From contig OZ245365.1 of assembly GCA_965226495.1 (NCBI GenBank), forward strand, positions 5,824,001 through 5,888,000: 64,000 nucleotides of DNA, read 5' to 3'. The DNA comes from Candidatus Marinacidobacterales bacterium. GTDB taxonomy: Bacteria > Acidobacteriota > Vicinamibacteria > Marinacidobacterales > DATDRI01. The notes beneath the pieces are model-generated. The model made no database searches and was not told the origin of the DNA. It saw only the letters and a program-made list of their open reading frames with translations. The position numbers were made by a program, and so were the translations under genes. Of the stretch, positions 1-64,000 are shown one piece after another. Positions within the stretch are counted from its first letter, which is position 1. Each line of letters begins with the position of its first letter.

Positions 1-1
1 G

Positions 2-2116
2 CAGGCCGCACTTAAGCCCGGTTCCCTCTATGACGAGGAGACCGTTAATAAGCAACTCGATGCGATTCTGAAGCGGTGGAAGAGCAGAGGGTTCTACGAG
101 GCCCGGCTCGACGCCAAGCCGTTACCGCAACCGCCTGACCGCGTCTCGATCGACATCCAAGGGTCGCTAGGCCCTCGCGTCGTGATCGAGGTCACCGGGG
201 CCGAGTTGAGCCGGAAAACGCTGCGCCGGTTGGCGCCGATCGAAAAAGAAACGAGCGATTCAGAGGACTTGATCGAAGAGTCGCGGGCGAATATCGAAGC
301 CCACTTTCGGGAGCGCGGATACCCCGACGCGTCGGTTTTGGTTGAGCGCGAGTGGGTGGGTCAGGAGCGACTTACATTGCGGTTCCGTATTGAGCCCGGG
401 CAACATCTCGAGATCGAGTCGGTGCGAATCGAAGGCCTGAGCGAGGCCGACGAAAAGACGATTCGCACACTTCTCACCACAAGACCGACGGGCCGATTTC
501 GTTCCTCTCCCTACGTCCCGCGCAAGTGGGACGAAGACCAGAGGGTGGTTCGCAGATACTTACTCCAACAGGGATATCACCGTGCGGTGGTCACGGGCGA
601 GTTGGAGGCGACAGACGAGGATCCCGGCCGAGTCGATCTCGTCTTGCGCATCGAGAAGGGTCCCGAGGCTCATTTGGAGAGCATCGTCCTCTCAGGGGCG
701 GAGCAAATTCCGCCTGACGACGTCATCAAGAATAGCGGCCTCAAAGTTGGAGAGGTCTTCGATGCGACCAAGCTAATAGGAGCTCGTGAGAGAACCATCA
801 ATTTGTACCGGAACCGTGGCTTCCGACAAGCGGTTGTGGAGCTTGCCACGGAGCTAGACGCAAGTGGAACCCGGGGGACGGCGAGTCTTCTCATCGACGA
901 GGGCACCGAGACGCGTGTCGATCGAATCATCATTACCGGGCTCGACCAGACGAAGGAGCAAACGGTGCAACCCCATGTGATGCTCTCTCCTCAGGAGCCT
1001 CTTTCTTCAGAGGACCTCCTCGAGACGCGACAGCAACTGATCGGAACCGGCCTCTTTCGTGATGTGAGCGTCGAGGTGCTACCTCGCGATCCGGCCACCC
1101 GATCCAGTGACATTCTGATCGACCTGAAGGAAGCCCCTCGAACGACGGTGGGTTACGGATTCGGATATAGCGAACGGGATCTGGCGCGGGTGGAAGGACA
1201 AGTTACTCGCCACAACATCTTTGGAATGAACCGCTCGGCTAGCGTCTTCGCCCGCGCGAGTTTTCGGAGCAATCGCCTCTTTTTCTCGTACCAACAGCCA
1301 GACACGTTCGGACTGGGTTTGCCGTCTTTCGTGACCGCGGTTCGGGAAGAAGGGGAGCGGGCCGACTTCAAGTTCAAACGGGTCGGCGTCGGTATGCAAG
1401 TTCTTAAGCGTGCGTCGAAGCATCAGACGTTTTTCTTTCGATACTCGCTAGAGGACGTAGAACTGCTGGAGGAGCCAGAGAAACCGCCTCCACTCGAGTT
1501 TCAGCCCGCCTTTATCTCCAAGGTCTCGGTATCGTCGGTGACGGATACCAGAGACGATCCGGTCAGCCCAACGCGCGGACAGTTTCGCATCGTGGACTTC
1601 GATTTCTCTCCCAAATTCTTGGGGACCCGCTTGGCGTTCATCAAGGGGTTGGCGCAGCAGTTCTTCTACTTCCCGCTACCCAAAGACTTGGTGTTCGTCC
1701 TCGCGCTTCGGGGCGGTATCGGCCGCACGTTTGATGACGAGGATCCCAGATTACCCGTTACTGAGCGTTTCTTTGCAGGAGGCGCCAACACGTTGCGCGG
1801 CTTCGCGCTCGATGAGGCAAGCCCCAAGAATGACGATGGGAATCCGGTGGGAGGCAACGTCTTGATGTTGCTGAACTTCGAGCTCCGATTTCCGATCACC
1901 AAGAAACTGGGGGGCGTCGTGTTTTCTGATAAGGGGAACGTCTACCGACGAGTAGAGTTCATTCGTCTCCTCAACTGGCGGTACAACGCTGGGTTCGGTT
2001 TCCGCTACGAGACCCCGATCGGCCCGGTACGGGTGGACTACGGAATCAAACTCAACCGTCGCCGCCTCGACGAGCCGAACGGGCGTCTTCACGTGAGTCT
2101 GGGACACCCCTTCTGA
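2..2116 (+). CDS. BamA/TamA (Omp85) family outer-membrane protein with multiple POTRA domains, 5'-truncated by window
   Basis: Frame open from base 2 (QAALKPGSLYDEE...RGFYEA); repeated POTRA-like motifs (RGYPDA, QGYHRA, RGFRQA), barrel motif FFAGGANTLRGF, C-terminal SLGHPF. Confidence 0.9.
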   Translation, partial: QAALKPGSLYDEETVNKQLDAILKRWKSRGFYEARLDAKPLPQPPDRVSIDIQGSLGPRVVIEVTGAELSRKTLRRLAPIEKETSDSEDLIEESRANIEAHFRERGYPDASVLVEREWVGQERLTLRFRIEPGQHLEIESVRIEGLSEADEKTIRTLLTTRPTGRFRSSPYVPRKWDEDQRVVRRYLLQQGYHRAVVTGELEATDEDPGRVDLVLRIEKGPEAHLESIVLSGAEQIPPDDVIKNSGLKVGEVFDATKLIGARERTINLYRNRGFRQAVVELATELDASGTRGTASLLIDEGTETRVDRIIITGLDQTKEQTVQPHVMLSPQEPLSSEDLLETRQQLIGTGLFRDVSVEVLPRDPATRSSDILIDLKEAPRTTVGYGFGYSERDLARVEGQVTRHNIFGMNRSASVFARASFRSNRLFFSYQQPDTFGLGLPSFVTAVREEGERADFKFKRVGVGMQVLKRASKHQTFFFRYSLEDVELLEEPEKPPPLEFQPAFISKVSVSSVTDTRDDPVSPTRGQFRIVDFDFSPKFLGTRLAFIKGLAQQFFYFPLPKDLVFVLALRGGIGRTFDDEDPRLPVTERFFAGGANTLRGFALDEASPKNDDGNPVGGNVLMLLNFELRFPITKKLGGVVFSDKGNVYRRVEFIRLLNWRYNAGFGFRYETPIGPVRVDYGIKLNRRRLDEPNGRLHVSLGHPF

Positions 2117-2117
2117 G

Positions 2118-2753
2118 ATGAACGCAACAAGGATGATACGAGCCGCGAGTCTAGTACTGGGAAGCCTGACGCTTGCCGTACCCATCGTGCGAGCGGAAAT
2201 CGTGGATCGGATTGCCGCCGTCTTAGACCGGGAAGCCATTACTCTTTCCGAAGCGGAGCAAGCGGCGGAGTACCGCGCGCTTCGGGGTGAAGAAGAGTTG
2301 TCGATGAGTGAGTTGGTCGAGAGGCTCATCGAAGCGCGTCTCGTCGAGAGAGAAGTGAATCGCTATCCCGAAGAGTCTATACCTCAAGAACAAATCGATG
2401 AGGTGCTCGACGCGATCCGGCAGTCCTTCCCCTTGGAGGAAACGCTTGTTGATATCCAAGGAATGACTCTGGACGAGTTGGAAGCGTTAGTGAGAAAGCA
2501 GCTCACGGTCCAGCGTTACCTGGAGCGTCGATTTCGGCCACTCGTTTACGTCACCGAGGCCGACATCGAAAAATACTATGCCGACGAGCTTGTTCCGGTC
2601 CTCGACGACGCCGGCGAAGCGGTACCACCTGTCGAAAGCGTCGCGGGAAGCATTAGGAGGATTCTAGAAGAGAAAGCGTTCAACCAGCGGGTGGACCGCT
2701 GGATTGGGGATCTCAAGTCGCGGGCACACGTGCGCCGGTATGTGTGGCAATAG
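2118..2753 (+). CDS. SurA N-terminal-domain-like periplasmic chaperone
   Basis: Signal peptide then IVDRIAAVLDREAITLSE; starts 1 nt after the Omp85 stop. Confidence 0.75.
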   Translation: MNATRMIRAASLVLGSLTLAVPIVRAEIVDRIAAVLDREAITLSEAEQAAEYRALRGEEELSMSELVERLIEARLVEREVNRYPEESIPQEQIDEVLDAIRQSFPLEETLVDIQGMTLDELEALVRKQLTVQRYLERRFRPLVYVTEADIEKYYADELVPVLDDAGEAVPPVESVAGSIRRILEEKAFNQRVDRWIGDLKSRAHVRRYVWQ

Positions 2754-2755
2754 AA

Positions 2756-2840
2756 GCTGGCTTCCTTCCTTTACTCCCTCTCCCTCTGGGAGAGGGCCGG
2801 GGTGAGGGTCGATCTGCTGGCTTCCTTCCTTCCTTTATTC
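2756..2840. repeat. REP-like palindrome (CCCTCTCCC...GGGAGAGGG...GGTGAGGG family) with direct-repeat flanks
   Basis: ccctctccctctgggagagggccggggtgaggg between two copies of gctggcttccttcc, lying between convergent genes. Confidence 0.75.
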
Positions 2841-4184
2841 TGTGGCGCTTCGTAGGGCTTCCCGCACGGTTTCCAATCCGAACGTGCCGCCCAGCGGCAT
2901 GTCCGAGATGCTGGCGGTGATCGCCGACGCCAGATCGGCTTGTTCGAAAGGGGGCGGCGGGGCTACTGTTCCCGCTCGCAGACCGGCGAGCACTTCTTCG
3001 AGAAACGCTAAATAGGCGTTCGCCTCTGCGCGAAGGCTATAGGCCTCTTCGACGTGCTCCCGAGCATATCGCCCCATCGCGCGCCTCAGTTCGGGCCGGT
3101 TTGCAAACAGCTCGAGAGTCCTTGCGATCTCTTTCACCTCCGGCGGTCCCAAATCGATCCGAGCCACCGTGTATTCTGGGAACTCTACGAACGGACCGGT
3201 ATTGGAGACCAGGACCGGTTTGCCCATGCCTAGGGTTCGGATAAGAGTGCCGGAGAGCTCTCCGGTGGAAGGGAACCTGAGGTTTACTACGACGTCCGAC
3301 GCGAGCATATAGAGGTAGAAGCGATCCATCGGCTGCCGCCCCGTCACCACGATCTTGTCCTTGAGCTCCGGTGAACGGGTGTGGGCTTCGATCGGAAAGC
3401 CCTTCTGCACGTCGCCGACGATCAGGAAGCGGGCATCAGGTCGGTTAAGAGCAAACAGACGAAACCCCTCGAGGGCTTCCTCCATGCGCTTGGCTCGAGT
3501 CACGAGCCCGAAAGACGAGACCAGGAAGCCATCCTGTGGTAGGCCAAGCATCTTACGGGCCTCGGCCACGTCTGTCGTAGGAAGAGGGGGCGGTGGTGCG
3601 TAGTGGTGTGGTGCCTTGCCGATGAACTTACCCACCGGCATGCTTCCGAATCGACGCCTCAGCCAGCCTTGCATGAATCGCGTCAAAACCAAGACCCCAT
3701 AACTTCTTTCGACGACTCTTTCGCACAGCGGAAACTTGGAGACCAGTAGATCGCTTCCCAATGCCAGGGCGATCTGCCTACCCAACGCGGCTCCGCGGTC
3801 ACCGTAGGCTCGTTTCATCTCCGCCACGTAGAGCTCGACGTTCGCGCGCTCCACGGAAAGTCCAAGAAACAGATGCTGGAGAACGAGGTCGTGCATCACG
3901 ACGACGCCCGGAAAGCGCAGTGCGGCGTTGAGGGCGTAACGGTGGTAGGAGCTATTGCCGAGCTGGTACAGATTTAGGTCGAATTTTTCTCGCTGGTTGA
4001 CTTCTTCGAACTCTTTCGCTTGGTGCCATGGGAACCGTTCGGCGATGGTAGGCTCGGACGGCGTATAGCCGTCGACAAATAAATGGATCTCCGCCCCGTC
4101 GGCGAGATAAGGTAGAAGCTCCTCGCTGTAATCAGCGACGCCCGTTTCCATGGGGCTGAGCGGACTCCAATAGGCGATCTTCAT
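2835..4184 (-). CDS. Glycosyltransferase family 4
   Basis: MKIAYWSPLSPMETGVADYS start, GT-B acceptor/donor motifs (NLRFPSTGELSGTL); ATG overlaps the stop of the upstream GT. Confidence 0.85.
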   Translation of the reverse strand: MKIAYWSPLSPMETGVADYSEELLPYLADGAEIHLFVDGYTPSEPTIAERFPWHQAKEFEEVNQREKFDLNLYQLGNSSYHRYALNAALRFPGVVVMHDLVLQHLFLGLSVERANVELYVAEMKRAYGDRGAALGRQIALALGSDLLVSKFPLCERVVERSYGVLVLTRFMQGWLRRRFGSMPVGKFIGKAPHHYAPPPPLPTTDVAEARKMLGLPQDGFLVSSFGLVTRAKRMEEALEGFRLFALNRPDARFLIVGDVQKGFPIEAHTRSPELKDKIVVTGRQPMDRFYLYMLASDVVVNLRFPSTGELSGTLIRTLGMGKPVLVSNTGPFVEFPEYTVARIDLGPPEVKEIARTLELFANRPELRRAMGRYAREHVEEAYSLRAEANAYLAFLEEVLAGLRAGTVAPPPPFEQADLASAITASISDMPLGGTFGLETVREALRSATE

Positions 4185-5227
4185 CTGAGAGGAGCGGTCA
4201 GGGAATCGATGATGTGGTCCCAACCGATTCCACTTACCTTGGGCTTACCCTGTTTTCCCATCTCCCGAGCCCGATCGCGATTGGCGAAGAGACTCTTCAC
4301 CGCCTCGGCGATCGCCTCGGCTCGCGGCTCGACGATAAGGCCGTTCACTTCATGGTCTACGAACTCCAGGGTTCCTCCGGAATCGTTGCAAGTCACGACC
4401 GGCTTCCCGGCCATGAAAGCTTCCACTGTGACATAGCCGTAGTCTTCATCGAGGGGCGCGTAGAGAACCGCGAACGTGCCGGCGTAGAGCTCGAGTAGCT
4501 CTTCATCAGATACGAAGCCCTTGAGCACGACGCGATCCTGGAGCCCGAGCCGCTCGATCTGACGCTCCAGGTTCTCTCGCTGTGGCCCGGATCCTGCGAT
4601 GACCAACTTGGCTTCTCCGATGTGGCGAAAAGCGTCCACCAGGAGATCGCATCGCTTCAGTGGGTCGAGTCGTCCTGCGAACAGCGCGTAGTCACCGAAG
4701 GGGCCTTCTCGATAACGCCCCGCGTAATTCGGCGGCGGGTACAAGGGCGTCGATGCAATGTCGTTGTAGCGCTCGAGTCGGGAAGACACGTTCTGCGAAA
4801 TCGTGAAAACGGAGCGAGATTCGCGCAGCGTTTTGTTGTCCATGCGGATGATAGTTTGCCGGATCTCTTGTTCCTCGGGGTCGTCGGTGAAACTGCAGTA
4901 GGGGGTCCCATAAAGGTCGTAGACCTCGCGGTGCTGGTGGAAGAGCCAAGTGACTTTGGTCGGATGTCGAACGAGGTACGACGGAAATTTCGTGGCAATG
5001 ACCATATCGATCGGCATTCCGTTCGACTCGGTGATCTCCACCCAGCGCCAGAGGAGAGCCTGCTTGATGAGGTCTCGAACTGGATACCACTTGAAGGGTA
5101 TGTTGACGACGTCGACCGCATAGCCTCTCGTCTTGAGCTGTGCCGCGAGCTCGCCGACCAGGATCTCTGCTCCCCCGGTGATCAACGGGGCTTGGACGGA
5201 ACAAATGCAGATTGTTCGGCGTGGCAT
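4181..5227 (-). CDS. Glycosyltransferase family 4
   Basis: GGAE N-terminal motif, GRLDPLKR, EDYGYVTVEAF (EX7E). Confidence 0.9.
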   Translation of the reverse strand: MPRRTICICSVQAPLITGGAEILVGELAAQLKTRGYAVDVVNIPFKWYPVRDLIKQALLWRWVEITESNGMPIDMVIATKFPSYLVRHPTKVTWLFHQHREVYDLYGTPYCSFTDDPEEQEIRQTIIRMDNKTLRESRSVFTISQNVSSRLERYNDIASTPLYPPPNYAGRYREGPFGDYALFAGRLDPLKRCDLLVDAFRHIGEAKLVIAGSGPQRENLERQIERLGLQDRVVLKGFVSDEELLELYAGTFAVLYAPLDEDYGYVTVEAFMAGKPVVTCNDSGGTLEFVDHEVNGLIVEPRAEAIAEAVKSLFANRDRAREMGKQGKPKVSGIGWDHIIDSLTAPLR

Positions 5228-5239
5228 TTGGAGTAGGGC

Positions 5240-5908
5240 TCAGCGTTTCGCCGAGGCGGACAGCTTCTCCTCCAACTGGCGAGCCCTTTGAGCGATGTCC
5301 TTAAGCTCCTCCCGAGCTTCCTTGAGCGTGCCCTCGAGGTAGAGGTGGTTTTGCTCGGCGGTCTCGAAAACGAAATCCATGCGTTTGACCAGCTCGTGCA
5401 CGTGCCTGACCAGCTCTTGTTGAAGAATCAGATGACGCTCGTCGATCTCTTCCATCCGCTTCCCGTAAAGCCCGAGCATTTGATCGTAGTGCACTGAAAT
5501 TCGATCCAATCGTTTGTCGATGTACTGCACCAGCTCGTTTCCGAACCGGACTTGCGCGGAGTTGAGCTCGACCTGGCGCTCGACAATGGGGCCGAGGGCG
5601 AAGCGTACGAGTCTCTGGAGCGGGCGGCGCAGCGGAGAAAAAATCCTCGCGATTCGACCTGGGGGAAGGGTCTCGAAAGCGGTAGAGATGTCCCATGACG
5701 CATTCAACCGCTCGGTGCTCGGCGAGGTCGGGACCTCCGTCGATGGCGACTCCGCCGGCTGGACCGAACCTAGTGGAGCATGCGGCTCCGAGAGCTTCTG
5801 ATAGGGGGAAGGCTTGGGTGAAGGATTGTCTTCGGATCGCACGCGCTCGCGCACATCGCGGAGCGCGTCTGACACTTCCTCTTTTAGGGGATCGTTGGGC
5901 TCACCCAC
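5240..5908 (-). CDS. Coiled-coil hypothetical protein of the glycosyltransferase operon
   Basis: 222 aa ORF; amphipathic RRPLQRLVRF..Q..N segment followed by long heptad-rich helix; co-oriented with two GT4 genes. Confidence 0.65.
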   Translation of the reverse strand: MGEPNDPLKEEVSDALRDVRERVRSEDNPSPKPSPYQKLSEPHAPLGSVQPAESPSTEVPTSPSTERLNASWDISTAFETLPPGRIARIFSPLRRPLQRLVRFALGPIVERQVELNSAQVRFGNELVQYIDKRLDRISVHYDQMLGLYGKRMEEIDERHLILQQELVRHVHELVKRMDFVFETAEQNHLYLEGTLKEAREELKDIAQRARQLEEKLSASAKR

Positions 5909-5949
5909 AACAGATTTCTATCTTAGAAGTCTCGAGACTGTCAAAAGCA

Positions 5950-6018
5950 GAGTTTCGGGGACAGGTGATTTAATTCCGTATACCGGAAGGCTGAATCAAA
6001 TCACCTTTCCCGAAACTC
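5950..6018. repeat. Long inverted repeat (GGGGACAG-type REP-like element or terminator)
   Basis: gagtttcggggacaggtgattt ... aaatcacctttcccgaaactc; overlaps the stop of the MoeB fusion gene. Confidence 0.7.
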
Positions 6019-7483
6019 AGTAGCGAGGTAAAGAGGGGTCGATCCGCTCTGCCCAGGCGAGAATTCCTCCTTCGAGGTTTCTCACCTTGCGAAAGCCCAT
6101 GCCCATCAGGAATTGGACAGCCTGGGCGCTTCTCGCGCCACTTCGGCAGTGAACGACGATCTCGTCCGCCGAGCTCAACTGATTCACTGCCTGAGGGAGC
6201 TCACCGAGCGGGATCAGCTTGGCATCGTCTAGGTGAGCGATGTTCCACTCCTGCGTTTCCCGTACATCTAGGATGAAGACGTCTTCCTTATTATCCATGA
6301 GAGACTTCAGCTCCTCGACGGATATTGTCGGCACGCCCGCTCCGGTGCCCGCCGCCGCCGGTTCCTCGCGGGGGATGCCGCAGAATTGCTCGTAGTCTAT
6401 GAGCTCCTTGATGGTGGCGTGCTCGCCACAGAGCATGCAATCGGGATCTTTTCGAAGATTCAGCTCCCGGAAGTTCATTTTGAGAGCGTCGAAGAGCAGC
6501 AGCCTTCCAATGAGAGAACTCCCCACTCCTAGGATTAGTTTGACCACCTCGAGTGCCTGCAGCGTCCCCACGATCCCGGGGAGAACTCCCAAGACTCCGC
6601 CTTCCGCGCAGCTCGGGACGAGGCCGGGTGGTGGTGGTTCCGGATAGAGGCAGCGGTAGCAGGGTCCTTCTTTTGCGTAGAAGACCGAGGCCTGACCCTC
6701 GAAGCGGAAGATGCTGCCGTAGACGTTGGGCTTGCCTAGAAGCACGCAGGCATCGTTCACCAAATAGCGCGTCGGAAAATTGTCGGTGCCGTCTGCGACG
6801 ATGTCGTATTCTTGGAAGATCTCGAGAGCGTTCTCCGAGCTCAGCCGCACCTCGTGCGTATCGATCTGAATGTGTGGATTGATTCCTGCCAGTCGCTCCT
6901 TGGCGACCTCGAGCTTGGGTCGCCCGACGTCGCCCGTAGAGTAGGTCACCTGGCGTTGCAGGTTCGACGAGTCGACGACATCGAAGTCCACGAGCCCGAT
7001 GCGTCCGACTCCGGCCGCCGCGAGGTAGAGCCCAAGGGGAGCACCCAAACCTCCGGCGCCAATGAGTAGCACTTGGGCCTGCTTCAGCTTCGCCTGACCC
7101 TCCATGCCCACTTCGGGCATGATGAGGTGTCGGCTGTAGCGCTGGATCTCGTCGTGACTGAAGGTCACCCTGGCACTGGCCGTGCCGGTCGCTGCCCCAG
7201 CCCCTCCGGCCCCCCCGGCAATGCTGGGCACGATGCTCACCACGTCGGAGTCCGTCACCGGAGTCTCTTCTCGCGACAGGTATCGGATGTCCTCTTCGTT
7301 GACGTAGATGTTGACGAAGTTTCGGAGCTTCCCTTCATCATTGAATAAATGCTTCTTGAGGGGTTCGTACCGTTCGGTGAGACTAGTGAGCAACTCGGCC
7401 ACCGTATTGCCCTCGAGCTCGATAGCCTCGAGCTTGTCGGTATAAGCCCGTAGAGGGGTGGGAATCATTACCTTGACTGCCAT
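6017..7483 (-). CDS. moeZ: CysO/MoaD-like ubiquitin-fold sulfur carrier fused to MoeB/ThiF adenylyltransferase and rhodanese (Ubl-MoeZ fusion)
   Basis: Residues 1-91 MoaD/CysO-like ending VPSIAGG; then RYSRH, GAGGLG, SNLQRQ, CYRC, SCAEGG, CMLC; rhodanese HCRSGARS. Confidence 0.9.
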   Translation of the reverse strand: MAVKVMIPTPLRAYTDKLEAIELEGNTVAELLTSLTERYEPLKKHLFNDEGKLRNFVNIYVNEEDIRYLSREETPVTDSDVVSIVPSIAGGAGGAGAATGTASARVTFSHDEIQRYSRHLIMPEVGMEGQAKLKQAQVLLIGAGGLGAPLGLYLAAAGVGRIGLVDFDVVDSSNLQRQVTYSTGDVGRPKLEVAKERLAGINPHIQIDTHEVRLSSENALEIFQEYDIVADGTDNFPTRYLVNDACVLLGKPNVYGSIFRFEGQASVFYAKEGPCYRCLYPEPPPPGLVPSCAEGGVLGVLPGIVGTLQALEVVKLILGVGSSLIGRLLLFDALKMNFRELNLRKDPDCMLCGEHATIKELIDYEQFCGIPREEPAAAGTGAGVPTISVEELKSLMDNKEDVFILDVRETQEWNIAHLDDAKLIPLGELPQAVNQLSSADEIVVHCRSGARSAQAVQFLMGMGFRKVRNLEGGILAWAERIDPSLPRY

Positions 7484-7524
7484 AACAAGTACTCCTTCTT
7501 GTGAAATCGCTCGAAGCCGAGTGC

Positions 7525-7953
7525 CTAGACCGTTTGGAGTTCCTCTGCATCGAATTCGGAGCGGTCTTCCTTCATCACGAAAGACCGCACTTCGGTCGGT
7601 TCGCCCTTCTGGACGGAAACGATGACGTACGAAAAGAAAGGGAACGCATGTGCTAAATCATACCCCGAAGGAAACGCCGGGTGATCGGGGTGTGAGTGAT
7701 AGAAACCCAGCAAGGTCAATCCACGTGCCGACGCCTCGGCTTCGGCTCGCTGGTAGTCCTTGGGGGTGACGAGGAAGCGGCGATGGCGCTCACCGTCTCG
7801 AGAGTTGGCAAGCGGCTGCACGTCCTGAACGTCCTTGATAGTCATGTCCGGGCCTTCCTGCCGTCCGAACATGACACCACACGCTTCGTCGCGGTAGCTT
7901 TCTCGGCCATGACCGCGGATGGTCTCTAGTAGCCGTTCAGGAAATCGAATCAC
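7525..7953 (-). CDS. mec: JAB/Mov34 (M67) metallopeptidase, Mec-like CysO-cysteine peptidase
   Basis: EACG and JAMM motif HSHPDHPAFPSGYD; probable GTG start overlapping the cysM 3' end. Confidence 0.85.
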   Translation of the reverse strand: MIRFPERLLETIRGHGRESYRDEACGVMFGRQEGPDMTIKDVQDVQPLANSRDGERHRRFLVTPKDYQRAEAEASARGLTLLGFYHSHPDHPAFPSGYDLAHAFPFFSYVIVSVQKGEPTEVRSFVMKEDRSEFDAEELQTV

Positions 7954-8875
7954 GGGTCCACGGTCCTTCGGAGAGATACTTATCGCCACCGTCGGGGAAG
8001 ATCGTGACCACCACACCGTCTTTAACGAGCTCGGCAACATGCTCAACGGCGACCAAGGCGGCACCGGAAGAAAGGCCCACGAAAAGCCCGCGATCCCGGG
8101 ATAGCCGCAGGCAGGCCTGGTAGGCCTCTTCGGTCCGAATCGTCAGCGTCTCGTCGGCAATCGTGTCGTCATAAATCCCTGGCACCATAGCGGTCTCCAT
8201 ATGCTTCAAGCCTTCGATAGCGTGCATCGGTGAATCGGGCTGGAAGGATATGCACCGGATCGCCGGTGACAGCTCCTTGAGCCTACGACTATTCCCGACG
8301 AAGGTTCCGCTCGTTCCGAGCCCTGCGACGAAGTGCGTCACACGTCCGTCGGTTTGCTCCCAAATTTCTTCGGCCGTCGTCCGATAGTGGGCTTGCCAAT
8401 TAGCCGGATTGTTGTACTGATCCGGATAAAAGTAAAGGTCAGGCTTCTCAGCGGAAAGCTGGCGAGCCCTGACGATAGCACCATCCGTTCCCTCGAGGGC
8501 GCTCGTTTCGATGAGCTCCGCCCCGTAGGCTCGGAGGATCAGTTTCCTTTCCTTGCTGGCATTGGCGGGGAGGCACACTCGAACGCGGTACCCTTTCGCG
8601 GCCCCCAACATGGCGAACGAGATCCCCGTATTGCCGCTGGTGGCCTCGAGGATGACTTTGCCCGGTCTCAGGCGACCGCTCTTCTCCCCCTGTTGCAACA
8701 TCTCGAGGGCGGCCCGATCCTTAACCGATCCCCCTGGATTGAACCATTCGGCCTTGGCGTAGATCTCGGTACGAGAACCTTGGTCCTCTCCGATACTGAG
8801 CAGAGGGGTCCCGCCGACGGCCCCTTCCAACGTGCTCGGTCCCGCGGAAGTCCTTGTGTTTGAATAGCTTAGCAT
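7937..8875 (-). CDS. cysM: PLP-dependent cysteine synthase (CysM-like)
   Basis: NPGGSVKDR PLP lysine, EATSGNTG, GLGTSGT, FPDGGDKYLS; start position approximate. Confidence 0.88.
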   Translation of the reverse strand: MLSYSNTRTSAGPSTLEGAVGGTPLLSIGEDQGSRTEIYAKAEWFNPGGSVKDRAALEMLQQGEKSGRLRPGKVILEATSGNTGISFAMLGAAKGYRVRVCLPANASKERKLILRAYGAELIETSALEGTDGAIVRARQLSAEKPDLYFYPDQYNNPANWQAHYRTTAEEIWEQTDGRVTHFVAGLGTSGTFVGNSRRLKELSPAIRCISFQPDSPMHAIEGLKHMETAMVPGIYDDTIADETLTIRTEEAYQACLRLSRDRGLFVGLSSGAALVAVEHVAELVKDGVVVTIFPDGGDKYLSEGPWTRDSIS

Positions 8876-8943
8876 TCTGGGTTTGGTCAAGACCCAGTTC
8901 TCCCAACTGGTCGGTTCCTTGCAGACTGTGTATACCTTTGCAT

Positions 8944-8976
8944 ATTATAAATCCCCATCTTTATTAGTCAAGTTTA
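8944..8976 (-). promoter_or_regulatory. Sigma70-type promoter of the cys operon, overlapped by an imperfect Rrf2/IscR-like operator
   Basis: Minus strand TTGACT-N16-TATAAT (8971-8944); overlapping TAAATCCCCATCTTTATTAGTCAAGTTTA (8948-8976). Confidence 0.65.
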
Positions 8977-9142
8977 ATGGGCAACTAGGGAGCACACCAG
9001 GAATCACCGGCATAATTGGGGACGCGGAAGGGGTAAAAAGTGGACAGGGGGTGTAAAGTTTTGAGGCTCTCGCCGCCGGCGAGAAAACGCACAAAATCCC
9101 TTAAACTGCTGATTACTAACGGATTTTGGATTGGCCAGCGCT

Positions 9143-9158
9143 TTGGCACGGGACTTGA
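9143..9158 (+). promoter_or_regulatory. Sigma54-like -24/-12 promoter for the sigma factor gene
   Basis: TTGGCACG-GGAC-TTGA; GG-N10-GA (non-canonical -12), about 50 nt before the ATG. Confidence 0.5.
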
Positions 9159-9209
9159 AGGATACATAGCTAAGAGGAGGGAGCCCGTCCTCAGGAAAGG
9201 GAAGAACTT

Positions 9210-10232
9210 ATGAGAGCGACTGACATCGAAATCTCCGACGGCACTTACGAAACGGAGGTAGATGGCCGCCGCGTTGCCCTTGAGACAGCCGAAGCGGAAC
9301 TCGACGCGCGAGCCCGAGCCGCCGATGCCGCCGATCCCAGAGTCGGAGAGCTCGACACACTTGGCCAATACCTCAAGGAAACGCACCGTCATCCGCTTCT
9401 CAATCGGGAGCAGGAGCAGAAGGTCTCTCGGGCCATGCGAAAGTCCGAGCGGGCGCTCAAACGTAAGGATTCGACCACAAGCAAGAGGCGGGCTGCCCAA
9501 AGGGAGTTCGATGAGACCAGGGCCCGGATGATCGAGAGCAACCTTCGGTTGGTCGTTTCGATCGCCAAACGCTACAAAAACATGGGCATGGAGCTCACCG
9601 ACTTGGTGCAGGAGGGGAACATCGGGCTGATGCAGGCGGTCGAGCGGTTCGACCCTCGTCGTAATCTAAAGTTCTCCACCTACGCGACGTGGTGGATTCG
9701 CCAGGCCATCACCCGAGCCTTGTCGCAGAAGTCACGGACCATCAAGGTGCCCATCAACAAGCTGGAGCTCGTCCGGATCGCGACCCGATCCAAGGTCAAG
9801 CTGGAGGAGCAACTCGGACGAACACCGACCACGAAGGAGATCGCGAAGGCGGTCGGCGCTCCGGTCTACCAAGTGGAGGCGGCCATGCAGTCGATCCCTC
9901 ACCTCGAGTCTCTGGATGCGTTGGCGGTCGAGGACGGAAGCCCCCGCTGGGAGCTTCAGACTGACGAGCGGTCGGAGTCCCCTTGGCAGGCGGTCGTCGA
10001 TCGCGACATGCGTGAGAAGGTGGGGGCGACTCTCGAGCTCCTGCCTCCCCGTCAGCAGCTGATCGTGCGCATGCGCTTCGGGATTGGCTTCAACTCCGAA
10101 TACAATCTCGAGGAAATTGGTAAGGTCTTGAATCTGACGCGCGAACGCGTTCGTCAGCTTGAGGTCGAGGCCTTGCAGCGACTAAGGGTGGCTGGAGATC
10201 GGCGCGCGCTGAGCTACTTTTTGAAAAAGTGA
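9210..10232 (+). CDS. Sigma70-family RNA polymerase sigma factor (RpoD/RpoS-like, lacking region 1.1)
   Basis: DTLGQYLKE (1.2), [45 protein letters not shown] (4.2). Confidence 0.92.
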
Positions 10233-10245
10233 GACAAAACAACCG

Positions 10246-10278
10246 GCCCCGGTGGCGAAAGCTGCCGGGGCTTTTTTT
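10246..10278 (+). terminator. Intrinsic terminator
   Basis: gccccggtggc-GAAA-gctgccggggc followed by T7. Confidence 0.85.
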
Positions 10279-10284
10279 ATTGAG

Positions 10285-10731
10285 TCACAGAGCGGTGGGT
10301 GCCGTCAGCGCACCGAGAAGAGTGGGGATCCAGTTGATGAAGATGAGAATTAGAATGGGGACGAGGCTGAGATCGAGCACGCGGCAATAACGGGCCAACT
10401 CTTCCCGAAGGTTCGGCAGGCTCAACCAGGCGAATCGCGTCAATGACTGCAAGAGTAGGTAGACGAGAACGAGAATACCGATCCGATGGTGCGACGTACT
10501 TGCCGCCCAATCCGCGTTGGCAGCAGCCACCACTGAGCGGGTCAATCCACACCCCGGGCACGGTACCCCGCTTGCTTGTTTCATCACGCACAAATTCGGC
10601 ACGGCTCTCCCGCCGATGCGAAGCGACGTTTCGGTGTCTGGCGCCGGCGTGAGAAGCATCGCCAGGACCAGGATCGAAGCGCATGCCGCGAGAATCACGA
10701 GGTGGGGTGCTACCGGCTCGCGGTGCAACAT
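10285..10731 (-). CDS. DUF2752-like membrane protein
   Basis: C-x8-CPGCGLTRS motif between hydrophobic helices. Confidence 0.75.
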   Translation of the reverse strand: MLHREPVAPHLVILAACASILVLAMLLTPAPDTETSLRIGGRAVPNLCVMKQASGVPCPGCGLTRSVVAAANADWAASTSHHRIGILVLVYLLLQSLTRFAWLSLPNLREELARYCRVLDLSLVPILILIFINWIPTLLGALTAPTAL

Positions 10732-10740
10732 TGTGTCTCA

Positions 10741-10896
10741 GTGCTCGCGGGTCTCCTCGACCCGCGAGCTGCGCCTCGCTCTTCCATCAAAGCCGCGGGG
10801 CCCCACCTCCACGGCTCGTCCCTTCGCCGACAAGCGGCTTCGGGAAAGCTGATGGCTCCTCGCTACGGTGCTGTGCATTCCTGAGCACCCTGCTAC
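10741..10896. repeat. Composite palindromic (REP/REPIN-like) intergenic element
   Basis: Perfect 11-bp stem gctcgcgggtc/gacccgcgagc (10743-10769), ccatca...tgatgg pairing, GTAG at the far end on the minus strand. Confidence 0.5.
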
Positions 10897-11339
10897 CTAA
10901 AAGCTTCCTTGATGTGGGGCTTGGTTAGTGTCACGAGACTCCAAATCCCGACCGGAAGTCCGATGATGCAGCACGGGCTGACGCAAGGCACCATCGCGAC
11001 TACGCTTGCCGCGACGGCGAGGCCGTATTGGCTGAGTTTCTTCATCTCGAGCGCTGCGTAGACGAGGAATCCAGCCACCAAGAGCCCCAATATGCTCGAG
11101 GTGATGCCGATTCCCCCGGACAAGTACTGAGCAAACTCCTCCTCGGCGCTTCCCGCCAACATGGTACCGAGGCTGACCCCGAGTAGATTACCGAGCAGGC
11201 CAAGGAACGCGAAGAAACCACCGAAGACCGCGGTAATCAAGAGCCCAATGGCCGGGCCCGAAACTTCTTGGGAGGGATCGCCAGCGGGTTTCGGAGGGGA
11301 CACCAGGGGTGGCGGTGGTGGTGGCGGTATGCTCGACAT
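10893..11339 (-). CDS. Small membrane protein with proline-rich N-terminus (DUF4190-like)
   Basis: Poly-Pro N-terminus, about four TM helices, PCVSPCCIIGLPVGIW motif. Confidence 0.7.
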   Translation of the reverse strand: MSSIPPPPPPPLVSPPKPAGDPSQEVSGPAIGLLITAVFGGFFAFLGLLGNLLGVSLGTMLAGSAEEEFAQYLSGGIGITSSILGLLVAGFLVYAALEMKKLSQYGLAVAASVVAMVPCVSPCCIIGLPVGIWSLVTLTKPHIKEAFR

Positions 11340-11420
11340 TGTTAGAACCTCCCTTTTAGGGCTAAAGCGATCACTTGTATATTAGATTCCGCGCGGTACT
11401 TCAAACGCTCGCTAAATAAG

Positions 11421-11656
11421 CTCTTCTTCCTTTTTTCCCTCTCCCTCTGGGAGAGGGTGGCGTCAAGACACCTCATGCCCATGATGCAAGCCAAAAAAGG
11501 TAGCAGCTGACAATCAAGCGAGCCAGACGCTGGTGGCCAGTCGCCGGGTGAGGGTAACCGTGGCTCTTCTTCCTTTATTCCCTCTCCCGTGGGAGGACTG
11601 CGGCCGTCAAAATACGTCGTGCCAACGAGCAAGGCGCTCAGGCGGCGGGTGAGGGC
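11421..11656. repeat. Two tandem REP-like units, each interrupted by a mini-element
   Basis: ctcttcttcctt..ccctctccc..gggag..ggtgaggg twice; inserts at 11460-11530 and 11603-11646. Confidence 0.7.
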
Positions 11657-11691
11657 AGATTGCCCTCTCCGCGAACCATGAGTACTATCAA

Positions 11692-12837
11692 ATGATGAAA
11701 ATCAACGTTGTCGGAGGCGGGCCCGCCGGCCTCTACTTCTCCATCCTGATGAAGAAGCTCGACCCGGGTCACAAGATCACACTCTACGAACGCGACGGGT
11801 CCAACGATACCTATGGGTGGGGAATCGTTTTCTCCGACAAAACGATGACCTATCTAAGAGATGCCGACCGAGAGTCTCACGAGAGTATTGCGCGCGCCTT
11901 CGAGACATGGCCGAACGTGGATGTGGTTCATCGTGGCGCGAAGCACTCAGTTCTAGGCAACCAGTTTTCGGGTATCGCCCGGGTCTCCTTTCTGAACATC
12001 CTGCAGGAGCGTTGCAAGGAACTTGGTGTGGATTTGAAATTTCTCGCCAACATTACCAAGGTGGAGCATGTCGCGGACTGTGACCTGCTCGTGGCCGCCG
12101 ATGGGGCCAATAGTTTGGTGCGGAAAACCTATGAAGACGCTTTCAGGCCCAGCCTCGATGTGAGGAAGAACAAATACATCTGGCTTGGCACGGAGCGGTT
12201 GTTCCACGGATTGACGCTGATTCTACGTACCAATGAGGCCGGGCTTTTCGTGGCCCATGCCTACAAATTCAACAACGCCCACAGCACTTTCATAGTCGAG
12301 TGTGTGGGAGAGACATGGGAAAGGGCGGGCCTCCGAGACAAAGACGATGCGCAAACGTGTGGTTACTTGGAAGAAGTTTTCAAGGACGACCTGGAAGGAA
12401 AACCGCTCCTGCACAACAACTTCGTGCGCTGGCTCAATTTTGTCATCGTGCGAAACGGAAACTGGGTTCACAAAAACACGGTTCTCCTCGGTGACGCTGC
12501 TCACACCGCTCATTTTTCGATCGGTTCCGGTACCAAATTGGCACTCGAAGATGCCATCTCTCTCGCCGGTTGTTTTCGAAGCACCCTCGACGTGGCACGA
12601 GCCTTGGCTCAGTATCAGAGCGTCCGAAAACCAGTTGTCCAAGACTTGCAAGAAGCTGCGGAGTCCAGTTTGGTTTGGCTCGAGAACGCGCAACAAAAGA
12701 TCGAGCTGGAGCCGATCCCACTCACTTACGAGCTAATGACCCGCAGCAGGAAAGTCGACTACGAAAAGCTGAAGAAGCGCGATCCGGAATTCGTCGCGCT
12801 CTACGATGAATGGCGGGGTGCCGATACAGGAAGCTAG
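11692..12837 (+). CDS. FAD-dependent monooxygenase (salicylyl-CoA 5-hydroxylase N-terminal-like)
   Basis: GGGPAG, GWGIVFS, AADGANS, LLGDAAHTAHFSIGSGTKLALED. Confidence 0.85.
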   Translation: MMKINVVGGGPAGLYFSILMKKLDPGHKITLYERDGSNDTYGWGIVFSDKTMTYLRDADRESHESIARAFETWPNVDVVHRGAKHSVLGNQFSGIARVSFLNILQERCKELGVDLKFLANITKVEHVADCDLLVAADGANSLVRKTYEDAFRPSLDVRKNKYIWLGTERLFHGLTLILRTNEAGLFVAHAYKFNNAHSTFIVECVGETWERAGLRDKDDAQTCGYLEEVFKDDLEGKPLLHNNFVRWLNFVIVRNGNWVHKNTVLLGDAAHTAHFSIGSGTKLALEDAISLAGCFRSTLDVARALAQYQSVRKPVVQDLQEAAESSLVWLENAQQKIELEPIPLTYELMTRSRKVDYEKLKKRDPEFVALYDEWRGADTGS

Positions 12838-13982
12838 CCTCTCCGGCAATACTCCTGGGCCAGATCTACCAAAATGTCACGGCAGTCGTAGATATCTTGG
12901 ATCTCCGCGTACTCCACTAGGCTATGAAGCCCGGCGCCGCCGGGGCCGAAGACGACGCTCGGAATCGCCGCCTCCGCGAGGATCGCGGAGTCGGTCCATG
13001 CGGTAAGCCCCCCGAACTCGACTCCCCTATCAGTGGCGCGCTCGATGGCCCGAGCCACAGCCTGCGGCAGGGCATGAGATGTCGAGATCTCGTAGGGCGG
13101 GCGGGCAAACGTCAGCTCGCACTCGGCCTTGAAACGCGGATCCTCTTGTCGGAGTCGATCGAGGAGCGCGTCGAGCTCAGTTTCGGCATCGGCCTCGGAC
13201 TCACCAGGGAGGGTGCGCCGCTCGACTTCGAGCCCGCATCGATCCGGATAGCTGGAAAGCTCGCGACCTCCCTTTATCAGTGAGGCATGGACGGAAGGTG
13301 TGCCGAGGCGAGGGTGAGGCAAAATGCCTCGAAGGTTTTTGTCGAGTTCCTCGAGGCCCACGAGAACCCGTCCCATGTGGGTGATGGCGTCGATACCCTC
13401 CTCGGGGCGGCTTCCGTGCGCGGCTTTTCCTTGCGTCTCGATGTGGAACCAGGCGAAACCCTTGTGGGCGACCAAGACCTTCAAGTCTGAGGGCTCGAAC
13501 ACGATGGCGGCGTCCGCCTGGACGGTTTCGACCAGCGCCTCGGTACCGGAAGATCGATATTCCTCATCGACCACAGCGGCGACGGCGATCTCTCCTCCGT
13601 GTGGAGAGCCTTCGGCAAGTTTGGCGGCTGCCGCCAGCATGGCGGCCAAGCCGCTCTTGATATCGTGCGCGCCGCGGCCGTATAGCCTGCCGTTTTCGAC
13701 CCGCGCCTCGAATGGGTCCTCCATCCCTTCGGCGCTGACCGTATCCAGATGACAGCACAATAAAAGGCTGGGCCCATCGCCGCCGCCCCGCAGACGGCCC
13801 ACGACGTTCGGTCTCGCCGGTTCGACCTCGATCATCTCGGCCTCGATGCGGTGCTCTTCGAGAAAGGCGTGCACGAAGCGAGCGATCTCTTGTTCTCCCG
13901 GCGCTCCGGGCACGAGTTTGGGGTTGACCGAGTTGATACGCACCAGACTGCGTGCGAGCTCTAGGGTTTCCCGATCGTCCAT
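12834..13982 (-). CDS. M20 family ArgE/DapE-like deacylase
   Basis: HLDTV, YGRGAHDIK, VDEE, EP, AHGS, FGPG..LHS..E. Confidence 0.88.
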   Translation of the reverse strand: MDDRETLELARSLVRINSVNPKLVPGAPGEQEIARFVHAFLEEHRIEAEMIEVEPARPNVVGRLRGGGDGPSLLLCCHLDTVSAEGMEDPFEARVENGRLYGRGAHDIKSGLAAMLAAAAKLAEGSPHGGEIAVAAVVDEEYRSSGTEALVETVQADAAIVFEPSDLKVLVAHKGFAWFHIETQGKAAHGSRPEEGIDAITHMGRVLVGLEELDKNLRGILPHPRLGTPSVHASLIKGGRELSSYPDRCGLEVERRTLPGESEADAETELDALLDRLRQEDPRFKAECELTFARPPYEISTSHALPQAVARAIERATDRGVEFGGLTAWTDSAILAEAAIPSVVFGPGGAGLHSLVEYAEIQDIYDCRDILVDLAQEYCRRG

Positions 13983-14111
13983 GGGGTCTGTCGGCCTGTC
14001 GGGTCTGGTGGGACGCGCCTACACCTCTAAATTAATGCTCTAGGGGATCGCAGTCAAGGATGAAGTGGTCAGCACATGGTGCTATCATTCACGGCGGAAG
14101 GAACAGAAAGA

Positions 14112-14528
14112 ATGTCGGTGGTGAGCGTCCAGAAGTCTGTCGACAGCCGCGGCGACAACCACGTCATCGATATTACTTCCGAAGTCGCTAGCTCGGTTGC
14201 GGAAGCTGGAATCGAAACCGGTGTCGCGACGGTGTTCGTCACCGGTTCGACTGCCGGCGTCACCACCGTCGAGTTCGAGCCCGGCCTAGTGAAAGATCTG
14301 GACGCAGCGTTCAATCGACTCATGCCGAGAGAGCTGGAATATCGACACCATGAGACCTGGGGCGATGACAACGGCCATAGCCATGTTCGGGCTTCCTTGC
14401 TTGGCCCATCGCTGACTGTACCCTTCGAGCACGGTCAACTTGTCCTGGGCACATGGCAACAGATCGTCCTCATCGATTTCGACACCCGGCCTCGGAGCCG
14501 GAACTATATGATTCAGATCATGGGCTAG
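14112..14528 (+). CDS. yjbQ: YjbQ/UPF0047 family protein
   Basis: GSTAG, Y.HH..DDNGHSH, LGTWQQI..DFD. Confidence 0.88.
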   Translation: MSVVSVQKSVDSRGDNHVIDITSEVASSVAEAGIETGVATVFVTGSTAGVTTVEFEPGLVKDLDAAFNRLMPRELEYRHHETWGDDNGHSHVRASLLGPSLTVPFEHGQLVLGTWQQIVLIDFDTRPRSRNYMIQIMG

Positions 14529-14694
14529 TGTCCTGTATCAGTAGATCGTTGCCTAAAGCTCGAGGCCATTTTGTGTGCTGGCGAGGCGTGCCGAGCGGAG
14601 GGCTAGGCCGAAGGCTGAACTGCACCGAGGCACAACGAAGCCAGCGCGCAAAAGGGGCCGAGATTTAGGTGACGAATTACTGATACAGGACACT
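14527..14694. mobile_element. ~170-bp palindromic MITE/REPIN-like element
   Basis: Perfect 17-bp terminal inverted repeats agtgtcctgtatcagta / tactgatacaggacact with imperfect pairing continuing inward; begins in CTAG at the yjbQ stop. Confidence 0.7.
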
Positions 14695-14727
14695 CGGCAA
14701 GTAACACAACTCTTGGAGGGTCACTGA

Positions 14728-15363
14728 ATGATCGTTTTGGTAGACGAGAAGCTCGAAGCATATGCCGCTAACCACACCCGGGCTCAGCCGGAGTTGTTGA
14801 ATCGTCTCGCCCGGGAAACGCACGGGTCGATGAAGGACCCGGAGATGCTCACCGGACGACTCGAGGGTGGTTTCTTGCGATTGATGGTGAGAGCCCTTCA
14901 AGCCCGCCGCATTGTCGAGGTCGGCATGTTCACCGGCTACAGCGCACTCTCGATGGCAGAGGCGCTTCCCGTCGATGGCAAGCTCATTACCTGCGAAGTC
15001 AACCCCGAAGCGGAGGCCGTCGCCCGCCGTTACTTCCGAGAAAGTCCCCACGGCGACAAGATCGAGATTCGTATGGGGCCGGCACTCGAAACGCTCGAAA
15101 AACTCGAGGGCCCCTTCGACTTTGCCTTCATCGACGCGGACAAGGAAAACTATCCTACTTACTACGAGCTGTGTCTGGAGAGACTTCGACCGGGAGGCGC
15201 CATCGCTGTGGACAATGTGCTGTGGAGCGGCCGGGTGCTGGATCCTCAGGACGAGGAAACCCGTGCCATCGCTACTCTAAACGAGCGAGTGAGTAAGGAC
15301 GATCGAGTGGATCACGCCTTGTTGACGATTCGAGACGGCCTCATGTTGGTAATCAAAAAGTGA
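14728..15363 (+). CDS. Class I SAM-dependent O-methyltransferase (caffeoyl-CoA OMT-like)
   Basis: EVGMFTGYS, FDFAFIDADK.NY, VDNVLWSG. Confidence 0.9.
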   Translation: MIVLVDEKLEAYAANHTRAQPELLNRLARETHGSMKDPEMLTGRLEGGFLRLMVRALQARRIVEVGMFTGYSALSMAEALPVDGKLITCEVNPEAEAVARRYFRESPHGDKIEIRMGPALETLEKLEGPFDFAFIDADKENYPTYYELCLERLRPGGAIAVDNVLWSGRVLDPQDEETRAIATLNERVSKDDRVDHALLTIRDGLMLVIKK

Positions 15364-15383
15364 TGTGAGGGAGAGCCAAGCGC

Positions 15384-16751
15384 CTACGATTTTTCCGAGA
15401 GCGCCTCTTCGGTTTTTCTCGGGTCGACCAATTCGTAGTCTCTGATCTTCTTGTCGAGGGTGGGGCGAGTGATCCCCAAGATCTCGCTTGCCCGTGACTT
15501 ATTCCAGCGTGTAGAGCGCAGCACGCTGTCGATGTACTGCTTCTCCATCTCTCTGAGCGACATGAGCGCGCCGGAAATCTTGCCCGGCTCCGTGGCCAGA
15601 GGCAAATGCTCCCCCACCAACACGTCTCCTCGCGATAAGGTCACGGCGCGGGTAAGGGCATTCTCGAGCTCTCGGACGTTACCTTTCCACTCGTAGTTGA
15701 CGAGAAGCTGCATGACGCTATCCGGCACTTTCCGAACGTTGGTGTGAAGTTGCCGGTTGATTTTTTCCAACAGGTGGGCCGCCAATAGCGGAACGTCTTC
15801 GCGCCTTTCTCGCAGCGGGGGGAGGGTAACTTCTACGACCTTGAGTCGGTAGTAGAGGTCTTCCCTGAAGATGCCTCGCTGGACCAGATCTTCCAGGTTG
15901 CGATTAGTGGCCCCGATGATGCGTGCCTCGGTGCGCTGGGTTTTTTCTCCGCCGACCCTCGAGTACTCCCGATTCTCGACCACCCTCAAGAGCTTGGCCT
16001 GAAGGTTCGGGGAGATGTCACCGATCTCGTCGAGGAATAGGGTTCCGTTGCCGGCGATCTCGATCTTGCCTCGGCTGTCACGTACCGCGCCGGTGAAGGC
16101 TCCACGCACATGACCGAAGAGCTCGCTTTCGAGAACACCTTCCGCCAAGGCTGTACAGTTGACGGCTACGAAGGGCTCGTGACGATTATCGGCGTTGTAA
16201 TGGATGGCTCGTGCCACCAGCTCTTTTCCGGTTCCGGATTCACCCCGAATCATGGCGGTGGTTCTGCTCCGGGAAAGCATGCCGATGGTTTTGAACACTT
16301 CGCGCATCTGCGAGGTACGGCCGATGATGTTGTCGATGCTCCACTCCCGAGAGGCCTCGGTGACGATGTAATCGAGCTTGGTGTCCATTTCCTGCATCCG
16401 CATCGCCTTGCGGATGCCCAGCATCAACTCGTCGTAGTCGATGGGTTTACAGATGTACTCGAAGGCACCGAGCTTCACCGCCTCGACCGTGGTACGCATG
16501 TCGTCGAAGGCAGTGATCATGATGACGTAAGCTTTGGGATCGACTGCCTTGATCTCTTTGAGCACGCCGAGACCATCGAGCTCCGGAAGGTGAATGTCCA
16601 AAATTACCAGATCCGGCTCTAATTCCTTGAAGCGCTGTACCCCCTCTTTGCCGTCGGAGGCAAGGTGGACCTCGAAACCCTCTCCGGAGAGATGGTTCTT
16701 GAAGGTTTGGCGGATCAGGCGATCGTCGTCAATGGCTAGGATGGACTTCAT
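15384..16751 (-). CDS. Sigma54-dependent response regulator (NtrC/AtoC family)
   Basis: Receiver DDD/D/K, GESGTGKE, ESELFGH..GAFTGA, WKGNVREL, Fis HTH. Confidence 0.93.
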   Translation of the reverse strand: MKSILAIDDDRLIRQTFKNHLSGEGFEVHLASDGKEGVQRFKELEPDLVILDIHLPELDGLGVLKEIKAVDPKAYVIMITAFDDMRTTVEAVKLGAFEYICKPIDYDELMLGIRKAMRMQEMDTKLDYIVTEASREWSIDNIIGRTSQMREVFKTIGMLSRSRTTAMIRGESGTGKELVARAIHYNADNRHEPFVAVNCTALAEGVLESELFGHVRGAFTGAVRDSRGKIEIAGNGTLFLDEIGDISPNLQAKLLRVVENREYSRVGGEKTQRTEARIIGATNRNLEDLVQRGIFREDLYYRLKVVEVTLPPLRERREDVPLLAAHLLEKINRQLHTNVRKVPDSVMQLLVNYEWKGNVRELENALTRAVTLSRGDVLVGEHLPLATEPGKISGALMSLREMEKQYIDSVLRSTRWNKSRASEILGITRPTLDKKIRDYELVDPRKTEEALSEKS

Positions 16752-18318
16752 TGGAATCTCTCATTGCCACGCTCGGTTTGTGGCTTGCGGGTTGACCGTC
16801 CCCGTAGGACAAGTGGATGGTGACGGTGGTACCCACCGAGACCGTACTTTTTACATCGACCGTACCGTTGTGGATCTCGACGACCTTACGGGCGTTGGTG
16901 AGTCCGAGCCCGGTTCCGAGACTCTTGGTCGTGAAAAAAGGCTCGAAGATTGATTTCAGTTCCTTTTCCTCGATGCCGGCTCCATCGTCCGCGATTTGGA
17001 CGATGGCGCGCCGCCGTTTCTCCCCGTCTTTCTCGGCAGGCTCAGCAGGCTCAGCAGGCGTCTCTGGTGCCAGGGCGGTCCATACCACGACTTTGCCTCC
17101 CGCCCCCAGCGCCTCGGCGGAATTGAGAAGAATGTTCAGGAAGGCCTGGCGTAGCTTATCGCCGTCGACCAGAATGAGCGGAACGTTGGGAGCGTATTCC
17201 CTGACGATCCGGACGTTCTTGTCTTCGAGTTGATCCTGGACGAATTTGAGAGCGTCGTCCATGAGGTTGTCCAAAGAAAAGAAGTCCTTGGTGAGGATCG
17301 GTTCGCGTGCATATGCCAGCAGTTCTTTCACGATTCTCTCGACTTGATGAATTCCGCTCTCCGCGATTTCGATCTGTTCTTTCTCGTGGGGGACCAGGGA
17401 GGGGCTTCTTCCGACCTTTTGGATGTTGAGCTTGATGGCGGTCAACGGATTCCGGATCTCGTGCGCCATCGCCGCCGCCAGTCGACCGATGGTCGCCAGT
17501 TTTTCGACTTCGACGAGTCGCCGGGAGGTCCTTTCGATCTCGCGTCGGTCTTCCAGAATCTGAGCCGTCATTTGGTTGAAGTTCGCAGCGAGCTCTCCTA
17601 TCTCGTCCCCCGGCGCGATGTGGATGCGGTGGTTCAAGTCACCCTGCGCGACCTTGATCGTTCCCTCGACGAGGGTCTCGAGCGGGCTGCTGATCCGTTT
17701 CGCAAGGAACATGGCTCCCAAGGTACCCAAGGCGAGCCCCAGAAAACCGAGGCTGACCAGGCCGATTCGGGTGCGGTGGATCTCTGCATTGAGCTGCTCG
17801 AGCGAGAGTCCTAACTTCACCGCTCCCCAGAGCTCGTCTTCACCGGCGAGAATCGGTGCGACAATTTCCAAGACCGCGATTTCTTGCAGGACCTCGCTGT
17901 CGTTGGGTCCAGGAGTCTCGAACGTCAAAGAGCCCATCAGGACGCGGCCTTCTTCGAGACGTCCCATTTCGGCGCCCATTTCGAAAAGCTCTGCCGGGAA
18001 GTTGCGACGAGCCTCCTGATTGGAGGCCAGAGCCTTGGCGCTGCGACTAAAGATGATGGCGTAGAGGATGTCGGAGTCTTCCGCCGTCTTTTCCATGTTC
18101 TGCTGTAGCGCGACGGTGTCGTAGTAAAGGAGGGGGGTTACCGACAAATCGGCCACCGCTTTGGCCAAGGCGGCACCGTGCTCGCGCGCTTGCTCTAGGA
18201 TCACCGCCGTCTGCCGGCGTTCGACGAAGAAGACCACAATGATCATGAGTAGCGTGATGAGCGCGGTGGAGCTCAGGATGAAGCGGCTCCGCAGGCTCAA
18301 GGGGCGACGGGTGAGCAT
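16729..18318 (-). CDS. Membrane sensor histidine kinase with HAMP domain
   Basis: Two TM helices, HAMP (DEIGEL), AHEIRNPL, N box, DDGAG, FFTTK..GTGLGL. Confidence 0.92.
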   Translation of the reverse strand: MLTRRPLSLRSRFILSSTALITLLMIIVVFFVERRQTAVILEQAREHGAALAKAVADLSVTPLLYYDTVALQQNMEKTAEDSDILYAIIFSRSAKALASNQEARRNFPAELFEMGAEMGRLEEGRVLMGSLTFETPGPNDSEVLQEIAVLEIVAPILAGEDELWGAVKLGLSLEQLNAEIHRTRIGLVSLGFLGLALGTLGAMFLAKRISSPLETLVEGTIKVAQGDLNHRIHIAPGDEIGELAANFNQMTAQILEDRREIERTSRRLVEVEKLATIGRLAAAMAHEIRNPLTAIKLNIQKVGRSPSLVPHEKEQIEIAESGIHQVERIVKELLAYAREPILTKDFFSLDNLMDDALKFVQDQLEDKNVRIVREYAPNVPLILVDGDKLRQAFLNILLNSAEALGAGGKVVVWTALAPETPAEPAEPAEKDGEKRRRAIVQIADDGAGIEEKELKSIFEPFFTTKSLGTGLGLTNARKVVEIHNGTVDVKSTVSVGTTVTIHLSYGDGQPASHKPSVAMRDSNEVHPSH

Positions 18319-18323
18319 CGAGG

Positions 18324-20093
18324 CTAGAGATCCTTACGCTTGGACGCTTCCGTCTCCGGCTCGTCGAGCCAGATCTTGTTCATCTTGATATAGGTGTAGC
18401 CCATGGGTGATAGAGAGAAGCCCCGCACGTTGGGTCGAACCAGAAAGCGAGACCGGCCGTAATCGAGAGGGATGATCGGCGAGTCATGAAGGATCATCTT
18501 CTCGATACGACGGTAGAGATTGTTCCGTTCCTTATAGCTGGTCTCTGACCAAGCGAGGTCGAGCAGACTGTCCACCTCGGGGTTGTTGTAGCCGGAGCGG
18601 TTAACGGGCGACGCGGAATGGAACAAGACGCGAAGGAAGTTGTCCGGGTCCGGGAAGTCGGCGATCCAGCCGTTTTGCAGTAGAAACGGACTCTCCTCGA
18701 AGACCGGATCGCTCAACGGGACCAAGTTTCTGACCTTGTAGGGTTGGACCTCGATTCCGATCTTCGCCATGCAGCTCGTGATGCATTCTCTGCGGGCCGC
18801 CGAGTGCGGGTCGTCCCGTCCAAAGACGATCGTCTTGATGGGGGGAAGGTTTCTTCCCTCTGGGAAACCGGCCTTCGCCAGGAGCTGCTTCGCCTTATCA
18901 GCGTCGTGTCCCCAGGATGCACCCATCGGGAAGAATCCTGGGATCCCTGGTGGCACGATACCCGTCGCGGCTGGAGTTCCCGCGGTAAAACGGCTGGAAT
19001 CCAGGAGCGCTCGTTTGTTGAGTGCGTAATTGATGGCGCGCCGCACGCGCGGATCGTCATAGGGTGCCACTTGTGTCGGAAAATAGTAGTAGTTGAGCTC
19101 CAGCAGTTTGTCGGTCTCTACCCGGACCCAGTCGTAGTAGCGGTCGATCGGCGCTTCGATGCAATCGACCAGCTCGTTGAGGGGTTTTTCTTCCTGTGCG
19201 TTCGGTACGTTGACGATCGCGCGGAAGACGACGGCATTTAGATGAGGACGCCCTCCAAGATAGTGAGCATTCGCGTCCAGTCGAACGCCTTGCGGAACTC
19301 CCTTGAGGAACGGTATGGCCGGATCCTCTTCTCGACTCGTCCAGCGCGAGAATCGGAAAGGCCCCGCGCCGATCGGCTCCTTGAAGAAGTTCTCGCCCCT
19401 CTTGAGGACCTCTTTCTTCGGTAAGATCTTCGAGCTGTACATGCTGAAAACGGAGAGGGCGGGGACGAACGGCGTCGTGAAACGGATCTGAAACGTTCGC
19501 TCGTCGATGGCGCGAAGCCCGGCGACGGTTTTCGCTCTGCCTTCTCGAAAATCCTGTGCTCCAACGATGCGCGTGAAGTAATGATAGTTCGTCTCGTTCA
19601 AGCCTGGCGTGAGGAGTCTTTCGAAGGAGAAGACACAATCCTCGGCAGTGACCGGCTCACCGTTATGAAAGCGGGCTTCGGGGTGGAGCTCGAAGGTATA
19701 GGTCTTGCCGTCCGGTGAGATATCCCAATAACGAGCGAGCGCGGGCACGATGTTCAGATGCTGGTCGAACGCGGTGAGGCCCTCGTAGATTTGTTGGATC
19801 AGCATGATCTCGCTGCCACTCGTCGCCCTTGCTGGGTCGAGGGTCTGAACTGGTCGGAAGATAGGGAAACGGAAGACCCCGCCTTGAATGGTCTCCGGCT
19901 CATTGGCGACAGCGGTAGTCGCCGTGTATTTGTGTTTCGCGGCCAGAAAGAAAAATGCCGCGGTAACCAAGCAGAGGACCAAGAGCCCCCCCGGGATCAA
20001 CCAGGAGCGGGATCCCGTCCTGGCGAACCGCTTAGCCGTTTCCCCATCGGTATCGCTGGTAGATGGTGTGACTGGGTCGTTTTCTAGTTCCAT
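18324..20093 (-). CDS. Family 5 (peptide/nickel) ABC substrate-binding protein
   Basis: TLDPA, IYEGL, FHNGEPVTAED..FSFER, PIGAGPF, WIADFPDPDNF; N-terminal TM anchor. Confidence 0.88.
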   Translation of the reverse strand: MELENDPVTPSTSDTDGETAKRFARTGSRSWLIPGGLLVLCLVTAAFFFLAAKHKYTATTAVANEPETIQGGVFRFPIFRPVQTLDPARATSGSEIMLIQQIYEGLTAFDQHLNIVPALARYWDISPDGKTYTFELHPEARFHNGEPVTAEDCVFSFERLLTPGLNETNYHYFTRIVGAQDFREGRAKTVAGLRAIDERTFQIRFTTPFVPALSVFSMYSSKILPKKEVLKRGENFFKEPIGAGPFRFSRWTSREEDPAIPFLKGVPQGVRLDANAHYLGGRPHLNAVVFRAIVNVPNAQEEKPLNELVDCIEAPIDRYYDWVRVETDKLLELNYYYFPTQVAPYDDPRVRRAINYALNKRALLDSSRFTAGTPAATGIVPPGIPGFFPMGASWGHDADKAKQLLAKAGFPEGRNLPPIKTIVFGRDDPHSAARRECITSCMAKIGIEVQPYKVRNLVPLSDPVFEESPFLLQNGWIADFPDPDNFLRVLFHSASPVNRSGYNNPEVDSLLDLAWSETSYKERNNLYRRIEKMILHDSPIIPLDYGRSRFLVRPNVRGFSLSPMGYTYIKMNKIWLDEPETEASKRKDL

Positions 20094-20299
20094 AGGGGCT
20101 TGCTTTCGTAAACTCTCAGGTATGACGCGATCGGCGGTTTACCCACGCCAATCTAAACAAGGAGCAGCTCCCCCCTGTGCGCCCAGATTAGATGATCGGG
20201 GTCCACTTCGCAAATGATGATGCTACGGGCCTTTCGCGGTGTGTAGCCGTCGAGGGGCGAGCAGGATACAATGCGTTGAGTCCTTCGGAAGGAGGGAAG

Positions 20300-22150
20300 A
20301 TGCGCCTACAAAACGTAGAAAAGACAACGCTTGCGCTGATGGCTACGGGTATGCTGTTCTCGGCCGCCGCTAGCTCTGAGCAGACCGCAAAACCTGTGCT
20401 TCACGGGGAGCACTGGATGGCGATCACCGGCAAGCCTCTGGCCGCCACGGCGGGAGCGATGACCTTCCAAAGGGGTGGCAATGCCGTCGATGCCGCCACG
20501 GCCATGTTGGCTGCCACTTGTACGATGTTTGATTCTCTAAGCTGGGGTGGGGAAACGCAGGCTCTTATCTACGACCCGAACACCAAGAAGGTGTATGGGA
20601 TCAATGCCTTGGGTGTGGCTCCCACTGGCGCCACGATCGATTACTTTCGGGGAAAGGATATGCCTTACCCTCCCGAGTACGGTCCTCTTGCCGCAGTCAC
20701 TCCAGGAACCCCGGGTGGCCTGCTGGTCATGTTGGCCGAGTACGGCCGCTTGAGTCTCAAGGACGTGCTGGAGCCCGCCATCCAGCTGGCCGACGGCTAT
20801 CCCATCGAGGAAGCGCGGTCGGCGAACATCGAGGAGGAGAAAGAGAGGATCAAGCAGTGGCCGTACTCGCGCCAGGTTCTCTTGCCGCACCTGGGTGAAG
20901 AGTATGAAGCCCCTCGTCCAGGGGAGATATTTCGCCAAGCCGATCTCGCAGCAACGCTTCGGAAACTCGTGGAGGCAGAGCAACAAGCACTGGCTGCGGG
21001 AAAGAACCGCAAGGAGGCCATATACGCCGCCTACGATCGATTCTACAAGGGCGACATCGCTCAAGAGTTCGTCCGGAGCTCGCAAGAACAGGGCGGGCTC
21101 CACACCCTGAAAGACTTGGCCAGCTGGAAGGTTTATCTCGAAGAACCCGTGAAAACGTCCTACAAAGGGATCGATGTCTACAAGCTGACGACGTGGGTTC
21201 AGGGACCCGTACTGTTGCAGGCACTCAACCTTCTCGAGAACATCGACGTGAAGTCGATGGGTTACAACTCCAGCCGATACATCCATACCCTTTACCAAGT
21301 CATGAACTTGGCTTTCGCCGATCGCGACTTCTATTACGGCGACCCCTACTTCCCACCCGAGGAGCCGGTGGAGGGGCTTCTGTCCAAGGAGTATGCCAAA
21401 GCGAGATTGAAGCAGATCGATTGGGAGCGAAACGATCCGAAGGTGAAACCCGGAGACCCGTATCCTTTTCAAGCACAACGAAACCCTTTCCTTCATTACT
21501 TGGATACTTGGGGAACCGAGCAGCCGGTCACGGCCGCCGCCGCGCGCTCCTTCGAAGAGGGTTTCTATGCCGGCACGACCTCCATCCAAGCCGCCGATGA
21601 GGAAGGATGGGTGGTGTCGGTGACGCCCAGCGGGGGATGGATCCCGGCCGCCATCGCAGGTAAGACCGGCATCGGAATGAGCCAGAGGATGCAGAGTTTC
21701 GTCCTCGACGCGGCGAAGAATCCATTCAATGTGCTCGAGCCCGGGAAAAGGCCACGTGCTACCCTGACGCCGAGCCTGGCGCTCAAGGAAGGAAAGCCGT
21801 TTCTCTCATTCGCGGTGCAGGGGGGCGATACGCAAGATCAGAATCTGTTGCAGTTCTTTCTGAACATGGTGGAGTTCGGAATGAACGTGCAGGAGGCGGC
21901 CGAAGCTCCGAACATCACAAGCTTTCAGATGCAGAGCTCTTTTGGGGCACACGAATCTGAGCCTGGAAGGCTGACGTTGAATGACTCCGTATCCCCCTGG
22001 GTGCGCGACGAGCTCGAGAAGATGGGCTACGACCTGGATTTTGAGCCGCGGACGTCGGGTCCCATCAATGCTATTTTCTTCGATTGGAAGCACGGAACCA
22101 TGTGGGGCGGGTCGAGCCACCACGGGGAGGACTACGGGATAGCCTGGTAG
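20300..22150 (+). CDS. ggt: Gamma-glutamyltransferase family protein (exported)
   Basis: Signal peptide, GGNAVDAA, TTSIQAAD nucleophile, PGKRPRATLTP, QGGDTQ; RBS ggagg before ATG 20300. Confidence 0.88.
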   Translation: MRLQNVEKTTLALMATGMLFSAAASSEQTAKPVLHGEHWMAITGKPLAATAGAMTFQRGGNAVDAATAMLAATCTMFDSLSWGGETQALIYDPNTKKVYGINALGVAPTGATIDYFRGKDMPYPPEYGPLAAVTPGTPGGLLVMLAEYGRLSLKDVLEPAIQLADGYPIEEARSANIEEEKERIKQWPYSRQVLLPHLGEEYEAPRPGEIFRQADLAATLRKLVEAEQQALAAGKNRKEAIYAAYDRFYKGDIAQEFVRSSQEQGGLHTLKDLASWKVYLEEPVKTSYKGIDVYKLTTWVQGPVLLQALNLLENIDVKSMGYNSSRYIHTLYQVMNLAFADRDFYYGDPYFPPEEPVEGLLSKEYAKARLKQIDWERNDPKVKPGDPYPFQAQRNPFLHYLDTWGTEQPVTAAAARSFEEGFYAGTTSIQAADEEGWVVSVTPSGGWIPAAIAGKTGIGMSQRMQSFVLDAAKNPFNVLEPGKRPRATLTPSLALKEGKPFLSFAVQGGDTQDQNLLQFFLNMVEFGMNVQEAAEAPNITSFQMQSSFGAHESEPGRLTLNDSVSPWVRDELEKMGYDLDFEPRTSGPINAIFFDWKHGTMWGGSSHHGEDYGIAW

Positions 22151-22155
22151 CTATG

Positions 22156-22220
22156 AAGTCGGGGACTGGCACCCTTTTCGTGTTGGAGCATAGCGGAAGA
22201 AGCCTGCCTGTCCCCGATTT
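22156..22220. repeat. GGGGAC(A/T)GGCA-type inverted repeat between convergent genes
   Basis: aagtcggggactggca ... tgcctgtccccgattt; related to 5950-6018. Confidence 0.6.
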
Positions 22221-22221
22221 G

Positions 22222-23910
22222 CTACGGAGTTTCACCCGACAAGATGAACATCCGGCCGGTGCGAGCGCCTCCGATGGCGCTCCAGGCGGATGTCACCAGG
22301 AAATCGATCGATCCATCACCATCCACGTCGCCCATGCCGGTAGCGTCGAAGCCCAAGGTATCTCCCTGGACCCTGCTGGTGTAGGCTCGCATGAGTGAGC
22401 CGTCCTTGCCGGAGCGAAGATAGACCTTTCCGCCGGCCGGAGCAGCCCCGCTGTATTGCCACGCACCGACGATGAGGTCGTCGTGCCCGTCCTCATCGAC
22501 ATCGCCCGCATCGGCGGGGCCGATGCCGAACCCGTCCCCCGCCCCTTCGCCGGTAAGTGTCAACAGGCGCTCGCCGTTGGCGCCGGAGTGAACATAGATG
22601 CGCCCGGTTTGAGCCCCGAGCGCATTATCCGACCAGTCCGAGGCATAGACGTCTGCCACACCGTCTGCGTTCACATCGCCCACGACGGAAACGAACATGC
22701 CTCCGAGTTGCGACCCCGTCTCCTCGGCGTCGATTACGAAATCGATTTCACCGGAAGCGCCGGAGTAGACATATACGCGCCCCTTGTTCTCGGGGCCGGC
22801 GTTTGGTGCGCCTACGACGATGAGCTCGTGTTCACCGTCGAAGAGTCCGGCGGCAGAGCTGCCAAAGCCATCTCCCTCTTCTTCACCCGTCAGGGTCAGT
22901 AGAAGCGCACCGTCCTTCCCAGAAAAAACGTATGCTCGGCCTGCATCTTCCGCTTCCACGTCGCTGCCCGGCGCACCTACGATGACATCATCGTGGCCGT
23001 CTCCGTTTAGGTCTCCCAGGTCGGAGACCTTGCGGCCAAACATATCGCCCTTCACTTCGGCGGTGAGCGTGAGCAGCAGGCTGCCATCCCTTCCCGAAAA
23101 GACGTAAGTCTCGGCCGCTCCGGGTGCGCCGGCGATGACGTCCGGAATACCGTCGGCATTGGTGTCTCCAGCCGCTTCGATGCCCAAGCCAAGTTGGTTG
23201 CCGGGTTTGCCCGACTGAGTCCAAATGAGCTCTCCGGTGCGACCGGAGTAGACGTATATGCGTCCCGATCTTGGTCCGTCCATCTCCAAGTTGGGGGCCG
23301 ACGTGGTGAGGTCGTTCACGCCGTCGCCGTCGACATCACCGATGTTTCGAGCGATCCATCCGAAGGTGCCGCCCTTGGCCTCGCCGATCCACTCATTGAG
23401 AATGCGGGTGTCCTCAACGAAGGGGTCGCGGAAATCTGCCGGCTTCGGGAGCAGTTCTTGGAAACGGGAGTCTTCTCGAAGGCTCTTGAAGTTGGGGTCG
23501 ATCTCGATCTTTGTCATGTCGACCCGACCCGTCTCCTGTGCCTTCGTCAGCCACTCGAAGGCCTTGTCCTTGTCACCATTCAGAGCGTAGGCGCACGCTG
23601 CGTTGTACATGGCATCCGGTGCGGTGTCGGGAAACTCGGTTGCCTTGAGGTAAGCGGGCAAGGCGCGGTCGAGGAATCCCATAGAGTGAAGGGCCATTCC
23701 TAGGAGTGACCAAGCCCTGGCGTTGTCCGGTTGGTTCTTCGTCACTTCGTTGAGGATGACGACAGCGCCCGTGAAGTCTCGCGCCTGCACGAGCTCGATG
23801 GCCTTTTCGACCTGGTCGTCCGAAGCGCTCTCGGACTCGGGCGCCGGTGAAGAACATCCGAGCCAGCCTATTCCGACGGCGAGAAGAAGAGAGTAAACCT
23901 TCCTCGTCAT
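22222..23910 (-). CDS. Lipoprotein with TPR region and FG-GAP (integrin-alpha-like) beta-propeller
   Basis: Lipobox-like WLGC, YNAACAYAL TPR, about six GDxxGDGxxD...GAP repeats. Confidence 0.85.
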   Translation of the reverse strand: MTRKVYSLLLAVGIGWLGCSSPAPESESASDDQVEKAIELVQARDFTGAVVILNEVTKNQPDNARAWSLLGMALHSMGFLDRALPAYLKATEFPDTAPDAMYNAACAYALNGDKDKAFEWLTKAQETGRVDMTKIEIDPNFKSLREDSRFQELLPKPADFRDPFVEDTRILNEWIGEAKGGTFGWIARNIGDVDGDGVNDLTTSAPNLEMDGPRSGRIYVYSGRTGELIWTQSGKPGNQLGLGIEAAGDTNADGIPDVIAGAPGAAETYVFSGRDGSLLLTLTAEVKGDMFGRKVSDLGDLNGDGHDDVIVGAPGSDVEAEDAGRAYVFSGKDGALLLTLTGEEEGDGFGSSAAGLFDGEHELIVVGAPNAGPENKGRVYVYSGASGEIDFVIDAEETGSQLGGMFVSVVGDVNADGVADVYASDWSDNALGAQTGRIYVHSGANGERLLTLTGEGAGDGFGIGPADAGDVDEDGHDDLIVGAWQYSGAAPAGGKVYLRSGKDGSLMRAYTSRVQGDTLGFDATGMGDVDGDGSIDFLVTSAWSAIGGARTGRMFILSGETP

Positions 23911-24313
23911 TCCGTTCTCCTTGTTGATTGTCAGTCTACCGAAACCACGCCGCATTCGAGTCGAGAAGTTGCATACGATCGATGTTAGAGGGCGGCTAGG
24001 ACGAAGTCAAAGAGGTAGCAGACAAGCAATGGCGACCTCGTCTACCCGTACCGGGCGTGCTACTCTCTTTCTCGAAGTAAACCTACGTGAACGTTGATTG
24101 CGGAGGCAGGTTGATATGGGCAGCCGGTCCGACGACCGAGATAGCGGTCGGCGACAAGGTGTCGATCTCGCGGGGCGTGGAGATGCGCGATTTTTCGAGC
24201 CCTTCTCTCGGGCGAACCTTCGAGAGCATATACTTTGTCACGGGCATTCAGATGTGAGAACAGTCACGGTAAAATAGCACTGCCGACAAAAGGTCTTAAC
24301 GGCTTGATTGACC

Positions 24314-25222
24314 CTAGACCTTGATCGTTCCCTCCGCGACTTCTACGGCTGTGCCACCCACCCGCACCTCGGTCGGGTTGTTTTCGGTTCCATCGACCTC
24401 GACGTAGATCGTACTCGGGCGTCCCATCTCGTACCCCTGCTCCACGATCAAGTGGGCAGTGGGACTGGCGTTCAGTACACCGTGCCGAACCAAGTAGGCA
24501 CCCAGAGCCCCCGCCGCACTTCCCGTCGCGGGGTCCTCGGGCACACCGAGCTCGGGGGCGAACATACGAGCATGGACAGTGGAGTTCGGTTGCACGGTTT
24601 GCCGGGTGAAGATCATGAAGCAGTCGGTCTCCATGGTCTTGAAGATCTTTCGCATGGCGACGAGGTCGAGCTCGATGGCTTCGAGGTCTTTGAGCCCTTG
24701 CGCAGGAACCATGAGTTGAGGAACGGCGGTCGACACGACCTCGGCGGGAAGTCCGTCGGGGAGTAGTCGATCCTCTTCGAGACCGACCGCCGCGGCCAGG
24801 AGCTGGCGGCTGGTCGTGCTCCGGAAGAACTGAGGGGTCGCCTGCGTCATATAGACGCGAGCGACCTTGCCTTCCCGGACGTGGATATCGACGGGGAGGA
24901 CACCGGCTCCACACTCTTGAAAAATACGGTTGGTGCCTTCTTCGAGAGGGAATCGGCCCTTCTGGGCCAGAACGAAGCAGGTCCCCACCACGGGATGCCC
25001 GGCCAGTGGGAGCTCTTTCGCGGGCGTGAAAATTCGAAGGCGGAAGGTGGCCGAGGGATCCTCGGAGGGTAAAACGAAAGTCGTCTCGGAGAGGTTCATC
25101 TCGTTGGCGATAGCTTGCATTTGCTCCGTTGAGAGCCCCGAGCCGTCGGGGATGATGGCGAGCGGATTCCCGGCAAAAGCGCGATCGGTGAAGACATCAG
25201 CCTGGATGAAGGGGACTTCCAT
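24314..25222 (-). CDS. PhzF family isomerase
   Basis: DVFT..FAGNPL, NLSETTF, ELPLAGHP, EDPATGSA. Confidence 0.9.
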   Translation of the reverse strand: MEVPFIQADVFTDRAFAGNPLAIIPDGSGLSTEQMQAIANEMNLSETTFVLPSEDPSATFRLRIFTPAKELPLAGHPVVGTCFVLAQKGRFPLEEGTNRIFQECGAGVLPVDIHVREGKVARVYMTQATPQFFRSTTSRQLLAAAVGLEEDRLLPDGLPAEVVSTAVPQLMVPAQGLKDLEAIELDLVAMRKIFKTMETDCFMIFTRQTVQPNSTVHARMFAPELGVPEDPATGSAAGALGAYLVRHGVLNASPTAHLIVEQGYEMGRPSTIYVEVDGTENNPTEVRVGGTAVEVAEGTIKV

Positions 25223-25247
25223 GCGAGCTATCATACACTGAGCGAAC

Positions 25248-26282
25248 ATGACTCCTGAAGTCAGCATCCTCCTTCTTTGTTTCAATGCTGCCACCTACCT
25301 TTCGGAGTGCTTTGCGAGCCTCTTCTGCCAGAGTCTCGATCGATTCGAGATCATCGTGGTCGATGATGGCTCCGAGGACGACACGCAGCGTCTTCTTTCT
25401 CAGGTTGCAGAATCCGACGAAAGAGTTCGAGTCTTCACGCAAGGTCATTGCGGTATTGCAACGGCGCTCCTCACCGCAAGCCGAAAGGCGCGAGCTCCGC
25501 TACTGGCCCGAATGGATGCCGACGACATTTGCCAACCCGAGCGGCTTGCCGTGCAGACGCAGTTTCTTCGAGCTCATCCCGACGTCGGGGTCGTCGCATC
25601 GCGCGTCCGCATGTTCCCCCGCGACGGGTTGTCCGATGGGCTCTTGCGGTACGAACGTTGGGTGAACGGGCTTCTAGCGCACGACCAAATTCTGCGGGAT
25701 CTTTTCGTGGAGAGCCCTCTACCTCATCCCTCGGTGATGATGCGACGGGAATGCCTTGAACGCGCGGGTGGTTATAGGGAATCCGGTTGGCCCGAGGACT
25801 ACGACCTGTGGATGCGGATGGCGAGAGCGAAGGTGCGGTTCGGGAAAACTCCCGAGGAGCTGCTTTTATGGAGAGATTGGAGCGAGAGAGCGAGCCGCAC
25901 CGACCCACGCTTCAGTGAGGAAAGCTTCCTGTCATTGAAAGAACACTATCTCGTGGAAAAGTTTCTCGCCGATCGCGCTCCCGTCGCGATCTGGGGCGCG
26001 GGCCCGGTCGGTAAAGGCTGGGCGCGCAGGTTAGCGGCCAGGGGAGTCGAAGTCAGTCATTTCGTCGAGGTGGACCCGCGCAAGATCGGTAAACGCATTC
26101 ACGATGCGAAGGTCGTCGCTGCGACCGAGCTCGACACGCTTCGAGGAACGTTCCTTCTCGTCGCGGTCGGCGCATTGAGTCGTCAGGCGGGGGCGGCGTT
26201 TGTCTCGGCGCGTGAGGAGATTCGCGCCCAGCTCGGTGAGGCCAGCTTCGTGGACGGTCGCGATTACGTTTGCGTGGCTTAG
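25248..26282 (+). CDS. Glycosyltransferase family 2
   Basis: VDDGSED, RMDADD, HPSVM, EDYDLW; C-terminal WGAGPVG Rossmann-like tail. Confidence 0.88.
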   Translation: MTPEVSILLLCFNAATYLSECFASLFCQSLDRFEIIVVDDGSEDDTQRLLSQVAESDERVRVFTQGHCGIATALLTASRKARAPLLARMDADDICQPERLAVQTQFLRAHPDVGVVASRVRMFPRDGLSDGLLRYERWVNGLLAHDQILRDLFVESPLPHPSVMMRRECLERAGGYRESGWPEDYDLWMRMARAKVRFGKTPEELLLWRDWSERASRTDPRFSEESFLSLKEHYLVEKFLADRAPVAIWGAGPVGKGWARRLAARGVEVSHFVEVDPRKIGKRIHDAKVVAATELDTLRGTFLLVAVGALSRQAGAAFVSAREEIRAQLGEASFVDGRDYVCVA

Positions 26283-26332
26283 GGCACGAGCTCGCCGTCG
26301 GAAAAGTCTTCCATCTTGCAATCCGGATCGGA

Positions 26333-26863
26333 TCACTCGAGTTCGACGCCCAGTCCCTGCGCCAGCCGATTCACGTACGCGTAGTAGCAGGTGACCTGGC
26401 ACGCGTCCAAGATGTCGGCGTCTTGCAGGCCCGCTTTTCGCATGGGCTCCAAGTCCTCTTGCTTGACGTTCCAGGGCTCTCGCGTCAGCTTGAGGGCGTA
26501 ATCGACGAGTGCCCTTTGTCGAGGCTCGAGGGGCGCGCTCCGAGGATCTTGCTTCAGGGCGCTTACCAGCTCTTGATCACCACTCAATCGGAGGAGACCC
26601 CTCGCGTGGTGCTCGATTCAATAGTGACATTCGTTTTCTTTAGACGCTGCAACGGCGATCATCTCCCGCTCGATGCGCGTGAGGCCGGAGGGTCCTCGCA
26701 TGAGATGAGCGTACAGCTTCAAATGCCCTTCGAGAGACGGAGGGTTTAGGCTGTGGATCTTGAGAATGTTGTCGACCCGTCCCGAGGGTTCACGGTAGCG
26801 CCCATACATCTCCGCGAGCTCTCCGTCGGCTTCGTCCTCTCGAATCATCCGAATCCATGCCAC
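26333..26863 (-). CDS. AhpD/carboxymuconolactone-decarboxylase-like peroxidase-related selenoprotein (CxxU)
   Basis: ORFs 26618-26863 and 26333-26587 are in one frame separated by TGA: EREMIAV...ENECHY-U-IEHHARGL...; hairpin immediately 3' of the TGA. Confidence 0.85.
26579..26611 (-). promoter_or_regulatory. Candidate bacterial SECIS hairpin
   Basis: After UGA: CACCAC..GAGG-GGTCT-CCTC..GTGGTG, with G in the apical loop. Confidence 0.55.
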
Positions 26864-26904
26864 CCGCGCACCTCCTCCGGTAATTGGAGCCCTATTAGAT
26901 AATA

Positions 26905-28647
26905 ATGATGGAAGGATCGAAAATGTCGATGCGGGGAGCCTTCGTTGTCGCGATTGTCTCCTATGTGCTTTTTTGCCTCTTCTGGTTCGATACCGGCGTC
27001 AAAGAGATCCTTTCCTTCCTACCTGCGTTCCTTCGGTCTCCTGTGATCCCGGCCGTGGTTTTCGCAATCGCACTCGGGGTTCTCTTGCGCCAGAAGGGTT
27101 TCCCCAAGCTCTTCAAAGAGAAAGCGGACAATCGCCTCGCGGTTTTGTTCTTTGTACTGAGCCTGATCACTCGCATCCCGCTCCTCGTCGGGGCTTACGG
27201 AATCCCTAGCTCGGACGCCGCGGTCCACGGCGTGATGGCTCTGCACATCCTCGAGGGGAAACACCATCCTGTGTTCAGTTATGCCGAATCCTATGACGGA
27301 AGCCTGAAGGCGCATCTTACGGCGCTCCTCACGATGCTGAGCGGGGACCCGGTGGTGAGCTTCACTGCGGCGGGCATCCTTCTTTATGGCGGATTCGTCG
27401 TCGCGCTCTATGCGCTTGCCCGAACCGTGCTGACCCGGGGTGAGTCGGCGTTCGCCGCGGCCTACGCGATTTTGTCTCCCGGATTTCTCACTGCCTGGGG
27501 CGTGAAGGCCGACGGCAGTTACGTCGAGGTGCTCTTTTTCGGCACGGCGCTTTTGGCTGTTGGTGCGCGCCTTTTGGGAGATCCGAATGACCGGGCTCGT
27601 CGGCGGGCGTTCTGGATGGGTGTCCTGGGAGGTCTCGCCCTGTGGGCCCACATCCTTTCCACGTACTACTTGTTGGTGGCTCTTATCGTCTTGGTTGCCG
27701 CGGATTGGACTCGCAAGAGTTTCGAGCGCTTGGCGCTATTTCTGGTCGGTTTTCTCTTGGGGAACCTCCCTCTCTTTCTCTGGAACCTCACGCGTTACGG
27801 ACAAAGCTACCGCTGGTGGACCCAGGACGAGTCCACTCTCGCCGAACGTGTCGTTCGAACGGCGAACCAGATTCAGGCGGTCGCCGTCGAATCTCTTCCC
27901 GTACTGGCTGGCTGGTGGCCGATGGATTTCCCGACGCACCCGGCAATGGCATTCATCCTGGGAGTCGCCCTCATGGTGATCTTTCCCGCCGCCTTCTGCG
28001 GGTTCATCTTCCAGAAGCGGGACCGTCTGCGGGAGGTGGCGCGGGCCCGGTTGACTCCAGAGAGCATGCTCGTCGTCTTTGCGATGCTCGTCGTAGCCGT
28101 CTTCGCGCAGAGTGCGTTCGGTTGGCTCACCAAAGAGCCGCGCTACCTCATTTTTCTATTTTCGGTTATTCCCATTTTCCTAGCGTCGTCTCTGGCAGGT
28201 CTGGCAGGCATGAGAAGATACTCGCGTTGGGCGGCGGGCCTAGTGGCGGGCCTCGTTCTGGCCCTCAATATTTACGGCAGCGGGCTCTACAGCGTGCGGG
28301 CCCTCGAGAGCGCTGCCGCAAATCGCGAGTTCGTTCGGGAGCTCGAGGAGCTTGGGGTGCGGTACGCGTATACCGATTTCTACATCTCTTATAAATACAT
28401 TTTTCTCTCCCATGGCCGGTTGTTGATGACTTCGGAGCTCGGTCCCGAGCAGACCGAACGCTACCCACCGTATCGTGACGAGATGGCGAAGGCGGAAAAC
28501 GTGGCTCTCATCCCCCGAAGCTTCCGCATGGCAGAGCGTATCGGCCGGCGTCTCGATGCCCAGGGCGTGACCTACCGGCGCGAGGATCTCCTCTATCCGG
28601 TTATTTATGATTTGAGCGAGCCGGTCCGGCTCGAGTGGCTGCGCTAA
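26905..28647 (+). CDS. Polytopic membrane protein, ArnT/PMT-like (GT-C) glycosyltransferase
   Basis: Many TM helices, first-loop SSDAAVHG/ESYDGS acidic motif, EPRY motif. Confidence 0.65.
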   Translation: MMEGSKMSMRGAFVVAIVSYVLFCLFWFDTGVKEILSFLPAFLRSPVIPAVVFAIALGVLLRQKGFPKLFKEKADNRLAVLFFVLSLITRIPLLVGAYGIPSSDAAVHGVMALHILEGKHHPVFSYAESYDGSLKAHLTALLTMLSGDPVVSFTAAGILLYGGFVVALYALARTVLTRGESAFAAAYAILSPGFLTAWGVKADGSYVEVLFFGTALLAVGARLLGDPNDRARRRAFWMGVLGGLALWAHILSTYYLLVALIVLVAADWTRKSFERLALFLVGFLLGNLPLFLWNLTRYGQSYRWWTQDESTLAERVVRTANQIQAVAVESLPVLAGWWPMDFPTHPAMAFILGVALMVIFPAAFCGFIFQKRDRLREVARARLTPESMLVVFAMLVVAVFAQSAFGWLTKEPRYLIFLFSVIPIFLASSLAGLAGMRRYSRWAAGLVAGLVLALNIYGSGLYSVRALESAAANREFVRELEELGVRYAYTDFYISYKYIFLSHGRLLMTSELGPEQTERYPPYRDEMAKAENVALIPRSFRMAERIGRRLDAQGVTYRREDLLYPVIYDLSEPVRLEWLR

Positions 28648-28666
28648 TGGATGCTCTTGTTCCGTT

Positions 28667-28781
28667 ACTTCCTCTCCCTCTGGGGACCGAGGCCGTCAAA
28701 ATACGCTGTGCCAAAGAGAAGGTGGCCAGACGGCGGGTGAGGGATACTCGAGCTTACTCCCTCTCCCTCTGGGAGAGGGCC
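28667..28781. repeat. Tandem REP-like units with mini-element insert (28692-28734)
   Basis: cctctccctctgggg..[gccgtcaaaat..gacggc]..gggtgaggg then ccctctccctctgggagagggcc. Confidence 0.7.
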
Positions 28782-28783
28782 GA

Positions 28784-29194
28784 CTAGGTGGCCCGGCCGT
28801 GCAGTACCGACCGGATGTCTGCGAGGCGATACAACTTTCCTTTGCCGGCACCGTGGCACGTTTCCTTCACCGCGTTCCATGTTTCGGGCGATTCGAGGTT
28901 TTCCGGCCAGAACGGGAACGTGCGGCATTGTCGTGGCCGGACCGGATAGATCGTGCAGCCGCCATCCCAAAAGATGCAGTCTCCGTTCCGACGGATGCGC
29001 AGGCTCGGCGCTCCGTCGAGGTCTTTGAGCATGTATTTATTTCGGAACTTGCTGAGGGAAAGTTTGAGCCAGCCGGCGATGCGCTTGACCTCGGGTCGGC
29101 TCGGATAGACGCCACCGGCCTGCGCGCCTCGACAACAGTTGTGACACTGCTGGCAGTCAAAACGAAGTCCGCCTTGGTAGAAAGGCTCGGCCAT
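28784..29194 (-). CDS. YkgJ-family cysteine-cluster (CxxCxxCC) protein
   Basis: CQQCHNCC, CIFW, CTIYPVRPRQCRTFPFW. Confidence 0.88.
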   Translation of the reverse strand: MAEPFYQGGLRFDCQQCHNCCRGAQAGGVYPSRPEVKRIAGWLKLSLSKFRNKYMLKDLDGAPSLRIRRNGDCIFWDGGCTIYPVRPRQCRTFPFWPENLESPETWNAVKETCHGAGKGKLYRLADIRSVLHGRAT

Positions 29195-29252
29195 GTTTTC
29201 GGTGACAATACCACACTCCTAAGGTCCTGGGTATAATCGCCGCTCTGAAAGC

Positions 29253-31832
29253 ATGATCAGCTATCTTCGGGCGACACTCGTAACCGCTTCCATTTTCGCG
29301 GCGTTTGGTTTCTCTCGATACCTGGACGGGTTCATTCGAGTGTTCCTCCGCCAGCAGACCGGCGAATCGTTCCTCACCGCGTCGGCCAGGAATCTTCGTG
29401 CCGGAGAGGCCATCGGAGACGTCCTGACGGTGATGAGTTTTGGGCTCTTCCTCTGGCTGGCGATCTCGTTCCTTGTCGCCTGGCTCTGCGAACGGCCGAT
29501 GAGTGAACTGCTAATCCGGATCGGCCGCTCGATGGCACCTCTTCTGCTCCCGGCCGGGCTGACATTCGTTTCCTGTCTGTCACTCATCCTTTCGCCGCAG
29601 TTCCCCTTCGGTTTGAACTTCATTTTGACGCTTAGCTACGAAGGCTCCTTCGCCTCCGTGCTTACATGGGCTCTCTTGGCTTTGTCTCTCGCCGTTACGA
29701 TCTGGCATCTCGCCGATCCCCGACCGTCACTCGCTTTCCTGATCATGACCGGTCGACACGATCGTCGTTGGCGGCTCGGCGGTGCTGCGATCGTGGTTCT
29801 CGCGATGACCATCTTTGCGTTGGCCACTCCGCCCTGGCTTTGGAAGGACGGTGAAGGTCAAGGGAACATGTTCAAGTACCTACGCATGGCGGCGGCCATT
29901 TCTTCGTCGGGAACGTTGGACATCGCGAGGGCGGAAGGGGCCGCCGAAAGTGCAAGCTTCCCAGGATTCCTCTCACGACTTCCCGAGATCGCTTCGCGAT
30001 GGGTGGGCGAAACGTCCGAGCTTGGGGGAGCGTTCGTCAGCTCCGCGAGCAAAGGAAAGCTCTACGTCGGAGAAGTCGTCGCAACACGGGCCAACCGTTC
30101 GATGTTTCGAAGCCCAAACGGAGGGATTTATTACATCAACGCCCCCGGGCCGGGGCTCCTCTTGGTCCCGCCCTACTTGCTGGATCGAGCGTTGAATCGA
30201 TGGCTGGGGTGGGACCGTCAAGTCGCGGCCATTCTCTTTTGGAACCTCCTCGGTGCAATGTTGGTCTTGGAGATCTTCCGAGCCGCCCGCGAGGTGGATG
30301 TGGGGTGGGGGGCGGCCTTTGTTGCCGCCTTCGTCCTCGCGGTGTCGCCCCCGCTCCTTCTTTATACGTACCAAATCTATCCAGAGCTTCCCGCCGCACT
30401 TCTCTTGCTGTATGCATTTCGACGGCTTTTCATCGAGCCGGCGCCGAGCGGAAACGGGTTGTTGTTTGGTGCGATGGCGCTCGCCTTCTTGCCTTGGCTT
30501 CACCAAAAGTACTCGCTCACCGCCGCGATCATGGGCGTTTTCATCGCCTGGCGGATTTTCGGCTCGGCACCGAGCCGGTCGGAGCGCATCGTCCGTTGGG
30601 GTCTTCTCTTTGCGCCTCTCATTGTTTCTGCGCTTTCGATCTCGGTCTATAACCACGCGTTGACAGGAAGCATTCTTCCCGATGCGACGTTCCGGGCGGC
30701 AGGACGAACGTCCTTCGAGCCGGGTAACGTGCTTTCCGGCCTTCTAGGCCTCTTCCTCGATAGGGAGAACGGGCTCTTCATTTACGCCCCCATTTATGCG
30801 CTCGCGCTCGCCGGGCTAGGGCGACTGGCGTTCCGCTACCGCGAGATCCGTTTCTATCTGGCGGTGGTGGTCTTGTCCTACGTTTTCGTGATCGCGTCCT
30901 TTCCTCACTGGCCTGGGGCGGTGAGCTCTGTCGCCCGCTACATTCTTAGTGTCACTCCGTTGGCCGCGCTGCCTCTAGTCTTCGTGCTACGAAGAAGCTC
31001 TTCCGATGGCATCCTTGCCGGTGTGGCCATGGTGCTTTTTGCGGCGACCATGTCATTTACGGTTGTTTTTCAGAAGGACATCGTTGCTAGTCATCTCACC
31101 AAGCTACTACTCGACAAGGCGCTCTTTAGCGATCCCTACCAATACTTGCCTACCTTCTTGAGCGAAGGGCTGGTGGGATCGGGTCCGGCTCACTTCTACA
31201 AGCTCGGTGCATTGGTTGTCTTGCTGGTTCTCTTGGTCTACACGCTCTCACCTCGCGTTGAGCAAGAAGTGCTCGAGAGTGAACGCGATCGCGATGCGAC
31301 GCTTTTTCCCAGGAGAGTGACGCTCGGTGCTGCCGCCGCGGTCGGAGCTCTCGTGGTCGTGGCGGGAGTTTTGGAACGCCTGCCCTCGAATGCCACGACC
31401 AAGACCGGCCCCGTCTTCAACGACACCCACGCGATCCGCCGCGCCGCACAAACGGCCAAGTTCTGGACGGAGGGCCGCTACGGATTCGAGAACCGAGGTG
31501 TTTGGGTTCCCGGCGGCGAAGAGACACAGTTTTTCGTGCAAGCGGACCATCCCATCGAAAGGCTTCAACTAATCCTCACGAATACGCCAAGCGAGAACCG
31601 AGTGCAGATCAAGCAACGGGGTGCCGATCCTTTGGACAAACTGCTTACGTCCTCCGCCCGCGAGGCAATTGTATTGTCTCTCCGTCGGCCGCAGGAGTTC
31701 CGAGGGCCTTCCGGAAACCAGTGGGTCTACGAGATCACCGTCCGCTCGCGAGGAAGCTACGTTCCTCGTCGGGAGGGGACGGGAGAGGATCCACGACCGC
31801 TTGGATGCTTTGTAGTTCTTTCTGCTATGTAA
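29253..31832 (+). CDS. Large polytopic membrane protein, GT-C-like
   Basis: 859 aa with many TM helices; IYPELP, LPWLHQK, GLF.YAP, ARY motifs; soluble C-terminal domain. Confidence 0.6.
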   Translation: MISYLRATLVTASIFAAFGFSRYLDGFIRVFLRQQTGESFLTASARNLRAGEAIGDVLTVMSFGLFLWLAISFLVAWLCERPMSELLIRIGRSMAPLLLPAGLTFVSCLSLILSPQFPFGLNFILTLSYEGSFASVLTWALLALSLAVTIWHLADPRPSLAFLIMTGRHDRRWRLGGAAIVVLAMTIFALATPPWLWKDGEGQGNMFKYLRMAAAISSSGTLDIARAEGAAESASFPGFLSRLPEIASRWVGETSELGGAFVSSASKGKLYVGEVVATRANRSMFRSPNGGIYYINAPGPGLLLVPPYLLDRALNRWLGWDRQVAAILFWNLLGAMLVLEIFRAAREVDVGWGAAFVAAFVLAVSPPLLLYTYQIYPELPAALLLLYAFRRLFIEPAPSGNGLLFGAMALAFLPWLHQKYSLTAAIMGVFIAWRIFGSAPSRSERIVRWGLLFAPLIVSALSISVYNHALTGSILPDATFRAAGRTSFEPGNVLSGLLGLFLDRENGLFIYAPIYALALAGLGRLAFRYREIRFYLAVVVLSYVFVIASFPHWPGAVSSVARYILSVTPLAALPLVFVLRRSSSDGILAGVAMVLFAATMSFTVVFQKDIVASHLTKLLLDKALFSDPYQYLPTFLSEGLVGSGPAHFYKLGALVVLLVLLVYTLSPRVEQEVLESERDRDATLFPRRVTLGAAAAVGALVVVAGVLERLPSNATTKTGPVFNDTHAIRRAAQTAKFWTEGRYGFENRGVWVPGGEETQFFVQADHPIERLQLILTNTPSENRVQIKQRGADPLDKLLTSSAREAIVLSLRRPQEFRGPSGNQWVYEITVRSRGSYVPRREGTGEDPRPLGCFVVLSAM

Positions 31833-31913
31833 TTCTTTCCCTCTTCATGGACCCGTAAGAAGCTATTTCTCTTTAAATTACTAATTTTAATAGACTTATA
31901 CATTTGCGGGATA

Positions 31914-31929
31914 TTGGCACACACCTTGT
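31914..31929 (+). promoter_or_regulatory. Sigma54-like promoter with AT-rich upstream tract
   Basis: TTGGCACA-CACC-TTGT (GG-N10-GT); AT-rich tract 31870-31903. Confidence 0.45.
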
Positions 31930-31940
31930 ATTGCATGGTA

Positions 31941-32037
31941 GCGGGAGTCGGGGGATTGAAGTGGAAATCGGCACCCGGATCCGGTCATAGGAACCCCTCA
32001 CGGATACCGGCCTTCCCCTCCGGCTCCCTAGCTTTTT
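31941..32037 (+). ncRNA. Candidate small RNA (~95 nt), GGA-rich, closed stem plus U tail
   Basis: GGGAGTCGGGGG (31943-54) pairs with CCTCCGGCTCCC (32017-28); inner ccggt/accgg stem; six GGA; TTTTT at 32033-37. Confidence 0.4.
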
Positions 32038-32044
32038 CTAACCA

Positions 32045-32114
32045 CCCTCACCCCGGCCCTCTCCCTTTCGGCCGTCAAAATGCGCAGTGCCAGAGAAAAA
32101 GCGAGCCAGACGGC
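32045..32114. repeat. Truncated REP (inverse orientation) followed by mini-element
   Basis: ccctcaccccggccctctccc then gccgtcaaaatgcgcagtgccagagaaaaagcgagccagacggc. Confidence 0.65.
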
Positions 32115-32136
32115 GGTATGATGGGCCAGCTCCAAC

Positions 32137-32583
32137 ATGAAAGAGGTCACGGTTTTTACGGACGGCGCCTGCCAGGGCAATCCAGGACCCGGCGGTTGGG
32201 CGGCCATCGTCGACGAGAATGGCGAGCGTCGCGAGCTCCATGGTGCCGAGGCCGCGACGACCAACAATCGCATGGAGCTCATGGCGGCCATCCGCGGCTT
32301 GGAATCTCTCTCACTACCTTCCCAGGTGCGAGTCGTCACCGATTCCCAGTACGTTGCGTTGGGCATGACACGTTGGATCCACTCCTGGCGACGAAAGGGC
32401 TGGAAGACGGCGAGCGGCTCACCGGTGAAAAACCGAGACCTATGGCAAATGCTTTGGGAGCTCGCCGAGAAACATCGGCTGACTTGGGAGTGGGTGCGAG
32501 GTCACGATGGTCATCCGGAGAACGAAAGGGTGGATGCCCTCGCCAAGGAAGCCATCAACGAGCTCGAAGTCGGTGATTACTAG
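32137..32583 (+). CDS. rnhA: Ribonuclease HI
   Basis: TDGACQGNPGPGG, TTNNRMEL, TDSQY, VKNRDLW, WVRGHDGHPENERVD. Confidence 0.96.
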   Translation: MKEVTVFTDGACQGNPGPGGWAAIVDENGERRELHGAEAATTNNRMELMAAIRGLESLSLPSQVRVVTDSQYVALGMTRWIHSWRRKGWKTASGSPVKNRDLWQMLWELAEKHRLTWEWVRGHDGHPENERVDALAKEAINELEVGDY

Positions 32584-32604
32584 TTACAGTTCGCATCCCT
32601 GTCA

Positions 32605-34536
32605 TTAACGTCGTTCGTTCTCTGCCGCCAGGCTCTCCCACTCCTTATAGAGACGATCCAACTCCACTTTGAGGCTCTCGTGCGTGGCGACCACGTCGGC
32701 CGCTCCGTTTGCGTCGTCATAGAAGCCGGGCACCGCCATTCTTCCCTCTAGGCTGCCTATCGCGGACTCGGTCTCGGCAATGCTTTCTTCGAGCCTCTGA
32801 GTCTTTTCTCGCCGTCTCCGCGCTTGGTTGGATTTCCCGTTGCGTGTCGCCGCCTTCGTTTCCTTCGTAGAAGACGGGGGTGGAGACTTCTTTGAGGTGA
32901 CCTCGAATTTCTCGGAGACTTCCTCGCGTTCTGGGAGGGCGGTGGCACGCACGAAGTCCTCGTAATTTCCCCAGTACAGCCGAACCGTTCCGTTTCCGAC
33001 TTCGGCCACCTTGGTTGCCAGCGCGTCGATAAAGTAACGGTCGTGGGAGACGAAGATGAGAGTTCCGGTGAATCCTTTGAGCGCGTTGAGTAGCACTTCC
33101 TTGGAGTCGAGATCGAGATGGTTGGTGGGCTCGTCTAGCAAGAGCACGTTCGCGGGGTGCAGCAACATTTTGGCGAGCGCGAGTCGGCTCTTCTCGCCGC
33201 CGGAAAGCACCTTGGCTTTCTTTTCCACATCGTCGTTTCGAAAAAGAAAGGCCCCCAGGATGTTGCGGAGCCGGGGAATGAGATCGACCGGTGCGACTTC
33301 CATCAGATTAGCAAGAACGGTCTTGTTTGGGTCGAGGTCGAACGCCCGTTCTTGGCTGAAGTAGCCTCGGCTTACTTTATGACCCGGCTTGAGCTCACCA
33401 GAGTCCGGCGGCTCCAGTCCAGCCAGGAGGCGCACGAGAGTGGACTTGCCGGCGCCGTTTGATCCCACCAACGCCACGCGCTCACCGCGCTCCACGAGGA
33501 GATCGACACCATCGAACACGTGCTTCTCACCATATTTTTTGGTGACCGCCTTTAGCTCGAAAACGACCCGGCCGCTCCTTTCGGGCTGTGGCAGCCGCAG
33601 CTTCATGAGCTTCCTCTCCGGAGGGACCTCGATCTTTTCTATCTTCTCGAGCATCTTCACTCGACTCTGCACCTGTTTAGCCTTGCTGGCTTTGGCGCGA
33701 AAACGACCGATGAATCTCTGGATGCGCTCCATCTCCTCTTCCTGGTGCCGAGCGCGCGCGCGGAGCTCGGCAATCGCCTTTTCCCGAACCTTGAGATAGT
33801 TGGAGTAGGTGCCCGGGTAGTCTCGGAGTTGGCGTCGATCGATCTCGGTGATGCGGGTAACCATCTGATCCAAGAAGTAGCGATCGTGGGAGACGAGGAC
33901 CACCGCATGCGGATACACGGCGAGGAATTCCTCCAGCCAGTTTCTTGCCTCGAGATCGAGGTGATTCGTAGGCTCGTCGAGCAGAAGAATGTCGGGGCGA
34001 GCGAGAAGCAGCTTGGCTAGGGCGATGCGCATCTGCCAACCGCCACTGAAGGTCTCGGTAGGGGCATCGAGCTCGGCACCTTGAAACCCCAGGCCGCGAA
34101 GGACCTCCTCGACGCGTGCTTCGATGCTGAAGCCCTCATGCCGGTCCCACTCTTCTTGGCATTCTCCGTATCGCTTGAGCACCGCCTGGTGGTCGCTGCG
34201 TTCGGAGTCGAACCGGCTCATCTTTTCCTCGAGCTCTCGCTGCTCGTCCCGTAATGCCAAGACATCGGCGAACACAGAGGTCGCTTCTTCTTTGAGTGTC
34301 CGGCCGCGATGACTGAGTCCGTCCTGTGGAAGGAAGCCGACTCTCGTTCCCCGTGGCGCCGTGACGTCACCCTTGTCGGGGGTGTCCGTTCCTGCGAGGA
34401 TGCGCAGCAGTGTGGTCTTCCCGGAACCGTTAGGACCGGTGAGACCTACTCGCTCCCCTTCGGAAACGTTCCAAGTGACGTTCTCGAAGAGGATTTGACT
34501 ACCGAAGCCCTTAGTGAGGGCTTGGACTTGTTGCAT
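32605..34536 (-). CDS. ABC-F family ATP-binding protein
   Basis: Two NBDs (GPNGSGKT/FSGGW and GSNGAGKS/LSGGE), DEPTNHLD twice, no TM, C-terminal coiled coil. Confidence 0.93.
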   Translation of the reverse strand: MQQVQALTKGFGSQILFENVTWNVSEGERVGLTGPNGSGKTTLLRILAGTDTPDKGDVTAPRGTRVGFLPQDGLSHRGRTLKEEATSVFADVLALRDEQRELEEKMSRFDSERSDHQAVLKRYGECQEEWDRHEGFSIEARVEEVLRGLGFQGAELDAPTETFSGGWQMRIALAKLLLARPDILLLDEPTNHLDLEARNWLEEFLAVYPHAVVLVSHDRYFLDQMVTRITEIDRRQLRDYPGTYSNYLKVREKAIAELRARARHQEEEMERIQRFIGRFRAKASKAKQVQSRVKMLEKIEKIEVPPERKLMKLRLPQPERSGRVVFELKAVTKKYGEKHVFDGVDLLVERGERVALVGSNGAGKSTLVRLLAGLEPPDSGELKPGHKVSRGYFSQERAFDLDPNKTVLANLMEVAPVDLIPRLRNILGAFLFRNDDVEKKAKVLSGGEKSRLALAKMLLHPANVLLLDEPTNHLDLDSKEVLLNALKGFTGTLIFVSHDRYFIDALATKVAEVGNGTVRLYWGNYEDFVRATALPEREEVSEKFEVTSKKSPPPSSTKETKAATRNGKSNQARRRREKTQRLEESIAETESAIGSLEGRMAVPGFYDDANGAADVVATHESLKVELDRLYKEWESLAAENERR

Positions 34537-34685
34537 GGCGGCCCTGGCGCTGGCGCTGGCGCTATCAGTGAAAAGTGAAAAGCCCGGCTCGTGAAAGCCG
34601 GGGTAGACAAAATTATAGCACGCACGCTTCGTGACCCTACGTAACATTGACACTCTCTGGACCGTGTGTTCATAATCGGGCCGTG

Positions 34686-37600
34686 ATGAGAAGAACGAAT
34701 CTAACCGTCGGTATCTATCTGCTTGTTTTGGTCTTCGGATTCTCCCTGGAGGGCTCTTCGTCACGCCAGAAAACCCCGGCTAGTGCGCAGGTTCACGCCA
34801 ACCGTGGCGTTGCCCTCTTAGAGCAGTTTCGATTCGAGGAGGCGGCGATTGAGTTCGAAGCGGTCGTCTCACTGGAGCCGGATTCACTGGCCGGCCAGGT
34901 GAACCTGGGGATCGCCTATTTCAACCAACGTGACTTCGATAAGGCGCAAGTAGCCTTCGAGAGAGCGAAGGCTCTCGATCCCGACAATCCGTATGTCCAC
35001 TACAACCTCGGGCTTATCTTCAAGCTCATGGGAGACACGGAGGAAGCGGTGATCGCCTTCGAGAAAGTGGCAGCTGAAGACCCCACGGATTCGATGACTC
35101 TTTATTACTTGGGTACCCTCTACGCCAACCTGGGGCGTCTGGAAGACGCGGAGGCGACGCTTAGAAAGACCCTCGAGCTTCAACCCAATAACGAATCGGC
35201 GCACTTCAGTTTGGGCAATGTTCTCATTCGTCAGGGGAGGACGGATGAGGGTCGAAAAGAATTAGGGATCTTCCGCAACCTCAAGGAAAGCTTTCCCGCC
35301 GAGGCCGCATCGGCAGGACTCCAGTACACCGAGCTCGGGCCGTACGCCGAGGCCATCGAAGAGTTTTCACCCCTGCAGGAGACACAGCCGGAAGCGAGAG
35401 CGCGGTCGAAGGTTCGCTGGGTCGAAATCAGCGAAGAGGCTGGTCTCGCGCTTCGCTCCCTGCCATCACCCCCCTCATGGCCGAATTCCGTATCGGCTGA
35501 GGAGTATGGAATGGAGTTCATCGAGAGCCGCCTTTTGCCACATTGGGGCTCTGGTCTAGCGTTCCGTGATCTAGATTCTGACGGTGACGCGGATCTGATC
35601 TTCGTGCGAGCCGGTGGAGCCGTCGTCTTCATCAACAGCGGCGGACGATTCGCTAAGGGAACTACTGGCCTACCGGAAGCAGGGAAGTTTGTTGGCGTAA
35701 CGGTGGGTGACGTCGATGGTGACGGTGATGCCGATGTCTATCTCGTGGGTTCGGGACCGAATGCGCTCTTCATCAATGACGGTGCGGGGCAATTCGCAAA
35801 GTCAGACGCCGAGGTGGGCGGCAGTGATGTTTCGGTGAGTGCAACCTTCGCCGATGTCGATCACGACGGGGATTTGGATATTTACGTTTCGAACTACGTC
35901 GACCCGAAAGCGCGCCCCGCCAAGGACGCTTTGCGAGTGCCACAGGACCTGGTGGGTGCTCCGAATCGTCTCTATCGAAACAACGGCAATGGCACGTTCG
36001 TCGAGATTGGGGCCGAGAGTCTTACCGCGGGTGGAGCCACTCGTAGCCTGGGGGCGGTGTTCTCCGATCTGGATGACGATCGTGACATCGATTTCCTCGT
36101 CGTAAACGACGGACAGCCGGTACAGGTTTTTTCGAACGAGCGCGTCGGTACCTTCACCGAGGTTTCCGAGGCATGGGGGGTAGCCACGTCGAGCAAGTCA
36201 CGCGGTGTCGATTCGGCGGATTTCGATCGCGACGGCGATTTCGACCTGTTCTTCACCGCCGAGGGCGCTCCCTTAAACCTGCTTCTGCGTGGACCCGCGT
36301 CCCGGGGTTTCACGCCGGACGTCGATTCGCCGGGTTTGCTGTCGGCGGGCGTCCCGGGTGGTCGGTTCGGCACGACCTTTCTGGATGCCGACAACGACGC
36401 TGACCTGGATCTGCTCGTGGTGACGAACGAGCCCGGAGCCGTCGCTGCCTTCTATGAGAGCTCGCGCTCTGGCTTCCGTCGTGCGGGCAAGCTTGCAGCA
36501 TCTGCAGCAGACGTCGGTGCGGGACGAGCTCTGGCGGTCGCGGACATCGATAACGATGGCGATCTCGACGCGGTGGTCGGTACCGATCGTGGTCGGCTGT
36601 TGCTCTTCCGAAACGATGGCGGCAACGCAGGAGGGTGGTTAAACGTCATCGCGCAAGGACTCCGAAGCAACAAGGATGGCCTCGGGACCAAGATCGAAGT
36701 GAAAGCGGGCTCGGCGCGTCTCCGCCGGGAAGCCCGCTCGGTCTCCGGTTACATGTCCCAGAACAATCGGCCCCTTCATTTTGGACTGGGGTCACAAAAA
36801 GCCGCCGATTACATTCGTTTTCTTTGGCCGGGTGGTGTCAAGCAGATCGAGATGGACGTCGAAGGCGGCCAAACCGTGACCTACGAAGAGCTGAACCGCA
36901 AGGGGACCTCCTGCCCGATCCTCTATACGTGGGATGGGGAGCAGACTCGTTTCGTGACCGATTTTCTCGGTGGGGCCGCGGTTGGTTACCTTCATGCACC
37001 CGGGAAGTACAACTATCCGGACACCGATGAATACATAAAGCTCGAGCACTTCCCTCCTGAACCGAAGGATGGTTCGTATGAGCTCCGGTGGGTAAACCAA
37101 CTCGAAGAAGTACTCGGCTATGACAAGGCTTCCCTGATCGCGGTAGATCATCCTGCCGAGGTCGACGTCTTTCCCAATGAACGCCTTCTGCCGGCACCGC
37201 CCTATCCCGAGTCGCGACTCTATCCCGTTAGAGATGCGCGTCCTCCGAGCGAGGCGGTCGATCATCAAGGCAACGACGTGACGCATCTGATCGCCGAGAA
37301 GGATCGACTCTATCCCGGTGAGCTTACGGCGTTGCCGTTCAAGGGCTATGCCGAGCCGCATTCCCTGACGCTGGATCTCGGAGAGATCGGCGACGGGGAA
37401 GAGGCAGTGCTGCTTCTGTATGGGTGGATCGATTACACCGATTCGAGCTCGAACCTAGCTGCCTGGCAGGCGGGGGCCACGGTGAGGACACCGTATCTCG
37501 AGGTGGAAGACGGCGAGGGCGGCTTTCGCATGGCGATTGAACAGATGGGCTTCCCGGCCGGTCTTCCCAAAACCATGTTGGTCGATCTAGAAGGGATCGT

Positions 37601-38189
37601 CGATGCGAAACATCGCCGCGTGCGCATCACGACGAGCCAGAAAATCTATTGGGATCAGATCCTGGTGGCGACCGTCGTGCCCGGCATCGATCTACGAGTC
37701 ACCGAGCTGGCCCCGGATCGTGCCGAGCTTGGTTTCCGGGGTTTTCCAGCCTCCATCAATCCGGACGGCCGAGCACCGTACATCTATGATTACTCTCAGA
37801 TCTCGGCGACCGAGGTTTGGGACGCGCACGAGGGCCGCTACACTCGATATGGCGACGTGCGCGAGCTCGTGGAAGCCATCGACGATCGCTACGTCATCAC
37901 CAAGAACGGGGACGAGCTCACCCTTTTTTTTGATGCCGACCGTCTTCCCTCATTACCGGACGGCTGGACGCGCACTTTCCTGGTGTTCGCCGATGGCTTC
38001 GGGAAGGACATGGATCTCAACTCGGCGTACGCGGATACGGTGGAGCCGCTACCGTTTCATGAAATGACGGCTTACCCGTACGAGCCCGGCGAGAGCTTCC
38101 CCGAGACAGAAGCCCACAAGCGAGATCGACAGATCTACCACACCCGCCGCGTCGAAAGGCAGAGGTCGAGCGCCGCCACGACTCCATAG
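34686..38189 (+). CDS. Exported TPR + FG-GAP + ASPIC/UnbV (CRTAC1-like) protein
   Basis: Signal peptide, N-terminal TPRs, DxDxDGDxD repeats, GYMSQN..LHFGLG, WPGG, SCPILYTWDG. Confidence 0.88.
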   Translation: MRRTNLTVGIYLLVLVFGFSLEGSSSRQKTPASAQVHANRGVALLEQFRFEEAAIEFEAVVSLEPDSLAGQVNLGIAYFNQRDFDKAQVAFERAKALDPDNPYVHYNLGLIFKLMGDTEEAVIAFEKVAAEDPTDSMTLYYLGTLYANLGRLEDAEATLRKTLELQPNNESAHFSLGNVLIRQGRTDEGRKELGIFRNLKESFPAEAASAGLQYTELGPYAEAIEEFSPLQETQPEARARSKVRWVEISEEAGLALRSLPSPPSWPNSVSAEEYGMEFIESRLLPHWGSGLAFRDLDSDGDADLIFVRAGGAVVFINSGGRFAKGTTGLPEAGKFVGVTVGDVDGDGDADVYLVGSGPNALFINDGAGQFAKSDAEVGGSDVSVSATFADVDHDGDLDIYVSNYVDPKARPAKDALRVPQDLVGAPNRLYRNNGNGTFVEIGAESLTAGGATRSLGAVFSDLDDDRDIDFLVVNDGQPVQVFSNERVGTFTEVSEAWGVATSSKSRGVDSADFDRDGDFDLFFTAEGAPLNLLLRGPASRGFTPDVDSPGLLSAGVPGGRFGTTFLDADNDADLDLLVVTNEPGAVAAFYESSRSGFRRAGKLAASAADVGAGRALAVADIDNDGDLDAVVGTDRGRLLLFRNDGGNAGGWLNVIAQGLRSNKDGLGTKIEVKAGSARLRREARSVSGYMSQNNRPLHFGLGSQKAADYIRFLWPGGVKQIEMDVEGGQTVTYEELNRKGTSCPILYTWDGEQTRFVTDFLGGAAVGYLHAPGKYNYPDTDEYIKLEHFPPEPKDGSYELRWVNQLEEVLGYDKASLIAVDHPAEVDVFPNERLLPAPPYPESRLYPVRDARPPSEAVDHQGNDVTHLIAEKDRLYPGELTALPFKGYAEPHSLTLDLGEIGDGEEAVLLLYGWIDYTDSSSNLAAWQAGATVRTPYLEVEDGEGGFRMAIEQMGFPAGLPKTMLVDLEGIVDAKHRRVRITTSQKIYWDQILVATVVPGIDLRVTELAPDRAELGFRGFPASINPDGRAPYIYDYSQISATEVWDAHEGRYTRYGDVRELVEAIDDRYVITKNGDELTLFFDADRLPSLPDGWTRTFLVFADGFGKDMDLNSAYADTVEPLPFHEMTAYPYEPGESFPETEAHKRDRQIYHTRRVERQRSSAATTP

Positions 38190-38293
38190 TCAGCGACAGG
38201 TAGCTACCGGACCGTGGTCTTATCCAATGGACTTGGAATCAACGGTTTGCAGTAGTGTTGACCATAGGAAATGTCTATGGTGAAATCTCTCCA

Positions 38294-38515
38294 ATGGAAA
38301 CTGTAAGCATCTCGAAGTTCAAAGCCACCTGCCTTGAGCTCCTAAAGAAAGTGCAACGAACGGGAGAGCCGATCCTCATCACCGAAGGAGGGGAGCCCGT
38401 CGCGCAAGTGGTTCCGCCCGTGGTGAAAAGGGAGAAGCGCCGATGGCTAGGGTCCGCGCGTGGCACAGGCCGCATCGTCGGCGACATTGTGTCGCCGGTT
38501 GGCGAAAGGGATTGA
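38294..38515 (+). CDS. Phd/YefM-family antitoxin, orphan and possibly truncated
   Basis: ISKFKATCLELL..V..TGEPILIT..GEPVAQVVP; no toxin ORF follows. Confidence 0.75.
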   Translation: METVSISKFKATCLELLKKVQRTGEPILITEGGEPVAQVVPPVVKREKRRWLGSARGTGRIVGDIVSPVGERD

Positions 38516-38629
38516 AGAAGTCTCCAATCAAACAAAGGAACTAGCGTCCAGCGATAGCGAGCTACGTTCTTGGTTTGTTGGGTGCTCGCCCCCTCATGAG
38601 TTGCGGCACTCTCAAGGCGGAGAACCGAC

Positions 38630-39682
38630 TCAACGATCTCGGTAGTAGGATTCGATGGCGGTTTTGCTGACCTCGATGTATTGCCGGAGTCCTTCGCTCG
38701 CCCCTTCTTCGGCCGCCTTGCGAATCAGCCCCCCGAAGAATCCGCCGAGCTCACCCGAGCGGAAACGACTCACGGTAACTAAATAGAAGCTTTCGTGGTT
38801 CGTGTCGCCGTCGTTCTGGACGAGGAAACGGAGATCCAGCCCAGTGTGGAAGTACCGGCTGAAATAAAGCTGCTTCGAAGAAATTACGGCAGAGGCATTG
38901 TCCCCTGTTTCGGGCTGGTAGATGGTTACATGGCTGAGCCTAAGCACGGGTTCCAAACCGAAATCGTTGAGAGCCCAATAGAGGAAGTCGTCGGTGGATC
39001 CCGCAAGCTCCATCTTCGGGTATTCGAGGAGATACTCGTGCAGCTCCGGGATGTAACTCAGAATGTAGGGGGAGTTCTCGAGCAGTCCCTCGAACTCTTC
39101 CCGAACCAAGGTCGGTTTTTTCTTGTCGCGGTCGACTCCCAGCGCCTGGTTGCCGCCCTTGCTGTAAGCGTTTGCGAACTGTAACGCGAGCTCGCGGACG
39201 ATAGCCATCGCTTGCTGGTGCGCCTGCGGGCTCGTCCAGTTCACCTCGGTCTGAAAACGCGCGATGGCCTCCTCACCGAGCTTGAGCTCGCAATCGCCGA
39301 CGCGACATTCGGCTAAGTCCTCCAAGTCTTTATCGGGCAGGGTTAGAAGGGCGAAATCCTCTGCACCAGGGGGATCGCTTAACTTTCTCAAAGGACCCAG
39401 CCCGCTTTCGAAGCGCTCGATGTCCCGGTACATCCTCAGGAAGAACGCGGTGGAAGCCTTGAAAAGACCGACCCCCACTATGGTGACTTCCTCCTTCGAG
39501 GGAGTGCGGACCGTCTTCACGATCACGCTTCCCTGATCGATCGCTCGAAGTTCTTCCTCGGAAAAACCCGCGTGCGTCTTCAGGAAAGTGTGCGGCTCTT
39601 CCCCCGTTTGAGCCGCTGCACTTCCTGTGGCGGACATCCAAACGACCAGGCTTAGGCTTCGGAGGAGGCGTCGTCGTAGCAT
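38630..39682 (-). CDS. Exported hypothetical protein
   Basis: RBS gaaggag, signal peptide ..AAAQ, FLYW...FGLEP, KQLYFSRYF. Confidence 0.75.
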   Translation of the reverse strand: MLRRRLLRSLSLVVWMSATGSAAAQTGEEPHTFLKTHAGFSEEELRAIDQGSVIVKTVRTPSKEEVTIVGVGLFKASTAFFLRMYRDIERFESGLGPLRKLSDPPGAEDFALLTLPDKDLEDLAECRVGDCELKLGEEAIARFQTEVNWTSPQAHQQAMAIVRELALQFANAYSKGGNQALGVDRDKKKPTLVREEFEGLLENSPYILSYIPELHEYLLEYPKMELAGSTDDFLYWALNDFGLEPVLRLSHVTIYQPETGDNASAVISSKQLYFSRYFHTGLDLRFLVQNDGDTNHESFYLVTVSRFRSGELGGFFGGLIRKAAEEGASEGLRQYIEVSKTAIESYYRDR

Positions 39683-39939
39683 GGGTCTCCTTCTATAGGG
39701 TGTTGAGGGTGAGAGCGCAAGTCTAATACCGCGGATCCACGCCAGGAAGATGGATACCATCTCAATTTAAGGTCGTTAACCTACTTAAATTAAATAGGTT
39801 ACACTCATCGACGAATCCCAGATTGAGAACCAGTATTTTTCCGGGTTCCCCTAACCGGCCTGACAATGTAAAACTCCTTGCCGAGTACTCATGAGGGGGG
39901 ATTTGAAGATAAGCTGCGTTTTATGATTGGCTGACGTCC

Positions 39940-42108
39940 ATGGGTCTACTCATCATCGCCCAGTTCATCGCCGTGGGGGCCCTGGCGACGGTCGGCCTCT
40001 CCCACGCCTTCATCTACGCGCGGCAGCCCGGGCCCAAGGTGCATCTTCTCTTCGCCCTCACCGCGTTTGGCTCCGCGGCCAACGCCGTCGCGGAGGTGTT
40101 TTTTTACCAATCCGTTACGGTGGCAGCTTTCAACCCGGCCTTCAAGTGGTCCAACAGCATCAATGCCTTTTGGTTCATCGCGCTCGTTGGATTCGTGGTG
40201 GTCTACACCGGGGGATGGCCGGCTCGGCGCCGACCCGCGTTTGCCTTGGCCACTATTTTCGTCTTCGCCGCGGTGGCCAACACTCTCTTGCCGTACGGCT
40301 TCCTCTACCAAGACATCACGGGGTTGAGGGAGGTTGTCCTTCCCTGGGGCGAGTCCTTCGTAACCGCGGTGGGAACGACCAGTCTGCGCAGGGTCTTCAC
40401 GGATCTGGCGTTCATCGGCGTCATCGCCCTTACGTTTGAGGGCACGGTGAGGCTCTGGCGGCGAGGGGACCGCCGCAGCGCCTGGTTCCTCGGCGGCAGC
40501 CTCTTGCTCTACCTTGTTCTGTTGCTGGTGACCGGCATCGTCGTCGACTTGGGGTTGGTGGAGATCCCGTATCTATACACGTTCGGTTATGTCGCGGTTG
40601 CCTTGGCGATGAGTTACCAGTTGGCCGGCGATGTGGCACGTGCATCGAGGTTGGCAGCAGAAGTGAAGTCTAATGAACGACGTTGGCGCTCGCTTCTCGA
40701 GAACGTGGAGATGCTCGTCGCGGGGGTGAACCGCGAGGGGCGCATCGATTACGTCAACCCGTACTTCACGGAAGTAAGCGGATTTTCATCGGTAGAGCTC
40801 ATCGGCAAGCCGATTGCGGAGTTGTTGCCCGAGCAGGACAAAGAGCTGCTGCTTGCCTTTCAAGAGGCTTTGGAGGGTCGGGTCCGTCCGCTCCAGGAAG
40901 CATCGTTGACGACGAAGAGTGGAGACGAGCGTCGAGTTATCTGGAGGAGCGTGGCTCTCAGAGAGCCACGCGGTGAAATCGCCGGCACGCTGAGCATCGG
41001 GGCGGATGTCACAGAGCGACGCAAGGCCGAAGCGGCGAGGGATCGAGCCTTGAACGACGCACAGAAAGCGCTCGAGGAAGTCGAGTCCCTGAAACGGAGA
41101 TTGGAAGAAGAAGTTATCTACTTAAAGAGCGAGATAACGACCATTGGACACTTCGACACGATCGTGGGAGAGAGCGATGCGATCCAGTATGTGCTTCAGA
41201 AAATCGAAGAAGTAGCGCCACTGGATACCACCGTCTTGATCGAGGGCGAGACCGGCGTTGGAAAGGAGCTGGTGGCTCGGGCGATCCACGAGCACAGCCC
41301 GCGACGGCAGCGGTCGTTGGTCAAGGTCAACTGCGCCGCACTTCCCGCGAACCTCATCGAGGCGGAGCTCTTTGGGCATGAGCGCGGGGCCTTTACCGGC
41401 GCTGTGAGGTTACGTAAAGGACGTTTCGAGCTGGCAAACGGTGGCACGCTCTTTCTCGACGAGATCGGTGAGCTTCCACTCGATCTTCAGGGCAAGCTCT
41501 TGAGAGTCCTAGAGGGAGGTGAGCTCGAGCGAGTGGGCGGCGAAGCGACGATCCAAGTTGACGTCCGCGTGTTAGCCGCCACCAATCGTAACTTGAAAGA
41601 GGAAGTCGATGCGGGTCGCTTCCGTGAGGACCTCTTCTATCGTTTGCACGTCTATCCGATTACCGTGCCTACCTTGCGACAGCGAAAGGATGACGTCCTG
41701 CTGCTCGTGAACTCATTTGTTCGGCGATTGGCCCGAGCGCAAGGTAAGCAGATCGATCAAATTCCCCAACCCGTACTGGACGAACTCGTTCGCTACGACT
41801 GGCCGGGAAACGTAAGGGAATTGGAGAACGTCATCGAACGCGCGGTGGTCACGACGCGTGACAACAAGCTTCACCTGGCGGCGCCGCTGACCCCGACTGC
41901 TGTACCAGCGGTCGAGGACGGTGCCCCGGCGACTTACCGAGGAAGTCTGGAGCACGTCGAGCGAGACTACATCGGCCGTGTCCTGGAGCTCAGCGATTGG
42001 CGCATCGAAGGGAATGAAGGAGCGGCCGAGCTCCTCGGACTTCATCCCAATACATTGCGATTCCGGATGCGAAAGCTCGGGATCAAACGGCCTTCCAAGC
42101 CGGCCTAA
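39940..42108 (+). CDS. One-component sigma54 enhancer-binding protein: multi-TM sensor + PAS + AAA+ + HTH
   Basis: About seven TM helices, PAS (YVNP..GFS..ELIG..DVTERR), GETGVGKE, GAFTGA, WPGNVREL, HTH. Confidence 0.9.
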   Translation: MGLLIIAQFIAVGALATVGLSHAFIYARQPGPKVHLLFALTAFGSAANAVAEVFFYQSVTVAAFNPAFKWSNSINAFWFIALVGFVVVYTGGWPARRRPAFALATIFVFAAVANTLLPYGFLYQDITGLREVVLPWGESFVTAVGTTSLRRVFTDLAFIGVIALTFEGTVRLWRRGDRRSAWFLGGSLLLYLVLLLVTGIVVDLGLVEIPYLYTFGYVAVALAMSYQLAGDVARASRLAAEVKSNERRWRSLLENVEMLVAGVNREGRIDYVNPYFTEVSGFSSVELIGKPIAELLPEQDKELLLAFQEALEGRVRPLQEASLTTKSGDERRVIWRSVALREPRGEIAGTLSIGADVTERRKAEAARDRALNDAQKALEEVESLKRRLEEEVIYLKSEITTIGHFDTIVGESDAIQYVLQKIEEVAPLDTTVLIEGETGVGKELVARAIHEHSPRRQRSLVKVNCAALPANLIEAELFGHERGAFTGAVRLRKGRFELANGGTLFLDEIGELPLDLQGKLLRVLEGGELERVGGEATIQVDVRVLAATNRNLKEEVDAGRFREDLFYRLHVYPITVPTLRQRKDDVLLLVNSFVRRLARAQGKQIDQIPQPVLDELVRYDWPGNVRELENVIERAVVTTRDNKLHLAAPLTPTAVPAVEDGAPATYRGSLEHVERDYIGRVLELSDWRIEGNEGAAELLGLHPNTLRFRMRKLGIKRPSKPA

Positions 42109-42134
42109 CCGGGCTTCCGGGGCCCTCACGATAC

Positions 42135-42189
42135 CCACAGCATTTCGTGGACCCACGGAATGTTGTGGTTTTTGGGCCACCTTTTGTGG
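42135..42189. promoter_or_regulatory. Candidate upstream activator sequences
   Basis: CCAC-N8-GTGG twice (42135-50, 42153-68) plus CCAC-N5-GTGG (42177-89). Confidence 0.6.
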
Positions 42190-42265
42190 CTCGGTGATCC
42201 GCGCTCACGCGCCATAATGTGATGAAAAGAGTGAGTTTAGAGGAGGGTAACTCGTGAACCGAGAA

Positions 42266-42281
42266 TTGGCAGAGATCGTGC
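42266..42281 (+). promoter_or_regulatory. Sigma54 -24/-12 promoter of the sulfatase cluster
   Basis: TTGGCAGAGATCGTGC, exact GG-N10-GC, about 100 bp downstream of the palindromes. Confidence 0.65.
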
Positions 42282-42343
42282 CCATAGGACGAGCGGGTCG
42301 GCGGTCGAAACGTCGGCCGCGAGCGAGGGGGCAAAGCAAGTCG

Positions 42344-42664
42344 ATGTGGGCATTGAGGCTAATGGTGAGGGTTCCACCGAACAAACGCCAGGAGTTGACG
42401 CAGGCACTTAGTTCCTTCATCGCCGAGAGGGAGGAGCGGCCGTTCCGCCGTTTCATCATGCAGGACGTGAGCGACGAGAACCTGATTTGCTGGATAGGCG
42501 ATTGGCGAAGTCAGGAATCACTCGAGCGTTTCTTGAGCTCGGAGACCTACCGTGCCCTCAAGGGTGCCGGCCAGGTCCTCGGTACACTCGAGGAGGTCCA
42601 GCTGGTGGAGTCTCGGAGCATTCCTTTTTCCAACGGGGGCGGGGAGCGGGAGCATTGTGTATAG
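42344..42664 (+). CDS. ABM (antibiotic biosynthesis monooxygenase)-like small protein
   Basis: VRVPPNKRQELTQAL...QD......W.SQESLERFL.S pattern of dimeric alpha-beta barrels. Confidence 0.6.
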   Translation: MWALRLMVRVPPNKRQELTQALSSFIAEREERPFRRFIMQDVSDENLICWIGDWRSQESLERFLSSETYRALKGAGQVLGTLEEVQLVESRSIPFSNGGGEREHCV

Positions 42665-42709
42665 GAACGCACCGGTCGATGGGTCGGTAGATCACGCACA
42701 GGGAGACAG

Positions 42710-43587
42710 ATGATGCAGGCAAAGTTGTTCGGCTCACTCACCACCACACTCGGATTCGCAACCGCATTCGTGACGTTGACGTTACTCGCCACACCCGCGG
42801 TGGCGCAGGAGGGTAGCACCGCAAAGCCGGCAAAGGAAGACCTGGAGTCCGCCCAGCAAAAGGCCCTCGACTCTACCGCGACGCAGTGGAGCTTCCAGTT
42901 CTCCTACCAGGCGATGCCCGACTACCACCAGGACACTCTGGACAACGGTGAGACGCGGCCTGCTGGCGCGACGGACTACATCCAGGCTCGCATCGTGGCG
43001 CCGGTGCCGCTCAAGAGCCTTACCATTCTCCCCCGGCTGACGTTCCGCCACTACGAGAATGCCAAGGGACAGTTCGGTCTAGGTAACACCGAGCTCTTCG
43101 CGCTCATCATCCCGAATGCGCTCAACTGGGGATCCGGACGAGCCGGCGTCGGTCCGCTCGTCACCTTCCCGGGTAACAAGGACGTGGCGCGGGACGAGTG
43201 GGGCTACGGCTTCGCCGCGGCGGTGGTGAACGGCAGCGGCCCCTGGTTCTATGGGCTGCTCTTTACTCAGTCGTGGCAGTCCATCGACCCCACCGCACTT
43301 CCGCCGGGCAAGTCGGATACCAATCCTCTCGGCATCGCTCCCTTCCTGAACTTCCAGTTCGGGGCGGGTGGTACATCGGAAACGGGGACATGGTCGCTCT
43401 CTACGACTGGGACTCCAACAAGTTCTACCTTCCGGTCGGCGTTCGCTTCGGCAAGGTCATCGTCAAAGAGAAGGGGAGCTGGAATATCTACGGGGAATAC
43501 CAGACGAGCTTGATCTAGAAGAGCTATCCGGGACCCGCGGTCAAGAACTCGTACCGCGTTAACGTCAGCTACACGATGCCTATATAG
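42710..43587 (+). pseudogene. Outer-membrane beta-barrel protein, frameshifted (~43362) with in-frame TAG (43516)
   Basis: Signal peptide; GLGNTE, GVGPLVTFP; continues in another frame as GWYIGNGD...YLPVGVRFGK...SLI*KSYPGP...VSYTMPI*. Confidence 0.65.
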
Positions 43588-43672
43588 TTACTAGTTTCTC
43601 AGGAGGTAATGCACCATGAACAAGGTCGCCCACGTGTTTTCGTTGCAACTGCTCGATCTGAAAGGAGTTTCC

Positions 43673-45211
43673 ATGAAAAGCAAGCAGTACGTTCTTGGTC
43701 TTACGTTGATGGTTCTCGCGAGTTTCGTTGCGACGCCCGTCTTCGCCCAAGACAAGCCCAACATCCTCGTCATCTGGGGTGACGACATTGGGTGGTCCAA
43801 CATCAGCGCCTACAACGATGGGATGATGGGCTATCGTACGCCGAATATCGACAGCATCGCCGAGCAAGGCATGCGTTTTACCGATGCCTATGGTGAGAAC
43901 AGCTGTACCGCGGGCCGCGCCGCTTTCATCACCGGCCAGAGCCCCTATCGCACGGGGCTTCTCAAAGTAGGCCTTCCCGGTGCCCCCGAGGGCATGAGTG
44001 ACCAGGACCCAACCATCGCTACTCTCCTCAAGGGCCAGGGCTACGTGACCGGCCAATTTGGCAAGAACCACCTGGGGGATCGAGACGAGCACCTCCCCAC
44101 GAACCACGGCTTCGACGAGTTCTTCGGGAACCTTTACCACCTCAACGCGGAAGAGGAGCCTGAGCAACCCGATTATCCGAAGGACCCCGAGTTCAGGAAG
44201 CGTTTCGGTCCCCGAGGCGTGATTCACTCCTACGCCGACGGCCGTATCGAGGACACGGGATCGCTTACCCGCAAGCGAATGGAAACCGTCGATGGGGAAT
44301 TCCTCGACGCCGCGCTCGGCTTCATCGACAAGGCGCAGGCGAACAGCGAGCCGTTTTTCGTCTGGTTCAACTCCACTCGGATGCACATCTGGACGCACCT
44401 GAAACCGGAGTCGGAGGGGGTGACCGGCCAGGGCATCTTTGCGGACGGCATGGTGGAGCACGACGGCCACGTCGGACAGTTGCTCGCCAAGCTCGACGAG
44501 TTGGGCATCTCCAACAACACGATCGTCATGTACTCCACCGACAATGGCGCAGAAGCGATGTCCTGGCCCGATGGAGGCACGTTGCCTTTCAAAGGCGAGA
44601 AGAACACCACCTGGGAGGGCGGCTTCCGCGTGCCCATGATGGTGCGTTGGCCGGGCAAGATCGCCGCGGGCCAAGTCTCCAATGAGATCATTTCGCAGCA
44701 GGATTGGATGCCGACCCTCTTGGCAGCCGCTGGGCAAACGAACGTCAAGCAGGAGCTTCTCGACGGCGCGACCATCAATGGGAAGCAATACAAAGTCCAC
44801 CTCGACGGATACAACTTCCTGCCCTACTTTACCGGTCAAGAGGACAAGGGCCCCCGCGAGGCGTTCTACTACTTCACGGACGACGGGTCGCTATCGGCAT
44901 TTCGCTACAACGATTGGAAGATGAACTTCACCGTCCAACGCGCCCACGGCATCGAGGTTTGGTCGGAGCCCTTCGTCTCATTGCGCGTGCCGTTGGTCCA
45001 GAACCTGCGTATGGACCCCTTCGAACGAGCCGCTGACGAATCTATCCTCTACGAAAAGTGGGGCGCCGATCACATGTGGGTTCTGGTGCCGGCCCAGGCC
45101 TTTGTCCGGGATTTCCTGATGACGTTCCAGCAGTTTCCGCCTCGCCAGAAGCCGGGCAGTTTCTCGCTGGACCGGGTTTTGGAAGAGTTGGCGCAAGGGC
45201 AGCCGAAATAG
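43673..45211 (+). CDS. Exported Cys-type arylsulfatase
   Basis: Signal peptide, PNILVIWGDDIG, CTAGR (CxAxR), GKNHLG, TDNG; RBS aaggag. Confidence 0.92.
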   Translation: MKSKQYVLGLTLMVLASFVATPVFAQDKPNILVIWGDDIGWSNISAYNDGMMGYRTPNIDSIAEQGMRFTDAYGENSCTAGRAAFITGQSPYRTGLLKVGLPGAPEGMSDQDPTIATLLKGQGYVTGQFGKNHLGDRDEHLPTNHGFDEFFGNLYHLNAEEEPEQPDYPKDPEFRKRFGPRGVIHSYADGRIEDTGSLTRKRMETVDGEFLDAALGFIDKAQANSEPFFVWFNSTRMHIWTHLKPESEGVTGQGIFADGMVEHDGHVGQLLAKLDELGISNNTIVMYSTDNGAEAMSWPDGGTLPFKGEKNTTWEGGFRVPMMVRWPGKIAAGQVSNEIISQQDWMPTLLAAAGQTNVKQELLDGATINGKQYKVHLDGYNFLPYFTGQEDKGPREAFYYFTDDGSLSAFRYNDWKMNFTVQRAHGIEVWSEPFVSLRVPLVQNLRMDPFERAADESILYEKWGADHMWVLVPAQAFVRDFLMTFQQFPPRQKPGSFSLDRVLEELAQGQPK

Positions 45212-45261
45212 TTACAACGCCGTTGCCACTAGGCACCTCGTTTACCAAGGAGCGAGTCATA

Positions 45262-46098
45262 ATGAAATGCACATGGCAAAAGGCATCGAGGATCGCGCTC
45301 ATTGCGCTCGTACTGTTGGGCGTTGATACCGCTGCCGGGGCGCAAGGAGCCGAGACCGAAGCGCAAGAGTCGAGCTCCAACGGATTTCGTCTCGGCTCAC
45401 AGCGAACGTGGCTGTTTCGTAGCTTCTTGAAGGACGACGGCGACGATGCCGACACCCTCGGTCTCGAGTTCGAGAGCTACTTGAGCCTGGGAAACGTCGA
45501 GATCAAGAACATCAGCTATTTCGAGGTCAACTCCTACCCGCGTGCGATTCCGGGCCAACCGCCAGGTAATCCCATACCTGGTACGGAGGCCGCCAACGGC
45601 ATCAATGATCTTCTCACGGCTTTTTGGTTTTCGAAAAAAAGCCCACACCACGGAAAGCACCATTTTGCGCCCGGCGTGGCGATGCAATTCCCGACCGCAA
45701 CGGATGACACTCTGGGCAGCGGCAAGTGGTCGATCGGTCCCAGCTTCGACTACGAATATGAGAGCGGGAGGGTCTTCGCGGGCGCCATTGCGCTTCAGAA
45801 CTGGTCGTTCGCAGGAGAGTCGGCGCGCAAAGACGTCAACATGTTGATGATCAAGCCCTTCTTCGTGTACAAGCTCACCGATAAATGGGACCTGCTCTAC
45901 ATGCCTTATGGCGTGTCCGTTTATTGGAACAAGGCCCCGGGTGAGAAGGTGTATCTTCCATTGGGAGGAGGGGCTCAGCGGCACTTCCAGCTCGGCTCGC
46001 TGCAGATGAATCTGGGCCTGCAGCTTTTCAAGAACGTCGTACGGCCCACGAAAGGAACCGTTTACGACCTGCGCGGACTGGTGGAGTTTGTCTTTTGA
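45262..46098 (+). CDS. Outer-membrane beta-barrel (MetA-pathway/'neuromedin U'-annotated type)
   Basis: Signal peptide, FPTATDDTLGSGKWSIGP, YLPLGGG, C-terminal FVF. Confidence 0.7.
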   Translation: MKCTWQKASRIALIALVLLGVDTAAGAQGAETEAQESSSNGFRLGSQRTWLFRSFLKDDGDDADTLGLEFESYLSLGNVEIKNISYFEVNSYPRAIPGQPPGNPIPGTEAANGINDLLTAFWFSKKSPHHGKHHFAPGVAMQFPTATDDTLGSGKWSIGPSFDYEYESGRVFAGAIALQNWSFAGESARKDVNMLMIKPFFVYKLTDKWDLLYMPYGVSVYWNKAPGEKVYLPLGGGAQRHFQLGSLQMNLGLQLFKNVVRPTKGTVYDLRGLVEFVF

Positions 46099-46112
46099 GG
46101 GAAGAAGAGGGC

Positions 46113-46922
46113 ATGCACTCTGCGAGCGTACTCGTATCGACTCTGGGGCTTCTCCTGTTATGGCTTGGCCGCGCATCAGCGGCAGCGGAGGAACCATCTC
46201 GTCCACCAAAGTATTTCTTGTTGCCGATCGAGTTCGATTTCGACCGGGGCGCCGGAAACGGCGACGCCATGATCAGCCGGCTACTCCCGGTCAACTCGAT
46301 CCCTGTCAGCGACAAATGGAGATTGATGAACATTGCCATCGTCACGCTCGCGAATGCACCCGGCGGGGTGCCGGGGCGCCCGGGCAACCCGGACCCAGTT
46401 CCCGGCGACACGGTCTTCGGGCTCTCCGATTTCGCCGACGCGATCCTCATCACTCCGAACAAAGCGAGAGGAGCTTTGTGGGGTGTCGGTGCGTTGCTCG
46501 GCTTCCCCACTGCTACCGACGGCGCGCTCGGGAGCGGTAAGTGGTCGGCGGGGCCGGCGGTGCGCATCGCTCATCAGTCAGGACCCTGGCGTTTTGCACT
46601 GCTCGCCGGGACTCGATGGTCCTTCGCCGGGGACGAAGGGCGTGCGGACATCAGTCAGCTGATGATGCGAGGGCTGGTCAGACGCCGTCTCCCGAACAAC
46701 TGGTTCTTCGTCTACTCCCCCATCATTACCGCAAACTGGAACGCGAGCTCCGGTCAGAAGTGGCTCGTACCGCTCGGTGGTGGTATTGGCAAGCGGTTCC
46801 CGTTCAAGACGACGTCGGTCAACGTTTCTTTTCAAGCGTATGTAAACGCGGTCAAACCGGACGGCGCCCCGGACACCGTATTCCGGATCGCTTTTGTGGT
46901 TCCTTTCGTGTTCCGGGAGTAG
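46113..46922 (+). CDS. Outer-membrane beta-barrel, paralog of the preceding gene
   Basis: FGLSD, FPTATDGALGSGKWSAGP, PIITANW, VPLGGGIGK. Confidence 0.72.
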   Translation: MHSASVLVSTLGLLLLWLGRASAAAEEPSRPPKYFLLPIEFDFDRGAGNGDAMISRLLPVNSIPVSDKWRLMNIAIVTLANAPGGVPGRPGNPDPVPGDTVFGLSDFADAILITPNKARGALWGVGALLGFPTATDGALGSGKWSAGPAVRIAHQSGPWRFALLAGTRWSFAGDEGRADISQLMMRGLVRRRLPNNWFFVYSPIITANWNASSGQKWLVPLGGGIGKRFPFKTTSVNVSFQAYVNAVKPDGAPDTVFRIAFVVPFVFRE

Positions 46923-46959
46923 CTAGGTCGAACTTTGTACCTAGGCGAGGTATGGCGAA

Positions 46960-47263
46960 TTGAGTGAGTCTTTTTGTGCCTTGAGATTGATGGTGCGAGT
47001 ACGGTCTAACAAACGTCAGGAGCTGATCCAGGCCCTCAGTTCCTTCGTTGCGGAACAGACCGTGAAGCCGGTTCGCCGATTGATCTTGCAAGATCTGAGC
47101 GACGATGGCCTCATTTGCTGGATGGGAGATTGGCACAGTCGAGAAGCACTGAACCGATTCTTGCGCTCTCAGACCTACCACGCTATCAAAGGGGCTGCCC
47201 AGGTGTTGGGTCAGTTCGAAGAGGTACGGTTCATCGAGTGTCCTTCGGAAAGCGGGTTTGACC
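46960..47263 (+). CDS. Second ABM-like protein (paralog of 42344-42664), 3' end joined to a sulfatase remnant
   Basis: ALRLMVRVRSNKRQELIQALSSF...LICWMGDW.S...KGAAQVLG; ORF reads on to 47388 in unrelated sequence. Confidence 0.6.
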
Positions 47264-47622
47264 GGCTGGCCCGCGCTCGTGAACCTCCGCGCCGATTCGT
47301 ACGAGCAGGCCATGTTCGAGGGGGACATGAGGTTACCTGCGTTGGTATGCCGACAACATGTGGATCTTCGTTCCCGTACAGGGGTTGATCAAGGAGTTCC
47401 TAGTGACGATCCCGGACTATCCCTTCCAGGAGGGTAGCAGCCTGAACGCCGCGGGGATCAATTACCAGACCCTCAAGGCGATGGATGCACTCAAGCGGCT
47501 TAAGGAGTTGGAGACCATCGCGAGGCCGAACAACTGATCTGGGAGATATGAGAAGCCATGGAAGCTTCAGTGTGGACAAGATCATCCAGCAGCTGGAAGC
47601 CACACGCGCCGGTAGCAAGTAG
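47264..47622 (+). pseudogene. Two arylsulfatase C-terminal remnants
   Basis: GWPALVNLRADSYEQA..[frameshift]YLRWYADNMWIFVPVQ..KEFL.. resembles NLRMDPFERA..KWGADHMWVLVPAQ of the intact sulfatase; GSFSVDKIIQQLE (47561-47622) resembles its GSFSLDRVLEEL. Confidence 0.7.
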
Positions 47623-47677
47623 CGCATCGTCACCCGATAAGGTAGCCGTGAGACTTGCCGAGGGACGCGACGCCTCT

Positions 47678-47710
47678 GCAAGACCGGCCCCCCCATGGGG
47701 CCGGTCTTGC
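47678..47710. terminator. Strong GC hairpin after the sulfatase remnants
   Basis: gcaagaccggcccc / ggggccggtcttgc 14-bp stem; no U tract. Confidence 0.5.
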
Positions 47711-47836
47711 GGTGTAACGAGCGGAGGTTTTGTCGATGCGCTGACCGTGTGGTACGAATAGGGTTTCCGAAGTCGGGTTCTTTTCAATTCGTTGAGAAAA
47801 AATGGACGCGCGCCGACAAGATAAGGACGTAAGCGA

Positions 47837-49066
47837 ATGAAACAAAAAGTTCTTGGAGCCTTGCTCATCCAGCTCCTGCTCGGGGCGGCTTCCGTTGATG
47901 CACAACCCAAGACCCGCGCCGAGGAGATCGATATAGCTCGGCGGGAGAAGATCGCGCGGCTATGGCCCGAACGGGAGTCTCCGATGGTGGATATGGTCAA
48001 CGGGTTCGTGGAGCGGGGCCTCCTGGACGATTCGGAGGGCGCCGGCGCCAACGGTTTTCAAGTAGTTCTGGGCGGGATGCGATCGGGTCAAGGTGCGTCT
48101 TTCGGAATCGGCTATCGTCGCAGCGACATCTGGAACGATCAGCTCGCGTATCGGTTCACCGCTCGCGGTACGCTGCAAAATGCGTGGATGCTCGATGCAG
48201 AGCTCGATTTCCCGAAGCTCAGGAGCGAGCGAGGGTACATCACGCTTTACTCGAAGTTCGAGAGCTCGCCGCAAATGGACTACTACGGTGAGGGTATCAA
48301 CTCCAGCCAGGACGACCGCACCAGCTACTCGTGGGACACTCTCAGTTTCGATGGTAGTGCGGCCTACGAATTGTTCAATAACTTCCGGGTCGGTATTTCC
48401 GGGGGCATCCTGGACGCGGCCACCGGAACCGGGAGGACCAAGCCCTCGACCGAAGAGGTCTTCAATCCTCCCGGCCTCGGTGAAAACACTTGGTACTTGA
48501 ACTTCGCGGGCTTCGTTCTCTACGATTACCGGGACCATCCCGGAGGGCCGAGGAGCGGCGGTTTCTACGCAACACGTTTTCGCAAGTACTCGGATCGCGG
48601 GCTGGACAAGTTCAACTTCTCCCAACCCGAGTTTGAGTTCCAACAGTACATTCCGTACTTCAACAAGACGCGGGTCGTCGCGATCCGGGCCAAAGTGGCC
48701 TTGTCCTATGCAGACGGAGGAGATACCGTTCCCTTCTATGGGCAGCCCAAGCTAGGAGGTAACGACGATCTACGGAGCTTCGCTCGTTATCGGTACTACG
48801 ACGACAATTACCTCATTGTGAACGTCGAGCACCGCTGGTACGCCTTCACCGCACTCGACGTCGCCCTTTTCGCGGACGCCGGCACCGTCGCGCACGAGAG
48901 AAGGGATATCGATTTCAGTGACATGAGGTATAGCGGCGGCATCGGTTTTCGCGTACGGATGCAGAACTCGGTGGTGATGCGCATCGACTTCGCTTACGGA
49001 AACGAAGGGGCGCGCTTCATGTGGACGTTCAGCGACATCTTCAAGATAAGACCCTTCGGGCAGTAG
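47837..49066 (+). CDS. Omp85 (BamA/TamA superfamily) barrel apparently lacking POTRA domains
   Basis: Signal peptide; VPFY...LGG...LRSF...R motif, FADAG, GGIGFR, RIDFAYG; only 409 aa. Confidence 0.8.
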   Translation: MKQKVLGALLIQLLLGAASVDAQPKTRAEEIDIARREKIARLWPERESPMVDMVNGFVERGLLDDSEGAGANGFQVVLGGMRSGQGASFGIGYRRSDIWNDQLAYRFTARGTLQNAWMLDAELDFPKLRSERGYITLYSKFESSPQMDYYGEGINSSQDDRTSYSWDTLSFDGSAAYELFNNFRVGISGGILDAATGTGRTKPSTEEVFNPPGLGENTWYLNFAGFVLYDYRDHPGGPRSGGFYATRFRKYSDRGLDKFNFSQPEFEFQQYIPYFNKTRVVAIRAKVALSYADGGDTVPFYGQPKLGGNDDLRSFARYRYYDDNYLIVNVEHRWYAFTALDVALFADAGTVAHERRDIDFSDMRYSGGIGFRVRMQNSVVMRIDFAYGNEGARFMWTFSDIFKIRPFGQ

Positions 49067-49077
49067 GACGATGTTAT

Positions 49078-51959
49078 ATGCGTAAGAGAACTCTCGGCTT
49101 CTGTATTCCAAGGATTTGGACCATCGCATCTTGTACCCTCCTGCTGATTGTCCTGACAACGCCCGCGACCGCACAAAAGTTCTACCCCGACGATCCGCTC
49201 GAGAAGGACCCGGCTCCCGTCGCGACATACGATCCCGATTCCGCGACCTTAGCGAGCTCATGGAGTTCGTTAACAACATCTTCGGCAATCCCGGAGAGCG
49301 GCACCCCGACGTCGGCGTGATTCCCGCCGCTGGCGTCAATACATTGGGGGAGGTTCCCGACAGCCCCTGGTACGTGAATCGTCACGCGAAATCGCGCCTG
49401 ACGAAAGAGAAACTAATCCGTGGTCCGGGAAATAACGATCCCCCTTCGAGAGACGAAAAATGGAAAGCGTTGGTCGTCAAATCTCACGGGTTCCGACCGG
49501 GGATCCTCATCCGCGACGCGGAGAACGAGCTGTATCTATTGCGGTTCGATCCCGTGGGCTACCTCGAGATGGCTACCGGTGCGACAATGGTGTCTTCCAG
49601 GGCTCTCTACGCCCTCGGCTACTACGTGCCTGAGAATTACATCGTCTACTTCGGACGGGATCAGCTCGTGGCTTCAAAGGCTGGTGAGGACATTACCAGT
49701 ATGGGAAAGACGCGGGACCTCACGGAAGAGAACATCGACAATTTCCTGAAACGCGCTGCCCGGGATCCGGAGAGGGGTTACCGTGCGGTTGCGACTCGCG
49801 CGCCCGCTCGCTGGAAGGGTCTCTTGGGGCCTTACCAGATTTTTGGGACCCGCAGCGACGATCCCAACGACATCGTCCCCCATGAACACCGGCGCGACCT
49901 CCGGGGGCTCTATGTCTTCTGCGCCTGGCTCAATCACTTCAACATGCGGGCGATGAACACGCTGGACGTGCTGGTCGAGGAGGATGGGATACCGCATATT
50001 CGTCACTATCTCATCGACTTTACCGAGACACTGGGAAGCGCCGGTTCGCGGCCGAAGAGGGCCCGCGAAGGCAACGACCCCTACTACGACGGCGGCCGCA
50101 CCGCCCAAAATGTTGCCGGCATGGGCATCTACACGCCTCGGTGGATGCGTGCCGACTACCCAGGGTTTAGGTCGGTCGGACGCTTCGAGTACGAGACCTT
50201 CGACCCCGAAAAGTGGACGCCCAATTACGAGATGGCTCCTTTTGCCAACCGGCTGCCCGATGACACGTTTTGGGCGGCTAAGAAATTGGCGGCCCTAACC
50301 AACGAGGACATCGAGGCTGTGGTGAGTACGGCCCAGTACAGCGACCCGCGTGCGGGGGCGTGGATCACCAAGAGCCTCATCACCCGTCGCAACCGAATCC
50401 TCAGGACGTACTATGCGAAGGTCCTTCCGCTCGACAACTTCAGAGTAGAGAACGATGAGCTCAGGTACGACGATCGGGAGCTCCAGGAGAGTTTCGTATC
50501 ATCTCGCAACTACAACGTTCGATGGCTGGAGCTGGACAACGAAACTGGTGTTCTGAGCGTGTTGAGCGGGCGGACCTCTTTCACCATTCCATCAAGCGTG
50601 AAGAATGCCGAGCCGGCGGCGTACTTCGCCGCCCGTATTGGCGCGGAAGACCGCGAGCAGCACGAAGTCACCGTCTATCTTCGTCGGGAGCCACGCACCC
50701 TCAACGTTGTGGGTTTGGACTATAGCTGGCCGGGCAAGGTGATTGCCGATCCGGCCGAGGATGTCGACACCGGACGAAGCCGATACACCGACCTCCAGGA
50801 GATACAAAGGTCTCTCTTTGGGCCTTACACCGAGCTCTACAACGAGAGCACCGGTAAGAACTATACGCCCCAGCAGTATTTCGATTCCCTTACCATATCG
50901 GAGCGCACGACCTACGACGCGGTGACTCATGCGTTGATGAACTCCGAGCTGACAGACGAACAAGGGAACTCGCTGGGAGTGGCGCTCGATCTGGTCAAGA
51001 GCCTCGAGCGCGTCGCCGGTCAATATTACGGTCGAGAGGGAGACCAGCAGTTCCGCCTCTATGTCCATCTGGAGCCAGGGGCAAAAGAGACACTCGAAAA
51101 GTCCCAGGAGTTCGGCCTCGGCCACTTGAACACCGTCTACCACGCCGGGTATCCCAACTCCTTCCGCCAAGCCGGCAAGGAACCGACGATTCAGTTCTCG
51201 ATTTCGGAAGAGGGGACGAAAGCCGACATCGACGTGGACTACCGTTCCAGCAAGTCTCCGCAAGCTCTTTTCAACGGTCATTTGACGTCGGCGAACTCGG
51301 ATGTGCGACAAGGGGACAACCACGAACGGCACTCGGTGCGATGGAGTGGCCTCCACGCGTGGTGGGCAGAGCGCTTCGGCAAGTTGCCCAAGGGAGACAG
51401 GAGCGCCCGAGATCTCTATGCAACGGAAAGACCCGAGCCCCCGACGGCCACACCACCGGATCGTCCAGGCAACGCCCAGATCCCCGAGATCCACGATGCG
51501 GTTCAGGAATTCCTAAGTGACTGGTTCGTACGCGGGAACTACGACGAAGCGGTGGACTTTCTTTCCGATCAGGCCCTGGCTTGCCTCAACGTGGACGACG
51601 TTGCGGGAAAGGAAACTCTGGACGCACGCGGAGCGCGCGAGCATCTCCGTGAGATTATGGAGTACTCGGCCAAGGAGATGGGCGACAGAGACAATTTGAC
51701 CGAAGCCGTGGATATGGTCGAACCGTGGGATCCCACGATAGTCCTCGAAGAGCATCCCTACTCAGGGGATTTCGCTCTCGACAAAATGTCTAAGGAAGAC
51801 GCCGAACCGTATCTTTGTGGGCAAGAGCGGCCCGCCACCGATGACTACTACGGTGTTCTCTTCCGTTTCAAAGACGAGGGCGGGGGCATTCTGGGCTTGC
51901 TTTGGAATCGCGAGAACGGCCAATGGCGTATCGTCGCCTACCGCGCCTTCGAACAGTAA
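49078..51959 (+). CDS. Large exported protein: atypical kinase-fold N-half plus unknown C-half; single frameshift at ~49240
   Basis: Signal peptide ..ATAQKFYPDDP in one frame joins FRDLSE.. in another; WLNHFNMRAMN...LIDF resembles catalytic/Mg-binding loops of HipA/PI3K-like kinases. Confidence 0.6.
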
Positions 51960-51986
51960 TTACCATTTACCCCATACCTTCAGGAA

Positions 51987-53504
51987 GTGAGCAGGACCAT
52001 GCTGATGTTGAGAACGTTGCTAATGTTGAAGCTGTCGCTCGGTTTAGCCGCTAACTTGGCAGCGACACCAGAAGAAGAAAGAAATACGAAACGATGGTTC
52101 ACGATCCCGGGGCTCCATAGTGATCCCGCCGCACTGAGCCAGCCGCCTCTTTTAACACAGCACTCGGGAACCACGTCCTCGACCGATTCGACCCCGCCGG
52201 CTCCGAAGAACCGTTCGCCGAACGGGTCTCTCGACAAGTACCTCCCGTCCCAGTTCAATCTCTCGAACCGGGGTGGTCGTGGGCTCGGGAAGACGCTTTC
52301 ACCGGAAACCCTCCCATCAGGCGATCTTGCGGCCGGGGCCTTCGTCATGAACTTCGATCGCAACCCGGGTGACATCGACTTCTTCGAGTTTCCGTTCCAG
52401 GGAGCGCTGGGCCTGCCGGGACGAACCGAAGTGTTTTTCAGCGTGTCGCCGATCTACAGGGTGAACAGCGTGGGCCAAGACCCTTACCGGTTCCCGGTTC
52501 CTCCTTTGGATCTTTTCATCGACACCTTTCCCACAGTAGCCGAGCGCCCCGAACCGTACTTCCTCTACGCACAGGAAGTTCCGTACAAGACTTACTTTGT
52601 TCCCAATGTCACGATTACTCTGCCCGGAAATGGAGCCTTCGCCTCCTCCGACGGAGACGTCGTCTTCGGTGGAAAAGTGAACCTGCTATCCGAAGAACGT
52701 GCCAATTCGATCGGATTCGGCGTGCGAGGCTACGTCGAGGTCCCCATGGAGACGCCGCGGTACAACGATACCTCCAGCGATTCTGCCTGGCGCGAGCTCA
52801 CAGGAGTATCGGGGAAAGTCGACGTCGGTCTCGACCTGTTGTTCTCGAAAAGAGTCAAGGGGAGCGAAGTCCTCGCTAATGTGGGCTACAAACGAGTGGG
52901 AGATCCCGATCGGGGGCTCCGGATCCAACACGTTGACTCTTCCCGCAATCGGCCGGACCGGTTCTTGGTGGGGGATCCGGTCGAGATCGGTCTCAACCTT
53001 AAGGACGAGCTCTTCTTGGCTGCCGGGGGCTCGTACCCCGGTTTCAAGATCAAAAATCAGCAGCTCTGGTTCTTCGGCGAGTTCACCTACACCCGCTATG
53101 TCGGTAACGGAACCGCGACGGAGAGGCTCGTCCATCCCGTGGAGATGGTTCTGGGACTGCAGATCAACTTCCCCTGGTACAAGCCGGTGTCTTTGGGTTT
53201 CGCCTGGCAGATCCTGTTCAATGACGCCGGGGACGGCGATTATCGAACAACGTTCCTTCAACTAGACGGCATCGGAGACATCAATTTCAGCGAGCTCGTC
53301 CAACCGGAGCTGTCTGAAGAAGTGAAAAACTTCTTTGCGGATCGGGGAGCCACCTTCTCCGAGGGTAGCAGCAAAGTGTTCTCCACTGACAACCCGGCTT
53401 TCGATGGGTGGCGCAACATATCGACCGAGCGGCAGCGCGTCGTCGGGAAGGGCGGCGGGAACTTTCTTGCCTTCATCACCTGGCGGATTACCTCGTTATG
53501 GTGA
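51987..53504 (+). CDS. Exported probable outer-membrane beta-barrel protein
   Basis: Signal peptide, amphipathic strands (NFDRNPGD, GDVVFGGKVNL, ANVGY, FFGEF), aromatic C-terminus. Confidence 0.6.
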   Translation: MSRTMLMLRTLLMLKLSLGLAANLAATPEEERNTKRWFTIPGLHSDPAALSQPPLLTQHSGTTSSTDSTPPAPKNRSPNGSLDKYLPSQFNLSNRGGRGLGKTLSPETLPSGDLAAGAFVMNFDRNPGDIDFFEFPFQGALGLPGRTEVFFSVSPIYRVNSVGQDPYRFPVPPLDLFIDTFPTVAERPEPYFLYAQEVPYKTYFVPNVTITLPGNGAFASSDGDVVFGGKVNLLSEERANSIGFGVRGYVEVPMETPRYNDTSSDSAWRELTGVSGKVDVGLDLLFSKRVKGSEVLANVGYKRVGDPDRGLRIQHVDSSRNRPDRFLVGDPVEIGLNLKDELFLAAGGSYPGFKIKNQQLWFFGEFTYTRYVGNGTATERLVHPVEMVLGLQINFPWYKPVSLGFAWQILFNDAGDGDYRTTFLQLDGIGDINFSELVQPELSEEVKNFFADRGATFSEGSSKVFSTDNPAFDGWRNISTERQRVVGKGGGNFLAFITWRITSLW

Positions 53505-53636
53505 TCGGCAGACCCGATAGGCCCCGATAGCTAAGGACAAGAGAATGTTCTCCTTTGGGCTCCGGAACCGCCTTGCTGAAGAAAAACAAACAGTAGGTTG
53601 ACGGCTCCCAGCGAGCTAGCCTAATATTCCCCCTCC

Positions 53637-54032
53637 ATGCAGGTACTCTACGAAGGTGCGGGCGTCTACCAGCAGCGAGGTCGAGAGAGGCTTCGGTCGC
53701 TGAGCTGGAGACAACGCGGTATTCTTCTTTGGGGCAAGCTGCGACGTTTCTATTTGGTAAACGTCAGACCCCGCTACGTTGAAGAGAGTCTCAGCCGACG
53801 AGTCGGTGAATGCCACCGCACCGGTGCGTGCTGCAACGTCATGTTTCCTTGCCCGCTCTTGAATTGGGCAAGCCGCATTCCTCTATGTGGGATTTACCAC
53901 GGTCGCCCGAAGAACTGCACGACTTTCCCCATCGATGAGAGAGACTTGCGGGACCGCGACATCGTGAATCCGTGGGACCCTTGCGGATTCAGTTTCCCCG
54001 AAGAGCCACGAGAGCATCGGCGCTCCTCCTAG
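53637..54032 (+). CDS. YkgJ-like cysteine-rich protein
   Basis: GECHRTGACC, CPLL, CGIYHGRPKNCTTFP, CGFSF. Confidence 0.7.
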   Translation: MQVLYEGAGVYQQRGRERLRSLSWRQRGILLWGKLRRFYLVNVRPRYVEESLSRRVGECHRTGACCNVMFPCPLLNWASRIPLCGIYHGRPKNCTTFPIDERDLRDRDIVNPWDPCGFSFPEEPREHRRSS

Positions 54033-54042
54033 GCGGAGCTCG

Positions 54043-55905
54043 ATGTCTGACGTCGGAACGCTTCGCTTCCTTTCCACCGTCCTAACCTTGATGGTGCTCC
54101 CGGCCTGCAGTCGGGCCGTGCCATCCGAGCCGCCGGTTTCTCTTCTTGAACAGACGTACGTGGTTTTTTCCAACTCTTCCGAATCTGCGATCTCCTCTCC
54201 GGTGAGTCTGGGTAAAGACTCGAGGCCATGCCTCGCGGCACCGACTCCTTCCGAAGTTCGGTTTCGCGTCAAGCTTCCGCCCCGCCCCTTGCTGACCTTC
54301 GCCATTGGCATTCAACCGAAGAAGATAGACGAGGGAGTTGCGGGCGACAAAGCTCGCTTCGTGGTGAAGGCAGGCGTCGAGAGCCCGTCCACCGTTGTTT
54401 TCCAGCGAGAGATCCATGCCGCGCGTAGCGATCAGTGGATCGACCAATCGGTCGACCTCCGCCCGTTCGCGGGAAAAGAGATCTGGTTGAGCTTCGAAGG
54501 TGGAAAGGCTGGCGCGAACGCAACTGGAGGCGCGATAGGACCACTCGGTTTTGCGGCGCTCTTTGCAGACCCGATCCTTCACGATCGGGCACGCTACCGA
54601 GAGGGCAGGGGAGTCATCGTCGTATCAATAGATACTTTGCGCCGGGATCATGTCAGCGTCTACGGTTACGGGAGAAGGACCACCCCGACTCTCGAGGCCC
54701 TCGCCAGCGAGGGAGTCGCTTTCGAAGATGCCGTGACCACTGCTCCCTGGACGCTTCCCGCGCACGCCTCCCTTTTGACGTCGCTCTATCCCTCCTCCCA
54801 CGGTGCCGTGGATCTCCGACGCGGGGTGCCGGATGACGTATCGAGCCTGCCGCATCTTCTGCAACAAAAAGGGTTTTTCACACAGGCGGTGGTGACACAC
54901 CTCTATCTATCGAAGCAATACGGCTTCGGCCACGGCTTCGACGGTCACTGGTATCGCTACGACGCGCGGGCGGAGCAGGTTACGGAGCGTGCCATCTCCT
55001 TTTTGAGGGAGAGGGGCGATCGTGACTTCTTTCTCTTTCTTCATTACTACGACCCTCACTGGCATTACGACCCACCGCCGCCCTACGACCGGACCTTCGA
55101 CCCAGACTACTCGGGCGCAACCAGCGGCGTTTGGTGGGAGTTCAAGAAGGAGACGGCGGACTCGATAGCGCCGCGGGATCTCCGGCACATCTTGGCGCTC
55201 TACGACGGTGAGATCCTATACGCGGACCGGCAACTTGGGCGGTTGTTCGGGGTGATGAGAGAGATGGGAATATACGACAAGTCTTTGGTGGTGGTTACTT
55301 CCGATCACGGCGAGGAATTTCTCGAACACGGAGGGTGGGAGCACCAGAAAACGCTATATGAAGAAGTGTTGCGTATTCCACTGTTGATGAAGCTGCCCGG
55401 GAGCGAAGGAGCGGGCCGCCGCGTCTCTCGGCAGGTAAGCCTGGTCGACGTGGCCCCGACGATCCTGGAAGAGATGGAGCTCCCGGCCGTCGCTGGATTC
55501 CAAGGACGGAGCCTTTCGGGGCTCATTCGAGGCTCCGAGAAGACGCTCGATGGTCCCGGTGGCCCTGCTGGCCCTGCTGACAAGGTCTGGGCCGAAACCC
55601 AACACACCACAGACGACTCACACAAATTGGCATTGAGGCAGGGGGGCAACGGTAGGAAGCTTATCGTCAGCCGTCACGACGATGGCTCGGAAGCATCGGT
55701 CGAGCTCTACGATCTCGCGAGAGACCCTCAAGAACGCGACGATCTGGTTGCCGGCGAGTCGAGCTGGGTGGAGCGGGCCTTACAGCAAGTGGACGCTTAC
55801 TTTGTCCGAGCGAGCGAGCGGAAAGAAAGCGGCACTCCCGCACCTCCGGTAGAGCTAACCCCCGACCAGCTTGACAAACTACGTGCTCTCGGCTACGCGC
55901 GTTGA
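54043..55905 (+). CDS. Sulfatase-like hydrolase/transferase lipoprotein (alkaline phosphatase superfamily)
   Basis: Lipobox LPAC, SIDTLRRDH, WTLPAH, HYYDPH, TSDHGEEF, LRALGY. Confidence 0.85.
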   Translation: MSDVGTLRFLSTVLTLMVLPACSRAVPSEPPVSLLEQTYVVFSNSSESAISSPVSLGKDSRPCLAAPTPSEVRFRVKLPPRPLLTFAIGIQPKKIDEGVAGDKARFVVKAGVESPSTVVFQREIHAARSDQWIDQSVDLRPFAGKEIWLSFEGGKAGANATGGAIGPLGFAALFADPILHDRARYREGRGVIVVSIDTLRRDHVSVYGYGRRTTPTLEALASEGVAFEDAVTTAPWTLPAHASLLTSLYPSSHGAVDLRRGVPDDVSSLPHLLQQKGFFTQAVVTHLYLSKQYGFGHGFDGHWYRYDARAEQVTERAISFLRERGDRDFFLFLHYYDPHWHYDPPPPYDRTFDPDYSGATSGVWWEFKKETADSIAPRDLRHILALYDGEILYADRQLGRLFGVMREMGIYDKSLVVVTSDHGEEFLEHGGWEHQKTLYEEVLRIPLLMKLPGSEGAGRRVSRQVSLVDVAPTILEEMELPAVAGFQGRSLSGLIRGSEKTLDGPGGPAGPADKVWAETQHTTDDSHKLALRQGGNGRKLIVSRHDDGSEASVELYDLARDPQERDDLVAGESSWVERALQQVDAYFVRASERKESGTPAPPVELTPDQLDKLRALGYAR

Positions 55906-56017
55906 GAAAAAAAACTGCGTAAAAGGTTTCTTCCTGGTATCCTAGAGATGACGGGTCTCGCGAGGACGGTGGCTGCCGTATCTGGCCGACGCCCGTAGGG
56001 TTTCAATTGATAAGACG

Positions 56018-56527
56018 ATGTTGGGTCGAAAGTTTCAAGTTCGAGAGGAGTTGTATCGCCTTCTCCTCAATGAAGAGGAGGGAGTGGCTTACAACCTCGT
56101 TCCTCGCATGCTTGCCGACCCGGAGTCGTTAACCCCCGAAATCCGTTGGTGTCTTCTCTACTTGATTCGGGGCGTTGGATACATCGCCTCCCGAAACGGG
56201 CTGCTCGGTAGGGGCGGCCTCCTGGATGCCGTCATCCAGGGCTTCGAAGAATCACGCCGCTTGAACGACCGCATAGATTGGTTGTGGTTTACTGTCGTCC
56301 GAGAGGATGAAAGCCATTGGATCCAACGGTATGAATCCACGGACGCTCGCTACTCCCTCGAAGAGCTCGGCTGGCTGCACGCTCAGCTGGGAAAGCTTTG
56401 GAACGTCGAGCGCCAGAGACTCGAACTAGAGGAGCCTCCCTTGACCCCCCTCGTGCTCCGGGAACGGGAACGGCTAAAGGCCGAAGCGGTGCGCAGCGAG
56501 TTTCCCGTCACGCGCTCCATTTCCTGA
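56018..56527 (+). CDS. Hypothetical protein
   Basis: 169 aa ATG-started ORF filling the gap before a terminator hairpin; no motif recognised. Confidence 0.55.
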   Translation: MLGRKFQVREELYRLLLNEEEGVAYNLVPRMLADPESLTPEIRWCLLYLIRGVGYIASRNGLLGRGGLLDAVIQGFEESRRLNDRIDWLWFTVVREDESHWIQRYESTDARYSLEELGWLHAQLGKLWNVERQRLELEEPPLTPLVLRERERLKAEAVRSEFPVTRSIS

Positions 56528-56542
56528 ACCGATCCCAATAGC

Positions 56543-56583
56543 AAAAGGCCCGGCGGTCTTCTTTTAGGAAGAACACCGGGCCT
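56543..56583 (-). terminator. Hairpin terminator between convergent genes
   Basis: aggcccgg..tcttc/gaaga..ccgggcct with an A run upstream (U tract on the minus strand). Confidence 0.55.
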
Positions 56584-56611
56584 CGAGAAAAAGCCTTTGG
56601 CAGAAGTATCG

Positions 56612-57529
56612 CTAGCTACCTTCCTCTTCGCCCTCACTTAGATCGGCCAAAAACTGTTTGACCTCGTCGGCCTGCGCGCCTGACGGCTGCAGCTGGAGGT
56701 ATTTTTGGAAATGGGGGGTGGCCGTCGCGGTGTCTTCGCTTTGCGCCGCCAGGCTCCCAAGGATGTAGTGAGCCTGTGGTGCCTGAGGCGCGTTCGGTTT
56801 CATCTCTAGGAACTTGTTGAGGTGTGCTTTCGCAGCATTGTTTTGGGCGGCCGCATCCGCGGAGCCCTCGGCCTGCCTAACCGCCATCGAGCCCAGCATG
56901 AAGTGAGCGTCGGCTGCAAAGTTATCGTCCGGCTTCAACTCCAAATACTTGCTGAGGAGCCGTTGCGCCTCGCTCCAGTTTTCCGTATTGAAGGCAACGC
57001 GGCCGACGAAATAGTAGGGGCGCGGCAGGCTGGGATCGAGCTGGATCACCTTCGAAAAGTGCTCCTCCGCCTTGCCCTCCTGGCCGTTTCTGATCAATGC
57101 CATGCCTAGGTAGTAGTGCACCTCTTTGTCGTTGGGCTTTGCGGCGGCAGCCTTGTCCAGATAAGGGATGCCCTTCGCAGAGTTCTTGGTGCGCGCCCAC
57201 GCAAGGCCACCCTGGCGCGTGGCGTGACCTATCTGCTCGGCGGCCTCGGGATTGTTCCCGACCTTCTCGAGGAACACGGTAAAGTGCTCGGCGGTCTTGG
57301 GGTAATTCTTCTTGCTCTGATAGGCGAAGCCCAGAAAGTAGTGACTGGCAAACAACTCGGCGTTCGCAGCCAGTGCTTTCTCGAAGGCGACGATCGCGGC
57401 ATCCATGTCGTTCTTTTTGATGGCCGCCTGGCCTTCCTGATACTCCTTACCACCGGCGGGGAGCTGTTGCTGCGCCACAGCTTCGCCGGCCAGCAGGACC
57501 ATGATCGCCACTGCTAACCACTTGTTCAT
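56612..57529 (-). CDS. Exported TPR protein
   Basis: Signal peptide MNKWLAV..AVAQ, repeated HY.LG...A...F.K.L TPR units. Confidence 0.85.
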   Translation of the reverse strand: MNKWLAVAIMVLLAGEAVAQQQLPAGGKEYQEGQAAIKKNDMDAAIVAFEKALAANAELFASHYFLGFAYQSKKNYPKTAEHFTVFLEKVGNNPEAAEQIGHATRQGGLAWARTKNSAKGIPYLDKAAAAKPNDKEVHYYLGMALIRNGQEGKAEEHFSKVIQLDPSLPRPYYFVGRVAFNTENWSEAQRLLSKYLELKPDDNFAADAHFMLGSMAVRQAEGSADAAAQNNAAKAHLNKFLEMKPNAPQAPQAHYILGSLAAQSEDTATATPHFQKYLQLQPSGAQADEVKQFLADLSEGEEEGS

Positions 57530-57848
57530 CAAATTTCTCCTTCTAGCGTTATTCTTGGGGCTTCCGGGTGAGTCGCCGAGGCGACATGAGACCCTGGCGT
57601 GGGAGCCTACCACAAGGGCCCGACGACGGCAAATCGCGCTCACCCTCGCCGAGTTACCTACCGATCGGTCAGTTTAGCCTCCCTGCCAACCCGCTAATGT
57701 CATAATAGCGCGAAATGAGGGTTTGCCCCGCCAGCGTAGGCGGGTAGCTACTTCGCTTGACGGCGAGCGAAGGAGAGTTGCTCTTTCCCTCCCCACATCA
57801 TAGATTCTGAGAAAACCTGACGAACGTAACGCAGCGAAAGTTCTGAAC

Positions 57849-59162
57849 ATGAGCGCGAACTCCAAATCTGATTCGATGCAGGGGCGTAGGGTGGCCTTCG
57901 TCGCGGGTTGCCGAACGCCGTTCGCTAAAGCGGGCGGAATGCTGGCAGACCTATCGGCGTTGGATCTCGGCCGACTGGTCACTGCGGAGCTCGTTCAGAG
58001 AAGCGCGATCGACCCTCGCGCGATCGACCAAGTGGTTTTCGGCACCGTTGTACCCGATGTCAAAGCAACTAACTTGGCGCGCGAGGTGGTCCTCGGCGTC
58101 GGGCTCCCACCGACTATCGAAGCCTACACCGTGTCGCGCGCATGTGCTTCCTCGAACCAAGCGATCGTAGGTGCAGCCGAGGCGATCGCATCGGGGCAGG
58201 TGGATACGGTGATCGCGGGAGGAGCCGAGTCGCTCTCGAACGTGCCGATCCTGGTTTCCAAACCCTTGACCCGAGCGCTCCTCGCGGCGCGCAAGGCGAA
58301 AACACTCGCCGGACGGCTGACGGGATTCTCAGGATTGCGACTGAAGGATCTCGCACCGGTCGCCCCGGCGATCGCCGAGCTCTCCACCGGATTGACCATG
58401 GGGCAGTCGGCCGAGAAAATGGCGAAGGAGAACGGGATCTCTCGCGAAGCGCAGGACGAGTTTGCTGTGCGGAGTCACCAACTTGCCGCCGCCGCTACTG
58501 ATGACGGGAGGCTCCCGGATGAGATCGTCCGCGCCTATATCCCGCCGCTATATGCGAAGTCGTTGGGAGAAGACGACGGCATCCGTCGAGACACTTCTCT
58601 GGACGTGCTCGCTTCTCTACGTCCCGTGTTCGATCGCCGTTATGGAAGCCTTACCGCGGGCAACTCCAGCCCACTGACCGATGGTGCGGCGGCCATGTTG
58701 CTCATGTCCGAAGAGAAGGCCAAGGCCCTAGGCTACCGCCCTCTCGGTTACATTCGGTCCTACGCTTTCTGTGGTGTCGACCCCTTCGATCAACTGCTTA
58801 TCGGTCCTGCCCTGAGCACCCCGATCGCACTCCACAAAGCCGGACTCACCCTCGGCGACATGGATCTCATCGATCTTCACGAAGCCTTCGCTGCGCAAGT
58901 TCTCTCCGTGCTCCAAGCCTTCGAGTCGGCAACGTTCGCTCGAGAAAGGTTGGGGCGATCGGAACCACTGGGACAGGTGGACATGGATCGTCTCAATGTG
59001 ACCGGGGGCTCGATTGCGATTGGTCATCCCTTCGCGGCGACCGGAGCACGTATCACGCTGAGTCTCCTGAACGAGCTCAGACGACGGCGCAAACGGTTCG
59101 GACTCATTGGCGTATGTGCCGCCGGCGGCCTGGGTTTCAGCATGGTCGTCGAGACGGAGTGA
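57849..59162 (+). CDS. fadI: Acetyl-CoA C-acyltransferase (FadI-like thiolase)
   Basis: RTPFAK, RACASS, NSSPLTDGA, HEAFAAQ, GHPFAATG, CAAGG. Confidence 0.88.
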   Translation: MSANSKSDSMQGRRVAFVAGCRTPFAKAGGMLADLSALDLGRLVTAELVQRSAIDPRAIDQVVFGTVVPDVKATNLAREVVLGVGLPPTIEAYTVSRACASSNQAIVGAAEAIASGQVDTVIAGGAESLSNVPILVSKPLTRALLAARKAKTLAGRLTGFSGLRLKDLAPVAPAIAELSTGLTMGQSAEKMAKENGISREAQDEFAVRSHQLAAAATDDGRLPDEIVRAYIPPLYAKSLGEDDGIRRDTSLDVLASLRPVFDRRYGSLTAGNSSPLTDGAAAMLLMSEEKAKALGYRPLGYIRSYAFCGVDPFDQLLIGPALSTPIALHKAGLTLGDMDLIDLHEAFAAQVLSVLQAFESATFARERLGRSEPLGQVDMDRLNVTGGSIAIGHPFAATGARITLSLLNELRRRRKRFGLIGVCAAGGLGFSMVVETE

Positions 59163-59168
59163 CAATCA

Positions 59169-60221
59169 TTGCGGTCTCTTCTACGTGACACCCGCGTCCT
59201 AGACTTCAGCCGTTACGCGCCGGGTCCTTTTTGCAGTCTGTTAGCGTCGGAGTTCGGCGCAGACGTCATCAAGATCGAAGAGCCCGGACACGGGGATCCT
59301 CTGCGCGGTTTGGATGAAGATGCGTTCCGACGACTCAATCGCGGCAAGAAGAGTCTGACCCTGAATCTGAAGTCGGATCGAGGCCGACGGCTCGTCCTTC
59401 GCCTCGCCGAGCGATCCGACGCCTTGATAGAGGGCTTCCGCCCCGGAGTGATGGAGCGTTTGGGGTTAGCCTTCGAGACATTGACGGAACAAAACCCTCG
59501 GCTCGTCTACCTCTCGATTACCGGATACGGGCAGCAGGGTCCCTACCGGAGCAGGGCGGGGCACGACATCAACTACATGGCGGTGGCGGGAGCGCTGAAG
59601 GAAGAGGTTCCTCGGGTTCAGTTCGCCGACCTCGCCGGAGGCGGGCTCTATGGAGCCCTCGCCCTGATGGCCGGTCTTCACAAGTCTGCCACGACCGGCA
59701 AGGGGTGCTACATCGACCTTGCCATGCTGGACGGCGTCGTCTCCTTGCTAGGGCTCGCGATGTCTCCACTCGGCGACGTACTTTCCGGCCGTTATCCGAA
59801 CTATGGCCTTTACGAAACTCGCGATGGGCGGTGGTTGTCCGTAGGTGCGCTGGAGTCGAAGTTTTGGGATGCTTTCTGTGAGGGCATCCAAAGACCGGAC
59901 TTGGTCGAACGCATGGGTGACCCGGTGGTGCGGCAAGAAGTCGCTCGGGTTATCGCCGGGAAGTCCGCGGCGGAATGGCACGCCGTCTTCAAGGACCGGG
60001 ATGCCTGTGTGGAGCTGGTTCGAGATCCGCGGGAAACCCTATCGCACCCGCAGGTTTCACACCGGCAGATGTCCGATCCCGAGTTAGCGGTGCCCTTTGC
60101 CCGGCCCGCCGACTCCGATAAGCCTGCTCCGGAGCTGGGAGAGCATACCCTGAGCCTGCTCGAGGAGCTCGGCGTCAGTCCTGGCGAAGCCGAAAAACTG
60201 CGGACCGACGGGGTCTGCTAG
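59169..60221 (+). CDS. CaiB/BaiF family III CoA-transferase (methylacyl-CoA racemase-like)
   Basis: GADVIKIE, NRGKKS, EGFRPGV, AGHDINY, APELGEHT. Confidence 0.9.
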   Translation: MRSLLRDTRVLDFSRYAPGPFCSLLASEFGADVIKIEEPGHGDPLRGLDEDAFRRLNRGKKSLTLNLKSDRGRRLVLRLAERSDALIEGFRPGVMERLGLAFETLTEQNPRLVYLSITGYGQQGPYRSRAGHDINYMAVAGALKEEVPRVQFADLAGGGLYGALALMAGLHKSATTGKGCYIDLAMLDGVVSLLGLAMSPLGDVLSGRYPNYGLYETRDGRWLSVGALESKFWDAFCEGIQRPDLVERMGDPVVRQEVARVIAGKSAAEWHAVFKDRDACVELVRDPRETLSHPQVSHRQMSDPELAVPFARPADSDKPAPELGEHTLSLLEELGVSPGEAEKLRTDGVC

Positions 60222-60224
60222 AAC

Positions 60225-60269
60225 TTGCCCCTTCGGCGGGGCAAAAAAAGGGGCCTTGCGGCCCCTTTT
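60225..60269. terminator. Double hairpin, bidirectional terminator
   Basis: ttgcccc-ttcggc-ggggcaa and aaaaggggcc-ttgc-ggcccctttt. Confidence 0.75.
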
Positions 60270-60320
60270 GTAGTCGGTTTCAATCGGCCCTAATGGGCGG
60301 GCGTTTCTGGTATGAACCAG

Positions 60321-61253
60321 CTATCGCATGCCCGACGCTGCCGCGTCCGCAACTTCGCGATAGCTCTTCTTGGCCGTTCTGCTGTGTCTACCGAGTAATT
60401 TTCCGTCCCGCTCCCCGTCCCGGTGCATGGGCTCGAGGCGGACATCGATGCCTCGTTCGAACTTGTTTTGGAGGCTGATCGTAGACATCACCGACTTTCA
60501 TGACGTAGTCCCGTGTTTCCGCGGCTGCTCGGCTGCTACCGGCGCGAAGATACCCGGCGTTGAGCGGTCCGCCGTTGTACTCGGCGAGCACCATCCGTTC
60601 ATCGTTGTAGCGGTGAAGAGTATGTCCAAATAAAGAGCAGCCATCTCCGTGTTCTTCTCCGGGTCGTACAACATCTCGTCGGAGTACTCCCAGTTGAGCG
60701 TTCGGGCCAACATCCTCCCGGTGGAAGGCCAGATTTGGTAGAGACCCTTGGCGTTCGCGTGGCTGGTAGCCGATGGGTTGTAGCCGCTTTCGACGATACC
60801 CACCGCGAGAAAAATGAGCGGGTCCACGGAGGGGTATTTGTCAGATGCTTGGAGTATGAGCCGCGAGTACTCGTAGGCCTCGTTGAGACTGACTCTCGGA
60901 TTGGCCTTCATGATTTCGTCACGGATCCCGATCAAGAGTTGCTGTCTTCTGGAATCGAAGCTGATGCCGGCATCGAGGCTTTGAAGCTTTTGTTCGACTC
61001 GGTGCACGCTCAGCCCGAGTTCTTGGTTCAACTCGCCGACTCGATAAAACGCGTAAAACGCCACGCCGATGGTTATGAGGAGGAGAAACGACATGCTGAT
61101 CAACGCCACCACCTGCCATGAGGGAGCTCGACGGAAGGAAATGGATCTACCCGTCGAGCTTTTCGTTGGACGTTCCCCCGTCGGCACCTGCTCGAGAGAC
61201 ACGTCCTTTGCGGCTCCAACTACACTCATCAAATCCTTTCTAGTTCTTGCCAT
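60321..61253 (-). CDS. Membrane-anchored lytic transglycosylase (SLT domain) with two compensating frameshifts
   Basis: TM helix, coiled coil, VESGYNP.A.S..AKGLYQ, LYDPEKN; YNGGP..ETRDYV lies in a shifted frame (60610-60476); original frame resumes to TAG at 60321. Confidence 0.75.
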
Positions 61254-61796
61254 TCAGGAAGCCTCCGTTAACGGAGTTTGGCGACCTCCAATGAGCGACC
61301 CCCCCAACGAAACTGGTACGACGCGTTGAGACGCTCGTTCGAGCTCACCTGGTTGCACCCGCTGCCGTCCGCTCCCCCCCCGACGAATCGGGCGGCGCGC
61401 CATGCGGACAGCGTTGTCGGAACCCCTCTGGGTGCGGTACAGCGGGAGACGGTACATGGGTCTAAGTAATCCGTGTATTAATTGCTCTAAGGCTTCCCTG
61501 CGTGGAATCGAAAAAGAGTACCCACTGCCCCATTGTATATAGTCCAAATCCATGGCAGCTAAAGTGCCCCGGGCCCACCACATCATGGGCCCCGAGCTAT
61601 CGAACCCCCCTATATGTAGACGATGAGGCAGGAGTATAGCACCGCGCCAGCCCCCAGTCTACGAGAATCGTGCCGGCATCCAAAAGCTTCTGGCTGCTTT
61701 TTAGATGTGGGTTTTTTACTACGATCGAGGTCACTGTCAGCCGAACCGCTTTTAATTTGTTGTACATAAACCATTTATATCTATACGTTCGAGGCT

Positions 61797-63998
61797 CTAG
61801 GCATTCCCCAGAGCCACGTCGAGAGCCGCCCGTCCAGCCATCACAAGGAGATAGACGAGAAAAACGGCGACCGCGGCTACCCCTATTCGCCCTTTTCCCG
61901 AGAGCCAAGCGGCGCCGAGGCCGAGCCCGACGCTCACCGGCGCCATAACGAAGTAATGGTGTTTGAGGAGGAAATTGAAAAATAAGTCAAAACCACTGAA
62001 TAAGATAAGGATGCCGCCCCACAGAAACAGAACCGTTCGTTCGGGAGACCTCGCAACCAACCCGAGTCCCAACAGGCCTACCAGGGGTAGCAGGGCGTTC
62101 TCGTAAGTAAAGGAGAGCCTTCCTGGGAGATTCACGGCTCGATTCCAGATGGAGGGACCCCCCGCCTGGGATGTCGAGCCCGAGAACAACTGAGGCAGGG
62201 ACTCGCTTAGGAAGGGCCAAGTCCAGTGAATGTAGTAAAGGATGAAGGCGGCGGCTGTCGCGGTGAGGGTCACGCCCGCCAAGGCGCGTGTGGGTCCCGG
62301 TGCCTGGCGGTAGAGGAGGGGTAGGGCAAGAGTCAGCACTGCGGCCGCAAACAACAAGGAGGCAGTGTAGGAGAGAAAGCAGATCGTCAGCGCCACGGTT
62401 GCCCACCACCACGTCGCTCGCTCCTGCAGATGGTCGAAGCGTAACGTGATGAGGGTCAGGGCCATCGTAGCGGCCCACATCCCGAAGAGGGTCATCAAGT
62501 GCCCCAACCCCAGGAGCTGAAACGTCGGAGGAAGGCTGACGGCGATCACCCCCGCCAACACTCCTGCGCGGATGCTTCCGAAACGGGTGGCCAAAGCCGA
62601 TGCCGCCAGCGCAATCAGCGCCAACATCGAAGCTAGAACGCCTTTTTCGAGCGAATAAAACCACGCCCGAGGAAACGTTGCCAGCGGCGACACTAAGGTG
62701 TGGTACAGGCACGAGTGCGGTATGACGGCGTCGCCCCAGTGCGGTTGGTGACTGAGCATGTTCTCGGGGGAGGGGAGGTAGTAATGCATGAATCGCCCCT
62801 GCCAAATCTCTTCGGCAATCGAGGAGTGGTAAACGAAGTGACCTCCCTCGTAGAGTGGAAACAGCGTGGCGGTCGACCACGCGACGAAGCCCGCCATCGC
62901 GGCGGCGATGGCCGATGGACCGAGAACGGGGAGCCAGCCATGTCGGTTTAGAACACCCAGCGCGGCCGTGACTAAAGAGGCAAAAACCAGCCCCGCGAAG
63001 GTAACTACCAAGAAGATTGGGACGAACGGGATGACGAGGACCGGGTCGATTGTTAAAGCGAAGAGCTCTCCGACAAGAAGTAAGACCGTGACCGTTGCCG
63101 CCGCCCTGGCGCTCAATCCGGCGGCTCCGCACGCCCCCATGAAAAATAAGCTCGCGCCGAACAAGGCGAACAGGATTCTTGGAGATGCGAAGCTTCGTCC
63201 TCGCTTGATTCGAACACCGTCGATGCGCAGACCGAGCGGTGCGGATGACGAGGGTAGCTGCAGTCGGAGGCCGGATCTCCAGCTCAAAGGTGCGTAAGCG
63301 ACGAAGGAGTGCCGGCTCCATGACGGACCAAGCTCGGCGGTAAGCTCTTTACCTCCGGCACGGGCCAGGATGAGAGATCGAGGTACGTCAACCTCTTCGG
63401 GAGGACCACGCCGTAGCCCGGAGGGCGACGGCGGGAGAGACGCGGTGATCTCGACCGTCCACTCACTGCCCCCACCGAAATCGCGTAGGTCGATCTCGGC
63501 TCCTTGAAGAGCGCGCCGAAACGTGACTCCTTCCTCCTGGTCAAAACCGGCGAAACGGTGTGCACGTGTTGTTTCCCGACCCGAGCCTAGGTCCACCTCT
63601 AGTGAAGAGCGCGCCAAATAGGATGCTGTGCCGCCGGCCAAGCTCAGTAACGCCAAAGCCGCGACTGGCCATCCACGCCACAGTTTCAGACCGCGGATTG
63701 TGGAACGGAAGGACTCAACGAGAATTTCCAAGAGAGTACATGTCGCGGACGGGAAGACGAACCGAAAGGCTGCGGCCAGAACCAGGATCCAGAAAGTAGC
63801 TGGTGCTAGGAGCGCCGCATAGGGCCTGGCGAAAGCGAAGCCGACAGCCCAGGCGGCGGCGACTCCCATACCGATGTGGAATGCGCGTCGGTGCGTGCGT
63901 CCACTCTGCACGAGCAGTGTGAAGATCAAAAGCAAACCGGCGCTCGTAAAAACCAACTGCCGAAGCGGTGCAAGCCCGAGCTGGATGAATGAACCGGT
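61797..63998 (-). CDS. Polytopic membrane protein, GT-C-like; 5' end beyond window
   Basis: Frame open to the window edge; many TM helices around a soluble domain. Confidence 0.6.
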   Translation of the reverse strand, partial: TGSFIQLGLAPLRQLVFTSAGLLLIFTLLVQSGRTHRRAFHIGMGVAAAWAVGFAFARPYAALLAPATFWILVLAAAFRFVFPSATCTLLEILVESFRSTIRGLKLWRGWPVAALALLSLAGGTASYLARSSLEVDLGSGRETTRAHRFAGFDQEEGVTFRRALQGAEIDLRDFGGGSEWTVEITASLPPSPSGLRRGPPEEVDVPRSLILARAGGKELTAELGPSWSRHSFVAYAPLSWRSGLRLQLPSSSAPLGLRIDGVRIKRGRSFASPRILFALFGASLFFMGACGAAGLSARAAATVTVLLLVGELFALTIDPVLVIPFVPIFLVVTFAGLVFASLVTAALGVLNRHGWLPVLGPSAIAAAMAGFVAWSTATLFPLYEGGHFVYHSSIAEEIWQGRFMHYYLPSPENMLSHQPHWGDAVIPHSCLYHTLVSPLATFPRAWFYSLEKGVLASMLALIALAASALATRFGSIRAGVLAGVIAVSLPPTFQLLGLGHLMTLFGMWAATMALTLITLRFDHLQERATWWWATVALTICFLSYTASLLFAAAVLTLALPLLYRQAPGPTRALAGVTLTATAAAFILYYIHWTWPFLSESLPQLFSGSTSQAGGPSIWNRAVNLPGRLSFTYENALLPLVGLLGLGLVARSPERTVLFLWGGILILFSGFDLFFNFLLKHHYFVMAPVSVGLGLGAAWLSGKGRIGVAAVAVFLVYLLVMAGRAALDVALGNA

Positions 63999-64000
63999 CG

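Follow-up and report, generated by a model that had tools for sequence, protein, structure and literature searches.

The 64,000-nucleotide window (the whole stretch of DNA that was analysed) carries, with a probability of about 0.7 in our estimation, a cysM-JAB-cysO::moeZ operon of a marine acidobacterium for protein-thiocarboxylate-dependent cysteine synthesis, in which the sulfur carrier is born fused to its own activating enzyme (E1). The elements of the CysO pathway were found together: a CysO-type carrier with a GG, a MoeZ-type E1 with a C-terminal rhodanese and its catalytic Cys, and an adjacent JAMM peptidase with an E...HxH...S..D motif. As translated, the carrier has no free C-terminal GG, since 397 in-frame residues follow Gly91. 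The fusion is frequent and varies a theme already known: precedents have been described for each element, and the general idea was predicted in 2006.

Table 1 Features of the operon in window coordinates.
Feature	Coordinates	Strand	Basis
Promoter-like site, TTGACT-16-TATAAT	8944..8971	(-)	11/12 consensus matches, upstream of cysM
cysM-type PLP cysteine synthase, 317 aa from TTG 8890 (alternative ATG 8875)	7937..8890	(-)	Pfam PALP E 9.7e-69
JAMM/JAB metallopeptidase (Mec-like), 142 aa from GTG 7953	7525..7953	(-)	Prok-JAB E 2.4e-24; 2kcq E 2.7e-28
Fused gene, Ubl + linker + E1 + rhodanese	6017..7483	(-)	single 488-aa ORF; Pfam and NCBIfam
Ubl (CysO-like) domain, residues 1-91, end P-S-I-A-G-G	7211..7483	(-)	ThiS 5-91; CysO structures
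Predicted scissile bond Gly91/Ala92	7211/7210
Linker AGGAGAATGTASA, residues 92-104, 13 residues, Ala/Gly/Thr	7172..7210	(-)	alignment of relatives
MoeB/MoeZ-type adenylating E1 domain, residues 105-372	6368..7171	(-)	ThiF; PRK07411/PRK07878 matches
Rhodanese domain, residues 383-488, active-site Cys446	6020..6337	(-)	Pfam Rhodanese

The ORF of the fused gene was uninterrupted over its whole length, with a protein starting MAVKVMIPTPLR in the ORF listing and an AAGGAG located 8 nt upstream of the ATG. The Pfam domains ThiS (E 7.9e-14), ThiF (residues 116-349, E 6.8e-84) and Rhodanese (residues 388-479, E 9.6e-20) were all detected on this protein, which confirmed the original prediction of a carrier, a linker, a MoeB and a rhodanese in a single frame. 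Residues 86-104 read PSIAGG-AGGAGAATGTASAR. The structures of CysO 4n6e_B (E 1.4e-17) and Mtb CysO 3dwg_C (E 1e-15) matched the Ubl domain over its full length, with the chain ends corresponding to the aligned GG, and the description of residues 1-91 as a MoaD/CysO-like carrier ending in IAGG was thus borne out. The E1 domain exhibited the GxGxxG motif, two CxxC pairs and the crossover-loop Cys292; the alignment of 84 sequences showed that C275, C278, C292, C349 and C352 are invariant, as are C446, G449, R451 and S452 of the rhodanese. The score of the E1 against MoeZ PRK07878 was 515 bits, lower than the equivalog cut-off of 647. The best solved E1-rhodanese match was Uba4 6yub (sequence E 7.7e-61, Foldseek E 1.5e-35), and the E1 fold matched also MoeB 1jw9 and ThiF 1zfn. 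The AF2 pLDDT was below 50 at residues 88-104, so the linker was modelled as disordered.

Contigs from three other studies, X13 record 6 (6712-8860), X7 record 23 (7008-7639) and X3 record 15 (7112-7339), spanned the Gly91/Ala92 junction without a single difference, gap, insertion or deletion, and no stop was present near 7211. With residues 1-115 as query, 372 protein clusters were matched, inside proteins of 268-854 aa; among the matches listed, ThiS and ThiF occurred in 120/120 relatives, with Rhodanese too in 117 of them. The architecture is thus common elsewhere, and two samples of loci from Acidobacteriota and neighbouring phyla contained 58 and 39 fused loci, respectively, counts that, here and below, overstate independence as the genomes are kin and the samples overlap. 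An artefact of assembly or sequencing, or else a recent read-through resembling a pseudogene, could be argued from the homopolymer-rich GGGGGGG stretch at the junction and from a frameshifted copy in one relative (L048). However, the contigs of the three studies are identical across the junction, the same architecture was found in all 120 listed database relatives and in the fused loci of both samples, and every downstream catalytic residue is conserved. The artefact has a negligible probability and is refuted for practical purposes. Separate genes, an outcome that had been foreseen as fatal to the fusion, were not what these contigs and relatives showed.

The JAMM protease and the cysteine synthase lie directly upstream, as had been stated, and were identified by Prok-JAB and PALP. 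The best NCBIfam match of the cysteine synthase was TIGR01138 cysM with 356 bits, lower than the cut-off of 394. Its best solved relative was E. coli CysM 2bht (E 1.8e-74), followed by Mtb CysM 3dwg_A (E 1.8e-53). The JAB gene most likely starts at GTG 7953, which gives a 17-nt overlap with the end of cysM. Its product retains the complete JAMM motif, HSHPDHPAFPSGYD, together with the Glu upstream of it; E23, H86, S87, H88, S96 and D99 were invariant in 52/52 aligned homologues, and it is the only Mec-type JAB of the source genome. The genes of the operon are translationally coupled and the catalytic residues are intact in all three enzymes. A ThiS-family search of the complete 6.34-Mb genome (E<=0.01) gave two matches, the fusion and an 81-aa protein with an SGG end encoded 5.7 Mb from the operon, directly downstream of a 145-aa ORF. 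We read this ORF as MoaE, and hence the 81-aa protein as MoaD. The search revealed no other CysO in the genome, so a free-standing CysO encoded elsewhere, which the original prediction had named as a threat to it, was not found. No standalone carrier gene is present within the operon, and no other MoeB-type E1 was found in the source genome besides the fusion. By analogy with the mycobacterial MoeZR, this sole MoeB-type E1 probably has a second role, with the free MoaD, in making molybdopterin.

In the proposed pathway, the operon JAMM peptidase would bind the Ubl and hydrolyse Gly91-Ala92 in the disordered linker, giving free CysO-GG-COOH and free E1-rhodanese. The E1 would then adenylate Gly91, and the rhodanese persulfide would convert it to the thiocarboxylate. 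CysM would add aminoacrylate from O-acetyl- or O-phospho-serine and, after an S-to-N acyl shift, CysO-Gly-Gly-Cys would be formed, from which the same JAMM peptidase would release cysteine by cutting after GG again. The gene context suggests that this CysM would use a protein thiocarboxylate; O-phosphoserine use is not implied, because the protein is closer to the E. coli than to the Mtb enzyme. The first cut would be the same reaction as the last, hydrolysis of the peptide bond after CysO-GG, and fusing adjacent cysO and moeZ genes would therefore cost nothing.

The neighbourhoods of the fused relatives bear on this pathway. In sample 1, the fused loci had a same-strand JAB within 3 kb in 53/58 and cysM in 47/58 cases; in sample 2, the values were 39/39 and 37/39. 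For four of the five sample-1 loci without an adjacent JAB, the genome encoded a JAB homologue at another site. The linkage of cysM argues against a system devoted mainly to protein conjugation, like the archaeal SAMPs or Thermus TtuB, where the E1 would attach the released Ubl to lysines, JAB would remove it and cysteine would be secondary. Conjugation was raised for JAB-linked operons in the text of Iyer et al. 2006 (PMC1779556), and the carrier matched NCBIfam SAMP1 (51.6 bits, cut-off 60), the E1 the SAMP-activating UbaA (344.5 bits, cut-off 450) and the JAB desampylase (58.1 bits, cut-off 130). These three scores are nevertheless all below the family cut-offs, so that none of the proteins is assigned to the archaeal SAMP system at equivalog level; moreover, a rhodanese domain bearing the catalytic Cys is never missing, and CysO proteins are the closest carriers of solved structure. 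We consider such a system highly improbable as the main function, and conjugation as a side activity possible.

The N-terminal Ubl might also never be released, acting as a regulatory or docking domain and not as a sulfur carrier, with the E1 working on MoaD or another carrier. There is a precedent in the Ubl fused to the Campylobacter-type ThiF, which coexists with a separate ThiS (Iyer et al. 2006, PMC1779556), and the free protein taken as MoaD is present in the genome. That Ubl, however, is set apart from ThiS in the same paper, and its operon includes a separate ThiS gene (PMC1779556), whereas the domain studied here aligned end to end with Pfam ThiS and with solved CysO, in an operon without a standalone carrier; it is thus not of the Campylobacter type. 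Furthermore, sister lineages encode the orthologues as free-standing genes in this same place, and PS[IV]AGG, of which the GG is relevant only as a free terminus, was kept in 121/121 fused proteins. The linker between GG and RYSRH is short (12-49 residues, median 17) and variable in sequence, in addition to being modelled as disordered. A docking role is therefore very unlikely, and we retain the sulfur carrier as the function of the Ubl.

Adenylation requires a free carboxylate, as established for ThiS, MoaD and CysO. The chemistry and the sequence comparisons, together with a complex model, indicate that the carrier depends, almost certainly, on the neighbouring protease for its release. In the model of JAB with Ubl(1-105) and Zn, the ipSAE was 0.90 in all three runs, with 0.00 for the best control; this mark was reached by 116/157 solved complexes and 2/215 mismatched pairs in a calibration that excludes self-made alignments and a riding zinc, both used for the JAB-Ubl model. 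The three runs shared at least 79% of contacts with a partner pLDDT of at least 87. JAB residues 23, 86, 88 and 96-99 contacted carrier residues 85-94, and the Gly91-Ala92 bond is placed by the model at the JAMM site. The score may come from the memory of solved JAMM-Ubl complexes, PfJAMM1 5lda and 5ld9 being sequence relatives. The residue following GG in the 121 fused proteins was mostly small (A 52, S 38, T 7, G 6), but N, R, I, V and K were also found, so that any sequence rule at P1' would be weak. Our literature search found no report of a cleavage product, a thiocarboxylate or cysteine formation for any member of the fused family.

Comparative data pointed in the same direction as the model. 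A JAB homologue (E<=1e-10) was present in 57/58 fused genomes (56/57 plus the source genome), which answers the question of co-occurrence raised by the original prediction, and in 37/37 genomes with a tailed carrier, but in only 2/5 genomes with a carrier ending at GG. At the level of the phylum, 401 genomes were distributed as 145 with CysO and JAB, 28 with CysO only, 17 with JAB only and 211 with neither; the unpublished genomes G049 and G152 are included in this tally as in some of the other counts. The one fused genome in which a protein query found no Mec-type JAB, G086, is a draft in 400 contigs with a completeness rating of 100%; its Pfam search gave only a 32-bit JAB match in a 238-aa frame, which we take to be RadC. 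Release after GG by a housekeeping endo- or carboxypeptidase or by autocatalysis, with JAB just freeing cysteine from CysO-Cys, would be consistent with this genome, with the equal presence of JAB in unfused operons, with the many tails of 1-3 residues that exopeptidases could remove and with the loose conservation of P1'. Against it, Mec+ is known to cut the peptide bond that immediately follows CysO-GG (PMC3227635), which makes a second enzyme superfluous. The distribution of JAB homologues given above and the position of the GG-A bond on the catalytic residues of the model argue in the same sense, and both congeners of G086 carry a JAB gene. Such a release, instead of or besides cleavage by the JAMM peptidase, is unlikely. 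The original prediction had assigned to JAB both the liberation of the carrier from its E1 and the later liberation of cysteine: cleavage after GG by JAB is favoured by the chemistry, the comparative data and the complex model, but JAB as a partner specific to the fusion did not stand.

JAB is indeed no special companion of the fusion. Unfused cysM-JAB-cysO-moeZ operons exist with the same gene order as the fused ones, and JAB was in the equivalent place in 27/43 of them in sample 1 and in 37/41 in sample 2. As JAB is about as regular there, its adjacency is uninformative on the fusion specifically. The unfused CysO proteins had 1-26 residues after GG in 37/42 cases in sample 1 and in 41/41 in sample 2. 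Residues encoded after the carrier GG, as in QbsE/QbsD, are therefore found in the fusion and in 78/83 unfused relatives, and processing after GG appears from these sequences to be the rule in the clade, with the E1 fusion as its extreme form. The E1 tree showed at least 9 changes between the fused and unfused states, 8 of them forced by well-supported branches; lineages have switched repeatedly between cysO fused to moeZ and cysO with a short tail after GG. Because of these switches, at least 8-9 in number, and of the blocked unfused carriers, the fusion gives the impression of a near-neutral state that is easy to reach within a precursor design shared by the clade, and not of a stoichiometric device. 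The same two observations leave the proposed rationale of a fixed 1:1 stoichiometry without support.

A stronger version, which we regard as doubtful, holds that C-terminal blocking is itself a selected design, nearly every CysO of this large clade being born blocked by a tail or by the E1 and the JAMM cut being an obligatory licensing step that gates sulfur flow. If so, this cut would be the bacterial counterpart of ubiquitin-precursor processing; it would free the only MoeB-type E1 of the cell from a tethered pseudo-substrate while leaving the new Gly-Gly end docked for adenylation, and one redox- or metal-sensitive protease would gate sulfur to both cysteine and molybdopterin.

The operon resembles the mycobacterial CysO/CysM/Mec+/MoeZR system in its GG carrier, PLP cysteine synthase, JAMM peptidase and E1 with C-terminal rhodanese. 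In contrast with the fusion, Mtb CysO is a separate 93-aa protein ending at GG, and unlike in the mycobacterial system all four functions are here in one operon; in M. tuberculosis, moeZ is located outside the cysO operon. CysO-Cys is hydrolysed by Mec+, and MoeZR acts as the activating enzyme for both CysO and MoaD (PMC3227635). JAMM-processed carrier precursors have been proposed for QbsE (GG-CF)/QbsD and CxnE (GG + 10 aa)/CxnF, in which an adjacent JAMM peptidase would remove the residues after GG before the MoeZ-type E1 acts (PMC5925218). The two pairs belong to the pathways of thioquinolobactin and chuangxinmycin, respectively. As in these pairs, the carrier studied here is made with residues after GG and its gene is linked to an adjacent JAMM gene; unlike the short discarded peptides of QbsE and CxnE, the block is an activating enzyme, the cut would yield two functional proteins, and the product would be cysteine and not a secondary metabolite. 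HcyS/HcyD (Wolinella methionine) is also a JAMM-processed sulfur-carrier precursor system.

Iyer, Burroughs and Aravind suggested in 2006 that JAB could free ThiS/MoaD fused to other proteins, and listed an operon type 4c with ThiS/MoaD, E1-rhodanese, JAB and cysteine synthase, with the acidobacterium Solibacter usitatus among its bearers (PMC1779556). The gene content is the same, but the carrier is there a separate gene, and the description of type 4c in that paper mentions neither a carrier-E1 fusion nor regular C-terminal tails (PMC1779556). MoaX likewise has a sulfur carrier N-terminal to a fused partner enzyme, which is however a synthase subunit and not an E1. It is cleaved after Gly, and we know of no JAMM peptidase linked to it. 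This M. tuberculosis MoaD-MoaE fusion is described as active as a fusion (PMC3227635). A GG-blocked Ubl freed by a dedicated JAMM enzyme has been described for CsUb/CsRpn11 of Caldiarchaeum (PMC6043591) and for BilA, with BilC as the enzyme (PMC11354881). The Ubl would resemble these proteins, polyubiquitin and the Ub-ribosomal protein fusions in being born GG-blocked and freed by a dedicated peptidase; unlike these protein modifiers, whose fusion partners are not their E1s, it is a carrier of sulfur, joined to the very E1 that activates it. The two-domain E1-rhodanese logic is that of Uba4/MOCS3, where, unlike here, Urm1 is separate with a free GG and there is neither a fusion nor a JAMM step.

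On this reading, a textbook four-protein pathway includes a case where the substrate protein is encoded within its activating enzyme, and proteolytic maturation of the carrier would be the norm across a clade of soil and marine bacteria, in the large majority of the unfused and all the fused genes examined. The JAMM peptidase of these operons would gain a second, testable job. The system would also offer a natural, repeatedly evolved model of how a ubiquitin-style logic of precursor and dedicated peptidase arises from neighbouring genes via stop-codon loss. The fused genes are now named just 'MoeB', which hides the carrier, and such genomes would score as CysO-less.

The promoter-like site upstream of cysM is a consensus match only, with 2 sites found versus 1.1 expected in shuffles. 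The position 8875, given as the end of the region in the original prediction, corresponds to the second possible cysM start, an ATG.

The gene under study joins a CysO-like ubiquitin-like (Ubl) carrier, a MoeZ-type E1 and a rhodanese, and lies in a set with cysM and a JAMM peptidase (JAB), exactly as the original prediction had described it from the sequence and as the ORF and Pfam reading now gives it. The top NCBIfam match of the cysM product is TIGR01138 cysM, with 356 bits under the model's cut-off of 394. The JAB protein carries the full Glu...HSHPDHPAFPSGYD motif and has the Mov34/MPN protein 2kcq (E 2.7e-28) as closest solved relative. The 41-nt gap between JAB and the fusion gene contains an AAGGAG, and residues 86-104 of the fusion read PSIAGG-AGGAGAATGTASA. 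An internal start for a separate E1 was considered, as the linker DNA has a GGAGG, but this lies 39 nt ahead of the sole nearby GTG and the idea was dropped. A terminator scan gave just two weak sites, each inside a gene and none marking the operon end, and a permissive Rfam scan of 5000-10500 returned nothing relevant and no riboswitch, its three weak matches (an S15 leader within the sigma-factor gene, mir-61 and sraL) being all under gathering scores. In the RNA library X18, one contig (7366-7555) spans the JAB/fusion gene boundary, which does not suffice for a claim of transcription or co-transcription. The ORF downstream of the fusion gene is rich in Pro/Ser at its N-terminus, its C-terminal half is charged and looks helical, and it has no Pfam match at E ≤ 0.001. 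On the other side, the set is flanked by a sigma-70 family gene; in M. tuberculosis the cysO operon is under stress-sigma control.

Features of the operon region and of other loci discussed in the text (window positions unless prefixed by a fetched locus, L, or a sampled genome, G)
Feature	Position	Strand	Description
222-aa ORF	5240..5908	-	directly downstream of fusion gene, same strand
Fusion gene, 488 aa	7483..6017	-	Pfam ThiS 5-91, ThiF 116-349, Rhodanese 388-479
JAMM/JAB metallopeptidase, 142 aa	GTG 7953 (likeliest start)..7525	-	starts 17 nt inside cysM end
cysM, 317 aa	8890..7937	-	Pfam PALP E 9.7e-69
Promoter-like site TTGACT-16-TATAAT	8971..8944	-	upstream of three-gene set starting with cysM
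Sigma-70 family factor	9210..10232	+	regions 1.2, 2, 3, 4; divergent from cysM operon, 320 nt apart
Single frame, 679 aa (genome G343)	L012:5828-7864	-	JAB-ThiS-ThiF-Rhodanese (Pfam)
Reordered fusion	L062:2914-4377	-	ThiS-Rhodanese-ThiF; JAB upstream, cysM downstream
Reordered fusion	L064:5825-7297	-	ThiS-Rhodanese-ThiF; JAB upstream, cysM downstream
Long JAB frame (genome G316)	L113:1-1905	+	JAB domain ends the frame
398-aa protein (window's own genome, outside window)	G000:C1:6225034-6226230 (L004:991-2187)	+	ThiF 50 bits, profile positions 13-144 only

The fused gene is real and common. A stop near 7211, for which the original prediction proposed a check, is absent: contigs of runs from three other studies span the codons of Gly91 and Ala92 (7211/7210) with 0 differences and 0 gaps, no indels are listed in those contigs over 5900-9000, and all sampled words of 6900-7600 are present in 17 runs from 7 studies. 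Residues 1-115, used as query against proteins of 268-854 aa (963 candidates), gave 372 clusters at E ≤ 1e-3. Among the matches listed, ThiS and ThiF were found together in 120/120 clusters and Rhodanese also in 117/120, the three relatives without it being shorter proteins (293, 389 and 431 aa); the database names of the fused relatives are 'molybdopterin-synthase adenylyltransferase MoeB' or 'adenylyltransferase/sulfurtransferase'. A representative-protein search with residues 1-125 gave 4936 matches at E ≤ 1e-3 and 1426 at E ≤ 1e-10, of which the 150 listed were mostly short metagenomic fragments, so that their lengths are unusable for counting fused forms.

When the 91-residue domain was searched against the 401 sampled genomes of the phylum, 173 of them had a match (E ≤ 1e-6), a tally that takes in the unpublished genomes G049 and G152, and by our reading of the table 84 of the 150 matches listed sit in open frames of at least 430 aa. 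Two samples of loci were scored by phmmer with the window's five domains as queries. Sample 1 comprised 100 places, 60 long-frame and 40 short-frame, hand-picked across families without G049 and G152. Counted with the window, it held 58 fused loci, where the E1-rhodanese is part of the same gene, with JAB on the same strand within 3 kb in 53 and cysM within 4 kb in 47, and 43 unfused loci, with JAB in 27, cysM in 28 and an E1-rhodanese gene within 4 kb in 40. Sample 2, drawn from species-representative genomes as the best 80 among 596 confirmed places, held 39 fused loci (JAB 39, cysM 37) and 41 unfused ones (JAB 37, cysM 35), and its nearest locus, at 92% identity, is a Candidatus Marinacidobacterales MAG. 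The two samples overlap and are not to be summed, L009 and L120 being apparently one 19,022-nt contig. The order cysM, JAB, cysO, moeZ is common to fused and unfused loci. Fused genes were also found in MAGs labelled Gemmatimonadota (2), Kryptoniota (1), Bacteroidota (1) and Cyanobacteriota (1), and in single cases labelled Bifidobacteriales, Clostridia and Thermoplasmata, labels that we do not trust. Three long frames (L060, L063 and L104; 551, 499 and 328 aa) were rejected as fusions and scored unfused, since they have no other Pfam domain upstream and their carrier ends GG-stop, and one fused gene broken by frameshifts (L048, genome G357) was excluded from the tail counts. Between cysM and JAB, a further, free-standing rhodanese gene was observed in L020, L067, L068, L070, L072, L073, L075, L076 and L086, and in L138, L166 and L179 of sample 2; the families concerned form one group, and the unfused family f4, from the same class as the window, belongs to it.

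The best solved relatives of the carrier domain, 4n6e_B (E 1.4e-17) and M. tuberculosis CysO 3dwg_C (E 1e-15), align full-length and both stop exactly at the Gly-Gly corresponding to residues 90-91 of the fusion. The E1-rhodanese part matches MoeB/MoeZ models, with Uba4, MoeB and ThiF as solved relatives, and the nucleotide-binding glycines, both CxxC pairs, the crossover-loop Cys292 and the rhodanese Cys446 are invariant in 84 aligned fused proteins. The AlphaFold2 model of the fusion (mean pLDDT 85.2) exhibited three confident domains, with a pLDDT below 50 at residues 88-104, that is, the tail and the linker. At the junction, P-S-[IV]-A-G-G is kept in 121/121 sequences (the 120 listed database proteins and the window), which are mutually related and not independent observations. 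The following residue is A in 52, S in 38, T in 7, G in 6, N in 6, R in 4, I in 4, V in 3 and K in 1, and 12-49 unconserved residues (median 17) separate GG from the conserved RYSRH of the E1. An invariant GG beside a free-running linker would be expected if the GG has to end up as a terminus.

Fusion and fission are frequent. A FastTree tree of 94 loci, built on the E1-rhodanese part only with the carrier and linker columns excluded, needs 9 fused/unfused changes, of which 8 are imposed by branches whose local support is 95% or higher, compared with 28.8 on average for shuffled labels; the tree is unrooted, so gains and losses are indistinguishable. In each sample, 14 unfused loci have an E1 domain that starts at most 310 nt from the carrier start; the two genes would then abut or overlap, so that a one-base change could swap the states. 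At L012, peptidase, substrate and E1 stand in a single polypeptide; this one case could have come from loss of a stop codon or from an error in sequencing. L062 and L064, with their reordered domains, group together on the E1 tree as a pair with good support, suggesting that they were fused independently. Both observations point the same way as frequent fusion and fission.

Unfused carriers of the clade rarely end at Gly-Gly. In sample 1, 37/42 run 1-26 residues beyond GG and 5/42 end at it, while in sample 2 all 41/41 run 1-24 residues beyond (for example GG-C, GG-LIS, GG-GGRER and GG-SACCSCCPLL). Because nearly all unfused carriers are blocked too, processing after GG is a general requirement of the clade, and the fusion is not its origin. 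With the JAB query at E ≤ 1e-10, the 401 genomes were divided into 145 with CysO and JAB, 28 with CysO only, 17 with JAB only and 211 with neither. Among the genomes with fetched loci, a JAB homologue accompanied 37/37 tailed unfused carriers and 56/57 fused carriers other than the window, whose own genome was also positive, and 2/5 carriers ending at GG. Nine tailed genomes without JAB beside the carrier all had a strong Prok-JAB match elsewhere (9/9, 74-89 bits), and 4/5 of the fused loci without adjacent JAB had a homologue elsewhere in the genome. The exception, G086, a 400-contig draft, has no match better than one of 32 bits, in a 238-aa frame, against 78 and 97 bits for its two congeners. 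In these small numbers of kindred genomes JAB presence appears to track blocked carriers, which fits the hypothesis of cleavage and is not proof of it.

Several tails of unfused CysO are cysteine-rich (GG-SACCSCCPLL, GG-CCPLAACCCR, GG-CCPCGCCCCPR, GG-SSPRLLVCCCC, GG-LNLRCICR), in Terriglobia-type genomes of both sample 1 (L095-L098, L100, L085) and sample 2 (L134, L139, L163, L185, L196). They might bind metal, carry a persulfide or act on the zinc peptidase as a 'cysteine switch'. Some carriers end GG-C, the sequence of the CysO-cysteine adduct itself. At L101 (G006) and L102 (G132), CysO ends exactly at GG and is directly followed by cysM, with no E1 and no JAB in the fetched 14 kb and 8.4 kb, respectively; a JAB homologue is present elsewhere in both genomes. 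Some genomes that lack a peptidase beside the fused gene carry the JAB domain at the end of a long open frame of 482-740 aa (L113, G146:C213, G028:C9). These frames, of which that of L113 has no Pfam match upstream of the JAB domain, may be a fusion or merely a long GC-rich frame.

Activation of ThiS, MoaD and CysO needs a free C-terminal carboxylate, so the fused carrier would not be adenylated until cut. Mec+ hydrolyses the CysO-Gly-Gly-Cys adduct, that is, the peptide bond directly behind GG (PMC3227635). Cutting GG-Ala in the linker would be for JAB the same reaction with another leaving group. Because such a cut is the known Mec+ reaction, we consider release of the carrier by JAB to be the best explanation, with a probability of about 0.7, and fusion of the neighbouring genes would be tolerated whenever it arises. 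JAB and carrier residues 1-105 (an alignment of 52 for each) were modelled together with a zinc ion. The complex reached an ipSAE of 0.90 in 3/3 runs, and the three controls did not exceed 0.00. In the calibration of the tool, 116/157 solved complexes and 2/215 mismatched pairs reach this mark, and user-supplied alignments and a riding metal are, per the tool's own warning, outside that calibration. The runs had at least 79% of contacts in common and a partner pLDDT of at least 87. The confident interface comprises residues 23, 86, 88 and 96-99 of JAB (from the JAMM motif, its Glu, its two His and the segment from Ser to Asp) and residues 85-94 of the carrier, spanning the Gly91-Ala92 bond. 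The score may reflect likeness to solved JAMM-Ubl complexes, PfJAMM1 being a sequence relative of JAB. On mechanism, JAB co-occurrence and the complex model, the originally proposed cleavage stands as the best reading. The reason proposed along with it, that fusion fixes a 1:1 stoichiometry, found no support: it is unneeded, and frequent switching between the two states does not favour it.

Earlier publications already describe the pieces and the operon and make the general prediction. Row 4c of Iyer, Burroughs and Aravind 2006 lists this operon type, including an acidobacterium; the authors proposed that JAB could free ThiS/MoaD fused to other proteins, and the Ubl-ThiF fusion there is different, a non-ThiS family beside a standalone ThiS (PMC1779556). 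QbsE (GG-CF) with QbsD and CxnE (GG and a decapeptide) with CxnF are carrier precursors for which JAMM processing was proposed (PMC5925218). A full-text literature search, with subscription journals mostly outside it, returned no description of a CysO-MoeZ fusion or of regular tails. Added here are the extent of the fusion and its repeated origin or loss, and the findings that nearly all carriers of the clade are born blocked and that blocked carriers are associated with the peptidase.

The genome of the window, a complete 6.34-Mb contig, was searched for paralogues. Pfam ThiS (E ≤ 0.01) matched two places, the fusion and an 81-aa gene ending ...VSGG at 152 kb, directly behind a 145-aa ORF that we take, by sequence, to be MoaE, the pair being presumably MoaE and MoaD. 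ThiF matched the fusion, a divergent 398-aa protein (50 bits) and one sub-threshold place, the operon peptidase was the sole Prok-JAB match above the cut-off, and two further cysteine-synthase/CBS-like paralogues were found at 37% identity. From these searches, the fused domain would be the only CysO-like candidate if CysM uses a protein thiocarboxylate, and the fused E1 is the only candidate activator of MoaD in the genome. Mycobacterial MoeZR also activates MoaD (PMC3227635). The N-terminal region of the 398-aa protein is long and has no family assignment; the protein is possibly E1-like and part of a system for defence or conjugation.
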